Source: a virus. From it: DNA of 64,000 bases. The DNA is taken from IMG/VR virus record IMGVR_UViG_3300021420_000018, positions 1 to 64,000 of that record; one strand, given 5' to 3'. Numbering within the stretch: position 1 is the stretch's first letter; each line of letters starts with the position of its first letter. This document shows, in pieces, positions 1 through 64,000 of this stretch. The notes under the pieces were generated by a model, which saw only the letters and a program-made list of their open reading frames with translations, did no database searches and was not told the origin of the DNA. The position numbers and the translations under genes are program-made.

Positions 1-514
1 ACTTCCCAGTGAGAGTTCCGTTGGTGGCCCCTGTTCTCCAAGGGCCGCCACGAATGATGACGGTATCTCCGCCCGAAATAGCCCAACTGCCAGCGTCGCT
101 CCCATCCGCCCACAAATAACGCACATCACCGAAAGCACAAGGTTGATTCGTCCCGCTCCCAGTATCGGCGGCATCGGTCTTACCATTGCAGCGACCCGAC
201 GTTTGATTCACGGCGTCATAGCGCGTGCCGCCATCGTTACGGACATAATAAGTCGTTGCAAAGCAAGATGTGGCCATGACCAATATCGCCAAGAGAACAG
301 CCAATCTGCGCTTCCCTAAGGCATCATGGACGCTCTTGAGGAACTCTTTCCGAGCGCGTCTTTTCACAAATGGTTTCTTGATTGCAATCATAATCATTGA
401 AACCACACTCGAAACAAACGGATTAAGTTTCGGCAACAAGAACAGGCCTGTCCACGAACCCAACGCCAATGAGATCGCAAGCAGCATAAACTGCCGGATG
501 TTCAAATGCATCAT
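1..514 (-). CDS. Membrane-anchored/secreted protein, runs off window edge (possible beta-helix family)
   Basis: Hand translation, not in ORF track: MMHLNIRQF..., hydrophobic segments, then LAVLLAILVMATSCFA|TTYYVRNDGGTRY...CNG...GSGTNQPCAFGDVRYLW; from memory resembles Acidobacteria secreted proteins. Confidence 0.55.
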   Translation of the reverse strand, partial: MMHLNIRQFMLLAISLALGSWTGLFLLPKLNPFVSSVVSMIMIAIKKPFVKRRARKEFLKSVHDALGKRRLAVLLAILVMATSCFATTYYVRNDGGTRYDAVNQTSGRCNGKTDAADTGSGTNQPCAFGDVRYLWADGSDAGSWAISGGDTVIIRGGPWRTGATNGTLTGK

Positions 515-1352
515 CACGCACCTTTTGCGCAAGTTTAACTGCAGCCAGCATGAATCCGTGCGCAAGACCTACAGCAGCAATGAGTAAATACCACACGAAA
601 GAATCCATACTCTGAATTGCGACGCCGGCCGGCGCAGATGGCGTGCTTACGCCGGACTTTATCGGGATAGCCCACTCTCCCCAATTAGCACCAACGGTAT
701 TGTTAAAAGTTGCCTGTACGGAAGCACTTGTAGTTGGTTGAATGGCATATTCCATTCCGCAGTTACATCCAGGAGACGCCGAATCCATAGTATAAGTAAG
801 AGTGGTCGTTCCTGTGGAAAACGAACCTCCAGCTGCGATAGCACCAAACGAAACAACCATATCGTTAGAGTTAGCAGAAAAAGTACCTGTACTTAGGGCC
901 ATTGAGCTATTAGCGCCTGTACTTCCAGATGAATAACAAGGGTTGGTAGTATCTGTGTTTTTGAATGCCACTGCCCAAATGACGGGGAAGGTCACGCTGG
1001 CATTAAAGGATAACTGTAATCCATGAGTCCCACTGGCGGCGTTCTTTATACACCAACCCTCAAATACGTTGAGAGCATTTATGGTGTCGAATGCATTAAT
1101 GATAATTGCTGGAGTTCCATTGGTATCCGATAAGGTTCCTGTAGCTGCTATATTTGTCCATGACGCGCCAATGACAATTGTATCTCCTACTGTAACGCTA
1201 GCCAGATTCATAGCCGATGCTGGTGTGACAGTGACGCCAATGCCAGAGCTATCGAAATTCGCGTTGCTGACATCCCTTACAATCTGCGCCCAGCATGGCC
1301 CCGCGATGAACAGCAATCCGAGAGTAACGAGAGTAAGAAGTAAGCGTTTCAT
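423..1352 (-). CDS. Signal-peptide-bearing Ser/Thr/Gly-rich beta protein, possibly virion- or surface-associated
   Basis: Start refined to MKRLLLTLVTLGLLFIAGPCWAQ (signal-peptide-like); C-terminal hydrophobic helix. Confidence 0.6.
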   Translation of the reverse strand: MKRLLLTLVTLGLLFIAGPCWAQIVRDVSNANFDSSGIGVTVTPASAMNLASVTVGDTIVIGASWTNIAATGTLSDTNGTPAIIINAFDTINALNVFEGWCIKNAASGTHGLQLSFNASVTFPVIWAVAFKNTDTTNPCYSSGSTGANSSMALSTGTFSANSNDMVVSFGAIAAGGSFSTGTTTLTYTMDSASPGCNCGMEYAIQPTTSASVQATFNNTVGANWGEWAIPIKSGVSTPSAPAGVAIQSMDSFVWYLLIAAVGLAHGFMLAAVKLAQKVRDDAFEHPAVYAACDLIGVGFVDRPVLVAET

Positions 1353-1449
1353 TGCACGGCACCACGCTGAGATAGAGTTTCCCGACGCTAGGGCCTCCTG
1401 TGCCACACGGCGAAGATCAGCACACAAATGAGAACCCAGAAAAGTTTTC

Positions 1450-1749
1450 TCAAAGTTCAATCCCATACGATCTAAGCGCGTAATTCCTTTCGAGCATGCG
1501 ATCGATCTGTTGCCGCCAAGTCACGCATGGCGCGCCGAGTGTGCGAGCCCCCCAACAGCCAAGACACAGATAGCCCATGCAACCCTTGCACTGGTTCGGC
1601 ATATTCTCTGGCGTCCAGCCCGGGGGGATGATCACGATCTTATTGCAATGAGAACAGCTGCATGTATCATGTTCTATGGGGATTTTATATGTCTTCCCCG
1701 TTGGATCACCTGGATCGGTTATAATGCCGTACCCTTGAGGTTTAAACAT
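1450..1749 (-). CDS. Cys-rich (Zn-binding) phage hypothetical protein
   Basis: CSHC, CKGC and CLGC motifs. Confidence 0.7.
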   Translation of the reverse strand: MFKPQGYGIITDPGDPTGKTYKIPIEHDTCSCSHCNKIVIIPPGWTPENMPNQCKGCMGYLCLGCWGARTLGAPCVTWRQQIDRMLERNYALRSYGIEL

Positions 1750-2332
1750 GCTCGATCCCCGCTATATTGCTGGTTTGTTTGATGGAGAGGGATGCGTATC
1801 TGTATGTTATTCCCGATTGCGCTATCGCGTTGATGGCAAAACACCCATCATGGCGCTTAAGATCGTAGTCCTGATTTCCAATACGTACAAACCTATCCTG
1901 GAGAGACTGAAACGTACATACGGTGGGAGCATCTGCCGTACAAGGCGCGATGAGCGAGTCGGGCATAAAACGGGATGGAGCTTGAGATTTACTTCTACCG
2001 CGACTCAAAAGCGGTTCTTGAAGGTTATAGTTCCGCATTTGATTATCAAGCGGCGTCAAGCAAAGCTTGGAATGCTCTATCTCACAACAGCCCTGATTGG
2101 CGGACATAGGCCTACTCCGGAGCAATGGAAGATTAGGACTAAGGTTGCGCTCGAATTGAAGAATCTTAATCGTCGTGGCCTTTCTAAACCGCGCAAGCAT
2201 TTTGTTCCGTCCAGACCAAGTAAAGCCTTCAATCCTAAATTCCGCTATGGCAAGCGCGAACTTCATCGCCGCATGAAACGCATGCGTAACGCCCGATGGC
2301 ATCCTGAACGTAATCGCCGCGTTCAACGATGA
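1748..2332 (+). CDS. Free-standing LAGLIDADG homing endonuclease
   Basis: YIAGLFDGEG motif; PHLIIKRRQA; GAGG RBS at 1737-1740; TATAAT at 1720-1725. Confidence 0.9.
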   Translation: MLDPRYIAGLFDGEGCVSVCYSRLRYRVDGKTPIMALKIVVLISNTYKPILERLKRTYGGSICRTRRDERVGHKTGWSLRFTSTATQKRFLKVIVPHLIIKRRQAKLGMLYLTTALIGGHRPTPEQWKIRTKVALELKNLNRRGLSKPRKHFVPSRPSKAFNPKFRYGKRELHRRMKRMRNARWHPERNRRVQR

Positions 2333-2357
2333 TTCCGTAGCCGCCAGGTTTAAGCAT
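2235..2357 (-). pseudogene. Truncated relic duplicating the 5' end of gene 1450..1749
   Basis: MLKPGGYGII vs MFKPQGYGII; stops after 40 aa inside the antisense LAGLIDADG gene. Confidence 0.55.
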
Positions 2358-2447
2358 CAGGCTATACTCTTCCTGCCATGCGGCCTAGTCGGGCTACGAC
2401 CCGAGTCGGCGACAGTGAAACGAGGTCTGAGCCGCATGGCTTAAGCA

Positions 2448-2627
2448 TCAGCGTGGCACGCGCTCCAGAACATCATCGTTTCTTTGCTTATAGCAAGTGC
2501 ATTGCCAGTAGTGAGCGTTGGAATCCCAAAATGTTTTGTCCGGCGTTTGATAAGTCGCAGTTTCGCCGCACTGGGGACAGATGGCTTTCGTTCCGCAATC
2601 CGGACAGTTTGGATACGTGGCGCTCAC
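2448..2627 (-). CDS. Small Zn-ribbon protein (59 aa)
   Basis: GTGA overlap with upstream gene; CPDC and CPQC motifs. Confidence 0.55.
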   Translation of the reverse strand: MSATYPNCPDCGTKAICPQCGETATYQTPDKTFWDSNAHYWQCTCYKQRNDDVLERVPR

Positions 2628-3250
2628 GTATTCATCCGATCAAACTCTTCGCGCAGCACAGGCGGCAGATACAACCTGACATCTGCAAGAACATCTGCGC
2701 GTGGACGCAGTGGTGCGATCTGCGGTGGAACCGGAAATACGTAGCCGAATACATCACCGCCCGGAAGATCGGTGAATCGTTGATGTTTGAAGCCCATCAA
2801 TGCATCAAGCTGCTCGAATGAAGGCCAGCCAAAATCAGATATCCGGAAAGTGCTCCAATCATCGATCAGGATCACGGGATTCGACGCCCACTTGTGATCC
2901 TTGATGATTTGCAATTCCTCGAGCAGTGGACATAGCCCGTACCCTTTCGGTGCAGTGCCATTCTTCCAGTCGATGTCACCTTTGACGAAATGCGCGTCGA
3001 GCCAGAAGACCGTGGAGATCGTCGGGTTGATTACTTTGCGCAGGATGTCGGGACTATTGCCGTGGTAGATGCGGACATTCAAGCACTCTTTGAAGCGCTC
3101 ACAGGCAGCTTCATAGCGTCCTTCGTGGAGTTCGATGGAAATGCACTCGGCGTAGACCTTCGAAGCCGCAGCTAGTGTCTTACCTTCGCCAACGCCTGTT
3201 TCAATGAAGCGCTGGGCGGGCCAGCGAGTGAAGTCGTCGAGATGCCCCAT
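2624..3250 (-). CDS. Class I SAM-dependent methyltransferase-like protein
   Basis: FIETGVGEG motif I; SIEL; FWLDAH; ILIDD. Confidence 0.75.
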   Translation of the reverse strand: MGHLDDFTRWPAQRFIETGVGEGKTLAAASKVYAECISIELHEGRYEAACERFKECLNVRIYHGNSPDILRKVINPTISTVFWLDAHFVKGDIDWKNGTAPKGYGLCPLLEELQIIKDHKWASNPVILIDDWSTFRISDFGWPSFEQLDALMGFKHQRFTDLPGGDVFGYVFPVPPQIAPLRPRADVLADVRLYLPPVLREEFDRMNT

Positions 3251-3291
3251 ATTTTGAGACTATCATAATTTGGGAACAGCGAAAACTGGAA

Positions 3292-3867
3292 TCAGCCACT
3301 CGCCGCTTGAGCTCGCTCGATTTGGTGAGGGCAGATGCCGTCACCGCTTTCCTTCGCCAGATGACAATTCGCACAAAGCATCTCGAAGTTGTCTTTCGGA
3401 AAACCTGAGTCTTTCAGCCATTTATAGAATCGGCGGCCTGTGAATTGCCTTGGATTACCGAGAGTTTTACGATGCACAGCGCCATCGCCATTCACGTGAT
3501 GGATCGTCATAAATCTGAAATGCGTATCACCGCAGCAGGCGCACTTGCGGCCGTAGGCTTCAAACATTTCCAACTTGAGTTCCTGATTGCGCTCATTGTT
3601 TTGTTGACGAAGATATTCGTCGCCAACTTTCTCGCGCCATCGTTCAGCACGAACATTGGCGTTCTGCCGATACTCTGGAGATTCAGCACGCCTTTTGGCT
3701 GATCGAAGGCGCTCATATTCGCTGAGATGTTCGCGGTTTTTCTCAGTCCACGCTCTTCGGCCCTGAAGATACTTCTCACGATTATTCTCACGCCACAGCT
3801 TCTGCCGCGCAGCGTGTCTGCGGCGAGCTTCCTCTTCCGTTTCACCCGGTCTGCATCGTGTGGCCAT
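3292..3867 (-). CDS. HNH endonuclease
   Basis: CACCG...TIHHVNGDG...LCANCH; GGAGG RBS before MATRC. Confidence 0.85.
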   Translation of the reverse strand: MATRCRPGETEEEARRRHAARQKLWRENNREKYLQGRRAWTEKNREHLSEYERLRSAKRRAESPEYRQNANVRAERWREKVGDEYLRQQNNERNQELKLEMFEAYGRKCACCGDTHFRFMTIHHVNGDGAVHRKTLGNPRQFTGRRFYKWLKDSGFPKDNFEMLCANCHLAKESGDGICPHQIERAQAASG

Positions 3868-3942
3868 TGCCACCTCCGCGATGCAGTCTATCACAAAGTT
3901 TAGATTATTGGGTATGACAGGACGCTAAGTCCTTTGGTTTCT

Positions 3943-4395
3943 TCATTCCCAGAAGTGTGCGTGACAATCTGAAATTCCAGTATACGCGGCCGATTGCGAT
4001 CTCAGGTTGATCGTGTTCGCCGCAGTCGGAGGTGTATACAGTTCTCCGCCTGGAGCTGCTACCCAGCGATAAGTAGCTCTCATGTTGAGGTCCAGAGGAC
4101 CGAAGAGGATAGTTCCAGGGGTTCCTTGTTCCGCAGTATAGTTGGTGGCCCCGATGCAGGTAGCCGCTCCATCGTTGGCTTCCAGAGGATTCGGCGTTGA
4201 AGCAGTAGACGTTCCTACTGTGCCGGACATCCTGATGGCTTCCCATTGAGTGCTGTTATCAGCAGGAGTTCCTGAGGTGCCAACGCTGAAATCGTATATC
4301 GTAGCTACAGATGTAGCAGTTGCAGCAATGGAGAGAGCTGACTTGTACGAGCTAGCCATCACCGCAATCGTTCCGGTCAGATTATATCTACGCAA
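3943..4395 (-). CDS. Probable virion structural protein
   Basis: TTG start after AAGGAG; Ala/Thr-rich beta protein in the neck/tail region. Confidence 0.55.
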   Translation of the reverse strand: MRRYNLTGTIAVMASSYKSALSIAATATSVATIYDFSVGTSGTPADNSTQWEAIRMSGTVGTSTASTPNPLEANDGAATCIGATNYTAEQGTPGTILFGPLDLNMRATYRWVAAPGGELYTPPTAANTINLRSQSAAYTGISDCHAHFWE

Positions 4396-4396
4396 G

Positions 4397-5518
4397 TTAG
4401 TTCTCCTTTTGGTGCAACAGCCAAACACGCAGAGCCGCTGTCACCTGATCCAGGCTGTATTCGTAGCCACTGCCTTCACCGCGGAAAATCTGCATCGATG
4501 GATACCATGGCGTCGACGAACCTGCTTTGCCCCACTTCGCGTCATTAAAGTCGCCGAGGATGGCCCATGCTGGTTTGCCCATTGCACCAGCCAAATGCAG
4601 GACCGCAGTATCGACGCTTAAGACCAGATCGCAGGCGGAAACTAGCGCAATCGTGTCGCGCCAGTCTCGAATCACCTCGTTGCTGAGCGTCAACGCTACG
4701 AGCTCTACGCCGTAGTCGCTGATCTCGTTCAAGAATTGCTCGCCGATTTTACCCGGCACTGATCTGAATTTGTACACGTCACCCTTTTCACCGGCGCCGA
4801 GTTTGATGCCGATGCGCAGCCCACGCGAACGCGGCACGCTAATGGGCTCTATGTATGGTCCATTCCAAACAACTGTTTCGGGCGTCATCTGGAAGAGCTG
4901 CATGAAGTGAAACATGTGGAGCCAGATTTCCCACTTTCGTTTCTGCGTCATGTTCACTGTCTGAAGCGATGGCTGACGTAAGAAAACAGGAACCAAATCT
5001 TCCGTTGGAGCGAATGAGACAGTGCAATGAAAACGCGATCCGAGTTCGGGAATGTAGCGAGCCAGCATGAATACATCACCAAAACCGCCAGCAGGTACAA
5101 CCAGGACTTCTTTCCCCTCAAGCGATTGACCATTCCACTCTTCGCCGCCGCCTTCGAATGGATTTTCAACAAGCGGAGACCAGTGCTTCCATGCCTCCAG
5201 CCATTGTCCATCGCGAAAAAGAGCTTCGCCGTATGCGCCGCGATATTTTTTGTTTTCCGGACGGCCGTGATAGGCCGCACTCAACCATTCGAGCGCTTCA
5301 TCGAATCCGCCGCTGTGGCTGAGCGCAATACCGATATCGAAAGCGCGTTCCGGCGTCGGATCAAGTTCGTAGGCGTCACGGTAAAGCTGCGCCGCGGTAG
5401 CGGCATCGCCAGCGAAATAGGCGTGGTATGCCTCGGTAGCTTTGGCCTGAGCAGGCCTGTCGATAGAAACCATTCCAGGAACCAGCGCAAGGCTAGCCCA
5501 AAAAACGCGCAGCAACAA
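4397..5518 (-). CDS. TPR + GT-B (GT9-like) glycosyltransferase
   Basis: N-terminal TPR-like helices; GGFGDVFMLARY; CDLVLSVDTAVLHLAGAMGKPAW. Confidence 0.85.
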   Translation of the reverse strand: MLLRVFWASLALVPGMVSIDRPAQAKATEAYHAYFAGDAATAAQLYRDAYELDPTPERAFDIGIALSHSGGFDEALEWLSAAYHGRPENKKYRGAYGEALFRDGQWLEAWKHWSPLVENPFEGGGEEWNGQSLEGKEVLVVPAGGFGDVFMLARYIPELGSRFHCTVSFAPTEDLVPVFLRQPSLQTVNMTQKRKWEIWLHMFHFMQLFQMTPETVVWNGPYIEPISVPRSRGLRIGIKLGAGEKGDVYKFRSVPGKIGEQFLNEISDYGVELVALTLSNEVIRDWRDTIALVSACDLVLSVDTAVLHLAGAMGKPAWAILGDFNDAKWGKAGSSTPWYPSMQIFRGEGSGYEYSLDQVTAALRVWLLHQKEN

Positions 5519-5527
5519 CTAAATATT

Positions 5528-6031
5528 TTATTCGTTCAATCCATCTTGGAGGGATTGCTGCAGGCCGGCCTTGATGTCCTCGGTCTTTTCCTCTAAGGAA
5601 GGTGCCATAAACGGCCTTAGCGGCGCTGGCGGATGAACAACTGCGTGAGGCGGCCGCACGAATACTTTCGTACCGTCTCCTGCAATAAAAGCGAGTGCTC
5701 GCGCCTTCACTGCCATGATTGTATAGAAGCGGCTGCCGCCTTCTTCAAACAGGCGCCCATACCAAGCAGGCCCGCCAGCACCTTCGACACTGCCAACGAT
5801 ATTGGTTCCTTCGAGGGCCGCAGGATTAGCGTGGACGCTTCCAGACAATATGCCGGCGCGGCGCTGTAAAACTTGGCCGGAGAGTTTGTTTGCCTTGATG
5901 TAGCTCTCGAGCTGAATCATCAGCGCATTCATCTTGGCGGTCAGAATCGCGATGATGCGTGGACCTTTGGCCCGCAGCTTAGCGATCAACTCCTGGTCGT
6001 TCAGCATTGTGATTTTGATCGTGTCAGCCAT
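5528..6031 (-). CDS. Head-tail joining/tail completion protein (HK97 gp10-like)
   Basis: LSGQVLQRRAGILSGS; YGRLFEEGG; RPFMAPSL; position after adaptor gene. Confidence 0.7.
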   Translation of the reverse strand: MADTIKITMLNDQELIAKLRAKGPRIIAILTAKMNALMIQLESYIKANKLSGQVLQRRAGILSGSVHANPAALEGTNIVGSVEGAGGPAWYGRLFEEGGSRFYTIMAVKARALAFIAGDGTKVFVRPPHAVVHPPAPLRPFMAPSLEEKTEDIKAGLQQSLQDGLNE

Positions 6032-6723
6032 CACAAGGTACGGGTATATCTCTGAATGACCCAGTCTGCAGAAGGAGGGATATCCCAATCGCGATACCTA
6101 ACGCTTCCACCGCCGCCTGCCACTGCACGCGAGGCTTCGTCAGCAAAATTTCGCCTTTTATAGTTCTGATGGACGACGATCTTGGCAGCCTCCGCCACGT
6201 CTGCCGGAATCGCCGTGTAACCAGCCGAATACTGGACTTCGATATTCTGGATTCCCGTCCAAAAGCGAAGGCCGCCAAGAGCGCGAAAGGGACCTGCTTG
6301 CCACTGGTAGAATAGCGGGCTCGGCGAGCCTGTTCCCGGGATGCCAGTTCTCAGGGCGATACTTTTCGCCGTTCCATCGATCACGTAGCCTTGAACAGCA
6401 ACACCGCTGGAGGCTGGTATGGATATGCCGTTGATGCTCACAAGCGCTACGGTTTTGATGGGTCTATTCTTCACAAATAAGCGAGTACCACCCATGCCGT
6501 CATAGAACTCGTCAAAGTTGGAAATGGAAGTGAATGGCGATGCGGCGATGTCGTTGTTTTGACTGCCCATGCCTGTACGGTTCAGAAACTCAGCGCTCCA
6601 CGCAGTTATGATCGACTGAAGAACGGCATCTTCGTCGGTATTGGACTGCTTGAGGCCAGGGATCCAGTCGTGCATATCCTGGACCGTAATAAGATCGATC
6701 GGCGATGTAACGGTATCCGGCAT
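6031..6723 (-). CDS. Head-tail adaptor/connector
   Basis: DEFYDG; GIQNIEVQYSAGYTAIPADV; IQRYTR C-terminus. Confidence 0.75.
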   Translation of the reverse strand: MPDTVTSPIDLITVQDMHDWIPGLKQSNTDEDAVLQSIITAWSAEFLNRTGMGSQNNDIAASPFTSISNFDEFYDGMGGTRLFVKNRPIKTVALVSINGISIPASSGVAVQGYVIDGTAKSIALRTGIPGTGSPSPLFYQWQAGPFRALGGLRFWTGIQNIEVQYSAGYTAIPADVAEAAKIVVHQNYKRRNFADEASRAVAGGGGSVRYRDWDIPPSADWVIQRYTRTL

Positions 6724-6724
6724 G

Positions 6725-6964
6725 TCAGAACAATGTTTTGATCGGTGTCCAGTTGCCCAACGGGAACGGAGGGTTGGGTACCGGCGTCGTCGGATAGTTA
6801 GGCTGCGTGTAGATCGCAATCGGCCAGGTCCCGACAAACTCGTCTGCGCCGACTGCAGAGCTCGCCACCGCGGCATTCACAGATGGAACGCGATAATCTG
6901 GCTGCACGTAAGCCGGTGTTGGGTTCGGACCGGTCAGGCCCATTGGATTTAGCTGAAAAGCCAT
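6725..6964 (-). CDS. Pro-rich hypothetical protein
   Basis: GAGG RBS; tightly packed in operon. Confidence 0.6.
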   Translation of the reverse strand: MAFQLNPMGLTGPNPTPAYVQPDYRVPSVNAAVASSAVGADEFVGTWPIAIYTQPNYPTTPVPNPPFPLGNWTPIKTLF

Positions 6965-6976
6965 TGGCGGTATCCT

Positions 6977-7834
6977 CTACAGTTCCCTTGCGTATTCTAA
7001 CGCTGCCGGCATGTCTCCTACAAACGTATAAGTACCCATGTGCGTCGTGCGCACCGAGGGAAGCATCCAGATCTTGTAACCGAGAGCCATTGCATCACGG
7101 CAAAACCAAAAATCTTCCGAATCAAAAAGGCGCGTTTCCGGATTGACGCCCACCTTGAAGAAGTCGTGAATCTTGCCGGGGAACGAGCCTGGATCGCCGC
7201 GCGGCGCCTCATACCAACGGTCCGGATAGGCCCTCGTGAACTTTTGAAAAACTTCGCGCTTAATCATCAGCAAGCCGGTTCCCATCTGTTTCATCAGTTC
7301 CGGTTTCTGGACCTGGATAACCTCAATACCTTCGAAGTACCGCAGAACGAAGTCACCGCCGATGCGAGGAAAGTCAGCCGGATCGATACCCATGCCGCTG
7401 TTCATAAACTCTTTGGCCAACCCATCGGCGTCGACGCCGTCCTTGCAAATGGCGGGATTGTCTTTCACCCACTGAAAAACGCGCCTGAGGATGGCGGTTT
7501 GGATGCGGTCCCAACGAATGGATTTCTTCGAGCAAGGGACGCCGACTATATCGACGTCCATCTCGAGCATAGCCATGATGTCGAGATGGTTGAATCCGAT
7601 ATCGGCATCGATGAAAAGTGCATGAGTGTGCGAGGCATCCTTCAAGAACGTATCTGCCAGCGTATTTCTGGCCCGCGGGATCAACGATTCGTTGTAGACG
7701 TTAGCCCACGAAAAATCGATCCGGTGTTCGCGGCAGAAAAGTGCGAGCTGGAGAAACGAGCTATGGTAATTCATCGACAGTTGGCCTCCATACATCGGAG
7801 TTAACACATGGAGGCTTTTCCCTGTTACGGACAC
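6977..7834 (-). CDS. GT-A fold glycosyltransferase-like protein
   Basis: TPMYGG; RARN; FIDADIGF (DxD); GTGLLMIKREVF; SEDFWFC. Confidence 0.8.
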   Translation of the reverse strand: MSVTGKSLHVLTPMYGGQLSMNYHSSFLQLALFCREHRIDFSWANVYNESLIPRARNTLADTFLKDASHTHALFIDADIGFNHLDIMAMLEMDVDIVGVPCSKKSIRWDRIQTAILRRVFQWVKDNPAICKDGVDADGLAKEFMNSGMGIDPADFPRIGGDFVLRYFEGIEVIQVQKPELMKQMGTGLLMIKREVFQKFTRAYPDRWYEAPRGDPGSFPGKIHDFFKVGVNPETRLFDSEDFWFCRDAMALGYKIWMLPSVRTTHMGTYTFVGDMPAALEYAREL

Positions 7835-7920
7835 ACTGCTGTATTAGCATACTAACGCCAAAAAATACACTTATTTGACGAATTGTTTACTCACACCACG
7901 GCATATGGTATCAATATGTT

Positions 7921-8430
7921 GTGACTAAAAATGAAATGCTTGCATACCTGGCCGGAATTGCCGACGGTGAGGGCTACATCGGAATCAAGAAAGAAAAGGC
8001 GCGCTATCACCCTGGCTGCACAAATCCATTATATTCAGAACGTTTTGCGATCCGCATGGCTGATCGGCACGCGATCAAGCTATTCGAAAAGGTTCTAGGT
8101 GGCTGGTCTTATCCGGAAAAGCAATACTCTCCCACGAAGCGCCCTTGTTTCGTCTATGAGGTCTGCACCAAAAGTGCTGCTACGGTTATCCGCGCTCTTC
8201 TTCCATTTTTGCGTATCAAAAAACCGCAGGCTATTGCAGTCCTGAAACTAACCACCAACAAGATTACAGCCAAGAAAGTAAGGACCAATCGCATTTGCAC
8301 CAGCCGATGGGGAACGCCTATGGTATCTAGGGCACGCACCAAACTTTCCCATCGCACGCTGGCCTTACGTGAACGGCTCTATTTGTTATGTAAGAGACTT
8401 AATCGCACGGGACCGAGTCACGGCAAATGA
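7921..8430 (+). CDS. Free-standing LAGLIDADG homing endonuclease
   Basis: YLAGIADGEG; PFLRIKKPQA. Confidence 0.9.
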   Translation: MTKNEMLAYLAGIADGEGYIGIKKEKARYHPGCTNPLYSERFAIRMADRHAIKLFEKVLGGWSYPEKQYSPTKRPCFVYEVCTKSAATVIRALLPFLRIKKPQAIAVLKLTTNKITAKKVRTNRICTSRWGTPMVSRARTKLSHRTLALRERLYLLCKRLNRTGPSHGK

Positions 8431-8597
8431 TTTGAACGCTCACGCAAATCTTTTCCTTGCTGTTCGCACTCGTTTACGTGATCGGTCAGTTCAATGGCGA
8501 CCTCGGGCGTGATCCACTTTTTAACCATGAAGAAGTTGATTGCCAGCCGCATTTCCTGGTATCCAAGGAGCCCAAACTCAGGCAGGTCTTCAGGCAT
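8418..8597 (-). CDS. Hypothetical protein
   Basis: GGAG RBS before MPEDLPEF; overlaps upstream stop. Confidence 0.55.
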   Translation of the reverse strand: MPEDLPEFGLLGYQEMRLAINFFMVKKWITPEVAIELTDHVNECEQQGKDLRERSNHLP

Positions 8598-9423
8598 AGC
8601 TAACTCCCTTTTCCCGAATACCGTCGGACTCATTGATCTGATCCGCAGCTGCGGACAGGCATGCGTCCACACCGACAGACTGCGCAACGTGCCTGAACAT
8701 GCGATTGTCACGCGGGAGACAGGGCCCGCCGTAGGGAGATCCCGGTTTCAGGTAGGCGTTTCCGATGCGCGGATCGCAGCCCACGGCATCCATGATGACA
8801 GAGGAGTCTGCGCCTAACTTCTCCGCTACCAGGTGTAGTTGATTCGCGAGCGAAATCTTAATGGTCAGCGCGCAGTTCAGCGTGATCTTGGCGAGCTCTG
8901 CCTCGATAAGGGTCATGCGCTTGACCGGAGCAGAAGTGATGCGCCTGTAAATCTCTTCGCACTGATCGCCGGCCTGCTTGGACTTTGAGCCGATTAGGAC
9001 GATTGCGGGATTCAGCAAATCTCTGCGCACTTCCGCAAGACGGATGAACTCAGGCTTATAGCAGATATTATTCCCGACGATCTCGCGGAACTTATCGCAG
9101 CTGCCAGGAGTGGTCGTGCTTCCGATGATGTAGAGATAGTCGTGCTTTCCTGAGTTTTCCGCCGAAGCGGCGAACCGCGTTAAGGCGTCTTCCAAATACT
9201 CGTTGGAAAAAGAGCCGTCCGATCTCGACGGAGTCTGAACAATGAAGATTGCCGCTTGGGACTGCTGAACAGCCCTGGCAGGATCGCTCGTGTCTACATC
9301 GCTCTCCACTGTCTTTGTTAGATCGTTGTCGTAACCGACAGCCTCGAAGCCGACGTAGCGTAGCATGTCGAGTAGCGGCTTTCCCACGCGCCCGAGACCG
9401 CAAACGGCTATGCGTTCGATCAT
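8590..9423 (-). CDS. UDP-glucose/GDP-mannose 6-dehydrogenase family protein (no C-terminal domain)
   Basis: GLGRVG Rossmann motif; VQTP; STTTPG; PEFIR; AELAK; YGGPCLPRD catalytic Cys motif. Confidence 0.85.
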   Translation of the reverse strand: MIERIAVCGLGRVGKPLLDMLRYVGFEAVGYDNDLTKTVESDVDTSDPARAVQQSQAAIFIVQTPSRSDGSFSNEYLEDALTRFAASAENSGKHDYLYIIGSTTTPGSCDKFREIVGNNICYKPEFIRLAEVRRDLLNPAIVLIGSKSKQAGDQCEEIYRRITSAPVKRMTLIEAELAKITLNCALTIKISLANQLHLVAEKLGADSSVIMDAVGCDPRIGNAYLKPGSPYGGPCLPRDNRMFRHVAQSVGVDACLSAAADQINESDGIREKGVSYA

Positions 9424-9614
9424 TCCGCTGCCCTCCGGCCACACATTGGGCAGAACTTCGGAAGATCAATAGAATCGCCATCGTCATCTTCCACGATCCA
9501 TATGAACTCACAATTGCCGGCCGAACACAGGACATTTACGTATTCGCACAGATCGGCCGGCGCAGCTTTTGAAACCGTCAGCGTAGTTTCTTGGGCTAAG
9601 CGATTGCCAGGCAT
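9420..9614 (-). CDS. Small Zn-ribbon protein
   Basis: CSAGNC...PKFCPMCG; GAGGAG RBS. Confidence 0.55.
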   Translation of the reverse strand: MPGNRLAQETTLTVSKAAPADLCEYVNVLCSAGNCEFIWIVEDDDGDSIDLPKFCPMCGRRAAE

Positions 9615-10282
9615 GAGGGAAGCTCCTCGCAAAAGTTGCAGTTATCCTTGGTTATATGGCGGTTTACATGCCAGCGTATGTGTAAGGCGAATGGCAGATG
9701 TTTCGTGCCAGGCAATAAATTGTAGTTAGATATAGGATTGTGATTCAGTCTCAGCTTGCGGCTTATTCTCTCCCGCATTTCTTCGGAGCGATTCGCAGCG
9801 GCTGCAGCAATCTTTCGCCTCGTTTCATCCGACCTTGGCACTCTTCTGAGGGATAATTTAGGCACTCCTGTCTCAGACTCGCTTATTTTCTTCTTGTGCT
9901 CTTCGGAAAACGTTTTGCCTTTCATTGGCGAAATCCTGCCCTTTAATGAGGAACTCATCCTCGCACAGTGTTCAGGCGAAGATTTAAGCCCTAGCCGTGT
10001 ATGGCCCGCAACTAGAGATATGTTGTAGGCTGGTCGCTGATCTAGGTAATGCTGTTCACGCTCCAGCAAGTTACAGGGCTCAACGATTTCCACAATTTCA
10101 AACACGAATGCCGCCTCGCCATATTTGGCGTAGGCTCTTTGCAAAATGCCGGACGAATGAACGCCTCTGCGAAGAGTAGAAAGATGCTGCTTAACGCGGA
10201 GATGCCAGTCGTTCGTCGAGCCTACGTAAACCTTGCCATTAACTAGATTGCGTATCCGATATACTGCCGATATTCGTATCAT
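9596..10282 (-). CDS. GIY-YIG homing endonuclease with NUMOD3 repeats
   Basis: AVYRIRNLVNGKVYVGS; REQHY; SEEHKKKISES repeats. Confidence 0.9.
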   Translation of the reverse strand: MIRISAVYRIRNLVNGKVYVGSTNDWHLRVKQHLSTLRRGVHSSGILQRAYAKYGEAAFVFEIVEIVEPCNLLEREQHYLDQRPAYNISLVAGHTRLGLKSSPEHCARMSSSLKGRISPMKGKTFSEEHKKKISESETGVPKLSLRRVPRSDETRRKIAAAAANRSEEMRERISRKLRLNHNPISNYNLLPGTKHLPFALHIRWHVNRHITKDNCNFCEELPSCLAIA

Positions 10283-11070
10283 GGTGCCCATCGATGCCCA
10301 CAACTATTACAATGCCTCATGCCCCCGGCCATAGTCACAGCGGTACTTTTACATTCTGGACATTTCGCCTGCTGGAGAGGCACTCGCTCCGGACCGGGAC
10401 CAGGACTTGAACCAGATGGTCCCTGATAAGCTGCCTTATTACTCCTGAAGAGATATAAATAAAGCACGGAATCCACGTAGTGCTCGGTCTTGACGACTCC
10501 CTTATTGCGGAGCTCGGCCGCCCAACGCGCATCTTCGCCAGGCCCGCCGCGCATCGGCACGAGCAATGCGAGATCCCTGCGGATCGGATTCACGTGCGAG
10601 ATATCTCGATACCAGCCCTTGGAATCTCCGGACCATTCCTTGTAGCGCAAGGAATGAAACGTAGGAACTTGTTTCTCGCCGTCCATGAACATCTGCAGCT
10701 GGAACCCGATGTAATCGATCCCGTCCAGCAGCGGATAAATCGTGGACACGTAGTTGTCGGCCACAAGATCGTCATCGTCTACCTGCGAGACGTAAGTGCC
10801 TTTGGCCTGCTCGATCATCGCTTGACGGTTTGTGCCGAGATCCAATGCCTTCTCGAAGGGGCGCACAATGATTTCCACGTCGTCCATGCCGGCGACTTGC
10901 GGACGCAGTACGTCCATCAAACGCGCGAGCAGCTCCGTGCGGCTAGGGTCGTGCAAAACCAGAATCGACCACTTCATCTCGACCGGTTTTGGCTTCACTT
11001 CTTGCTTCGGCTTAGGTTTCGGCGTTTGCTCAGATTTCGGTTGCTCAGATTTCAGTGTTTGCTCAGCCAT
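10279..11070 (-). CDS. GT2-like glycosyltransferase with C-terminal Zn ribbon
   Basis: AKGTYVSQVDDDD; GED motif; CPEC...CNSC. Confidence 0.8.
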   Translation of the reverse strand: MAEQTLKSEQPKSEQTPKPKPKQEVKPKPVEMKWSILVLHDPSRTELLARLMDVLRPQVAGMDDVEIIVRPFEKALDLGTNRQAMIEQAKGTYVSQVDDDDLVADNYVSTIYPLLDGIDYIGFQLQMFMDGEKQVPTFHSLRYKEWSGDSKGWYRDISHVNPIRRDLALLVPMRGGPGEDARWAAELRNKGVVKTEHYVDSVLYLYLFRSNKAAYQGPSGSSPGPGPERVPLQQAKCPECKSTAVTMAGGMRHCNSCGHRWAP

Positions 11071-11749
11071 TCATCGCCTCCCTGAGTTTTTTAACATCAT
11101 CCATGCGTTGCGAAAGAGAGTTGCGCCATAACTGGCTGACGTTGTCTCGGTCATGGCGAGCTAATCGGTCTTTGGTCGTCTGATCTTCAGCAGACTTTCC
11201 GAACCAGTAATGCATGTGTTCGATTACGAACGGCACATACTTTCTGCGCCCTAGCTGTTCCGCACAAAAGTTTACCCAGGTATCTCCGTAATCGGAACTG
11301 AAAATCCCCGGCGTCAAATAGCCTAGCGTTTCGATCCAGCGTCTGTGCACGAAAGGGTGGACGCCAAACTCTCCATTGCTGCTCGGAAGGCCTGTGTCGC
11401 TGCCGTCCCTACCGTGCACCATCATGATCTTGTCTCGACAGCCGGCGAATGCATCTTCTACCATCAGGTCCCAACCTGGCGTTCTATAGATCACGTCATC
11501 GTTCGACTGTTGCAGCACGTCTCCTGTGGCATGTTTGGCGAGCTCGTTCCAGGTTTGCGAAAGAATAATCCTCGGGCCGATTTGGATATAAGAAACGCAG
11601 AGATTCGCGGCGCACAACGCAGTCGATGGGTCATCCTCATCCGCATAAACCAACACCTCTACAGGCTTTGCTACGGTGGCAAGAATAGAGATGATGGTGC
11701 GCTCCAGTTGAAAGGCCCTGCCTCGGGTGGGAATGAGAATGGATATCAT
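11063..11749 (-). CDS. GT2 glycosyltransferase
   Basis: MISILIPTRGR; NDD motif; paralog of 12375..13052. Confidence 0.8.
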   Translation of the reverse strand: MISILIPTRGRAFQLERTIISILATVAKPVEVLVYADEDDPSTALCAANLCVSYIQIGPRIILSQTWNELAKHATGDVLQQSNDDVIYRTPGWDLMVEDAFAGCRDKIMMVHGRDGSDTGLPSSNGEFGVHPFVHRRWIETLGYLTPGIFSSDYGDTWVNFCAEQLGRRKYVPFVIEHMHYWFGKSAEDQTTKDRLARHDRDNVSQLWRNSLSQRMDDVKKLREAMNG

Positions 11750-12378
11750 CAAAACCGATCGTTGCGCAAAAACAGATTGAAATCGAATACGTGAGTGACG
11801 GTCCACCCTGGCAGCATTGCGAGCAGCTCAGGACGGAGAGCTTGACCATCATACAACTCACGTTCCTCCGACTCGATGAACAAATAGCGCGTGCGTTTTA
11901 GTGCTGCCTGGCCGCCCTTAATCATGTCGCGCTCGGCACCTTGAATATCGACCCACAGCACATCGATGTGATCCAAGCCGGCCTTGGCAAAGATGGTGTC
12001 CAAATCGTAACAAGGAATCTTCTCGCCGAGTAAGCGGAAATCGTACCAGGGTTTTTCACGCAGATGGCCGGTTGGTTTACGTATTGATCCTGAGCCGCGG
12101 CCGTCCGACGTGTAGCAGGCCCAGAAGTCACACATGCCGGTATGGTCGCTGATGGCTCCCCAGATCGCCGTGGCCCCGATGTGGCCGGCGACGTTGGCGA
12201 CGGTTGCGAAGTTTTCTTTGTCAGCTTCGACCATGATGATTTCTGATTGGCGATCTCGAACGTAGCTAGCCATCCAGTTAGCGTCCTCGCCTTGATAGGA
12301 GCCAAGATCGACAATCACAGGGTCTTTGCAGTCTCTTAGAACCGCGCCGACTGCCAGCATTTCATTGTCAGAACTCAC
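11749..12378 (-). CDS. FkbM-family methyltransferase
   Basis: VDLGSYQG; VEAD; IDVLWVDIQGAE. Confidence 0.85.
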   Translation of the reverse strand: MSSDNEMLAVGAVLRDCKDPVIVDLGSYQGEDANWMASYVRDRQSEIIMVEADKENFATVANVAGHIGATAIWGAISDHTGMCDFWACYTSDGRGSGSIRKPTGHLREKPWYDFRLLGEKIPCYDLDTIFAKAGLDHIDVLWVDIQGAERDMIKGGQAALKRTRYLFIESEERELYDGQALRPELLAMLPGWTVTHVFDFNLFLRNDRF

Positions 12379-13052
12379 GACGGCCTCCAGCTCGAATCCA
12401 TCGCCGCTCGCAATGCTTCGCTTTCGCTCTCGCGCTCGCGGGCTGTCAGCTCGAAGGCCTTCCACGGCTCTTGCGCCTGGCGCCTCTCGTTTCCGCGGCG
12501 GTAGGTCTCATCAAGCGGAGCCTTGTTCCAGATAGGGTGAATGTGCTCGACGGTAAAAGGCACGAACTGAATGCGGTTGATTCTTTTGGCCACATCGTAC
12601 AGCCAGGTATCGATGTAGTCGGCGCAAAAGTACGGCGGGATCCACCGGCCTACAGTCTCGATCCAGCGGCGGTGAACGATTGGTGATGTCGGATATTTCG
12701 TGCCGTCCGGACCTCCGTCATTGCCAAAAACCATGAGGATTTTATCTGGACACTGTGCGAAGGCTCCTTCCACCATGCCGTCCCAACCAGGCGTGCGGCA
12801 GATTACATCGTCTGCAGAAGCCATCAGCAGATCACCGGTGGCAAACCGCAGAAGCGTATCCCAGTACGCGGAAAGCACGAGCTGCGGTCCGCGAATGATC
12901 TGCGCATCAAACAGCCGGCCATCGTAGGAGTGATCGTCGTAGTCCACGTAGCAGAGGATTTCCGGTTGCACGTTGCTGTGCAAACGGAAAGATTCGATCA
13001 GGCGAAGCAGTTCATTGGGCCGATTGCGTGTCGGGAATATGATCGAGATCAT
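12375..13052 (-). CDS. GT2 glycosyltransferase
   Basis: MISIIFPTRNR; ADD motif; TPGWD. Confidence 0.8.
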   Translation of the reverse strand: MISIIFPTRNRPNELLRLIESFRLHSNVQPEILCYVDYDDHSYDGRLFDAQIIRGPQLVLSAYWDTLLRFATGDLLMASADDVICRTPGWDGMVEGAFAQCPDKILMVFGNDGGPDGTKYPTSPIVHRRWIETVGRWIPPYFCADYIDTWLYDVAKRINRIQFVPFTVEHIHPIWNKAPLDETYRRGNERRQAQEPWKAFELTARERESESEALRAAMDSSWRPS

Positions 13053-13595
13053 TTATTCTGGCCGCGCGAATACGGCCAATCCTACTACGCTCGGCACCAG
13101 TAAGTGCGGCCAATCTCTGGCGCTCGCAAACGATTCGTACATCAAGTCAAAACCAAAGATAGCGTCATGCCAGCACACGATCCCACCCGGGGAGATATTG
13201 TGTCGATCCAGGCTCATGACTTCATTGATGCGGCAGTCTACGCCTCCGGAATCGATGTGGACAAAATCCATCATTCGAAAACTGCTCAACGTCTCTATTC
13301 CTGACTTCTCAATGACGGAGACAGGTAATCCCTCGAGACGCTTCATGGCTGGCTCGATCCTCTCTGGATCGATATCGCAGGTCGTCAAATGCCCAAAGCC
13401 GTTGTCGCGCAGAGCTCGGCCAATCCACTCGGCCGAATCGCCAACCAGCGTCCCTGTTTCTACACAAACATTCGGCTTGAGCACACGGACCAAGCCATAC
13501 AACAGTGCGCCGACTTCCTGTTCGACGCCGCGGCCAATCACCATGTCGTACAGTTCGCGCTTACGGGTCGCCGGCATCCGTGCGTACAGTTTCAT
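13053..13595 (-). CDS. Class I SAM methyltransferase (Methyltransf_24-like)
   Basis: VETGTLVG; DFVHIDS; PGGIVCWHD. Confidence 0.8.
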   Translation of the reverse strand: MKLYARMPATRKRELYDMVIGRGVEQEVGALLYGLVRVLKPNVCVETGTLVGDSAEWIGRALRDNGFGHLTTCDIDPERIEPAMKRLEGLPVSVIEKSGIETLSSFRMMDFVHIDSGGVDCRINEVMSLDRHNISPGGIVCWHDAIFGFDLMYESFASARDWPHLLVPSVVGLAVFARPE

Positions 13596-14203
13596 TGATG
13601 GGCGCCATTCTTAAGAAGTAGGTTCCAAGGAAACTCTTGCATTAGGACCCAACCTGGCAGCATGGCCAATAGCTGATCTCTCGTCGCCATGTTCTGATAG
13701 ACCGCGCGGTTGAATACTTCCATGAAAAGATAGCGGGTTCGGCTGATCGCCGCGCGCCCGTGATCGATCATGTCGCGCTCCGCTCCGTGGATATCGACAT
13801 AAAGAAGATCGATCTGGCCGATGTTATGACGGCTGCAAAAATCGTCGAACGTATAGCAGGGTACAGGACCGATTCCTGAAAACTCATCTGGCGGTACGCT
13901 CAGACCATCCAACGGCCTGTAAATAGAGCCGAACCCTCCGCCGCTAGAACGCGATCCCCAAAACTCGCAGATCCCGGTGTGGTCGGCAATCGCTCCATGG
14001 ACGGCCACGATCGGAAGCATTTTGGCTGTCAGGTCCTCGAAGTTGAGCGGATCGGCCTCGATGCAGAAAACCTTGGGGCGTCTCGACGCTTCGATCATCC
14101 ATTCCGTATCGCTGCCATCCTGGGCGCCGAGCTCTACGAGACAAGGGCTGTCGCGTTCGGCCAGGATCTTCGAGATTGCTGTTTGTTCTTCAGGATAGGT
14201 CAC
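13592..14203 (-). CDS. FkbM-family methyltransferase
   Basis: VELGAQDG; IEADP; IDLLYVDIHGAE; paralog of 11749..12378. Confidence 0.85.
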   Translation of the reverse strand: MTYPEEQTAISKILAERDSPCLVELGAQDGSDTEWMIEASRRPKVFCIEADPLNFEDLTAKMLPIVAVHGAIADHTGICEFWGSRSSGGGFGSIYRPLDGLSVPPDEFSGIGPVPCYTFDDFCSRHNIGQIDLLYVDIHGAERDMIDHGRAAISRTRYLFMEVFNRAVYQNMATRDQLLAMLPGWVLMQEFPWNLLLKNGAHQ

Positions 14204-15177
14204 TGGATAAGCGCTGCACTTGCCTTCGAAACCATGGCGAGCATTTGATCGAGCATGCCCTCGAGCGTGTACTTCTTGTGGACCAGCTCACAGCCGGCCT
14301 TGGCAATCTTCTCGCGCTCGTCGTCGTTCTGTAAATAATGGACGATCTGTTTTGCATTGTCGGCAAAGTAGCCGATGTCGTAATAAACGAGATGCTTTCT
14401 GTCTTCAAAGATGGAGAGGTTTTCCGCAGCATCCCCAAACAGCCGTGGTGCCATCAGAAACGTGCCGCAGCCCATTACGTCCCAACACTTCTCTACTAGC
14501 AATCTCGATAGTGGCGGCAAAAGGAAAAAACATTTAAGAGAACGGTAGTTCTCGGCGAGCAGCTCCGTGCTATCGCGCTCGCGGATCCCTGAGAGATCCT
14601 GCACGATCACAGGGCCGTATCGGAACGCCAGGTTGGGCGGCATGTGCTGAATCAGTCTGTCGAGATACTTCTTGCGGTCCCCATACATCGTGCCGATAAA
14701 GCCGAGTTCCCACAACTTTTGAGTCTGGATATGCGGCTTGAAAATAGTTGTGTCCGCTCCGAACGGCAACCATTGCCCGCCGTACTTCTTCGCGTCTTGC
14801 GCAGCAGGAAACGAATAATGGTGGGCCCACTTCAACAGCTCCGGCATTCTGGTTGGCAGCCCAAGATCGACGCGGTCCATCGATTCATCAAAGCGCGCGA
14901 TGATCGGAACTTTGATCTTCGACCAGGCCTCCCATCCATAGATTGCCGCCAACCAAGGAGTTGCGTATTCCGCGTAAGTTACTAGAATGCAGTCGCATTT
15001 GTTTAGGCCCTCTATCGATGGCATATGGAGGCGCACGTACTCAACATTCGCAACAGCATTACCTGGCAAAGAACAATTCAGAACCTCGTGACCCATGCGT
15101 TCCAAAGTCTCTCGATATCCGAAGAGACCGTAATGGCAGGCCTGCACGCTTCTTATCGTAAATAAGCAAACTCTCAT
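14200..15177 (-). CDS. GT-B glycosyltransferase (CgeB-like)
   Basis: WLPFGAD; GFIGT; WDVMGCG; EREKIAKAG. Confidence 0.8.
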   Translation of the reverse strand: MRVCLFTIRSVQACHYGLFGYRETLERMGHEVLNCSLPGNAVANVEYVRLHMPSIEGLNKCDCILVTYAEYATPWLAAIYGWEAWSKIKVPIIARFDESMDRVDLGLPTRMPELLKWAHHYSFPAAQDAKKYGGQWLPFGADTTIFKPHIQTQKLWELGFIGTMYGDRKKYLDRLIQHMPPNLAFRYGPVIVQDLSGIRERDSTELLAENYRSLKCFFLLPPLSRLLVEKCWDVMGCGTFLMAPRLFGDAAENLSIFEDRKHLVYYDIGYFADNAKQIVHYLQNDDEREKIAKAGCELVHKKYTLEGMLDQMLAMVSKASAALIQ

Positions 15178-15356
15178 GTTTGTCGCTGTCTGCGTATCGG
15201 CTTTCTGTAGGTTCCGTATGCGTTGAGCACGTGCGCGGTAGCATCCCCAACCGACATCGAAAGGCGGTAATGTCTAAACGCTTCCACGTCTCTCTCGTTA
15301 CGCAACTCAGCGGGAGGATTTATTTCCGAATCGTCGAGGACTATCCTGCGAGGCAC
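15174..15356 (-). CDS. Hypothetical protein, probably leaderless
   Basis: GTG 7 nt after the -10 box; RRIVLDD motif. Confidence 0.55.
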   Translation of the reverse strand: MPRRIVLDDSEINPPAELRNERDVEAFRHYRLSMSVGDATAHVLNAYGTYRKPIRRQRQT

Positions 15357-15362
15357 CGGCAG

Positions 15363-15404
15363 ATTCTAGAGGAGAGGAAAGGCGATTGCAACAATAAACG
15401 CTTA
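15363..15404 (-). promoter_or_regulatory. Sigma70-like promoter with operator, driving the glyco cluster
   Basis: TTGCAA-17-TAGAAT; TAAGCGTTTA at 15395-15404. Confidence 0.7.
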
Positions 15405-15893
15405 CTTCGCTGTCCAGCCGCTAGCTGTACTCCCACCCGATTCTTTCACCCAAGCCGTAACATTAGAACCGCCAGTAATGCTCGTGTAGATGGTGCCCAG
15501 GGGAGCTGAAACTACGCCTTGCGGAGATCCACTGCCACTGATAGGAAACTGCTGCTGCACGGCTGTCAGGCTTAAGCCAGGACCGGCGATCGTCATGCTC
15601 ACGGCAACGCCGACATTGTTGCCACCCGTCCAGTTTGCGGTGATCTGAAAATAATCGTACGTGTCAGAAAGGCTGATCGATCGCGTCGTGCCCGACGTCC
15701 CGTTGTAAGTATCCAGGAGCGCGACGACGCCAATAGAGTTCTTGCAACCCTCGACTTGGATCGTTAACGAACCAGGCGCGCCGGAAATCGTATAGGTGAT
15801 GCTGATCGCACCGCCGGATGCGATGCCGACAGTGTTTTGAACTGAGAAGGGATAACCGGATCGGACAATGCTGAACTGGGAGACTGATTGCAT
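15402..15893 (-). CDS. Virion accessory (decoration/fibre-like) protein
   Basis: C-terminal GSGSPQGVVSAPLGTIY...VKESG...GW motif typical of fibre/spike ends; downstream of capsid. Confidence 0.6.
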   Translation of the reverse strand: MQSVSQFSIVRSGYPFSVQNTVGIASGGAISITYTISGAPGSLTIQVEGCKNSIGVVALLDTYNGTSGTTRSISLSDTYDYFQITANWTGGNNVGVAVSMTIAGPGLSLTAVQQQFPISGSGSPQGVVSAPLGTIYTSITGGSNVTAWVKESGGSTASGWTAK

Positions 15894-15895
15894 TA

Positions 15896-16114
15896 TTAGG
15901 TCGCGCCAAGACCTTCGTCAATGATCCCCGGCTTCTGGCCGCCGTAAATATACGACTCGTAGTTTTTTAGGTTTTGCTGAGCCAACAATACGGCGTTCTG
16001 GGCGGCTACGTGGTTGGTGACGTTTGTATTAAGCGTGGCCATCGCTGCAGCAAGCGTCGCCTGCAAGGTGGCCAGCTGAGTTAGTTGCGCGGCATTTGGG
16101 ACGCGAGGTGCCAT
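15896..16114 (-). CDS. Small coiled-coil hypothetical protein
   Basis: In head operon; AGGTG RBS. Confidence 0.6.
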   Translation of the reverse strand: MAPRVPNAAQLTQLATLQATLAAAMATLNTNVTNHVAAQNAVLLAQQNLKNYESYIYGGQKPGIIDEGLGAT

Positions 16115-16176
16115 GATTTTCACACCTTACTTGAGGCGGCCGCCCGAGATGAACGACCGCCAACAAGCCTCCTGGT

Positions 16177-18099
16177 TTACGCCTTTACGGCGCCGTACTT
16201 CGCTTCGGCGCGTGCCAATGCACGGTCGAACACTTTACGGAATACGCGCTTGAGCAATGGGCTCTTTTCCACGCGCTTGGCAACACGCTCTCCGTAAGTG
16301 CTGTAGAGAGCCATAACCAGCTTCGCGAATGGACCAGTCTTCTGCCAATCGTTGACCAGCCACTTGCGGACCAAGTTGACGCGCGGACCGGTGAAGAAGC
16401 TCTCGCCGAAGACCACAGCGGCGATGTAGCACGGTACGAACGGTCCGATGCCGGTACGGATGGCGCTGACCCATGGCAGATAGTGTGCGAGAACTTCCTG
16501 GACATAGGTGCCAAACGTCCACTGTCTCGTCACAATCGGCCATTCAATCGCGTAATAATCTCTTTGGGTTAGGAACGCCGCAACAGCCGGGATGCGCGAG
16601 TGCGGGTAGGGATTCGTCTTGATGTTGTAGAACAAAGTGCCCTGCGGGAACATCGGGTGTAGCCGGACCGGAATAGCCGCGCCGCCCTCAGGGTTGATGC
16701 TGTACTTCGACTTGTAAGCGGTCACCATGAACCCGCCCATCAGTCCGCCCTGCTCATCGCGGGTGTACGGGAAGATGTAGCTGTTGGTGCCGGTCGAAGA
16801 ATAAACGATGGCCGATTCAAGTGAGGCGCGCACATCGGCAGAAACCCAGATCTCATCCGGTTGCGCCTGATAGTTGTTCCAGAGATTCTGCAGGTCGGTT
16901 TCGATTTCTTTGACCTGGCCGTTGCCGGCTGCGGTGAACGAGCCGCCGTTCATGTCCGTCCAGAATCCGTTCTGGAAAGCGTAGGTTCCCAGGCCGTCAA
17001 AGTCGGTAGCCTGGAAGCTGTTGTCCACGTTCAAGCCAGCGGCGTTTCCGAGCTGCGTGCCGGTGGCGACCGCGCTGATCGTGTAGCTAGGCCAAGCCGT
17101 GATTGCGCCTAGCTTGATGTTGCCGGTGGCTGCGGCGACGTTGACGCCCCAGAACCAGGCGTATCCAACAGCACCCTTCACGGCAGGCACCGACACGGCG
17201 ACCGTCTGGAAGGTGGAGTTCGTCGTGACGATCGCGGCCACGTTCGAAATCGCGCTCAAGCCGCAGCTTACGTTCGTCGTCGTGCCGTCTGCGTTCTGGC
17301 GCAGATAGTTGGTCGTTAGACCGTTGGCAACCGATGGCGGCGCAGCGTATCCAGCCTGACCACCAGGGTTCATACCGAACGGAGTGATGGCCACAACAGC
17401 CGCGACGACGTTCGCGCCGGTTCCGAGCACGCCAGTTCCAACAGCGAGCGCGGCCGTAACGTTGGGCGCCTGACCAAGTGCGTAACCGAGGTTTCCGGCA
17501 GCGGTTCCGGAGTTACCCCACAACGTCATCATCTCCTCTTGGAGGCGCAACCGAGCCAGGTTACGGAAATGTTCGTCCGCCAGGTTATCGGTGTAGCCTT
17601 CGCCGGCGAACTGTGCCGTGAAGGTCTCACCGGCGTCCATGCCCAACTCTTTATACGTCGCCAGGTAGTCCACTTCGTTCGGCGTGGCGATCGCATTACG
17701 CTGACCTTCGAGCAAGCCGGCGTAAACGAACGTGGAGTTCGGGTTTCTCGTTGCCTTCCAGTGGGCCGCGGTGCCGACGCCGGCATTCACGCGCCCCATG
17801 CGGGGGATCGATTGAATGAACGGCGTAAGCAAAGGGAACAGGAAATAGGCGGGGCCGCGAAGGTCGAAGAAGTTGAAGCCCGTCGCCGTCGTCAGTCCGG
17901 CCTTGATGAGTTGGCGACCGACCGCCTTGATCAAAGGATGGTCCAGCTTCCATTCCTTTGGAGGGATAGTCCCGCCCATGGTTGTGGGCATGGCTTTCTT
18001 CATCAGCTCGTCCAAAGGAGAGCCTGGAGCCATTTGCTTGGCCAAGTTGGCGCGAGCTTCCACCACATTGGCCTTATAAAGCGGTTGATCGATTCGCAT
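16177..18099 (-). CDS. Major capsid protein with C-terminal CFI-box-like domain
   Basis: Order protease-scaffold-capsid; AGGAG RBS; FFDLRGPAYFLFPLLTP; C-terminal CYIAAVVFG... domain. Confidence 0.8.
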   Translation of the reverse strand: MRIDQPLYKANVVEARANLAKQMAPGSPLDELMKKAMPTTMGGTIPPKEWKLDHPLIKAVGRQLIKAGLTTATGFNFFDLRGPAYFLFPLLTPFIQSIPRMGRVNAGVGTAAHWKATRNPNSTFVYAGLLEGQRNAIATPNEVDYLATYKELGMDAGETFTAQFAGEGYTDNLADEHFRNLARLRLQEEMMTLWGNSGTAAGNLGYALGQAPNVTAALAVGTGVLGTGANVVAAVVAITPFGMNPGGQAGYAAPPSVANGLTTNYLRQNADGTTTNVSCGLSAISNVAAIVTTNSTFQTVAVSVPAVKGAVGYAWFWGVNVAAATGNIKLGAITAWPSYTISAVATGTQLGNAAGLNVDNSFQATDFDGLGTYAFQNGFWTDMNGGSFTAAGNGQVKEIETDLQNLWNNYQAQPDEIWVSADVRASLESAIVYSSTGTNSYIFPYTRDEQGGLMGGFMVTAYKSKYSINPEGGAAIPVRLHPMFPQGTLFYNIKTNPYPHSRIPAVAAFLTQRDYYAIEWPIVTRQWTFGTYVQEVLAHYLPWVSAIRTGIGPFVPCYIAAVVFGESFFTGPRVNLVRKWLVNDWQKTGPFAKLVMALYSTYGERVAKRVEKSPLLKRVFRKVFDRALARAEAKYGAVKA

Positions 18100-18132
18100 T
18101 TTAAGTTCTCCTATTGGACTGCAAAGAAATCG

Positions 18133-18855
18133 TTACCCTTCGTCGTCGACCTTGATCAGGTGCTCGAACTGCAACGACACATTCGGCTTTGTCTGCATCG
18201 GCGGCTGGCCTGGGCGAGTAACAGCGGTCAAGCCAGAACCGTAAGCTGCCGGCGCAGCCGGGATCACACTCTTGACGCTGTCGGGCCTGATGTCATTGCC
18301 AAGAGCGCGCTGCACTTCTTGAACGATCGCGGCCTTGATGAAGTTAAGGGTGTCCGGATCGTTGTTCATCATTTCCCGAGCCTTCTGAACGAGCGCCATC
18401 TTGGTTTCGTCGAGCATCTGTTCGATGTTGGACACTGGAGCGCCAGCAGCGGCGGCGACAGCGTTAGCTCCGGCGGCTGCCTTGTGCGTAATGGCCGCGG
18501 TCGTGCCGCCCCACTCGGCTACGACGCCCTTCAGAGAGTCGAGATCGGCCTTCGCGACTTCCGCGCGGGCGCGCTCAGACTTCGCTCTTGCTTCGAGCGA
18601 AGCCGACAACGCTTTGAAACTTTCGGCGGCTTTGCCGTGCGCAGCCTTCGAGTCGTCATCATTGTCCTTGGCGTCGTGCGCATCCTTGTTGTCCTTGGCA
18701 AGAGCGGCAAACGCTTTGGACATGGCTTCACTTTGTTCGGCTTCACTCGTGAAGTACGCGATGTCCTTTTCCAGCTGTTCTGCCTGCTTCGCGAGGAAGC
18801 TGGCCATCGAGCGGCCGGCCTTTTCAAGGTCGTTAGGATCGGTCAACTTAAACAT
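18133..18855 (-). CDS. Putative capsid scaffolding protein
   Basis: Ala/Lys/Asp-rich helical protein between protease and capsid; AGGAGG RBS. Confidence 0.6.
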   Translation of the reverse strand: MFKLTDPNDLEKAGRSMASFLAKQAEQLEKDIAYFTSEAEQSEAMSKAFAALAKDNKDAHDAKDNDDDSKAAHGKAAESFKALSASLEARAKSERARAEVAKADLDSLKGVVAEWGGTTAAITHKAAAGANAVAAAAGAPVSNIEQMLDETKMALVQKAREMMNNDPDTLNFIKAAIVQEVQRALGNDIRPDSVKSVIPAAPAAYGSGLTAVTRPGQPPMQTKPNVSLQFEHLIKVDDEG

Positions 18856-18890
18856 GATGTTTCCTCCTGCCGCCCAAGGACGGCGAACTT

Positions 18891-25764: not shown

Positions 25765-26889
25765 CTAGTGAGCGGCCGCCGAGGCATATATCCACTCCCT
25801 GTCATAGGCCGCTGGTCCGTGGCCGCGAATCACGACTGGCTGTCCAAAGTCTTGGCTTTTGGGAATAGCTTTCACCGAGATCTGATCGCAGTGATTCAAG
25901 GCGATTCCGTCCACACCTTCCAAAATATCGACTGCGTGCCGGATCAGTTTAAGATCTAAACGGCCGCGACGAAACTTACCTGGAAAGCCGTTGTCGTCAT
26001 TATGCGGCTCAGGCAAAGAATCCAGTTTGGGATCTTCGGTTGGGAGCGGTCCATCGCCATGCCGAGTCAGATACGTCCGCATGACTCCGATTTTCTTGAC
26101 GCGGCCTTCCCATTTGCTTTCCTCGAGCAGATGGAACGCATTATCGAACGTAGTGCATGTCCACGTGTTATAGCCGACTTCGCCGAAGTTCTCATCGAGC
26201 AGCACGCCCTGGGCGCCTTCGAACACGACGTTCTCTTTTTCGTCCAGCTTAAAGCTATCAACGATCTTGGCCGGCCAGCCAGCGTACAGCGCGGCCAGCT
26301 TGTCCACGGCATCAGGATTGTCGATCTCCAAAAAATCTTCTATACACACCACTCTCGCGAAACTGCCGTAGTTGCACACGTGCGCCTTCGCGAGCTGCTG
26401 AAGGAATCGCAGCTTCTGTTTGGTGGTTTCCTGATCGCGCAGGTCGCCGGCGAACAGCACTTTGTTGCCTTCGCGCAGATGGTCGGCGCGCGCCTGGCCT
26501 ACGCCCATGCCGCACGTATTGTGCTTCCCGTGGCTCAGGATGCGATTCACGGCGCAGTGGAACGGAGTGACGATCACGCACTTGGCATCGACCGTGGTGC
26601 GCTCCCAAATGTCCGGAGCCAGATCATTCGCCTCGCGCATCATGTTCAGCGGATTGACCAGCATGAATCGCGAAAGGTGAGTGCGAACGCCCGGAATGAA
26701 AGAGCCGCTGCCGAACTGCGAGAACGTGTGGTGCCGCCCTTCGGGAGTGACGACGTTATGGCCTGCCTGACATCCGCCATTGTAGCGGACGACTAACTTC
26801 ACGTCGCGAGTGCGGCAAATAAAATCTACAGTAGCTCCCTTTCCTTCATCTCCAAATGCCAATCCCGCAACTACGAAGGCATCGCGCAT
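25765..26889 (-). CDS. Adenylosuccinate synthetase-like protein (PurA family, not PurZ)
   Basis: GLAFGDEGKG; RYNGGCQAGH; TCGMGVG; FEGAQGVLLD; TRHGDGPLPTE. Confidence 0.9.
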   Translation of the reverse strand: MRDAFVVAGLAFGDEGKGATVDFICRTRDVKLVVRYNGGCQAGHNVVTPEGRHHTFSQFGSGSFIPGVRTHLSRFMLVNPLNMMREANDLAPDIWERTTVDAKCVIVTPFHCAVNRILSHGKHNTCGMGVGQARADHLREGNKVLFAGDLRDQETTKQKLRFLQQLAKAHVCNYGSFARVVCIEDFLEIDNPDAVDKLAALYAGWPAKIVDSFKLDEKENVVFEGAQGVLLDENFGEVGYNTWTCTTFDNAFHLLEESKWEGRVKKIGVMRTYLTRHGDGPLPTEDPKLDSLPEPHNDDNGFPGKFRRGRLDLKLIRHAVDILEGVDGIALNHCDQISVKAIPKSQDFGQPVVIRGHGPAAYDREWIYASAAAH

Positions 26890-27356
26890 GTAATCTCCTC
26901 CCACGTCTCGCGGCGTCTTATTTTTTTGATCGCGCTTCTGTGGACGCCATATCGCTTCGCTAACAAGGATGAAGGCTCTGTAGATGCAAAGATCTCTTTA
27001 ACCTGTTCAGGCTTTAGTTTGGATCGTGGATGCGGATAAATGTCGTGCGGCGGATTTTTGTTTCTTCCGCGTTCGTGCATGTCCCGAACGTTGTCATCGT
27101 TCGTGCCCTGGTACAAATGACGGGCGTTGCAGCACGGAGGATTATCGCAAGTGTGCAGGACGTCCAACTCTTCGTTGATCTGTCCATGCGCGAGCTCATA
27201 GGCGTGCCTGTGCGCTTTTATCAGCTTCAACTCTGGCGCTTTGGTTCTTAAAACGCCGTAACCTTTTTTGTCGCAGCCTGCCTGCCAAGGCCAACACTCA
27301 TCCTCGCCGCCAATACGAACATGGCTCCAGAAGTCATCGATAAGAGCTCTTTTCAT
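26871..27356 (-). CDS. HNH homing endonuclease with C-terminal HTH
   Basis: CWPW; GYG; AHR; VLHTCDNPPCCNARHL..GT..DN. Confidence 0.9.
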   Translation of the reverse strand: MKRALIDDFWSHVRIGGEDECWPWQAGCDKKGYGVLRTKAPELKLIKAHRHAYELAHGQINEELDVLHTCDNPPCCNARHLYQGTNDDNVRDMHERGRNKNPPHDIYPHPRSKLKPEQVKEIFASTEPSSLLAKRYGVHRSAIKKIRRRETWEEITCAMPS

Positions 27357-27550
27357 GTTGAGTGGAAAAAGCCGATCAGGTAGTTGTGATTGAGTACCTG
27401 AAAATCCTGAATGACTGCATCGAAATCAGCCTCAGTATATTTCTTGTCGCCGGGGCGCTCGAAGGTATTCGCGTTCACCATCGCGGCAATCTTCGCGTTC
27501 AATAGTGCTGCCTGGGCCATCACGTACGCAGCCTTTTGTTCGTCTGTCAT
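27353..27550 (-). CDS. Hypothetical protein
   Basis: ATGA overlaps at both ends; MTDEQKAAY. Confidence 0.55.
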   Translation of the reverse strand: MTDEQKAAYVMAQAALLNAKIAAMVNANTFERPGDKKYTEADFDAVIQDFQVLNHNYLIGFFHST

Positions 27551-27816
27551 TTGCCGTGGCTCGATCCTGGAACTTTGGTCGGATGGGCGCGTGCGTATTT
27601 TATAAACTCCATCACTACGCCACCGAGATCGAAGAACCTGTCGGACGGCGTTCCCAAAGCCATGCAATGCTTTACATAGTCATGGAGTGTAGGGACTGCC
27701 GCTGCGTCGCGTGCTCGCAGTATGAATAGCGGCTCATCCTCTGGCACCGGCTCGCCGTTGGAAGTCTTGATGAGCAGCTCGCCCTCGATATGAAACATGT
27801 CGTTTAGTTTTCTCAT
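27547..27816 (-). CDS. Phage hypothetical protein
   Basis: DEPLFILRARD motif; ATGA overlaps. Confidence 0.65.
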   Translation of the reverse strand: MRKLNDMFHIEGELLIKTSNGEPVPEDEPLFILRARDAAAVPTLHDYVKHCMALGTPSDRFFDLGGVVMEFIKYARAHPTKVPGSSHGK

Positions 27817-28301
27817 TCTGGCAACTTGAACGGACTCACGATCACTCGCGGCTCAACGTACACCGGAAGCGTTTTGTCGCTGTTGGGATCTTTGCACAGG
27901 ACCCACGTGCCTTCAGCCGCTGCCGGCGAGAACAGTCCGTTCGGATCAGCCTGCGGCAAGATGGCGTAGCCGTGTTCGGTATCGTGCTCGACCTTCGATG
28001 GATTGGTGAACTGCGTTGCGTACGGGATTCCGTAGCCTATCGAAGTGCACAGGAAGATTTTCTTGCCAGTGACTTCGGACCACAAGTACGCATACGTGAC
28101 GAGCCCATTCTGATCGCGCAGTTCCAGAATATCCTTGAGCAGTTTGCGCTCGCGGAAGTTTTTGATGGCCGGCATTCCAATCTGTGCGGACCCTTCCTTC
28201 AGTAAACTCTCTTGCTGCTGACGCTGAATCTGATCGCTACTTGGCGTCTCGTCACAGCCAAGAAGAAAAAGAACGCCCACCAGCACGGCGAATGTTTTCA
28301 T
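27813..28301 (-). CDS. Phage lipoprotein
   Basis: Lipobox LLGC; GYGIPYATQFTNP; PQADPNGLF. Confidence 0.75.
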   Translation of the reverse strand: MKTFAVLVGVLFLLGCDETPSSDQIQRQQQESLLKEGSAQIGMPAIKNFRERKLLKDILELRDQNGLVTYAYLWSEVTGKKIFLCTSIGYGIPYATQFTNPSKVEHDTEHGYAILPQADPNGLFSPAAAEGTWVLCKDPNSDKTLPVYVEPRVIVSPFKLPE

Positions 28302-28630
28302 TGGGACTCCTTCAGTTTGGCGATGAATGTCCGCAGGCTTTCCGGCACGTCCGGGTCATCGAGATTGTAGCCGGAGGCGCGGTGCAGGATGATCGAGGCA
28401 AGCGCGGCCTTCGCGTCTTTGTCCGGTGTCTTGATGTAGTCCCTCTGCATGTTCTCTAGCTCCTGGATCATTCCCTGGTTGAACGATCTGGTCTGCTCGA
28501 AAACTTGGCGGCGGACTTGCTCGCGCCGTGGCCCGAAATACTTGTAGAGAAAGAAATCGTTGCCCTCGACAACCCAAGTCAAGCCAAACATCAAAACGAG
28601 AATCAGAAGCACTGCGCCGACGATCTTCAT
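28298..28630 (-). CDS. Single-pass membrane protein
   Basis: GGAGG RBS; MKIVGAVLLILVLMFGLTW; coupled to the lipoprotein gene. Confidence 0.65.
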   Translation of the reverse strand: MKIVGAVLLILVLMFGLTWVVEGNDFFLYKYFGPRREQVRRQVFEQTRSFNQGMIQELENMQRDYIKTPDKDAKAALASIILHRASGYNLDDPDVPESLRTFIAKLKESQ

Positions 28631-28638
28631 AAAGCCTC

Positions 28639-28899
28639 CTATGACCAATCGATGTTCGGATAAGTTCCGTACGGAATGACGTTGCCGTCTTCGTCTATCA
28701 CAGGACTCGGTATTTGATTCTCTTCCAGCGGCCACAGGTGCGAGGCGTTATGAGCGCAGACGCGGCAGACAGGCTTTCCACGCAAGATCAGGACTGGCAC
28801 GAATGGCTTCTCGGTTTGCGGCGCGTCTTCATCGGAAATAACTACCGCGGCCGAGATCTCCGGCGTGATTGCCTGTCCACCGCACTGCGTACAGTTCAT
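28639..28899 (-). CDS. Zn-binding hypothetical protein
   Basis: CTQC...CRVC. Confidence 0.5.
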   Translation of the reverse strand: MNCTQCGGQAITPEISAAVVISDEDAPQTEKPFVPVLILRGKPVCRVCAHNASHLWPLEENQIPSPVIDEDGNVIPYGTYPNIDWS

Positions 28900-29849
28900 G
28901 GAAGTGTGATCCGGCGCCTGAACGTGCGAACCGAACCGGCAATCCTGGCAAGGTCAGATTCGCCGACGCCAACCGATTCAAGATCGGCCGCGAGGCCGTC
29001 CTGGGTCACACGATCTTCGTTCAGCCCGATGATGGCTCCAATCTGTTCGCAGATCAGGTCGGGATGCTGAAGAGTGAAAACAGATTCTTCGCCAAATAGA
29101 CGCACGTACTGCCTGCGGGAGTCCGTGAGCGGACTATTCGAAGGCCAGAACACAAACGGGTAGTAGGTTCGCTTCAAGTCTTCGATCATCGTCTCGATGG
29201 GAATGTCCGCAGGGATTGTGTCACCGAAAACAGCTTGAACTTGCGGAGCGCTCACGTGATCGAAGATCGGCTCGTCCGCGTACATGAAGAAATAGCCCTT
29301 GCGGTTGCGCCGTTCAAAGCAATCGAGAGCTGTCTTGCGCGCGGCCAAGTACATCAGCAGGTCGTAAGACTCGCCGCTATTGCTGCCGCCTTTCCCGACC
29401 AGCCAGACGTTGCGGATGTGTTCGTCGATGCGGATATCGCTTTCGTAATCGGAAATCTGAATGCAGTTTGCGCCAACGACGTTGTAGTCGTCGTTTGCGG
29501 CGACGGCCACCTGCGGATCGCTCAGATACTTGTGGGCGAGTTCCATGAGGTTTGGAAGTTTTAGCTGGGCGGCGACGGCGTTATGGTAGTTCGAGCCGGT
29601 CACGTCAAAGCAGACCATGACGGCATTCGATTCGGGATGCTCGGCGCTGTCGCGGCTTTCAAGGATTCCTGCCGGCTTTCGGTTGATCCGCAAAGGATCT
29701 AAGTTGGGGTGAATCTTCTTGGTCAGCTCTGCTTCCTGGCTGTAGGCGAAATCGACTGACATCGGCGCTACGCCAAGCGAATGCGCGGTCGCCGTACGAG
29801 TTGAACGCAAAGTGGTGTATGTTGCTGAGTTCCATCGTCCACTACCCAT
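28896..29849 (-). CDS. vWA-domain protein
   Basis: ESRDSAEHPES; FDVTGS MIDAS; GGSNSGESY; KGYFFMYADE. Confidence 0.8.
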   Translation of the reverse strand: MGSGRWNSATYTTLRSTRTATAHSLGVAPMSVDFAYSQEAELTKKIHPNLDPLRINRKPAGILESRDSAEHPESNAVMVCFDVTGSNYHNAVAAQLKLPNLMELAHKYLSDPQVAVAANDDYNVVGANCIQISDYESDIRIDEHIRNVWLVGKGGSNSGESYDLLMYLAARKTALDCFERRNRKGYFFMYADEPIFDHVSAPQVQAVFGDTIPADIPIETMIEDLKRTYYPFVFWPSNSPLTDSRRQYVRLFGEESVFTLQHPDLICEQIGAIIGLNEDRVTQDGLAADLESVGVGESDLARIAGSVRTFRRRITLP

Positions 29850-29864
29850 GTGCGATTCTCCTTT

Positions 29865-30035
29865 TTATTTGAAATAGCTGAGTAACTTAAGTTTTGCCTG
29901 CTTCGCTTTCTTAACGCAGCTTGCCGTGGAACAGACTGTGTTGGCGCGATTAGCCCAACAGCATGGCGGCCAGCAGGCGGCATCATCGGTGCAGCCACAG
30001 AACTGACAGATCCCGGGACGCGCTTTCTTTTTCAT
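29865..30035 (-). CDS. Small Cys-rich protein
   Basis: CQFCGCTDDAAC...CCW...VCS; AAGGGAG RBS. Confidence 0.6.
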   Translation of the reverse strand: MKKKARPGICQFCGCTDDAACWPPCCWANRANTVCSTASCVKKAKQAKLKLLSYFK

Positions 30036-30261
30036 CGGTCGAGCTCCCTTATGAAGGCGATTAGATCTTTGCACTTTTGAGGGTAGCGCAGCCAGAGGTA
30101 CAGCGCCGAGATTCCAAGCACGATGTTGCTCGCGATGGCGAATACGAAAAAATGAGCACCTACGCAGCTCACTTGATTCTCCCTTTTTAAGCCTCCGGTC
30201 CGGACTGTCGCAGCAGATGCCGGACCGGAGTGGACGGGTGCCCGGTTGCTTTGGAGCCGCA

Positions 30262-30291
30262 ACAATAAGCGTTTACTATTGGCGTTGTCAA
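30262..30291 (-). promoter_or_regulatory. Sigma70-like promoter with operator (vWA/PurA operon)
   Basis: TTGACA-18-TATTGT; TAAGCGTTTA at 30266-30275. Confidence 0.7.
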
Positions 30292-31676
30292 GCGTCTTCA
30301 GAAACTTTGCTCACGGCCAAAACGCAAGCGCAGTGGGGATGCTGCGGCGGCTTGGTTGCTCCGGAGAAGAACTTACTGCCGATCTCTACTTCCTGATCCT
30401 GATTCATAAGGCATTCCGGGCAAGGGTCGAGATTGGACGTGAGCCACTTCACTTTCTCTACGACGCCGGACTTTTCCCAGGTTGAGAAGTTGCTGGCCGA
30501 TTGCGCCATCGCGATCTCGCTGCGCGCAATCATCTTGGCGCGCCCCAAACTGAAAATGCCTTCGCCTTCGGTTTCCTCGGCAAGTGCCTCGCGTATGTCA
30601 TTGACGACTTCCGATATCGGAGTTTCTTTCGTGAACGAGTCGGCGACGATCTGGCGGATCTTGTCCCGGGTAGTTTGCGAGATGGCCCAACGCGCATTCG
30701 GATTTTCGACCAGGTTGCCTTCGTTGTCGAACTTCTTGCCGATCATTTCCGCGGCTCGATGGGTCGCATACTCTTGCGCGCTGCGATTGGCCGAAGCGAT
30801 CAGTTTGGAGTTCGAGACATCGATCTGCAACAGGCCGTGGCCGGCGCCGGAGAGTGCTGCCGATTCCAAGGACGAGCGCACTTGCGACGGCAGCGCCAGC
30901 CATTGAGCTTCTAAGACGGTGATGAGCCGATCCGTGAATGCTTGGGCATCGTCCGCATCTGCCTTGGCTAATAGCTTCGCAAACTTCTTGGAACTGTTCG
31001 GGCCGGCGACGCCATTGGCCTGCGCGAATGCAGAACTCTCGGCCTCTTTGTCGGACTTGCCATCTTTCTTCGCACGCTCGTACGCGCTGTTCCAGACGGC
31101 CACCCATTGCTTGCGCTTGGATTGCCGGACATAGTCCGGCGCATCGCTCGCCGATGAATACGGCTTCTGCAAAAACGTTTCGCGATAGCCCTTTTCCAGG
31201 TCCGTAAAAGTTTTCTCCCTGCTTCGAAACTGCAAATCACGCAGCGTGATGGTCTGGCCTTTCAGAGGATTCTCGCCCTGGGCGTGTTTCTGCGCCATTC
31301 CTTTTTTGAAATAGCCGATCGTCAGGTGCGGCTGAAAAGTGGGATGAGGGTCGGTGTGCGGAAGTGCGGCCAGGGCGTCGTGCAGCTTAACTAGCTTTTC
31401 GCTCTCCAGCAAAAATACCAGCGGCTCGCCTTCATCGTTCTCGGGGAAAGCGTGAAGATCTCCGAACGTTACATCGACTGTGCCCGTGCCTTTGGTGATG
31501 GCGCTCACCTGGTCGGGAGTGACTTCAGGATGGAAACCCCATCGCACCGTTACGTGCGGAGTCAGTTCACGGCCCTTCGGCGCGAGCTCGCTTTCCTCGA
31601 TGCCCTTTTGCAAATCGAGCACGCGTTGCGCATCAACCGGAGACAAGGTGAACTGAACTGCGCCGTATTTAGCCAT
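30288..31676 (-). CDS. MuF-like head morphogenesis protein fused to 2H phosphoesterase (Acb1/LigT-like) and ChaB-like domains
   Basis: PHVTV and PHLTI (two HxT motifs); WVAVWNSAYE...SAFAQAN; RAKMIARSE; CPEC; PPQHPHCAC. Confidence 0.85.
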   Translation of the reverse strand: MAKYGAVQFTLSPVDAQRVLDLQKGIEESELAPKGRELTPHVTVRWGFHPEVTPDQVSAITKGTGTVDVTFGDLHAFPENDEGEPLVFLLESEKLVKLHDALAALPHTDPHPTFQPHLTIGYFKKGMAQKHAQGENPLKGQTITLRDLQFRSREKTFTDLEKGYRETFLQKPYSSASDAPDYVRQSKRKQWVAVWNSAYERAKKDGKSDKEAESSAFAQANGVAGPNSSKKFAKLLAKADADDAQAFTDRLITVLEAQWLALPSQVRSSLESAALSGAGHGLLQIDVSNSKLIASANRSAQEYATHRAAEMIGKKFDNEGNLVENPNARWAISQTTRDKIRQIVADSFTKETPISEVVNDIREALAEETEGEGIFSLGRAKMIARSEIAMAQSASNFSTWEKSGVVEKVKWLTSNLDPCPECLMNQDQEVEIGSKFFSGATKPPQHPHCACVLAVSKVSEDA

Positions 31677-34600
31677 TACGACAGATTCTGTTCCTCGAGA
31701 CTCTTGTGACCGAACAGCAGCGTCGCCTTCCAGCCGCTCGGCGCGTTTTCGTCGGGGTTCAGCACGAGCATGCCGCCCTCGTCAAGGTCGAGCACGCCAT
31801 CATCGCCATCGAACATTTCCATCGACAGCTCTCGCAGACATGAGCCCGAGAATACCGTGAGAGTCGGCCCGCCGCTCGCCAGCCCTTCTGATTTGATGTC
31901 GGTCATAAAAGCAGTCAGGCGGGCAATGAATACATTCCTCGACTCGCCGCCTTCCGGAGCTTCGTCTGGATTCTTCATCAGCCGCTTTACTTTTTCTTTG
32001 TTCGGAGCCTTCTTCTTGCCGGCGAGCACGCCCAGGTTCCAGGTCTTGGCGCGATCATCTTCGACAACCCGCGGATGGTAGATCGATCCGCTGGATACGA
32101 TGTCGGCCGTCTCTTTGGTGCGCTTGAGCGTGGCGCAATAAATCTTCCGGAGAGGAACTTCGCTCAAGTATTGCTGGGCCGTGATCAGCTTCACGCGGCC
32201 GTCATCGGAAAGCGGGAAGTCAAGCCAGCCGTCTGAGCGATGCACCGGATCGAGAGCGGTGCGGCCGTGGCGCATCAAGAAAAGCGACTTGTACGTGTAA
32301 TCAACCGCAGCTTCGGCTTTCTGCAGCGGGGCCAGGCCTTCGCGGAAAGCTTTCTCCAGCGTTTGGTCCTCGAGCCTCACACTCTTCTCGGAACGTGCCA
32401 GACGCGCACGTATCGACTCCGCCTTGCGCAGCTTGAAGAAGCGGTTGGTTTCCTCGCGCGCCATGGTCAGTTGCTTGGTGAAAATGCTTCCAAGCACATG
32501 CTCGATCTGATGAATCCCCTGCTGGCTTTCAGGCGTGAGCATGGATGGATCGATACGGGATCCATGGCGCTTGGCAATCTGATCGTCGGCGATAACTTCG
32601 TGGATGGTCTTCACCAACTCTTCGTGACTGGTCTTCTGCCCATCGAGCGATTCTTTGCCGTTGTCGACGCCAACGTTTCGGCCAGTCGAGCGGCCTCCGC
32701 CGGCTTCCTGCGCCACAGGCGTTCCCGATCTTCCCGCATTGTGGTCGCCGTCATTGCCGTTATTCATGGGCCCGCCAGCTCCAGGAGCATCGGGATTCGG
32801 CGTAACTGGATGCGGCTTGGGTCTGCCGGAATCGTCAATCTGCACGCCAGCCTGAACAGAGGGAATGCCAATCGGCATGAATCCCGTTCCGGTAACGATG
32901 CCCAGGCGATCCGCTTCCGGTTCCGGCCGCAGCTCTTCGCCGACGCGCTTGCGCGCTTCGTTCGGCGTCATCACACCGCTCTTGACGTACATCGTGATAG
33001 CCGCGGCGTTCTTGAGTGGATCCGGCTCCGCGTAAGGATTCATCGCGATTTCGTACTCGATGAATCCCATCTTTTTCTGGATGATGTAGTCGATGACGCC
33101 TTTGAGCCAGGTCACCCAGGGCAGCGTGCCTTCAATCGTCGACGCATCGCCGGCAGCCCTGCCTTCGGTGCGGATCATGCGGATCAAACGCTGTGGACTT
33201 GTGCCGTACGCAAAACAAATCTGGCGGATATGCTTCTCGTCGTACACGCCGGCAAGCAACGGTTCCTTCGAGAAAATAATCTGATCTTCCTTGCCAGGCT
33301 CGTTGAATCCTTGCACCAGACGCCACTGATTGCGCGCCGCCAGGTTGCCGGCGAGCTGCGAGTTCATCCAGTCCATGGCTTCGGTGATGCGCTCAGGAGA
33401 AGTGCCGCGAGGAACGACTTGCACGACGCCCGGGATCGATCCTTCCTCGTAATAAGCGCGCACGAACTTCAGTCTGGAAATGCCGACCATGATTTCTTCG
33501 GCGACTTGTTCGGTCGGGGAATTTCCTGCAAAACATGCCTTGCCGTTGCGGCGAACATAGACAACGCTGTTCGGTACAGTTAGACAGTAAACTTTTCCGG
33601 AGTATGGCTGCCGACGAGTTTCGAATTTCTTGGTATAGCTACCTCTTTTATGAACGGCAACCACATAGTGCGCACGTGAGTTAATAGCCAGAATTGTGCG
33701 ACGCATTCCATTTCTGCCAATGATAGTGCGGTCGCGAAGAATTATCTTGCGAATGGTGGCGTACACTCCCATCTTCTGCGCTAATTCCTGTAATTGATCA
33801 GCAAGACGCTTACTGGAAGTGAAGGCTCTTGATCTGCTGGCATCTCCATCGCCTAACCAGAAATGATGCCAAAAAATCTGCAACTGGCGCGATGTCGCAT
33901 TCATGATTTCTTGTGGAATGTATTTGTCGCCAGCATGGCCAAGGGGCCGCAGGTGGCGCGCCAGAAACTTGGATCCGATGATAAATGCATCGTTACTATA
34001 GAGAACAGGACCGTTGTTTATCTTGTGCAGCAAGGCGCGCATTTCAGAGATTCGCTTGTTGTTTTTAGATTGTGCGATGTAGACGTAATTGCCTTCACAA
34101 CTTCCTTCGGCAAGATAGAGGCCAATCAACGCACAATAATCATCGCCGCTCATCTCCAACACACGGCCATCGTGGATATGTCGCTGCCGATTTCGGACGA
34201 CCGCTTGATGGGCAGTCGCCAAGGCAACGCCGGCGACTGCGCCGATCTGCGAATAAGACAATCCTTGCGATCGTAGTTCGCGACAGCGAGCGTCGAGTTG
34301 AAGTCGGGAGACATGCCGATCTTCCGCAATGGCAGGGAAGCGCTTCGAATTAACTTCTACGCCATGCCATATAGACGTTACTGGAATCCCAGTTGCAGAA
34401 GTACAGTGTTTCTCTAATTCGGCTGCAGATACTAAGACATCGCCAGAACGGTGTTTGTTACCACCGAGACTAAAAGGCAACTTATCAATGACCATCCTGT
34501 GCTGTGGTGTTACTTCGAGATCCAAAGAACGAGAGGAGAATCTAATTAAATCTCCGACATAGTCATAGCAATGCTTGGCCGTAGCGAGCTGCCACTCGAA

Positions 34601-35446
34601 AGCTTTCGTCTTAAGATTACGCGTAGCTATTCGTTCTGTCTTGATATCGACATCCTGGAACAACTTCCATCCGGATTCAGTCAAGACTTCCGTCCCGTCG
34701 CGATAACACTGCCCATACAATTGGGAAGCCAGTGTGTTACGGGGAGCGATATTCCTGGGTTTGTAAACCAATTGGTCTGTTGTGAGGTTCACAAGGGGTA
34801 TCCCCCACCAGTTTTGCGCATAGGCGGGATTCGGCGGTACCGGCGTCAGTCCGTTCTCGTCGATGTAACGCACGATCATCTCGCCGCGCAGCACCACCAT
34901 TTCGGCAAGTTCGTTACGGAAGTTTTTCCTGAGCAGGATCGACGAAGCATCGATGACCAGCAGATCATCGAGCAACGGACGCAGCCAGTCCTGCCAGTTG
35001 TGCTCGCGGTCGGGATACTCGAAAAACCGATTGAGCAGGAGAAGTGTTGCATCGCCTTTAGAGCGAATGGCCACATCGCTGCGCGTTTCGCCTGGCTTGG
35101 CGCGCATCTGAATTTCCCAGGGCACGCGGCTTATGGTGTCTTTGACGTTCTCGATGCAGACCGCTGCGAGTGGATATTTGGCGAGAGCCTTTAAATCGGC
35201 TGCACTATACTCAGCATCCTGCCGCGGCGTCCACCACAAGTTCTGGCCGGCCCAGTATTGGTAGGCGCGTGGTTCGGTGCCTGGAGGCCCGAGAGGCTTA
35301 ATGGGTTGAAGCGGTGAATACCAGGAATCCTGCTCGATGCCGCGAATCTGATCAGGTGGCCGCTGGTAAAGCGACTGGCCGTATCGCTGAATGGCACCGA
35401 CCATTTGGCCGATCGGCCGGATAACCAGATCGCCGCGCTTTGCCAT
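31676..35446 (-). CDS. Portal protein with intein and C-terminal histidine-phosphatase-like domain
   Basis: LLDDLLVID; YG|SP; ICFAYGTSP; GVMTPNEAR; C-terminal RHG...GWLDFPLSDDG...PEGGES. Confidence 0.88.
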   Translation of the reverse strand: MAKRGDLVIRPIGQMVGAIQRYGQSLYQRPPDQIRGIEQDSWYSPLQPIKPLGPPGTEPRAYQYWAGQNLWWTPRQDAEYSAADLKALAKYPLAAVCIENVKDTISRVPWEIQMRAKPGETRSDVAIRSKGDATLLLLNRFFEYPDREHNWQDWLRPLLDDLLVIDASSILLRKNFRNELAEMVVLRGEMIVRYIDENGLTPVPPNPAYAQNWWGIPLVNLTTDQLVYKPRNIAPRNTLASQLYGQCYRDGTEVLTESGWKLFQDVDIKTERIATRNLKTKAFEWQLATAKHCYDYVGDLIRFSSRSLDLEVTPQHRMVIDKLPFSLGGNKHRSGDVLVSAAELEKHCTSATGIPVTSIWHGVEVNSKRFPAIAEDRHVSRLQLDARCRELRSQGLSYSQIGAVAGVALATAHQAVVRNRQRHIHDGRVLEMSGDDYCALIGLYLAEGSCEGNYVYIAQSKNNKRISEMRALLHKINNGPVLYSNDAFIIGSKFLARHLRPLGHAGDKYIPQEIMNATSRQLQIFWHHFWLGDGDASRSRAFTSSKRLADQLQELAQKMGVYATIRKIILRDRTIIGRNGMRRTILAINSRAHYVVAVHKRGSYTKKFETRRQPYSGKVYCLTVPNSVVYVRRNGKACFAGNSPTEQVAEEIMVGISRLKFVRAYYEEGSIPGVVQVVPRGTSPERITEAMDWMNSQLAGNLAARNQWRLVQGFNEPGKEDQIIFSKEPLLAGVYDEKHIRQICFAYGTSPQRLIRMIRTEGRAAGDASTIEGTLPWVTWLKGVIDYIIQKKMGFIEYEIAMNPYAEPDPLKNAAAITMYVKSGVMTPNEARKRVGEELRPEPEADRLGIVTGTGFMPIGIPSVQAGVQIDDSGRPKPHPVTPNPDAPGAGGPMNNGNDGDHNAGRSGTPVAQEAGGGRSTGRNVGVDNGKESLDGQKTSHEELVKTIHEVIADDQIAKRHGSRIDPSMLTPESQQGIHQIEHVLGSIFTKQLTMAREETNRFFKLRKAESIRARLARSEKSVRLEDQTLEKAFREGLAPLQKAEAAVDYTYKSLFLMRHGRTALDPVHRSDGWLDFPLSDDGRVKLITAQQYLSEVPLRKIYCATLKRTKETADIVSSGSIYHPRVVEDDRAKTWNLGVLAGKKKAPNKEKVKRLMKNPDEAPEGGESRNVFIARLTAFMTDIKSEGLASGGPTLTVFSGSCLRELSMEMFDGDDGVLDLDEGGMLVLNPDENAPSGWKATLLFGHKSLEEQNLS
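33521..34708 (-). mobile_element. Intein (396 aa) with LAGLIDADG endonuclease in portal
   Basis: Q|CYRDGTEVLTESGW; VTPQH; GLYLAEG; FWLGDG; VYCLTVPN...VRRNGK..FAGN|S. Confidence 0.92.
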
Positions 35447-35466
35447 TGAGTCGCGAGTTTACCACG

Positions 35467-35871
35467 TCACGCCAGCCTCCAGTGAATGACATGGCCTTTG
35501 AAGGGCAAACGGTTCTTAGGCTCCATCCAGAAGGCCAGCATCTCTGCAAAATCACGGAAGCCGTCGCGCCGCGCAAACGCCTGCGTTTCATCCCAGGAAA
35601 GTTTCTCGCCATCGATCCAGATGTACGGGACCTTGCATCCTCGAGCGAGCACGTTTGTTCCGTCGTAGGGCACGTGCCTGATCTCAATCTCTTCGATCTT
35701 CACACACGGCACACGCATGAGCAGCTTGGCCTTCTTGGTTCGCAGGCCGGTGTAAAGGTGAAGCGTATCGCCTGGCTTATCGGGGTGGACGCGGACCGCG
35801 CGGATCGTGTGCGTCTTTTCTCCGCGAAGGATGAGCGGAACAAAGCGAGGCTGGAAGTTATAGAGACCCAT
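35467..35871 (-). CDS. ASCH/PUA-like domain protein
   Basis: FVPLILRGEKTHTIR; PGDTLHLYTG; FARRDGF. Confidence 0.75.
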   Translation of the reverse strand: MGLYNFQPRFVPLILRGEKTHTIRAVRVHPDKPGDTLHLYTGLRTKKAKLLMRVPCVKIEEIEIRHVPYDGTNVLARGCKVPYIWIDGEKLSWDETQAFARRDGFRDFAEMLAFWMEPKNRLPFKGHVIHWRLA

Positions 35872-36847
35872 TCACAGTTTGGTTAGCGGCGGCGGCGCGA
35901 CTTCTGGCGGTTCGACTTCCTTGCCGATATCCAGCTTTTTTAGGATGGCTTCTACCACAGATCTCAGATGATGGCCGTCACAAGCATGCAGCGTTCCCTG
36001 ATGTGTAGACGAACCTTCGTCTAGCTCCACGATCTCGATTACGTGGCGCACTTCGTTGGTTGGATCCACACTCCTGCGGCGATGGCTGATTTCAAACCAG
36101 CCTTTCAGCTTATCGGTTGGCGATGTCTCTCGACACTGAAAGCCGTGGTCATCGTAGTCACAGCGGATGTTTAGCATTTATTTAGCTCCTGTTTCGCGCA
36201 CGATAACGCGCGCGCGACGTATGCAGCCTGGACAGTAAAACGTTTTCTTTTTACCTTTGCCGATTCCTTTCCACCCAAGAGCCTCGACGCATATCTCAAC
36301 GTACTTGTCGTTTGACTTTTCGTGCAAACTCGTCACTTCGACCTTCGAGCCGCAGCCGCCGTCGCATTCGATCCAAGCCGTGAAGAGGGCGTCGCTCACC
36401 GTACTCGCTCGGCTTCCTCAGTCATTGCGCCAGCTTCACTTCAAACTTCATCTGGGCCCAACGATCTGCGAATCGTTCCTTAGCCATTGCGACCATCTGA
36501 TCGAAATCGAACTCGCCCTCGGCTACGTACGTGCTGCTGCTTGCGCCGCGTGTGTCGACGCTGCGATCCCAAAATGAAAGCGCCGTCCATCCGTTCTTGT
36601 GGTGGACCAAAGCAATACCTTCTGGAGAGTTGCCGCAGTAGCAGTTGGAATGCCCCTTGTAGGAATAGCCTCTGCAGCCAGGAACGTGAGGCTGAAGCTT
36701 TCCATCGATCTCGCGCGTAGTCCACGGAATCGTGATTTGTTCGTCATAAGAAACGTGACCGCCGCGCTCTTTGTAGAAGTGATGGCCAGCAGTGCGGTAG
36801 GGACCGAAGTAATACATTCGCATGGGTTCCATTTTATTTTGTCGCAA
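35872..36847 (-). other. Three hypothetical CDS (35872-36177, 36178-36399, 36422-36847)
   Basis: Packed ORFs, some Cys-rich; last contains GWTALSFWDRSVD.R. Confidence 0.55.
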
Positions 36848-36947
36848 GAACGTTGCCGCGAAGGGGGTTTCGCTCCAGTGCTCCGCCCGTTGCCGGACCG
36901 CTGGAGCCGCCTAGTCCGGCCTACCCTCTTGCAAGGCATCGCGGCAG

Positions 36948-36980
36948 TAAGCGTTTACTATTGTTCCTAGTGAATGTCAA
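36948..36980 (-). promoter_or_regulatory. Operator plus -35 element
   Basis: AGTAAGCGTTTACT; TTGACA at 36975-36980; -10 unclear. Confidence 0.55.
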
Positions 36981-37324
36981 GTGGCTTGTTCGAGCTGGCG
37001 CACGCGGTCTTCTGAACTTTCGATTTTGTTTCTGGCAACCGACGGAAGAACATCTGCGGCAGTGACGCGAACTACTGTGCGTTCAAACCACCTCCCGCCG
37101 CAACGTTTGCAACTGTGCTGACACATAACCGTGAGACTGCGTTCGGGAATATCTTTCGACTGAGGTCCAGGTCCTGCCAACACAACGCAACGCAACCTGC
37201 CGCTGCGAGCTCCGCACACAGGACACGGCGCATTCGGATTGATGTTAGCAATATCGCGAGGGCTGGGCGGACGGAACAACCAAAGAAGCTTACGGATGCC
37301 GACAGTGAGCCAGTAGAATAGCAT
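36977..37324 (-). CDS. Zn-ribbon hypothetical protein
   Basis: CPVCG...CKRCG. Confidence 0.55.
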   Translation of the reverse strand: MLFYWLTVGIRKLLWLFRPPSPRDIANINPNAPCPVCGARSGRLRCVVLAGPGPQSKDIPERSLTVMCQHSCKRCGGRWFERTVVRVTAADVLPSVARNKIESSEDRVRQLEQAT

Positions 37325-37359
37325 TCAGGCCTAGCTTTAAACTCTCATAAGTGCTCTGG

Positions 37360-37388
37360 AGAGTAAACGCTTATCAGGCAGATGTCAA
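37360..37388 (-). promoter_or_regulatory. Sigma70-like promoter with operator
   Basis: TTGACA-17-TACTCT; TAAGCGTTTA at 37364-37373. Confidence 0.7.
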
Positions 37389-37405
37389 TGCCACAGCCAG
37401 AAGAA

Positions 37406-37528
37406 TCATGGCTTGCGTCGTGGTTTATTCCAGTATGGAGTCCTGCACCAACGACATCGCTTCGGTGTTGTCACGCGCGGCAGCCAAGAACGCCCACAGC
37501 GATTGCAAGTTACTAACTTAGAGCTCAC
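37406..37528 (-). CDS. Small Zn-ribbon protein (40 aa)
   Basis: Hand translation CNRCGRSWLPR...PKRCRWCRTPYWNKPR. Confidence 0.6.
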   Translation of the reverse strand: MSSKLVTCNRCGRSWLPRVTTPKRCRWCRTPYWNKPRRKP

Positions 37529-37662
37529 TTGGCCGCCCGCTCCGCCTTCTGCTTTCGGTATCGAGGGGCTGCCATGAAACGCTCGTCCCGACTGGCAACC
37601 TGTAGGGCTTCATCAAAAGACATAAATCACCTCAGGGTAAAATAACGTTGGGGTATAGGGGT

Positions 37663-38290
37663 TCAGCCATTCGCTAACTCCTTTTGCCCCGCGAGTGGGA
37701 ACTCCTTTGCGAGTTTGGCAATCTCTTCGCGCGTAACAGCTATGCGTGTTCGGTCCCATCTGTTTTTAGGGCCACCCACCACGTTTAAGTATTTCTCCGA
37801 TTCTTCAAGGACGATCCAGTCCCCATCCGTGAAATATTTGAACCTGCGAGTTAGCTCAGCCATTCACTAGCTCCTTTCGGTATCCCGCACTCGTTCGCGG
37901 CTCGGTGCTCCCCCGTTACAACTTACCGCCGGGACGGATCGTTCCTCCGGTCAAATTGCATCACCTCTCTTTCGATTCATCCTGCCTTCTCACTTCCCCT
38001 CAGGCTTGGGCGCGGCCTTATGGTCGCAGTTCCCTTCTGCGTAGTCCGCAGACAGGACAGAATTTAGGTCGTTTTCCTGCATGATCCAAGGATGTGATTA
38101 TTCGGAACTGGAAGATCGCCCTACACTCAGAGCATTCAAACTCATCTTCTCTCGGAAAAGAAAGAGTGCAATTGGTGAATTCCGTGTGTGGTGCTGGCTT
38201 CCTGCCGCCTCTATGTCGGCTAACGATTCTAGGCGACCGATCCGGCAGTTTGTCTACAATGAATCGCGCTTTCAACGCTTCCAAGGTCAC
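37663..38290 (-). other. Small hypothetical CDS (37663-37863, 38018-38290)
   Basis: RBS-preceded ORFs; second has CSEC...FCPVCG. Confidence 0.5.
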
Positions 38291-38458
38291 TTTCTCCCTC
38301 CGTCTGCCTTGCCATCGCGCTCTTTCTCTAATCTCTCGACATCGTCAGGATGTTCTTCGTGCGGCGCTTCATCGGCACAAGCGCATTCGTGAGCCAGATC
38401 AGGACACCCGCGCAGTTCACAACCACGATGATCTTGATCAGCCAAGCCGATTCGACCA

Positions 38459-39064
38459 TTAGCCACCTTCTGGAGGTCTGGCAGATCTCGCGTCGACGAT
38501 GGCCTGCTGTTCTTGATGGCTCCGCAAATCGGCAGCGGCCTTGTCGGCAGCCTCTTCCGCTGCGAGCGCTTGCAACTTATCTGCTTCGGTAGCCTCGGCC
38601 CGCATCGCTTTCTCTCGCGCGAGAATGGCGTTGCCGGCCAGCGCGACCGACAAAGCTGTGAGCATCACGCCCTTCTGGGAGTTGACGAGCGTGTGAACAT
38701 CGCCCAAAGTTTTGCCCTGCTCGGCGAGGCGCTTGTCGGTTGCATTGCCGGTCGCAAGAAGAGTGTCTTTGACTTCGAGCACGGCGACGCGCTGCGCTTC
38801 GTTTGATTTCTGAACGACCTGCGCAACCTGCACGGTAGCGAGACGCTGCGCTTCGGCGGTGCGATCCGACTTTTCGTTGTGCTTGTCCTGGGACCGCTTC
38901 ATCATCGCGAGGATGATGGGCGAGGCTGCGGAAATGATCAGGCCCACGCCCCACAGGATTCCGCCCCATCCGGAAAACACAAACGGCGCCGGCGGTTCCT
39001 GAATGGGAAGGGCTGCCAAAAGGAAAGTGTTGAATAACGAGTAGATTGTGAGCGCCTGATACAT
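38459..39064 (-). CDS. Membrane protein with coiled coil (holin-like?)
   Basis: Two hydrophobic segments; DVHTLVNS. Confidence 0.55.
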   Translation of the reverse strand: MYQALTIYSLFNTFLLAALPIQEPPAPFVFSGWGGILWGVGLIISAASPIILAMMKRSQDKHNEKSDRTAEAQRLATVQVAQVVQKSNEAQRVAVLEVKDTLLATGNATDKRLAEQGKTLGDVHTLVNSQKGVMLTALSVALAGNAILAREKAMRAEATEADKLQALAAEEAADKAAADLRSHQEQQAIVDARSARPPEGG

Positions 39065-39103
39065 CGCGCCTCAAGTTTACTAAAGAACCATAACCACTGT
39101 CTC

Positions 39104-39376
39104 TCAAAAACAGTGCCGGTTCGGCACCCCGGTCTTCCGCAGGATATTGGAGACGTGATATTTCACAGTCCGTTCCTTCATGCCCAGCCGCGCGGCGATG
39201 TTGATATTCATGAACCGCTGCTGCAACAAAGGCATGACTTCCTGCTCGGCTGGAGTTAACTTTGCGGCTTCGATCAAGTGCTTGGCGATCAGCTCTTTCA
39301 TTTTGGCGCGCACCGCGGTTAGTTCTTCAATCAGTTCGCGTTCCCGCTTCTCCAGCTCGTCGATCTCTGCCCACAT
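39104..39376 (-). CDS. LuxR-type HTH DNA-binding protein
   Basis: LTPAEQEV...IAARLGMKERTVKYHVSNILRK. Confidence 0.85.
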   Translation of the reverse strand: MWAEIDELEKRERELIEELTAVRAKMKELIAKHLIEAAKLTPAEQEVMPLLQQRFMNINIAARLGMKERTVKYHVSNILRKTGVPNRHCF

Positions 39377-39873
39377 TATTCGTCAAGACAGATTCTGCGC
39401 TTGGTAGCGAGCGGCATGAGCGGCCCGTCCGATGGCCGTTCCGGTTTAGATCCCAACCGCGACCGCGATGATCCTCGACCATTCTCCACGAAGGCTTCGT
39501 ACTGTTCGAGCAGCCTTAGGCGCTCTTCTTCCAGCGCGAGATATTGAGAGTTGACGAGCGTGTGGACATCCTCCAGCCTTGCGCGGGCTCTCGCTGCGTC
39601 GCCTTCGGGCAAAGGCGAGAGCCCAAGCATCTCGCGCGCTTCGTTTTGCGTGATGATCCCGCGGTCAAGCATGTGGCGCACCTGCTCGGGAGTCCACGGC
39701 TGCGGATAGATGCGATACGGCTCCCCACCGTTTGGAATAATAACGCCGTTGCTGCTGCTGCCAGCCGTGTCGATTGTCCATTGGCCGCTGTTTATGGCGC
39801 TGCCTCCACTCACTCCAGGATAGATTTCTGTCACGTTTGCGACAGTGAAGGCAGAAGAGGCAAGCGCGTCCAT
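39376..39873 (-). CDS. Chimeric hypothetical protein containing a portal-like motif
   Basis: GIITQNEAREMLGLSPLPEGD; DVHTLVNSQ; GAGGAG RBS. Confidence 0.6.
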   Translation of the reverse strand: MDALASSAFTVANVTEIYPGVSGGSAINSGQWTIDTAGSSSNGVIIPNGGEPYRIYPQPWTPEQVRHMLDRGIITQNEAREMLGLSPLPEGDAARARARLEDVHTLVNSQYLALEEERLRLLEQYEAFVENGRGSSRSRLGSKPERPSDGPLMPLATKRRICLDE

Positions 39874-39932
39874 GGTTATCTCCTCGCCGGCATTGTAACC
39901 GGCTTTTTACAAGATTCTATAAAACATTAAAA

Positions 39933-41022
39933 TCACCGTGCGACAGGTTGTGCCGCAACCGATCCGGGCGGCGGCCACTTCGCGGCGCACTGATGATCTT
40001 CAGAACCGACCATACACAGAAACTCGCCGCACAACAGACACCGCCGATAGGCTGGCCTGTGGCAGTGCGAACAGCGCTTCGGACAATCCGCGGTCGAATG
40101 CGTTTTGCTGCGGCAGGCCACACACTGTTCTTTGCTCATAGCCACTCCAAAGCTTCTGTGGCCACGAGTTGCGATACTCGGGACACGCGCGGCTCGCCGT
40201 ATTCTTGTTCGAGCCTGCGCACGATCAAGCTCGCCTGATACGCATCCCAGGTGTAACCGATTCGCACGATCACTCGATAGGGATTCACACGAACTAGCTG
40301 CGCACCAGAATCGAGCAGCCTCCAGGTGAGGTCCATCAACTCGACAAACATAGCCGCATCGGATAAACGCTGGCGACGGATCTTGGCCGCCGCCCTTTTC
40401 TTTGCCTTGTCCTGCTGTTGCGCTTTTACCAGTAAAGCTTGCCGCTCATAAGCTCGCTCTTGTTCGGCCAGTTTGGCCTTTTCTTCTGCCAGCCTGTCCT
40501 GGTGGGCCTGGTACTCTTCCATGGCAGTGTTGAGCTGGGCGGTCAGCCGCTTGACGCGCTTAGGATCGAGCTCGAGTTCCACACCCAACCGATATTTTTC
40601 GCGACGCTCGCCATCCTCGCCGTACCCGTTATCCACAGCAAGATCCACCAAGCGGATCGGCTGCGGAAACGTTTCGGGAAACTCGTCATCTTGCGGAAAG
40701 GCGCGGCCGCACTCCTCAGCCTCAACACTGCGCGCGATCCGTTCGATGTCGATACGCTTCACTTCCGAACCCACTCCTCAATCGCACGGTCGATCACAAC
40801 TTTGAGATCGGCGACGTCCGCGTGACGCTTGAGCCTATCCCACATATCCTCCTCGAGCGTCTTGCAGGCCCTGGCGATGGCTACGCGCAAGGCTTCGGGA
40901 ATAAATGTGGGCGGCCTCGACAAGTAGCCGGCACTGCCGATACTTTCGGCTGTGCCGCGAAGCGCCGCATTGTGCGCTTCAACCGTTTTTTGCTGCGCTT
41001 CCCTTGCTTTGTGTTCGCTCAT
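39933..41022 (-). other. Hypothetical CDS (39933-40145 Cys-rich; 40136-40774 coiled coil; 40759-41022)
   Basis: Overlapping start/stop codons; RBS motifs. Confidence 0.55.
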
Positions 41023-41444
41023 AGTTTCCTTCCTGGCATGCAGTTGCGGATCGCGATCCACAGTTCCATGTCTACCGGCCAGAACTGTAGCGCCCCAAGG
41101 ACTGGACAAGGTTCGGCAAGCGGCCGGATATTTTCAAGCTTGAACGCGTACCGGCCTTCGTGATAGTCGCCCCACTTGCGTTCCGCATCGCTGATCTCCA
41201 GAGTCACCGCTTCAGTTGGCCGGCAGTCGGTAAGATCGCACACGCAGACGATCGCGCCAACCGGCAACTCTTTGGGAACGAGGCCTTCCTCCCGCGCAAA
41301 CTCTTTCGCCCAAACTGGAAAACCTTTCGATGCGTGAATCGCGACAGGCCCGCGGTAAAGCGTCAACCAGCTGCGCGTCTCCCAATGCTTCCAGCCAAGC
41401 GCGATCGCCGTCGCCCAAGGCTGCGTGAGTGATAGTCCTCTCAT
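41019..41444 (-). CDS. ASCH domain protein
   Basis: LSLTQPWA..IALGWKHWETRSW..YRGPVAIHASK. Confidence 0.85.
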   Translation of the reverse strand: MRGLSLTQPWATAIALGWKHWETRSWLTLYRGPVAIHASKGFPVWAKEFAREEGLVPKELPVGAIVCVCDLTDCRPTEAVTLEISDAERKWGDYHEGRYAFKLENIRPLAEPCPVLGALQFWPVDMELWIAIRNCMPGRKL

Positions 41445-41995
41445 GCACTTTGCTTTGCGTGAAGCTCAGAGTTGAACCGGTCGCACTGATCGGCATTAAA
41501 GTGCGCCACATAAACCTTCACAGGCGGAACCGGAGGCGGGAACTTCGGAAGCGGTAACGGACCGATGCCAATCGTGCCCGACATCTCCCGGCACCATTTC
41601 GCATACCCGGGCGGCTGCAGATACCGCTTATAGGATTTGCTCGTTGCCTCAACTTCCCACCCTTCGCGCAAAAGCCGGATCGCGTCTTCCGGATGCACAC
41701 CGCCGCAGAAACTGCAGGTCCGCGGGGTCCAGTGCCACGGCCAGCGCGTAAATCCGCTGCCAGGCTTGATCCGGTTTTGGATCGAGCCAACCAGGTGCGC
41801 GACCCAACCCCACGTGGTCGTCTCCCAATGATCGGTATTCAGCGTGTACTCCCAAGGCCCGGGCTGAGTCATGCGTCTTCTGCAAGTTTGCTTGGCCTCG
41901 AAGTGTTTGGTGAACTGATTGGCAAACCACGCCGGCCGCAGCCAGATGTCGTAAGCCACGGCATTCCACCAGCGGCGCGGATAGATCCAGCTCAC
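41441..41995 (-). CDS. Trp-rich hypothetical protein
   Basis: RTCSFCGGVHP; overlaps neighbouring genes. Confidence 0.55.
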   Translation of the reverse strand: MSWIYPRRWWNAVAYDIWLRPAWFANQFTKHFEAKQTCRRRMTQPGPWEYTLNTDHWETTTWGWVAHLVGSIQNRIKPGSGFTRWPWHWTPRTCSFCGGVHPEDAIRLLREGWEVEATSKSYKRYLQPPGYAKWCREMSGTIGIGPLPLPKFPPPVPPVKVYVAHFNADQCDRFNSELHAKQSA

Positions 41996-42684
41996 AGCCG
42001 CACCCTTCGACTCTTGCCATGCATTTCGATCTGGTGGAACAACGAGAGCCGGTCGGCGATCCGGTCGTCCATCATTTCGGCGATCTTAGCCAGCGACCAG
42101 TTAGTCGTCACGATGGTTGGCTTTTTGGAACGCAGGCGCCGATCCAAAATCAACAGCAACGACCGGCGTTCGAAATCGCTCAAGCCTCCGGCGCCCACAT
42201 CGTCGAACACGGCAAAGTTTGGCACGCTGTAATACTCCAACTGCGTCGCTTCTTGTCCACTTCCCATCGCTGTGCGCAGATCCAGATAAAACTCGGCGCA
42301 AGAGAAAAATTTGACGACCTGGCGCGCCATAATGAAGCTGCGCGCCAAAGCTGCCGCGAGATAGGTTTTTCCAACACCGGTCTCGCCGGTGAGGAGCAGG
42401 CCATGGCCCGGGTGATCGCACCAAGCCAGAATCTCTTTTTGCATCTCAGGAGCAAAGGCTGTGAGCTCTGCTTTGGCGTGAAGGGGTCCCACCTCTTTCG
42501 CGGCGATCCGGCGTAAAGCGCAATCGCACATCTCCATCGCCTGCTGGTGAGCCGGAGCATCCTTCGGACGCCGGTAGCCAAGACCTTGGCAATCGGGACA
42601 ATCTTCAGACTTCGAATCGCTTGGGTTTCGGGTATTCTTTGCCCATTGGTCGAGGGACTGCCGCAGCCGATCGGTTAGTTCCAT
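41992..42684 (-). CDS. DnaC/IstB-like helicase loader ATPase
   Basis: CPDC...CDC; GETGVGKT Walker A; VFDDVG Walker B; PTIVTTN; RIADRL. Confidence 0.9.
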   Translation of the reverse strand: MELTDRLRQSLDQWAKNTRNPSDSKSEDCPDCQGLGYRRPKDAPAHQQAMEMCDCALRRIAAKEVGPLHAKAELTAFAPEMQKEILAWCDHPGHGLLLTGETGVGKTYLAAALARSFIMARQVVKFFSCAEFYLDLRTAMGSGQEATQLEYYSVPNFAVFDDVGAGGLSDFERRSLLLILDRRLRSKKPTIVTTNWSLAKIAEMMDDRIADRLSLFHQIEMHGKSRRVRL

Positions 42685-43396
42685 TTCGCCCTCCTTGAGG
42701 GATCTCGTCTTCCCAACGTCGCCCATTCAGGTAGGTGGTCGCATGAGGGATGTGCATCTTATCCTGCCATTGTTCGCAGCCTTCTCGGGCCACTACTCCA
42801 GCTCGAGCCGCCACTTGATCCGCATGGCTCAGCCGGTGCCAGGCAGCTTTTGCCTTCTTGCGATCTTCATGGCGCGGGTACTCCTGCCAGAACTGCTCGA
42901 ACTCCTCTTCGGTTTGGTCGGAAATCACACCCAACGCTTCTTGTGTTCTGTTCTGTTCTGTTCCCTTCTGTTCTGTTCCCTTCTGTACGGGACGCGTGCC
43001 TGACGCGTCGCCCTCGCGTGCCTCACGCGTGCCCCACGCGTCAACATGTTGATTCTCTGGTGGCTTAGGCAGAACACTGAGCGATTCACGATTATTTATG
43101 ACCTGGTGCTTCTTGAAGGTCGGAACATACCCAAAAACCTCGTCAGCGACGCGATATTGGACCACGAAACCACGCGTGCCCCACGCGTCAAGCACGCGTG
43201 AAAAGTCCACGTCATCGTAGGGCAGGATCATGGCTTTAAGGGCCCGGGGGCGCCAGTTGAATCGACCTTCCCGATCGCAACAGGTCAGCAGTCCGACGAA
43301 GGCGAGGCGTAGCGGCAGGTTGGTTTTAAGCTCCAGCTCATACATTTCCTCATGTCTAAAGAACTCAGGCTTGATTGTGCGAATCCGTTGCTGCAC
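42605..43396 (-). CDS. Phage replication initiator (replisome organizer)
   Basis: RIRTIKPEFF; CDREGR; FEQFWQEYPR; HATTYLNGRRWEDE; upstream of DnaC. Confidence 0.85.
   Translation of the reverse strand: MQQRIRTIKPEFFRHEEMYELELKTNLPLRLAFVGLLTCCDREGRFNWRPRALKAMILPYDDVDFSRVLDAWGTRGFVVQYRVADEVFGYVPTFKKHQVINNRESLSVLPKPPENQHVDAWGTREAREGDASGTRPVQKGTEQKGTEQNRTQEALGVISDQTEEEFEQFWQEYPRHEDRKKAKAAWHRLSHADQVAARAGVVAREGCEQWQDKMHIPHATTYLNGRRWEDEIPQGGRNGTNRSAAAVPRPMGKEYPKPKRFEV
42946..43199. repeat. Iteron-like repeats (probable origin) inside the initiator gene
   Basis: CGCGT cores at 42993, 43004, 43015, 43026, 43037 and 43173, 43184, 43195 (11-bp period); adjacent TTCTG repeats. Confidence 0.7.
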
Positions 43397-44148
43397 AGGC
43401 CAGTCCTAAATGGTTGGCTGGGAAGCGTCGCGGGCGGGCAATGGGAAGTTGTGGGCGGCGGAAAACCGTGCGCACAAAATCCAAACCCTCAACGCTCCCC
43501 ATCGCCGCGCCTAACGTACGCTCCGTGACATTCACAGTCAAGTAACAATCGGGCCGCGTGCGCAAATAGCCATCTGTGGAAATGTGGAAATCTCTCAGAC
43601 CCGAACCACCTCTTAACACCGTGAGCCGCGAGACCCTTGACAACCAGCTTATACTCCAAGGAGGCGGGCGGGGGTGGCGGGCAGGAGAAGAGACCTTCCT
43701 TCAGTAAAAAAAAAGAGAAACGAATCGGAAATGAAACGGAAATGAATCGAGTTTTCCACAGGCTACTTTCTAAACTCTTCCTCAGAAGATTCACTTGGTA
43801 TCGCAAACTCATCGGCGGTAAATGGGGACACGTCACCGCTATGTTCTTCGGCAAAAAATGGATTCGCCTGCCAAATGAATCTTTGCTCTACGACGAACGC
43901 CATCCAACTGTAACTTCAACTCCAGCCCAGCAAGACAAAGAAGCGCAGTCCGGCGGATTCGACGGCTACTGACCAGAAACAACTACCGAAAATCTCTGCA
44001 AAAAGTTTTGAATCCCACACGCCTTTCATATCCCGAAAAATGGCAAAAAATGCGCGAGACCGGAGACCGGGCCGGCAAGGCACCGGGCCCTCAAAGTAAT
44101 GAGTAACCGAACCGCACCATGCGACACCGCACCAATGCAAAGCCAGAC

Positions 44149-44180
44149 AAAAAAATAGGGCCGCTTGCTAAGCGGCCCAT
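44149..44180 (-). terminator. Intrinsic terminator
   Basis: GGGCCGCT-TAGCA-AGCGGCCC followed by TATTTTTTT. Confidence 0.8.
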
Positions 44181-44195
44181 TGGTGAGTGTGGGTG

Positions 44196-44895
44196 TTAGT
44201 GCGCTGTCCGGTTCGCGATGCTCGCGGAGTTTACCGCACGCGGCGCACCAATGCGTGTGCTGGCCTGTTCTGTAGCGCGTCGCCCTGCTAGTAGATCGAT
44301 CAGGCGACCGAGCCGCGCATCAATATCGATGGCGGATTGCTTAACAGTTGCGTCCGCGTAGTCTGTTTCGATTCGTACGCGGAGCATCGTTTCACGCATG
44401 GTCAAGAGTAGGTCTAGGACAGTGGTTTTAGCTGGCACGTTACAGTCCCTCGCGGCGGATGTCTGTTAACACGTTCGATGTACTGCCAGGGTCGTACGCT
44501 TGTAACTCGCGGTCAGTGAGCGGCGACCGGTCAGAGTGTAGGAATGATGCTTCGCGGCCAGGTTCGCCGATCAGGTGCAACCCGATGCGATAGAGAAACC
44601 AAAGAACGGCACACGTTAACACGGTCACACTGGCGAACGGTGCCGAGTGTAGCATCGATGGCATGAAAACTAAGGCTAACAGCATCGATACATCTAGCAG
44701 GATAGACGGCGACGCGGAGCCCGCCTCCGGGTTGCGTTCCGACCGATCATTAAGCGCCGCGCGTACATACTGCGCGACCTCTGCATTGGTCGGCGAATCC
44801 GCAACAAAAAAAGTAACGTCAAGGTGTCCGACTGAAAAGTGTGGCACGGGCAGGGCAGTCTCACTGTCTTGCTGTAGCTGGCGACGTGGTTTCAT
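44196..44895 (-). other. Two early-region hypothetical CDS (44196-44438; 44440-44895 membrane)
   Basis: ORFs bracketed by two terminators. Confidence 0.5.
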
Positions 44896-44952
44896 GTTTT
44901 CTCTTTTCTTAACTGTGCTCTGTCTTTGGCACGTGCTAGACAGGGCACGGGT

Positions 44953-44989
44953 AAAAAAAGAGCGAGCGAGTTTTTAGGCTCGCTCGCTC
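44953..44989 (-). terminator. Intrinsic terminator
   Basis: GAGCGAGCGAG-loop-CTCGCTCGCTC followed by T-run. Confidence 0.85.
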
Positions 44990-44996
44990 AGGTGGG

Positions 44997-45263
44997 CTAG
45001 GCTACTTTGCGCGCTAGTGGCGTACGGTCAAAAGCACGCTGTGCGGAAGTAAACTTGGCACGCTGCGCTTTTTGTTCTTTGGCGCTACGGTCGGATTGGA
45101 AAGACTTGTGAAGATGCGCTTTGAACGCTGCAAGGCGAGCAATGGCGCTACGCTCTGCATGCGTCAAGGTCTTTTTTGTTTCGGTCTTTGGCGTGGTCTT
45201 TGTGGATTGTTTCGCGGATTGCTTGGCAGTCTTTGGCGTGGTCTTGCTGTTCTTATTCGTCAT
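44997..45263 (-). CDS. Highly basic, histone-like early protein
   Basis: KTTPKT repeats; Lys-rich; own strong promoter and terminator. Confidence 0.6.
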   Translation of the reverse strand: MTNKNSKTTPKTAKQSAKQSTKTTPKTETKKTLTHAERSAIARLAAFKAHLHKSFQSDRSAKEQKAQRAKFTSAQRAFDRTPLARKVA

Positions 45264-45328
45264 TGTAGTGTGCTCTTTTCTGTCTTGCGTTAGTGTCTTT
45301 TGATCGTGCCTAGACTCTAACTGTGCGG

Positions 45329-45357
45329 ATTTTAGGTTAGCTGGTACGATTTGTCAA
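45329..45357 (-). promoter_or_regulatory. Strong sigma70 promoter
   Basis: TTGACA-17-TAAAAT with A-rich upstream element. Confidence 0.8.
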
Positions 45358-45569
45358 TAGGGCAGACCAACAAAAACAAAAATAAATAAAGAAAAGGCGA
45401 AAGTGTACAGTATGCCACTATGCGTGCGAAAGTTTAGCAATAGGTTAACACGTGTAGTTATTACCGCACGGTTTCCAATAATCCCACTTTCTTATCCTTT
45501 GTTGCCCTGTATCCAATCGGAACGCCCGTAACGATTCTACTCAAAAACTGCGCCGGCAAACTTCTCCCT

Positions 45570-45643
45570 ATGACCCCAAAAAATCCATGACCCTCGTTTT
45601 CCAATGACCCGATGAAACCAGAAAGCCTCTCGGCCCATGACCC
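45570..45643. repeat. Four ATGACCC direct repeats
   Basis: At 45570, 45587, 45604 and 45637. Confidence 0.7.
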
Positions 45644-45700
45644 TTGATTCCGGAGACCGGTTTTGCGCGAGTAAGGTTACATAATGAATCTTATAGACCG

Positions 45701-45710
45701 TAAGCGTTTA
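45701..45710. promoter_or_regulatory. Operator motif copy
   Basis: GTAAGCGTTTACT, intergenic. Confidence 0.55.
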
Positions 45711-45775
45711 CTGATTCCAGGTGAGTTAGGGCTGAAGTTTATATTATCGCCAACAGACCAGTACCACGGCTTCGC

Positions 45776-46186
45776 CTATTCGGAGGTGGGTGTTGCCGCG
45801 ACATCCAATGTTTTTGCTGCTCTCGCTGCAATCTCCGGAGGCAACGGCTCTTTGACCAAAACGATTTCGATCCTGCGATCCGCCGGCCCGATCTCAACAC
45901 GCTGCGCTGCTTTGCCATCCGTCGCTTCGCGCATCTCGCGCGCTGGACCAGGATGACCTTTCGTTACTGCTTCACGAATCAGACCAAGCGCAACTGCGTC
46001 GGCCATCAAAGAGTTTTCATTCAGCGGATGAAAAAATGCGCTCGCCTTTTTCAAAACGCGCAACAGTTGTGGGGGGATGGTCTCGTTTAGCTGCCGAACA
46101 TAAGCCTGGCGCAGCGCAGCAGCCGACTGGAGACCGGAGGGTCTTGAGTTGTTTGTATTTGCGACTCCGTTGGTTCTATTGGCCAC
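45776..46186 (-). CDS. Possible terminase small subunit-like protein
   Basis: RPSG; A..G...AREMREATDGKAAQRVE pattern recalls TerS-like proteins; divergent from TerL; start uncertain. Confidence 0.45.
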   Translation of the reverse strand: MANRTNGVANTNNSRPSGLQSAAALRQAYVRQLNETIPPQLLRVLKKASAFFHPLNENSLMADAVALGLIREAVTKGHPGPAREMREATDGKAAQRVEIGPADRRIEIVLVKEPLPPEIAARAAKTLDVAATPTSE

Positions 46187-46292
46187 GTTTAGTTTCGCCG
46201 TCTCGTATAAGTGTAGTAATACCAGAGTCTTGGGTTTTCGCGCAAGTGGGGGATTCGCCAGTGTTCCGGGTTTGTGGTGTAATGATCGCGGA

Positions 46293-49052
46293 ATGAGTGA
46301 AGGGCAAGAACCGACCAAGCCGTTTGTGGTAGCAGCTCCGAAAGTAAAAGGGGGAGCGCCGCGAATATACTACCAGTGCACCAAGCATGTTTCTCATGCG
46401 TGGTCGTCGGACGACATGGAGACCGCGTATTGCTATCGGTGCAAGAAGACCCGGATGGAGTTATTGATTCCGGCGCCCACGATTGAAGAGGCCAGTAACG
46501 TAATCGATGATCTGGTAAAGGAAGCGCAGGGCGATCCGTGTCCGATCCATGTAAGGAATGTAGATGGATTTCCAGAACAGAAAGAGTTGGTGGAATCCGC
46601 GAGAAAACGAAAGATGGTGCGAGCGGGAAGACGTGGAGGGAAGACCACGAGTGCGGCGACTTTGACCGTGAATCACTTTGCCAAAGGGGGAAGGGTTTTG
46701 TATGCGGTGCCGGTGGTTGACCAACTGGAGAAGTGGTGGAAAGAAGTTTTATGGAGTCTGCGGGAACTGATCAATGCCGGGAGGGTATACAAGAACGAGA
46801 CCGAGCACGTGATTGAGTTCCGGGGGACCGACAACCGGATCAAGGGGAAGACGGCGTGGAATGCCGATACGCTCAGAGGTGACTGGTGCACGCTACTGGT
46901 TTTGGACGAATACCAGCTGATGGATGAGACGGCGTGGACCGAAGTGGGTCAGCCGATGATGATTGACAAAGACGGAGATGCGGTCTTGATTTACACGCCG
47001 CCGAGTTTAAGTTCGCGGTCGATCAGCAAAGCCGTGGACAAGCAGCATGCGTCCAAGATGTTCAAGCGGTGCTCGGCCGATCCGGAATGGCTGTGTTTGC
47101 ATTTTTCATCGAGGGCCAATCCGTTTCTGTCCAAAGAGGGAATCGATCGGGCCGAACGCAATATGAGCAAGCTCGCGTTCATCCAGGAGATTGAAGCCGT
47201 GGATACCGACGAAGTGCCGAATGCGTTGTGGACCAGAAAAGTGTTGGACGATTCCCGGGTGCTCGCGCCAACGGAATGGGACCGCAAAGAACGGAAGTTT
47301 GTGATACCGCCAGCGCTGAGGGCGAAATATCCGGAGGCGCCGGATGCGCCGGTATTTCCTGGCGGTTATCGCAGGATCGTGGTGGCCATTGACCCTTCGG
47401 GATCGACAACCACGGAAGTGGGGATTGTGGCGGCAGGAGAAGCGTTTGACGGTGAGTATTACATCCTGTTTGACGAATCGATGTTTGCGTCACGGCCAAA
47501 AGCGTGGGCGGGCCAATCGATCAGGCTTTATGAAAAATGCGGCGCTGACCGGATCGTGGCCGAACGGAACTTTGGCGGCGACATGGTGGAAGAGACCTTG
47601 AAGACCGTGGATGAGAATATTCCGTATAAAGACATTGTCTCGAGCCGCGGTAAGCTCGTTAGGGCCGAACCGGTGAGCTCGCTGTTTGAGCATAACCGCG
47701 CGCACATGGTTGGCGAGTTTCCGGAACTTGAAGATGAACTCGTGAGCTACACGGGAATGCCAGGTGAGCGCAGTCCTAATCGCCTGGACGCTTGCTTTGT
47801 AAAAGGCACGAAGGTGTTGACCAGGCGCGGGAACATCCCCATCGAAGCCGTTCGAGTTGGTGACTTTGCTTGGACGCGCCAAGGCTGGAAGCGAATCCTC
47901 AAAGCTGGAATCACATCAGCGCGAGCGCCGGTGACAACGCTCCAGTTAAGTGATCGTTCGATTACCGGAACAAGCTCTCACCCTATTTGGGCTATAGGCA
48001 AGGGATTCACAGCTATGGACGCATTGGTTTGTGGTGATACAATGCTGACGTGCCAAAGCGACAGCCGCAGCAAACTAAAGAGCGGCCCGAAACCATCTAT
48101 TTTCAAGGCATTCCGTACCACAGATATCCGGACAGCAAGCGCCGCAATCAACGCGTTTATTATACAGGCAGTAAGAATGGCCGAACTGTTATGTTGCACC
48201 AAGCCATCTGGGAATATCATCGTGGGCCGATTCCGAAAGGCTATCACGTACATCACGTCGACGATGACCCACTCCACAATGAGATTTCAAATTATGAATG
48301 CTTATCCCCGGCCGCGCACAACTCAAAGCTTCGGGGCAAATCCAGCGATCGGAGGCGACGCCATTTGGCAGACGTTCGACCGCTTGCATCGGAATGGCAC
48401 TCCAGTCCGGAAGGAATCGCTTGGCACCGCAACCACGGTAAACGCACTTGGCGTGGCCGCAAGCCGCAGCCAAAAGGGAAATGTTTGTCGTGCAATGAGC
48501 CCATCAAAGGATTCAAAGATAAACGCTTCTGCAGCCGAGCCTGCATGCAGACAGCCTATAGAAAAAACCACACATATCAGTGTTTGGTCTTGTGCCCCAT
48601 TTGCGGCAATCCGTTCTGGCAAAGCAAATATCGGCCACGACCGAAGTTTTGCTCCCGTCTATGTGCTTGGGAAGCACGACGCAGGGAGCGCACCGGTTTA
48701 CAATTTGGAAGTTGAGGACGCACACGAATATTTCGCCAACGGGATCCTTGTTCACAACTGCGTGTTCGCGATCATGGAGCTGTTAGGGCCCGGTGCGCTC
48801 AGCCTGGTCGAACTGTACAAGCAGGGTGGAATGGAGAAATACATGCTGCCCAAAACAACTGCCGCGACGTCCTTGGCCAGTGTGGCCACAAACAGCAAAA
48901 CTCCAAAATGTCCGCAGTGCCATCAGATTACGCTGCAAAATAACGTGGCCGGCCAAATCCGCTGCGGACATTGCGGATTCCAGCGGCCGATACCAGGGCA
49001 GCCCAACGTGCAGCCGATTGGCGGCCGGCGCGCGATCGATCTCCGCAAGTAA
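46293..49052 (+). CDS. terL: Terminase large subunit with intein
   Basis: RAGRRGGKT Walker A; LRG; LVLDE Walker B; VAIDP; AERNFGG; GKLVRAEP; SPNRLDA. Confidence 0.93.
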   Translation: MSEGQEPTKPFVVAAPKVKGGAPRIYYQCTKHVSHAWSSDDMETAYCYRCKKTRMELLIPAPTIEEASNVIDDLVKEAQGDPCPIHVRNVDGFPEQKELVESARKRKMVRAGRRGGKTTSAATLTVNHFAKGGRVLYAVPVVDQLEKWWKEVLWSLRELINAGRVYKNETEHVIEFRGTDNRIKGKTAWNADTLRGDWCTLLVLDEYQLMDETAWTEVGQPMMIDKDGDAVLIYTPPSLSSRSISKAVDKQHASKMFKRCSADPEWLCLHFSSRANPFLSKEGIDRAERNMSKLAFIQEIEAVDTDEVPNALWTRKVLDDSRVLAPTEWDRKERKFVIPPALRAKYPEAPDAPVFPGGYRRIVVAIDPSGSTTTEVGIVAAGEAFDGEYYILFDESMFASRPKAWAGQSIRLYEKCGADRIVAERNFGGDMVEETLKTVDENIPYKDIVSSRGKLVRAEPVSSLFEHNRAHMVGEFPELEDELVSYTGMPGERSPNRLDACFVKGTKVLTRRGNIPIEAVRVGDFAWTRQGWKRILKAGITSARAPVTTLQLSDRSITGTSSHPIWAIGKGFTAMDALVCGDTMLTCQSDSRSKLKSGPKPSIFKAFRTTDIRTASAAINAFIIQAVRMAELLCCTKPSGNIIVGRFRKAITYITSTMTHSTMRFQIMNAYPRPRTTQSFGANPAIGGDAIWQTFDRLHRNGTPVRKESLGTATTVNALGVAASRSQKGNVCRAMSPSKDSKINASAAEPACRQPIEKTTHISVWSCAPFAAIRSGKANIGHDRSFAPVYVLGKHDAGSAPVYNLEVEDAHEYFANGILVHNCVFAIMELLGPGALSLVELYKQGGMEKYMLPKTTAATSLASVATNSKTPKCPQCHQITLQNNVAGQIRCGHCGFQRPIPGQPNVQPIGGRRAIDLRK
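48035..48043 (+). promoter_or_regulatory. Extended -10 promoter inside the intein
   Basis: TG-a-TACAAT, 7 nt before GTG 48050. Confidence 0.55.
48050..48715 (+). CDS. HNH endonuclease nested out of frame in the TerL intein
   Basis: LHQAIWEYHRGPIPKGYHVHHVDDDPLHNEISNYECL; two CxxC...FCSRxC Zn fingers. Confidence 0.88.
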   Translation: MPKRQPQQTKERPETIYFQGIPYHRYPDSKRRNQRVYYTGSKNGRTVMLHQAIWEYHRGPIPKGYHVHHVDDDPLHNEISNYECLSPAAHNSKLRGKSSDRRRRHLADVRPLASEWHSSPEGIAWHRNHGKRTWRGRKPQPKGKCLSCNEPIKGFKDKRFCSRACMQTAYRKNHTYQCLVLCPICGNPFWQSKYRPRPKFCSRLCAWEARRRERTGLQFGS

Positions 49053-49084
49053 GCGTTTACCCACACTTCAGTTTGTGCTATGGT
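49050..49084 (+). promoter_or_regulatory. Operator plus promoter after terL
   Basis: TAAGCGTTTA 49050-49059; TGcTATGGT extended -10. Confidence 0.55.
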
Positions 49085-49092
49085 CTGCGGCC

Positions 49093-51150
49093 ATGAGGAA
49101 AGCATTGCCTGGCAAAACCAGGAAAGAGGCCAAGCGTAACACTTATGCGCTAGTAGATGATCCCGACGCGCTATATTTTTCGTTGTGCGTTACAGAAGGC
49201 ATGGAGACGCGAATCATCATCACCAGACCGGCGAAAGCAAAGCAGTTCGGCGGGGTCAACATGACCATCTCGGAGTTCTGGCGCATGCTGGAAAAGCATT
49301 TACAGAACCAAAGGAGAAAACATGAAAGAAAAGTCCTCCAGTGAAAAAGTGCGCCAGGACGTGTGCGAACAGAGCGGCCATAGCCTCACGTCGTTCGAGG
49401 GCAAAATCGTTTGCGAGATCCGCGGCGACGGCATCAAGCTCAGCCAAGTCGCATGAACTGGTTTCACCGGCACGGGCCTTGGGAAGTGGTCGGCGCGTCG
49501 TGCGACGAGATGACGCACTACATCTGCGGCGAACACTACAAGGTTTTCGCCGTCGCCGTTGACTTCGCACTGATCTGGGGCTTTGTACGGGCCTATATGT
49601 TTCTGAGGAGCCTGTGAGATGTGTCTCGATGAAGTGTTCAGCAGTAGGCCAAAGGCTGCGGGATATGGTTGGAAGGTATACGAATTATCGGGCCGAGCAC
49701 TCACGGGCATTTACATGGAGTATTCGGCAGCCGAAGGGGAGTGGCTAAAAGCCCCTGATACAAACGATCCAGACGTTGGGTTTCACATATACAAATCCAA
49801 ACGGTGTGCTGAAAAGTTCTTGAAGTATTCGCGCATACATGCTCGCGGTGATCGCTTCGCCATAGTTCGTGTGCGGTACAGAAAAGCTCACGCTCACGGC
49901 AGGGGTGACGGAGGATTCAGTAATGCCGTCGTTGTGGTAGCGAAAGAAATGTTCATCTACCCACGGAAGAAGGCTGGTCAATGACCCTCTGTGTCCCATG
50001 CCTGGAACGCGCCAACCGCGAGCGGGAGGCTTATCGCATCGTGGACGGCACTCCCATGTGCCGGCCGTGCTTCACGGGCAGCGGAGAATTCGACAAAGAG
50101 GCTAACTCGGAGTCACGGCGCATGGGCTGGTCGCACAGAGACTATACCCACAGGTCGGCGAGGGAACTCAAGTGACCGACTGGTTCTGCTTGGATTGCCG
50201 CTTCCCGACGCAGCTAAACAAGCACGGCTATTGCGCCCGCTGCGGCAGTGACGGAGTAGCTCCGCCAACCGTGCGTACCAAGACCGAGGCAGAGTACGAA
50301 GTGGAGTTGCTGGAGCGGCTGTATGAGAGGAGCGAGGGATGAGTTTCGATTCTTTGCTTTTACACCACCAAGTTCCAGGGGCGCGAGGCTTTCACGGATG
50401 GCCACATTATCTGCGTAGGGATGGCTCCGAAGGACACTTACGGCGAGAAGAAGGTAACCCAAGCCATCCTAGACTTAATCCCAAAGAAGCTGCACCCAGC
50501 ACTTCGCGGCAAGCGGGGTAGGTCAAGTTCAGGACTCGACTGCATTGACTTTGAACCTAGCTGCCGAGTCCAAAAGTGGTACGTCGAGTTCATCGAGACG
50601 AAATATACAAAGCCGCGATTCTTTGTCGGCAACCCCCTTGGGAAGGACTGGAAAGAGCGCGTCTTAATTGCCAAAGAGGGGCGCCATATTGTGGCACTCG
50701 TAGCGCCGGTTCATATGTGGGGAGAGCTTACATAGATGGGTCGCGTCTGTTCGCGTGCGGGGTGTGGAACCATATTACTAACGCCTAACGGCTCGACGGA
50801 CTGGAAGAAGCGCTTCTGCTCGAAGGAATGCAAAACTTTGGATCTGCGCGAGAAGATGCGGGATAAGAGACGGCTGGCCAAGGATGCTTTGCAGGATGCA
50901 CTTGTTTCGCGTAACAAAGCACGCGCAGCCACGGACGAGACAGAGGTAGGGGAGATGGCCAAGGGTGACTAGGTCCGATGAAGCGTCTACCAACGTATGT
51001 GTGGGTCTGTGAAGGCTGCGGAATGTGGCGGGATTGGGGAAGCGATACCGTATTCAATACGCAAGAACCCTATCTGGTGTGCCCAGAGTGCAAAAAGGTT
51101 ACTAAGCACTCTCAGTTCGATGGCGATGGCAATAAAAGCCGAGATCAAGG
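49093..51150 (+). other. Run of small hypothetical CDS (e.g. 49093-49344, 49619-49984, 49981-50175, 50421-50735, 50736-50972)
   Basis: Packed plus-strand ORFs with ATGA/GTGA overlaps, several Cys-rich. Confidence 0.55.
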
Positions 51151-51417
51151 GTGACTAGGCCCGACTTCGTAGCTGTTTACCCCGGTCAGTGCGGCAAGTT
51201 GGCAATGTGTCGAATGGAAGCTCAAGGACAATGGTTTCGGATGCAGATGCTTATGTGTGAATCAGGAAGGTACGGCTACCTCTGTTCCCAAGACGGCTCT
51301 CCGCTACGGAGCGAGCTTGCCGCACGAGCGTGCGGACTCGACCTCTCTACTTATGAGCTAGGACTGGCAGAGCTAACCGAGGCTCGAGCGGGAAGCTCGC
51401 CGGGAAGCATTGCGTGA
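51151..51417 (+). pseudogene. Degenerate N-terminal fragment of a second replication-initiator-like gene
   Basis: RP.F..YPG...CRMEAQGQWFRM..LM.ES.RYGYL...G.P...LAR..G; ends after 88 aa. Confidence 0.4.
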
Positions 51418-51519
51418 TCTGGCCTCAGCTTTGAAGAAAGTGTGTCCTGAAGTAATCCCGGCGATTATTTCCGCAACGCATCCGGAAGAGGAGTTTCTGG
51501 CGTTCTTGCGGAGCGAGTC

Positions 51520-51897
51520 ATGAGCGCCTGCATTTTTTTGTTTCTTCTGACCTGTCCGCGGTTTCACGCAGAGAGTACGCTTTTGATTGTGCAGGCCAGT
51601 GTGATGGCGGCCGATGGCGCCACGACCAGATCGATTGATGCTCAGTTAAGACGGAATGGCGTGCCACCGCCTTACGAACATAATCCAGTGGCTCGAGCCG
51701 TGTTGGGTGACTATCCAACGTGGCCGCGGATGATCGGTGCCGGCTATGCGGAGCTGACACTTGAAAGTCTGGCAATATCGGAACTAGCCAGATCCAGGCA
51801 TAAGGTCGTGCGCGGATTAAGATGGTTTGTTCCAACAGTGGGAATCGCGGGCCATGCCTTCGCCCTTGGCGTCACGATTGGAGGAGCTGGCCAATGA
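51520..51897 (+). CDS. Membrane protein (DUF5658-like)
   Basis: ADGATT...EHNPVAR; hydrophobic helices. Confidence 0.55.
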   Translation: MSACIFLFLLTCPRFHAESTLLIVQASVMAADGATTRSIDAQLRRNGVPPPYEHNPVARAVLGDYPTWPRMIGAGYAELTLESLAISELARSRHKVVRGLRWFVPTVGIAGHAFALGVTIGGAGQ

Positions 51898-52966
51898 ACT
51901 CCTGGCTCCTAGTCGGTTTTAGCCTTATCGGTTTGGTGATCCTGTTTGGCCTGGGCTGGTGGGGAGATGGACCGCCATGGAAACGGTGGAAATAAACTCA
52001 AGGAGGCAGCCATGTCTGATCCGAAGCTAAGCATCTTCGACGCAACAACCGACAGTGCCGGGAATATAACGCTGACGCTTCGCATTGAAGCACAGCCAGA
52101 CACCACACTGACGCTCCAGTCTGAAGAAGAGTTCGTATCCGTAAAAAAGACAGATCTCCTCGCTTGGTCGAGCGCCTTGAAAGCTCTGCTCGATGAGATG
52201 GCCGGGTAAATGAAAGTCGGTAAACGCGATTGGACCGATGGCTTCTGGAACGTTTTCCGATATCGCGAACTGAGCGAGCTGGCCATGCTTGAAAACAGAG
52301 CCGTGAAGATCGCCGCGAGAAACAATATCGAGCTGAATGAACTATGCCTGATTTCCTTCAGAGGCAGACGCTTCGTGCAGTGGTTTGGCGTCAACCGCTA
52401 TTTGCCGTGGCCGAAATGAACCACGAAATGCGCAGACTCCAAAGAGCGAGCCGGCCGAGCGTTAAACGGTATCCCGGCAAGCGCAGAATCATCCGGATGC
52501 ACTGGAGCTGCGGCGTTCCGTTTTGTTCGCACCGGTTCAAGATCATGGCCTGGTTGCACCACTGGTGGGCGAGCCGATGAATCAGTATGGCGCAATCTGG
52601 ATTAAGCAACGGTCCGTCTTTTGCACGGACTCAATGTGGGCGAGCCGTGATGAACATCATCGCTGCGCCGGCAGATTTCGGGCGAAAGGCCAAGAACCTT
52701 CAGGGCAGAATCCAACGACGATGGCGGTATGCGATTGTCCGTGTCACGATGCACAGCGCAAAAACGAACTCCAAGATAATCTGGATCGTTGGGAGTGGCT
52801 AGTGGCACACAGGGCACCGCTCAATCGGTCGCCAGATCGGTGGATGGGCCTGAAGTGAACTTTGAAGGGCTAATAGTAACAAATCGCATTATCAGGCCAA
52901 TAACAGGGAATCTGATCGCATTTTGGGCCCCAAATGAGCCTTTTGACGCGTTTTTAGGGGTAACGA

Positions 52967-53338
52967 ATGTACGGAAGGGTAAACGAATCGGTGCATTTCA
53001 CCGCGCGCCAATGCGAACTCCTCACGCTTGTTGCCCGCGGCTGCGAGAATGACGAGATCGCGAGCCGCTTGCATCTGAGCTACGGCACTGTCCAGTACCA
53101 TCTGCACGTGCTGCGCGCAAAACTAGGGCTGCCAAACTACTGCGAGAGGATTTTATTTATCGAGCTCACCCGAGAGCTTGGCTTTGCCGAGGAGCATTGG
53201 GACAGTGCGGAAAAGTTTACCGATGACAAACAGCTCGATTTTCGTCATCCTACAGAGAATGGAGGGCACAAAAATGAATCCGATGAATCCGCTCACGTTG
53301 CTGTCGCAAGTGGTGGGGTCAGTGAGATTGGGCCATGA
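52967..53338 (+). CDS. LuxR-type HTH protein
   Basis: FTARQCELLTLVARGCENDEIASRLHLSYGTVQYH. Confidence 0.85.
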   Translation: MYGRVNESVHFTARQCELLTLVARGCENDEIASRLHLSYGTVQYHLHVLRAKLGLPNYCERILFIELTRELGFAEEHWDSAEKFTDDKQLDFRHPTENGGHKNESDESAHVAVASGGVSEIGP

Positions 53339-53543
53339 TCACTATGGATTCTTTGGGATCAATGGCCTGTTCGGCATCCTCATAGGGATAATCATATTCA
53401 TCGTGGTTGCCGTGATCCTGTGGAAGATTATGGAGATCGTCCTTCCCAAACTGGGCGTGGACGGTGGATGGATGCAGGTGATCAAACTGCTCATCATCCT
53501 GTTCCTGTTCCTGGCGTTCATGCACTTTGTCGGATTCTTCTGA
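53274..53543 (+). CDS. Small membrane protein
   Basis: GGAGG RBS; two long hydrophobic helices. Confidence 0.65.
   Translation: MNPMNPLTLLSQVVGSVRLGHDHYGFFGINGLFGILIGIIIFIVVAVILWKIMEIVLPKLGVDGGWMQVIKLLIILFLFLAFMHFVGFF

Positions 53544-64000: not shown

Follow-up and report, generated by a model that had tools for sequence, protein, structure and literature searches.

Fusions of 2H phosphoesterase domains to phage head proteins have been predicted before. In the text of Iyer et al. 2017 (PMC5512222), these fusions are read as head-packaged enzymes that act against signals, and the text of Iyer et al. 2022 (PMC9503650) carries the same prediction for 2H-head-protein fusions. The earlier of the two also treats MuF as a hub to which enzymatic cargo is known to be fused. 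A free-standing phage enzyme of this type is Acb1, the anti-CBASS nuclease of phages T4 and FBB1 (Hobbs et al. 2022, PMC9117128; PDB 7t26/7t27). The account of Acb1 in that paper lists Y12, W74, F107, and W147 as lid or aromatic base-stacking residues and gives G[3'-5']pAp[3'], which ends in a phosphate, as the product. Another is PDE-9 of phage BCSR5 (PDB 9q2g/9q2y), from a preprint that describes sharply different substrates among viral 2H groups, two of which cleave 0 of 18 messengers (Doherty et al. 2025, bioRxiv 10.1101/2025.08.21.671373). Our search of the literature returned nothing on packaged Acb1 in virions. A preprint is said to report an ejectosome protein that inhibits CBASS.

The DNA analyzed here comprises positions 1 to 64,000 of IMG/VR record IMGVR_UViG_3300021420_000018. 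This 64,000-nt stretch, referred to as the window, is part of a 123.7-kb contig that is phage in content over its whole length. A preliminary description had claimed an open reading frame (ORF) at 30288-31676 that joins a 2H domain, a ChaB-like domain, and a MuF domain. The ORF is real, with exactly these coordinates on the minus strand and a product of 462 aa. It lies directly downstream of the portal gene in the late head operon, and the TAA stop of the portal gene shares one base with its ATG (TAATG). The features used below are as follows.

30288..31676, minus strand: whole gene for a 2H phosphoesterase/ChaB-like motif/MuF minor head protein, 462 aa (ORF list, translation, Pfam, PHROGs)
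31191..31676, minus strand: 2H phosphoesterase domain, residues 1-162 (PF13563, motifs, model, fold)
~31548-31556 and ~31320-31328, minus strand: codons of H41-V-T43 and H117-L-T119, respectively, within the 2H domain
30987..31166, minus strand: ChaB-like helical motif, residues 171-230 (alignment, local HMM, weak ChaB similarity)
30297..30986, minus strand: MuF/SPP1 gp7-type minor head domain, residues ~231-460 (PHROG families, Pfam matches of relatives)
31676..35446, minus strand: portal gene, 1256 aa, upstream of the 2H-MuF gene
31703..32299, minus strand: His_Phos_1 domain, portal residues 1050-1248, with RHG at 1059-1061 (Pfam, local HMM)
33557..34699, minus strand: intein with LAGLIDADG homing endonuclease within the portal core, portal residues ~250-630 (LAGLIDADG_3 match)

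Because portal-2H-MuF single chains exist in relatives, we considered frameshift or readthrough at the portal/MuF boundary, where the TAATG overlap was the only feature seen. When a phage database was searched by tblastn, none of the 14 matching records covered at least 80% of the 462-aa protein.

Residues 1-162 are a 2H phosphoesterase domain, predicted from sequence and model to be catalytically competent. The two intact HxT motifs that had been noticed in the N-terminal ~160 aa were confirmed as H41-V-T43 and H117-L-T119. In an alignment of 32 sequences, H41, T43, and H117 are invariant and aromatic residues are conserved at F77, F/Y114, and Y122. The Pfam family PF13563 (2_5_RNA_ligase2) matched the whole protein with 41.1 bits (E 2.4e-10) and the isolated domain with 43.7 bits, against a cut-off of 27. 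An AlphaFold2 model of the domain (pLDDT 95.3, pTM 0.89) aligned with many solved 2H enzymes over 135-159 residues at Z 13-15. Motifs, a profile score above its cut-off, and modeled fold all place the domain in the 2H superfamily. The only NCBIfam match to it was TIGR02258 (RNA 2',3'-cyclic phosphodiesterase), at 24.2 bits far under the cut-off of 65.7, so that this profile does not place the domain in LigT/ThpR.

The domain had also been called Acb1-like. Its 2H nature holds, but assignment to Acb1 was not established, given a Pfam score near the cut-off, weak PDB matches, and a tie in fold. Against a cut-off of 27, the Acb1 family PF23474 gave the whole protein 26.0 bits and the isolated domain 29.3 bits; PF13563 scored higher in both cases. 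The best PDB sequence matches were Acb1 entries, but with E values of 0.46-1.2. Ranked by E value, the top four Foldseek rows were PDE-9 of phage BCSR5 (9q2y, 9q2g) and FBB1 Acb1, at 16-20% identity; identity to LigT and to cyclic phosphodiesterases (CPDases) was 11-16%. By sequence, the domain appears to lean slightly toward phage Acb1 and PDE-9. Comparison of a predicted structure with Acb1 and LigT, the check that had been proposed, recovered the 2H fold and did not single out Acb1. The model scored highest against drCPDase (5h7e, Z 15.1), TT0787 (1iuh, 14.9), and At CPDase (1jh6, 14.4), followed by LigT (14.2), Acb1 (13.9), and PDE-9 (13.3). As modeled, the fold ties CPDases, LigT, YjcG, Usb1, and Acb1 at Z 13.3-15.1.

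What had been described as a ChaB-like domain is a short helical motif, and its identity as ChaB is tentative, with similarity below significance. Pfam ChaB (PF06150) did not match a 74-aa piece at E<=10, and in a six-frame search of the target's own genome it missed the target and had its sole match at an unrelated locus (C8). A profile of the ChaB-like and MuF parts found no ChaB in the PDB, returning only SipA (E 1.6), and BLASTP gave no match between the motif and the protease of the same phage, which bears DUF6582. Among motif-sharing proteins, P0027 and P0017 reached 17.6 and 13 bits with Pfam ChaB, both under the cut-off of 27, and P0025 is named ChaB by one source. The motif was modeled as a helical hairpin with pLDDT 74-85. 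Its only whole-domain match was E. coli ChaB (1sg7; 56 of 75 residues, 25% identity, rmsd 2.2 A), at a Z of 5.5 that lies within the 5-6 also given by helical noise. A local HMM of the motif had one match in the genome, and in nine close relatives the motif forms the N terminus of the protein (MPYSS...).

The MuF domain is supported through relatives and PHROGs. On the target protein itself, Phage_Mu_F (PF04233) scored 24.5-25.9 bits, under its cut-off of 29.6, and phageSPP1_gp7 (TIGR01641 of NCBIfam) scored 20.8 bits, under 39.65. PHROG families of minor head and head morphogenesis proteins matched it at E 2.7e-12, and three relatives that are 53-58% identical over the ChaB-like and MuF parts (P0002, P0009, and P0012) pass the Pfam MuF cut-off at ~44 bits. 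The domain ends in a CxxC...HPxCxC motif. The model of residues 165-462 was poor (pLDDT 60.1 overall), and a Foldseek search with this poor model returned nothing from the PDB at E<=0.001. The MuF match adjoins the portal gene or is fused to it in nearly all of the 80 related loci with upstream DNA.

The portal protein carries an enzyme domain of its own. Its portal HMM matches are split (residues 4-249 and 631-996), and the portal of relative P0014 is collinear with it, without the intein. At the C terminus, His_Phos_1 (PF00300) matched with 75.4 bits (E 5.9e-21; cut-off 21.7), and the closest solved relative is PhoE (1ebb, E 1.4e-9). The RHG motif and the profile place this domain in branch 1 of the histidine phosphatases, and its direct neighbor on the other side of the gene boundary is the 2H domain. 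Four of its nine closest non-self relatives sit on portals, and two are fused to 2H. At the position that we take to be that of the canonical second catalytic His, the domain has Ser. A MAFFT alignment placed Ser there ("SGS") in all 10 of the target domain and its nine closest relatives; the same position is His in P0012 and P0040 and Ser in P0081, and in P0093 a His stands one position later. Because Ser replaces the second catalytic His in this alignment, activity of the portal phosphatase is uncertain.

Across related viruses, the 2H domain comes and goes. It was present in 18 of 80 loci, a set that includes near-duplicates (L013=L014, L016=L017, L040-42), and in all 18 its place was between portal core and MuF core, regardless of the ORF that carried it. 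Half of these loci (9/18) have it on the portal C terminus, four have it N-terminal to MuF as in the target phage, three have a single portal-2H-MuF ORF, and two have a separate 2H-HisPhos ORF. Nine relatives at 52-61% identity (P0003-P0011) consist of the ChaB-like motif and MuF only, without 2H. In P0014, the 2H domain is at the portal C terminus and is 50% identical to that of the target. Carriers among relatives comprise portal C termini, MuF N termini, portal-2H-MuF chains, and protease or Mu-I-like scaffolds. The wider 2H family had 3335 representatives at E<=1e-3. The best 148 of these had a median length of 909 aa, with 35 above 2000 aa and the longest reaching ~5000 aa. Pfam, run on 73 of the best 148, found 10 portal, 6 MuF, and 1 XkdF protease domains; among the same best 148 (73 Pfam-scanned), five had His_Phos_1 fused directly to 2H.

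From these sequence comparisons, the 2H domain is an optional cargo that appears mobile among head-internal carriers. Being optional and shifting among such carriers is the pattern expected of an encapsidated passenger. The idea that cargo at the N terminus is unusual fails in this lineage, where 2H sits between portal core and MuF core in every locus that has it. One lineage of closely related phages offers, at the same portal-MuF junction, no cargo, 2H, a histidine phosphatase, or both, and this natural series adds to the printed prediction on head-borne 2H.

We consider it probable that the 2H domain is a head-loaded enzyme cargo. A predicted competent 2H phosphodiesterase would have been grafted onto the N terminus of a MuF/SPP1 gp7-type minor head protein. 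MuF and portal would both sit at the portal vertex, in the procapsid interior, and domains tethered to either would therefore be loaded into the head: here, 2H on MuF and the histidine phosphatase on the portal C terminus. Without need of a metal, 2H would be expected to transesterify and hydrolyze a ribose phosphodiester (3'-5' or 2',3'-cyclic), and the neighboring phosphatase may strip the terminal phosphate that remains. The most likely purpose would be to have an enzyme ready at or soon after DNA entry that destroys host nucleotide immune messengers, either cyclic or linear oligonucleotides. If head-borne 2H enters with the DNA, its action would precede all phage gene expression, a timing that matters against defenses that signal within minutes. 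Encapsidation, release or ejection, substrate, and cooperation with the phosphatase are inferred. A portal-fused domain can exit the capsid only after being cut from its carrier, which counts against this reading. So do the sharp substrate differences among viral 2H groups (Doherty et al. 2025) and a fold that does not single out Acb1.

The overall explanation, a 2H head cargo directed against immune messengers, is our preferred one and is held tentatively, as a nearly even call. That the degradation of immune messengers is the job of the cargo is possible, and we put it forward with reserve. A packaged anti-defense enzyme had been proposed from sequence. Its cargo part gains from the comparative evidence that 2H is optional and shuffled among head carriers; its anti-CBASS part is weakened by the co-assembled 6.8-Mb genome (98.9% complete), where SMODS CD-NTase (PF18144) had 0 matches. 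SAVED (PF18145) also had 0 matches in that genome, where its control was silent too, so this result is uninformative.

Other explanations were weighed against this cargo reading. The domain might instead process RNA, as a 2',3'-cyclic phosphodiesterase or a Usb1-like RNase. With the phosphatase, it could convert 2',3'>P ends, as produced by host nucleases that cut the anticodon or the acceptor stem, to 2',3'-OH, shielding tRNAs early in infection. A phosphatase acting after a cyclic phosphodiesterase makes sense for end healing, and these two domains are repeatedly found together. The highest structural scores went to CPDases and LigT-type enzymes (5h7e, 1iuh, and 1jh6), and the sole NCBIfam match, TIGR02258, points the same way, but far under its cut-off. 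Among the genes of the phage are 10-11 for tRNAs and one for a Ro60/TROVE protein of RNA quality control, at a distance of 6-10 kb, and an RNase role for these 2H domains is also listed in the text of Iyer et al. 2017 (PMC5512222). That text, however, also describes these 2H versions as never associated with RNA ligases. No RNA ligase (Rnl), RtcB, or polynucleotide kinase was found in 43 window ORFs (PHROGs, E<=1e-5) or in 65 ORFs of the remaining contig (Pfam, E<=1e-5), a scan of ORFs of at least 90-110 aa apart from ORF C17:81492-83078. The only ligase had an ATP-dependent DNA-ligase-type domain and lay in the same contig stretch as a Ku gene. Rfam at gathering thresholds found tRNAs only, with no Y RNA beside the Ro60 gene. 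We regard RNA-end healing or processing as unlikely.

A role without delivery seems less probable still. Here, fusion would merely couple 2H expression to the late head genes or park the domain on assembling proheads; 2H would act late in the producing cell, for example on signals that structural proteins trigger, and would be trimmed or inert in the virion. Half of the 2H loci have the domain on the portal C terminus, a capsid-fixed position, and ORF boundaries shift freely around it, which suggests that the carrier matters little. Against this, the three recurring carriers (portal, MuF, and protease or scaffold) are all head internal, and the family extends into giant polyvalent proteins (the 35 above 2000 aa among the best 148), which are argued to transfer with DNA in the text of Iyer et al. 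2017 (PMC5512222). Very improbable is a degenerate or purely structural 2H domain that performs no catalysis, a reading with no specific evidence in its favor: both HxT motifs are intact, with three of their residues invariant across the 32 aligned sequences, and the confident model sets both in the canonical fold.

The 2H domain and the branch 1 histidine phosphatase might form a two-enzyme cassette at the portal vertex of the capsid, a proposal that we consider rather speculative. In such a cassette, 2H would open a ribose phosphodiester or a 2',3'-cyclic phosphate and the phosphatase would then strip the terminal phosphate. If so, the phage would enter able either to dismantle a nucleotide immune signal fully or to heal 2',3'>P ends of RNA and tRNA. 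A phosphatase that recurs beside 2H would restrict the candidate substrates to those that yield a product with a removable terminal phosphate. The 2H-MuF fusion type is already known, which makes the pairing with the phosphatase the one new lead. We found no paper describing a pairing of 2H with histidine phosphatase in phages; figures and supplements aside, the word "phosphatase" is absent from the main text of PMC5512222, and "histidine phosphatase" is absent from the text of PMC9503650.

Set beside the described systems, the gene resembles most closely the head-packaged and polyvalent 2H fusions of Iyer et al. 2017 and 2022. It has a 2H domain of the phage or polyvalent type fused to MuF among late virion genes, with the same 2H family, the same MuF and portal carriers, and, as far as their texts go, the same proposed roles in RNase activity or degradation of defense nucleotides. 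It differs from them in its domain order, with 2H on the N-terminal side of MuF and a ChaB-like motif after 2H, and in the histidine phosphatase on the adjacent portal C terminus. As in SPP1 gp7 and other MuF polymorphic cargo proteins, the MuF core follows the portal gene; in contrast to the usual C-terminal MuF cargo, the cargo here and in most relatives examined precedes the MuF core and sits where portal and MuF meet. With Acb1 and PDE-9 the domain shares the 2H fold and the HxT/HxT tetrad, at 16-20% identity. Like Acb1 it is compact (135 of 137 Acb1 residues align, with an rmsd of 2.8 A at the Z of 13.9), and in HMMER alignments it has the "aromatic-x-P-H-x-T-x-x-Y" second motif of FBB1 Acb1. 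Acb1 is free-standing, whereas the domain here is part of a head protein. The cellular 2H enzymes LigT/ThpR, plant and Deinococcus CPDases, YjcG, and Usb1 equal or slightly exceed Acb1 in fold similarity (Z 13.6-15.1) but are lower in identity (9-14%). Host 2H genes (C7 and C20) are 25-30% identical to the phage domain in the aligned stretch, and their second motif reads HLTIV or HLTLAR versus HLTIGY in the phage. Outside phages, the animal proteins UBASH3/Sts/TULA have both a 2H phosphoesterase domain and, at the C terminus, a histidine phosphatase domain. These are eukaryotic signaling proteins with UBA and SH3 domains, unlike the phage pair, which may be regarded as a parallel to them and as a parallel only.

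The target open reading frame begins where its neighbor ends: its ATG shares one base with the stop codon of the upstream portal gene (TAATG). The portal is a 1,256-residue protein that is interrupted by a LAGLIDADG intein and carries a histidine phosphatase domain at its C terminus.

30288-31676, minus strand: target open reading frame, 462 residues (2H phosphoesterase, ChaB-like motif, MuF)
31703-32299, minus strand: His_Phos_1 domain, portal residues 1050-1248 (E = 5.9e-21; RHG at residue 1059)
33557-34699, minus strand: portal intein (LAGLIDADG_3)

The N-terminal part of the target is a 2H phosphoesterase domain. Pfam family PF13563 matched the whole protein at 41.1 bits (E = 2.4e-10; cutoff, 27) and isolated residues 1 to 165 at 43.7 bits. 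Both catalytic motifs are intact (H41-V-T43 and H117-L-T119), with H41, T43, and H117 invariant in an alignment of the target and 31 relatives, and the AlphaFold2 model made from that alignment had a mean pLDDT of 95.3 and a pTM of 0.89. The C-terminal ~230 residues form a minor head domain of the MuF/SPP1-gp7 type. The target itself scored below curated cutoffs for this part (PF04233, 24.5 to 25.9 bits versus 29.6; TIGR01641, 20.8 bits versus 39.65), but it matched PHROG minor-head and head-morphogenesis families (best E = 2.7e-12), and proteins 53 to 58% identical to it over the ChaB-like and MuF part passed Pfam MuF at ~44 bits. The fusion of a 2H domain bearing two HxT motifs to ChaB and MuF, as reported in the preliminary description, therefore holds with the exception of the weakly supported ChaB label.

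That label concerns a 60-residue motif (residues 171 to 230) between the 2H and MuF domains, which in the alignment forms the extreme N terminus (MPYSS...) of nine close relatives. Sequence profiles do not back the ChaB name: Pfam gave no ChaB match to the motif piece at E ≤ 10, a six-frame search of the whole genome with PF06150 did not recover the target, and a profile from the ChaB-like and MuF part found no ChaB in the PDB. On the other side stand three weak signals: two motif-sharing proteins reached 17.6 and 13 bits against Pfam ChaB (cutoff, 27), one source labels a related protein (P0025) as ChaB, and the motif is modeled as a helical hairpin (pLDDT of 74 to 85, within an otherwise poor model) whose sole whole-domain structural match is Escherichia coli ChaB (1sg7; Foldseek E = 2.8, TM = 0.58 on the target). 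The superposition (Z = 5.5, rmsd of 2.2 Å over 56 of 75 residues, 25% identity) is level with helical noise at Z = 5 to 6. A ChaB-like identity is plausible. In many related phages a ChaB-like motif of ~60 residues also heads a second open reading frame downstream of MuF, often the next gene (loci L027, L036, L040-42, L044-47, L053, L064-66, L075, and L084), and in proteins P0016-P0021 it precedes weak matches to XkdF or S78 proteases. The motif behaves like a mobile N-terminal tag on head-internal proteins and is perhaps a targeting or portal-binding module.

The preliminary description had also called the 2H domain Acb1-like. By sequence, the domain leans slightly toward phage phosphodiesterases: its top phmmer matches in the PDB were Acb1 entries, at weak E values (0.46 and 1.2), and Foldseek rows 1 to 4 were PDE-9 of phage BCSR5 and Acb1 of FBB1 (E = 1-4e-6, 16 to 20% identity). 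However, Pfam Acb1 scored below PF13563 on both the whole protein (26.0 bits) and the isolated domain (29.3 bits; cutoff, 27). The model has the 2H fold, but comparing it with solved enzymes appears to separate no clades: Z scores were 15.1 for drCPDase, 14.9 for TT0787, 14.4 for Arabidopsis CPDase, 14.3 for YjcG, 14.2 for LigT, 13.9 for Acb1, 13.8 for Usb1, and 13.3 for PDE-9. Substrates vary greatly from one viral 2H group to another, two groups cleaving 0 of 18 messengers (Doherty et al. 2025), so a substrate call by fold alone is unsafe. "Acb1-like" is a lead rather than a membership and, as a label, overstates the data.

Among related phages, the 2H domain is exchanged between head-internal carriers. 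A word-index search with the target returned 26 non-self matches. Nine proteins (P0003-P0011; 290 to 364 residues, 52 to 61% identical to the target) consist of the ChaB-like motif and MuF only, and P0013 of 2H and MuF without the motif. A cysteine-rich stretch follows 2H and precedes the motif and MuF in P0002; the order is motif, MuF, and His_Phos_1 in P0012, and motif, 2H, and Mu-like prophage I protein in P0023. In P0014, a collinear, intein-free portal ends in a 2H domain that shares 50% identity with the target's. We then scanned stop-to-stop open reading frames with local HMMs in 80 viral-contig loci related to the ChaB-like and MuF part, including near-duplicates (L013 and L014; L016 and L017; L040-42). 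The 2H domain occurred in 18 loci, where it was carried on the portal C terminus (9 loci), N-terminal to MuF in an open reading frame separate from the portal, as in the window (4 loci), in a single portal-2H-MuF frame (3 loci), or in a separate 2H-phosphatase frame (2 loci). The other 62 loci lacked it, many having plain portal-MuF fusions. Because 2H lay between the portal and MuF cores in 18 of 18 loci, N-terminal cargo is the rule for this domain in this group of phages and not the unusual position it had been taken for.

The wider family was surveyed by searching 1.84 billion representatives with the 165-residue 2H domain (phmmer), which gave 3,335 matches at E ≤ 1e-3 and 1,080 at E ≤ 1e-10. 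The best 148 of the 3,335 had a median length of 909 residues; 35 were longer than 2,000 and 20 no longer than 260. Pfam, run on 73 of these 148 (lengths up to 1,129 residues), found portal in 10, MuF in 6, His_Phos_1 in 5, and XkdF protease, ADP-ribosyltransferase, GGDEF, zeta kinase, sigma-70 region 2, and GNAT in one each. Local HMMs applied to the full set of 148 recovered those 5 fusions to phosphatase again and identified 10 to MuF. The target's 2H is the version that Iyer et al. (2017) placed in "polyvalent proteins."

The contig that begins with the window spans 123,707 bp and has a GC content of 0.548, versus ~0.59 in large contigs of the 6.8-Mb, 48-contig genome with which it was assembled. 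All its recognizable genes are phage-like, including portal, protease, head-tail adaptor, terminase, tail proteins, DnaB, a DnaC-like loader, ParB, RecT, Ku, a DNA ligase domain, and many HNH and GIY-YIG endonucleases. No integrase match and no overlap of its ends showed up over the whole contig, which probably represents a free phage genome assembled together with that of its host. Some ~10 kb of small unknown genes separate the MuF gene from the prohead protease. The host genome holds two further 2H genes (G000:C20:47171-47476 and G000:C7:21317-21754), whose second motifs are of the HLTLAR and HLTIV types, neither close to the phage domain.

8590-14203, minus strand: sugar/modification block within the structural region (UDP-glucose dehydrogenase-like gene, two glycosyltransferases, two methyltransferase-like genes, GIY-YIG homing endonuclease)
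20584-22013, minus strand: cluster of 10 tRNA genes (ARAGORN) adjoining the Ro60 orthologue; an 11th is a weak Rfam match at 20584-20643
23059-24687, minus strand: Ro60 orthologue (TROVE and vWA_Ro60, E = 4e-57); no Y RNA nearby in Rfam at gathering thresholds
25765-26904, minus strand: adenylosuccinate-synthetase homologue matching phrog_1211, a family labeled as a PurZ-type enzyme; may signal a modified (2-aminoadenine) genome
28896-29849, minus strand: 317-residue product of the second gene downstream of the target; phrog_2971 (function unknown, E = 4e-48) is its sole match, with no Pfam family
46149-49052, plus strand: large terminase, 967 residues, intein-interrupted (Hint_2 and Intein_splicing matches)
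L003:8399-9496 and L003:13510-14355: Ku protein and ATP-dependent ligase domain, phage contig

The head protein encoded after the portal contains an intact 2H enzyme. We propose that the domain would be incorporated into the procapsid at its portal vertex and would be on hand as DNA enters or shortly afterward, cleaving a ribose phosphodiester or a cyclic phosphate. A host immune messenger would most likely supply this bond, with the portal phosphatase possibly completing the breakdown. That 2H is head-loaded cargo seems to us likely; degradation of an immune messenger is a tentative prediction of its job, and that no SMODS CD-NTase was found in the 98.9%-complete co-assembled genome counts against an anti-CBASS reading in this host. 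A role in RNA-end healing or as an RNase would suit the 10 or 11 phage tRNA genes and the Ro60/TROVE protein nearby, but the 108 open reading frames scanned on the contig yielded no RNA ligase, RtcB, or kinase, and we think this role rather unlikely. That the enzyme acts in the producing cell only is improbable.

Packaging of a counter-defense enzyme in the head is already in print as a prediction, since Iyer et al. (2017; PMC5512222) described 2H fused to MuF or portal and proposed RNase activity or degradation of defense nucleotides, and Iyer et al. (2022; PMC9503650) took such fusions to suggest head packaging and injection against SMODS, cyclic-mononucleotide, and CRISPR signaling. We found no published experimental test of the head-packaged 2H prediction. 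The preliminary interpretation along these lines is reasonable, although not new.

Because the phosphatase ends the portal and 2H starts the overlapping target, the two adjoin across the gene boundary. The 9 closest non-self relatives of the phosphatase domain (45 to 69% identity) include 4 that are fused to portals, among them a portal-2H-phosphatase chain; another of the 9 is 2H-phosphatase. The domain belongs to generic branch 1 (closest to PhoE, 1ebb; E = 1.4e-9) and reached no NCBIfam equivalog. In a MAFFT alignment, SGS stands in this domain and the nine relatives at the position of the second conserved histidine of other members, a site we take to be catalytic; a C-terminal FGHK is kept in most of the ten. 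Being conserved, this clade is probably functional, and it may use altered chemistry. The Acb1 product GpAp ends in a 3'-phosphate (PMC9117128), so it makes chemical sense for a phosphatase to act after a 2H enzyme, as it also would in the healing of 2',3'>P RNA ends. Our search, covering article text, found no paper on this pairing in phages; "phosphatase" is absent from the main text of Iyer et al. (2017) and "histidine phosphatase" from the text of Iyer et al. (2022). The histidine phosphatase that recurs as a partner where portal and MuF meet is the one fresh, testable lead, and the same two domain types, 2H and histidine phosphatase, are combined in the animal Sts/UBASH3 proteins.

Follow-up and report, generated by a model that had tools for sequence, protein, structure and literature searches.

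Organization of the terL locus

The window, a 64,000-nt stretch of a viral genome (IMG/VR record IMGVR_UViG_3300021420_000018, positions 1 to 64,000), encodes a terminase large subunit (terL) whose frame is open on the plus strand from 46149 to 49052. The ORF is open from 46149, but its closest homologue, P0018, begins at the Met of 46416. The N-extein (46416..47792, +) spans the ATPase domain and the greater part of the RNaseH-like nuclease domain, ends in SPNRLDA and was assigned via Pfam (Terminase_6C, E 7.5e-9) and a PHROG match to the terminase large subunit. It is followed by a class-1-type intein of 322 codons (47793..48758, +), which reads from CFVKG at 47793 to ILVHN at 48758 and follows the Asp-Ala in the last nuclease motif of terL. 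The C-extein (48759..49052, +) starts at the +1 Cys (CVFAIMELL), runs through the stop codon and shares 59% identity with the C-terminal end of P0018, which has no intein. Two bases on, in the -1 (+2) frame relative to the intein, lies a second ORF (48050..48715, +) with a GTG start and a TGA stop, predicted to encode an HNH endonuclease of 221 aa. A recount confirmed that its 666 nt carry no stop in either the HNH or the intein frame, with nine stops in the third. An HNH-frame TGA (48035..48037, +), made by intein Gly-Asp codons, lies 12 nt ahead of the GTG, and the first codons of the C-terminal intein lobe overlap the last codons of the HNH gene. All terL, intein and HNH coordinates were re-derived, and the original prediction of an endonuclease hidden in a second frame of a terL intein was upheld as an observation.

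Assembly error does not account for this layout. The window matches an independent 9,309-nt contig without a difference, as it does three short contigs from a second study, which span the promoter-like element and start codon as well as the HNH stop and intein end. The second-study contigs are of low depth with half of the bins covered, and the middle of the HNH gene is confirmed by the 9,309-nt contig alone, which may stem from the source sample. Compensating frameshift errors, raised as a concern in the original prediction, were looked for in these contigs from two samples and no indels were found. Programmed frameshifting from the terL frame into the HNH frame was considered and rejected, as the TGA 12 nt before the GTG leaves no room for it; no slippery X XXY YYZ site was found in those 12 nt by reading.

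The terL insert carries the features of a class-1 intein: a Cys nucleophile (C1), block B with TSSHP (H63), His-Asn at residues 321-322 and a +1 Cys. C1, H63 and the terminal Asn (N322) are invariant among 54 aligned inteins. In the AlphaFold model, residues 1-88 and 290-322 (pLDDT 87-98) form a Hint fold, and all 17 PDB matches returned by Foldseek at E <= 0.001 are inteins or Hint domains, including the gp41-1 intein (6qaz, E 6e-5). The intein ends also match Pfam Hint_2 and Intein_splicing, at scores under the curated cut-offs. The N-terminal splicing lobe (residues 1-88; 47793..48056, +) contains blocks A and B and aligns with 59 related sequences in the IntN model, while the C-terminal lobe (48654..48758, +; pLDDT 95-98, IntC model) contains blocks F and G, VYNLEVEDAHEYFANGILVHN. 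The splicing blocks of the 322-codon intein had been described as intact, which agrees with these data, and splicing is predicted.

The region between the lobes (residues 89-287; 48057..48653, +) would be read through during terL translation. Residues 94-280 are modeled without secondary structure and with pLDDT <50 over most of their length, and a Pfam search of the in-frame middle gave no match, in line with the earlier statement that this part shows no nuclease motif. The middle of the intein, about 200 codons, is thus predicted to be a disordered linker.

P0018, 82% identical to the window's terL in the N-extein, has no insert and reads RLDA-MVFA across the site. Insertion after the Asp of the last nuclease motif is found in diverse terL genes, and Hint, intein or LAGLIDADG domains occur in 42 of the 119 other relatives listed, as counted by hand. 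The empty site in the closest terL and the patchy presence of the intein among relatives support its mobility.

The nested endonuclease and its relatives

The product of the +2 frame matches Pfam HNH_3 (E 1.1e-12, 47.9 bits with a cut-off of 24.8) and PHROG 15471, an HNH endonuclease (E 7.6e-21). At E <= 0.1, neither Endonuclease_7 nor the Pfam HNH model PF01844 matched. The catalytic core (residues 48-90; 48191..48319, +) contains H68, H69, N77, N81 and H90, and two CxxC...CxxxC zinc-binding modules follow (C145/148/161/165 and C182/185/201/205; 48482..48664, +). The five core residues and all eight zinc-module Cys are invariant in 16/16 family members, which bears out the proposed 221-aa HNH protein with two zinc fingers. 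The AlphaFold model has a pLDDT of 90.5. A wide VIA structure search and a profile search both pointed to I-HmuI as the best solved relative (profile E 7.4e-4; PDB 1u3e, Z 7.8, rmsd 7.8 A over 109 aligned residues that are 11% identical; next match Z 5.0), and Foldseek of the whole model against the PDB gave no match at E <= 0.001. The second zinc module resembles the YacG zinc ribbon (Z 4.6). I-HmuI is not known to carry the two C-terminal zinc modules; in Bacillus phage SPO1 it is encoded by an intron, whereas the window's HNH is nested in an intein. Based on these profile and structure matches, the nested protein is best described as a predicted I-HmuI-like HNH_3 endonuclease.

Its relatives are stand-alone proteins of about 200-300 aa, and the nested protein is full-length by comparison, sharing their N- and C-terminal ends. 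In an exhaustive profile search, 144 of the top 150 matches were 198-307 aa long, and two very long matches (1,662 and 1,134 aa) contained the zinc-module part only, 16-17 times over. A separate search for longer, fused forms found none, which is weak evidence that the family lacks them.

An HNH profile built from an 8-row alignment identified 87 related loci. The HNH gene lies inside a longer same-strand ORF in 61 of these, 59 times at the frame offset seen in the window and twice at the other; it was in frame with the surrounding ORF in 0/87. Nearly all nested loci (58/61) align to the window's terL intein, and in 57 the intein is complete, C1 and the terminal Asn (mostly HN) included. A further 17 of the 87 loci have the intein split around the HNH gene: one ORF joining terL-N to IntN and another joining IntC to terL-C flank the HNH gene, whose 3' end overlaps the IntC ORF. 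In at least four loci (L007, L014, L060 and L087), HNH is free-standing between an intact terL and the portal gene. As the loci are related to each other, the counts of nested and split forms do not represent independent events.

The nested layout is also found in the cultured phages TJE1 and phiCDHM19, and the split layout in Lactobacillus phage CL2. In Acinetobacter phage BP10, the HNH gene is located directly upstream of terS, and all family members examined adjoin terminase genes. The element occurs in phages of Clostridium, Acinetobacter and Lactobacillus as well as in metagenomes from soil and elsewhere; the layout is a genuine one and common among phages. Tblastn matches in mycobacteriophages are free-standing HNH genes, not terL. 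A single HNH protein query found no close relatives in viral or genome contigs, and blastn of the intein DNA against phage records gave no match. Standard gene callers report terL only and miss the nuclease gene, for example in TJE1 and phiCDHM19, where it is unannotated, and the split terL N-fragment of CL2 is annotated as though it were a whole gene.

In an unrooted tree of 81 HNH proteins, built with a quick method, nested, split and free forms cluster (8 changes compared with a shuffled mean of 22.8), with all 18 split forms in a single group (SH-aLRT 88). The tree left out loci with no assigned start codon (L010, L017, L033, L037 and L050) as well as L062, L088, L089, L091 and L092. Because support is too weak and a root is absent, no direction among the three forms was drawn from it.

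Selection in both frames, which the original prediction had proposed to compare across homologues, was analyzed next to synonymous shuffles. Shuffling the window's HNH gene keeps the intein frame open in 6.9% of cases, so two open frames in the window alone are only mildly unlikely and the case is made by the comparative data. Under the HNH gene, the intein frame contains no stop in any of 60 nested copies (59 loci and the window), where shuffles expect a mean of 2.6; the median chance of zero stops per copy is 0.02. The corresponding frame of 26 non-nested relatives contains 3-16 stops. The intein frame is therefore held free of stops by selection. For the HNH frame, pairwise identity among relatives is 37.6%; for the intein frame it is 20.1%, no higher than the 22% seen in the untranslated +1 frame of non-nested relatives. 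Changes are concentrated at the third HNH codon position (0.49/0.46/0.66), as in stand-alone relatives. Substitutions thus follow the HNH frame, as judged from these alignments, and the HNH protein is under selection, while freedom from stops appears to be the sole thing selected in the intein frame of the linker.

The promoter-like element ahead of the HNH gene

A candidate sigma-70-like promoter lies within the intein codons (48016..48043, +), consisting of TGGACG, a 16-nt spacer and TG-a-TACAAT (48035-48043), with 6 nt separating the element from the GTG. TG-a-TACAAT is the only sigma-70-like site on either strand between 46000 and 49500; shuffles of these 3.5 kb contain a mean of 2.0 matches, so the single match is not above expectation, and the -35 is weak.

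The comparison across 60 nested copies adds weight to the element. In 21 copies, exactly 6 nt separate the end of a TAnnnT hexamer from the start codon; 16 have a strict Shine-Dalgarno, never together with the hexamer, and 23 have neither under strict rules. Background rates are 5.4% for TAnnnT at any of four spacings and 4.4% for Shine-Dalgarno. The hexamer is preceded by TG in 14/23 cases and by a -35 with at least 4/6 matches at 16-18 nt in 15/23, and the combination of hexamer and -35 has a background of 0.7%. Codon choice at the site is biased (GGT in 14/19, ATA in 15/18), so that synonymous preference builds T-GAT-ATA-AT. The element overlaps a conserved intein protein motif, LDxLxxGD, and its conservation is partly at the protein level. 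The promoter proposed ahead of the GTG thus recurs in relatives and is backed by codon bias, and we infer its function from these patterns. A look-up of RNA runs listed none that contained the stretch. With 6 nt between the end of the -10 hexamer and the GTG, transcription is predicted to begin at the start codon or right beside it, which suggests a leaderless HNH mRNA. GTG is a poor leaderless initiator in some bacteria.

Interpretation and comparison with known systems

The locus is probably a composite mobile element in which a splicing terL intein carries an overprinted, self-expressed HNH homing gene. TerL would be translated straight through the 322-residue intein, and the two Hint lobes would excise it, rejoining the nuclease motif as RLDA-CVF. 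Between the lobes, some 200 residues may serve as a disordered spacer whose sole requirement is the absence of a stop codon. Read one base back, the same DNA would constitute a separate HNH gene expressed on its own: the last dozen or so N-lobe codons would double as a sigma-70 promoter (-35, TG and -10), and the mRNA, its 5' end lying at the start codon, would be translated leaderless, with other family members using a Shine-Dalgarno instead. The most likely target of HNH is intein-less terL, at the RLDA/MVF site or close by, and repair from an intein-carrying copy would spread intein and HNH gene jointly by homing. Transcription from the element, leaderless translation, cleavage specificity and homing are inferred; cleavage of the element-free allele and biased inheritance are backed indirectly, by the empty site in P0018 and the uneven presence of the intein among relatives. 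As for the direction of events, a free-standing HNH gene may have invaded a mini-intein. The original prediction is, as a whole, supported.

More tentatively, and with slightly less than even confidence, we hypothesize that intein and HNH gene have co-evolved into one mobile unit, in which N-lobe codons supply a host-type promoter for a leaderless HNH mRNA and the nuclease is made early or from a prophage, independent of late terL expression and splicing. The family would also retain all stages of a single pathway: the free-standing nuclease gene directly downstream of terL, the intein split around it and the contiguous, dual-coded intein. Collaborative homing describes introns paired with free-standing endonucleases, and a co-evolved unit of this kind, if true, would be its intein counterpart.

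Two other explanations accept an expressed HNH protein. It could be made by internal initiation on the long late terL mRNA, with no promoter of its own and the A/T-rich TATAAT-like element acting as an unstructured ribosome landing site or arising as a by-product of the intein motif. The weak -35, a single promoter match within shuffle expectation and the copies that have a Shine-Dalgarno or neither signal, which make the promoter less than universal, fit this idea, yet it leaves unexplained the fixed 6-nt spacing between hexamer and start, the frequent TG and -35 and the use of GGT, GAT and the rare Ile codon ATA to build the exact extended -10 consensus; we consider it unlikely, though the most serious competitor. 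Less probable still is that HNH is a terminase-associated packaging nuclease, kept at terL for work with the terminase and not a homing enzyme. HK97 gp74-type packaging HNH proteins are about 100-130 aa long, belong to Pfam HNH PF01844, lie beside terS/terL and are needed for cos cleavage. The window's HNH shares the terminase adjacency, a feature of all examined members including those of BP10 and the free-standing loci, and the packaging-type HNH of phage GVE2 (5h0o) is among its fold matches. That match, however, has Z 3.8 compared with Z 7.8 for the homing endonuclease I-HmuI, which is the best match in both sequence and fold, and at 221 aa, with two zinc DNA-reading modules and no PF01844 match at E <= 0.1, the protein is twice the size of a packaging HNH. 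It is also carried along with an intein that some close terL relatives have and others lack, and the closest, P0018, lacks the intein and hence the nested HNH site.

The HNH frame could instead be a decaying relic, unexpressed and unselected, left open by chance or by terL selection removing stops nearby; with both frames surviving in 6.9% of synonymous shuffles, one sequence by itself is compatible with this. We nevertheless regard it as very improbable: terL selection guards the intein frame and not that of the HNH, but the latter is uninterrupted along its whole length in 87/87 loci, its catalytic and zinc residues do not vary, substitutions are distributed by HNH codon position and the structural model is confident. 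An artefact of two compensating indels, or an HNH-intein fusion made by programmed ribosomal frameshifting, can be practically dismissed; nothing was found in favor of either. The contigs from two samples are identical to the window, the same offset recurs in 59 loci and in cultured phage genomes with no in-frame form among them, and the upstream HNH-frame stop, with no slippery site next to it, speaks against a fusion. A splicing intein with a self-expressed homing gene remains the preferred reading.

The suggestion that this architecture is unprecedented does not hold, since out-of-frame intein endonucleases have been in print since 2025; preprints from 2025-26 describe such cases for other nuclease families. 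A literature search for the exact HNH/terL arrangement, covering few subscription journals, found only the papers compared below. Gosselin et al. 2025 describe actinophage inteins with an out-of-frame, same-strand endonuclease VII-like (IPR004211) gene and propose that the arrangement arose when a free-standing endonuclease gene invaded. The window shares this architecture, with a same-strand nuclease in a second frame of the intein's endonuclease insertion region, terL among the host genes, an in-frame stretch without recognizable fold and an alternate frame that folds as a nuclease. It is not a member of that endonuclease VII-like group: its nuclease is HNH_3/I-HmuI-like with two zinc modules, and the element extends well beyond actinophages. 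The conserved promoter-like element abutting the start codon and the split-intein and free-standing sister forms are further differences from the published description. Among the out-of-frame intein endonucleases, called rare in 2025-26, is an HNH family of terminase genes that is large and widespread, reaching phages of many phyla.

The ShiLan domain is a hidden out-of-frame HNH in a mycobacteriophage DNA methylase gene (Arsenault et al., Genes 2025, PMC11855218). There, too, a zinc-finger HNH occupies the third frame of its host gene; its start is GTG, the host frame lacks stops and the loop encoded in the host frame is disordered. Its authors also propose leaderless translation and report finding no promoter or ribosome-binding site. 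Unlike in the window, where the insert would be removed by the intein and a conserved -35/TG/-10 element is present, ShiLan has no intein and its insert stays in the host protein. A predicted promoter within intein codons, with transcription from the start codon, offers a testable answer to how hidden endonucleases are translated.

In cyanobacteria, a dnaX intein carries a homing endonuclease of the LAGLIDADG family out of frame (Phillips et al., bioRxiv 10.64898/2026.09.14.751524). It is similar in its overlapping +2 ORF nuclease, the purifying selection on that ORF and the relaxed constraint on the intein frame, and its authors propose secondary invasion of a mini-intein. The nuclease there is a LAGLIDADG enzyme in a cellular gene, in contrast to an HNH in a phage terL.

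Fractured genes, in which a free-standing endonuclease gene lies between the halves of a split intein (Dassa et al. 2009, PMC2677866), correspond to the layout of 17 relatives and of Lactobacillus phage CL2. The window's intein is contiguous and dual-coded, not split, and the endonucleases of that study are GIY-YIG and Vsr-like, whereas the window's is HNH. Protein engineers may be interested in split terL inteins and in mini-inteins able to accommodate a 200-residue spacer. The nested, split and free-standing forms at one terL site provide a series that bears on how inteins gain endonucleases and how split inteins originate.

An HNH gene overprinted on the terL intein

The terL open reading frame (46149-49052, + strand) matches Pfam Terminase_6C and a PHROG terminase. 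Its mechanically assigned form opens at a TTG 89 codons 5' of the Met at 46416 (46149-46415), and translation probably begins with the ATG at 46416, because the closest homologue starts there. The C-extein, i.e. the part of TerL downstream of the intein (48759-49049), finishes with a zinc-ribbon-like CxxC...CxxC tail (KCPQC...CGHCG), which is conserved in the database protein P0018. This tail is probably the reason why some sources name terL homologues after RPC12/RpoP or L37AE. A C-x2-C pair is also found in the TerL N-terminus (46416-46480). Portal, MuF, DnaB, DnaC-like, replication-initiator and ParB-like genes are present as well, giving the window a phage-like character. The portal ORF (31676-35443, - strand) comprises 1,255 codons, with extra matches in its N-terminus, one of them weak and to a thymidylate-synthase PHROG, and a PHROG of unknown function matched in its C-terminus.

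The intein occupies 47793-48758 (+ strand), 322 codons in the terL frame that start with CFVKG and end with ILVHN, followed by CVF. As originally predicted, its splicing blocks are intact, with C1, H63 and N322 invariant across 54 aligned inteins. An AlphaFold model of the intein frame, for which 53 relatives were included, reaches a pLDDT of 87-98 at residues 1-88 and 95-98 at residues 290-322, and all 17 of its Foldseek matches in the PDB at E <= 0.001 are inteins or Hint domains. For most of residues 94-280, pLDDT is below 50 and no secondary structure is predicted; the earlier view was that the in-frame middle shows no nuclease motif.

The nuclease is encoded two bases on from the terL frame, in a 221-codon ORF with a GTG start (48050-48715, + strand). 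A TGA in the same frame lies 12 nt 5' of this GTG; an HNH made as a frameshift fusion from the terL frame is ruled out by this stop. The third frame contains 9 stops across the same stretch. The product matches Pfam HNH_3 above cut-off (E 1.1e-12) as well as PHROG 15471, and its alignment with 15 database proteins (158-225 aa) spans their whole length. H68, H69, N77, N81, H90 and eight zinc-binding cysteines are invariant in the alignment, bearing out the two zinc modules proposed for this protein. Its AlphaFold model has a mean pLDDT of 90.5. Its best solved relative is the homing endonuclease I-HmuI (profile E 7.4e-4), with a fold match of Z 7.8 and rmsd 7.8 A over 109 residues (runner-up Z 5.0); a plain Foldseek search with the model returned nothing significant.

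An apparent second frame could also result from compensating frameshift errors that displace an in-frame nuclease. A 9,309 nt contig from sequencing run X1, possibly the source sample, is identical to the window over 47500-49100, and three short contigs from run X2, generated in another study, show no difference from it at 47569-47784, 47960-48152 and 48694-48860. The second of these spans the promoter and HNH start, the third the HNH stop and intein end. No indel relative to the window was seen in the X1 or X2 contigs over the stretches covered.

Nested, split and free-standing relatives

Relatives were collected with a profile built from eight HNH proteins; of 210 confirmed viral hits the 80 best were taken, along with 7 loci from genomes. 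In 61 of these 87 loci, referred to as nested, the entire HNH open frame is enclosed by a longer ORF on the same strand (297-1,266 codons). Frame offset is the same as in the window in 59 of these; in the other two (L062, 2506-3336; L088, 2060-2923) the intein leads the HNH by two bases rather than one, which suggests an independent nesting event or an indel shift. Alignment to the window terL is possible for 58 of the 61 nested loci, mostly over the intein alone, the exteins often being too diverged, and 57 contain a complete intein of 270-363 residues. Typically, the HNH frame opens 82 codons past C1 and the intein ends about 19 codons past the HNH stop. All share one insertion site, located 3' of the Asp-His or Asp-Ala in the last nuclease motif and 5' of a [C/S]-D-A-L-R-Y-like stretch. 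The nested layout also occurs in annotated terL genes of Tetrasphaera phage TJE1 (1098-3284) and Clostridium phage phiCDHM19 (443-2842), both carrying the same intein and a full-length, unannotated HNH in the +2 frame. PhiCDHM19 is A+T-rich, making an alternate open frame of more than 200 codons especially unlikely by chance.

HNH and intein share a frame in none of the 87 loci, where the HNH frame is open for at most 268 codons, and a dedicated search for longer HNH-containing proteins found none. By exhaustive profile search the family comprises 1,304 clusters at E <= 1e-30, and 144 of the top 150 matches are 198-307 aa long. In two much longer database proteins (P0151, 1,662 aa; P0174, 1,134 aa), only the zinc-module part of the profile is matched, 16-17 times in tandem, and these look like arrays of CxxC...CxxxC modules.

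Among the 26 non-nested loci, 17 contain a split intein, in which the N-terminal splicing lobe ends the upstream ORF, the HNH gene lies between, and the ORF of the C-lobe begins within or just past the HNH gene. L055 has an N-lobe only, seven loci have neither lobe, and L037 has just a C-lobe, as its contig starts within the HNH gene. Among cultured phages, Lactobacillus phage CL2 (NC_028835.1, 506-2771) has the split form. The 482-aa protein annotated there as 'terL' finishes with an intein N-lobe and is followed by the annotated HNH, after which an unannotated ORF in yet another frame (about 2487-2771) encodes the C-lobe and terL tail; judged from sequence, CL2 terL looks like a natural split intein. 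In L007, L014, L060 and L087 the HNH gene is located between terL and an SPP1-type portal gene. In L014 and L087 the Pfam match for the terL nuclease domain reaches the last position of the model, so the gene is intact there and the HNH free-standing. The HNH gene of Acinetobacter phage BP10 is directly 5' of terS. The split and free forms cluster in contigs rich in A+T (split loci such as L053, L056, L058, L066 and L069; G+C 0.23-0.40), the hardest place to keep a second frame stop-free; nested forms span G+C 0.30-0.65. In a tree of 81 HNH proteins the layouts cluster (8 changes versus a shuffled mean of 22.8), this tree being quick and unrooted and therefore giving no direction.

P0018, the closest terL among the relatives listed (559 aa; identity 82% in the N-extein, 59% in the C-extein), reads RLDA-MVFA across the insertion site, without an insert. 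Hint, intein or LAGLIDADG domains are found in 42 of the 119 other listed terL relatives (hand count, Pfam) and in none of the ten closest.

Selection on the two frames and a promoter-like element

For the window alone, the intein frame stays open in 6.9% of synonymous shuffles. Across the 59 same-offset loci and the window, related loci that are not independent trials, it contains no stop anywhere (shuffle mean 2.6; median chance of zero stops 0.02). In the window both frames are open over the HNH ORF, as the original prediction held. The corresponding frame of the 26 non-nested relatives carries 3-16 stops (mean 9.5), so the intein frame is not inherently free of stops but is maintained open where translation of terL has to pass through it. 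Amino-acid identity among nested copies averages 37.6% in the HNH frame versus 20.1% in the intein frame over 1,540 non-independent pairs, and nucleotides differ by 0.49, 0.46 and 0.66 at HNH codon positions 1, 2 and 3, consistent with selection on the HNH frame. The 25 non-nested copies compared give the same pattern (42.2% and 21.8%; 0.45, 0.40 and 0.63), and the linker thus evolves as if the HNH alone were coding.

The proposed promoter, TG-a-TACAAT, is present at 48035-48043, with TGGACG 16 nt 5' and 6 nt separating the -10 hexamer from the GTG. No other sigma-70-like site was found in 46000-49500, but shuffles average 2.0 and the window site hence proves nothing alone. Among relatives, the gap between TAnnnT and the assigned start codon is exactly 6 nt in 21/60 nested, 5/19 split and 1/7 free copies, against a background of 5.4% when any of four spacings is allowed (1,711 of 31,510 start-like codons). 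When the hexamer lies 5-8 nt 5' in nested copies (n=23), a -35 matching at least 4/6 positions at 16-18 nt accompanies it in 15 (background for both, 0.7%) and TG precedes it in 14. Some relatives have perfect consensus elements, e.g. TTGACA and TATAAT in L026. The element is encoded by the intein motif LDxLxxGD-I-I/M, and codon usage there is skewed in its favour, with GGT used for Gly in 14/19 cases (19% overall) and ATA for Ile in 15/18 (29% overall), these being hand counts set against overall usage in the same ORFs and including the near-duplicates L012 and L013. Under strict rules, a Shine-Dalgarno sequence is found 5-13 nt 5' in another 16 of the 60 nested copies (4.4% in the background); the two signals never occur together, and 23 copies lack both. 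With a -10 only 6 nt from the GTG, transcription would begin at the start codon and yield a leaderless HNH mRNA.

Relation to known systems

The sequence evidence confirms an out-of-frame nuclease in the terL intein and supports the original reading, with expression, cleavage, splicing and homing being predicted. Several papers describe related arrangements. Gosselin, Arsenault and Gogarten report that inteins of actinophages, some of them interrupting terL, encode a nuclease resembling endonuclease VII 'in reading frame 3', and propose an origin from invading free-standing endonuclease genes (bioRxiv 10.1101/2025.01.02.630785). Arsenault et al. describe a methylase gene that hides an out-of-frame HNH with a GTG start, for which leaderless translation is speculated (PMC11855218), and Phillips et al. 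a dnaX intein with an out-of-frame LAGLIDADG (bioRxiv 10.64898/2026.09.14.751524). GIY-YIG or Vsr-like genes between split-intein halves were reported by Dassa et al. in 2009 (PMC2677866), whereas the genes between the halves in our split relatives are HNH. Likewise, the window nuclease belongs to HNH_3, in contrast to the endonuclease VII-like enzyme of Gosselin et al. and the LAGLIDADG of Phillips et al., as far as those sources were accessible. The literature searched yielded no paper that describes this HNH_3 family within terL inteins, or its promoter. Relative to the cited papers, the nuclease family, the host breadth, the conserved promoter-like element abutting the start and the finding that nested, split and free forms all occur at a single terL site are new. 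The HNH/terL-intein element is a widespread variant of this recently described architecture.
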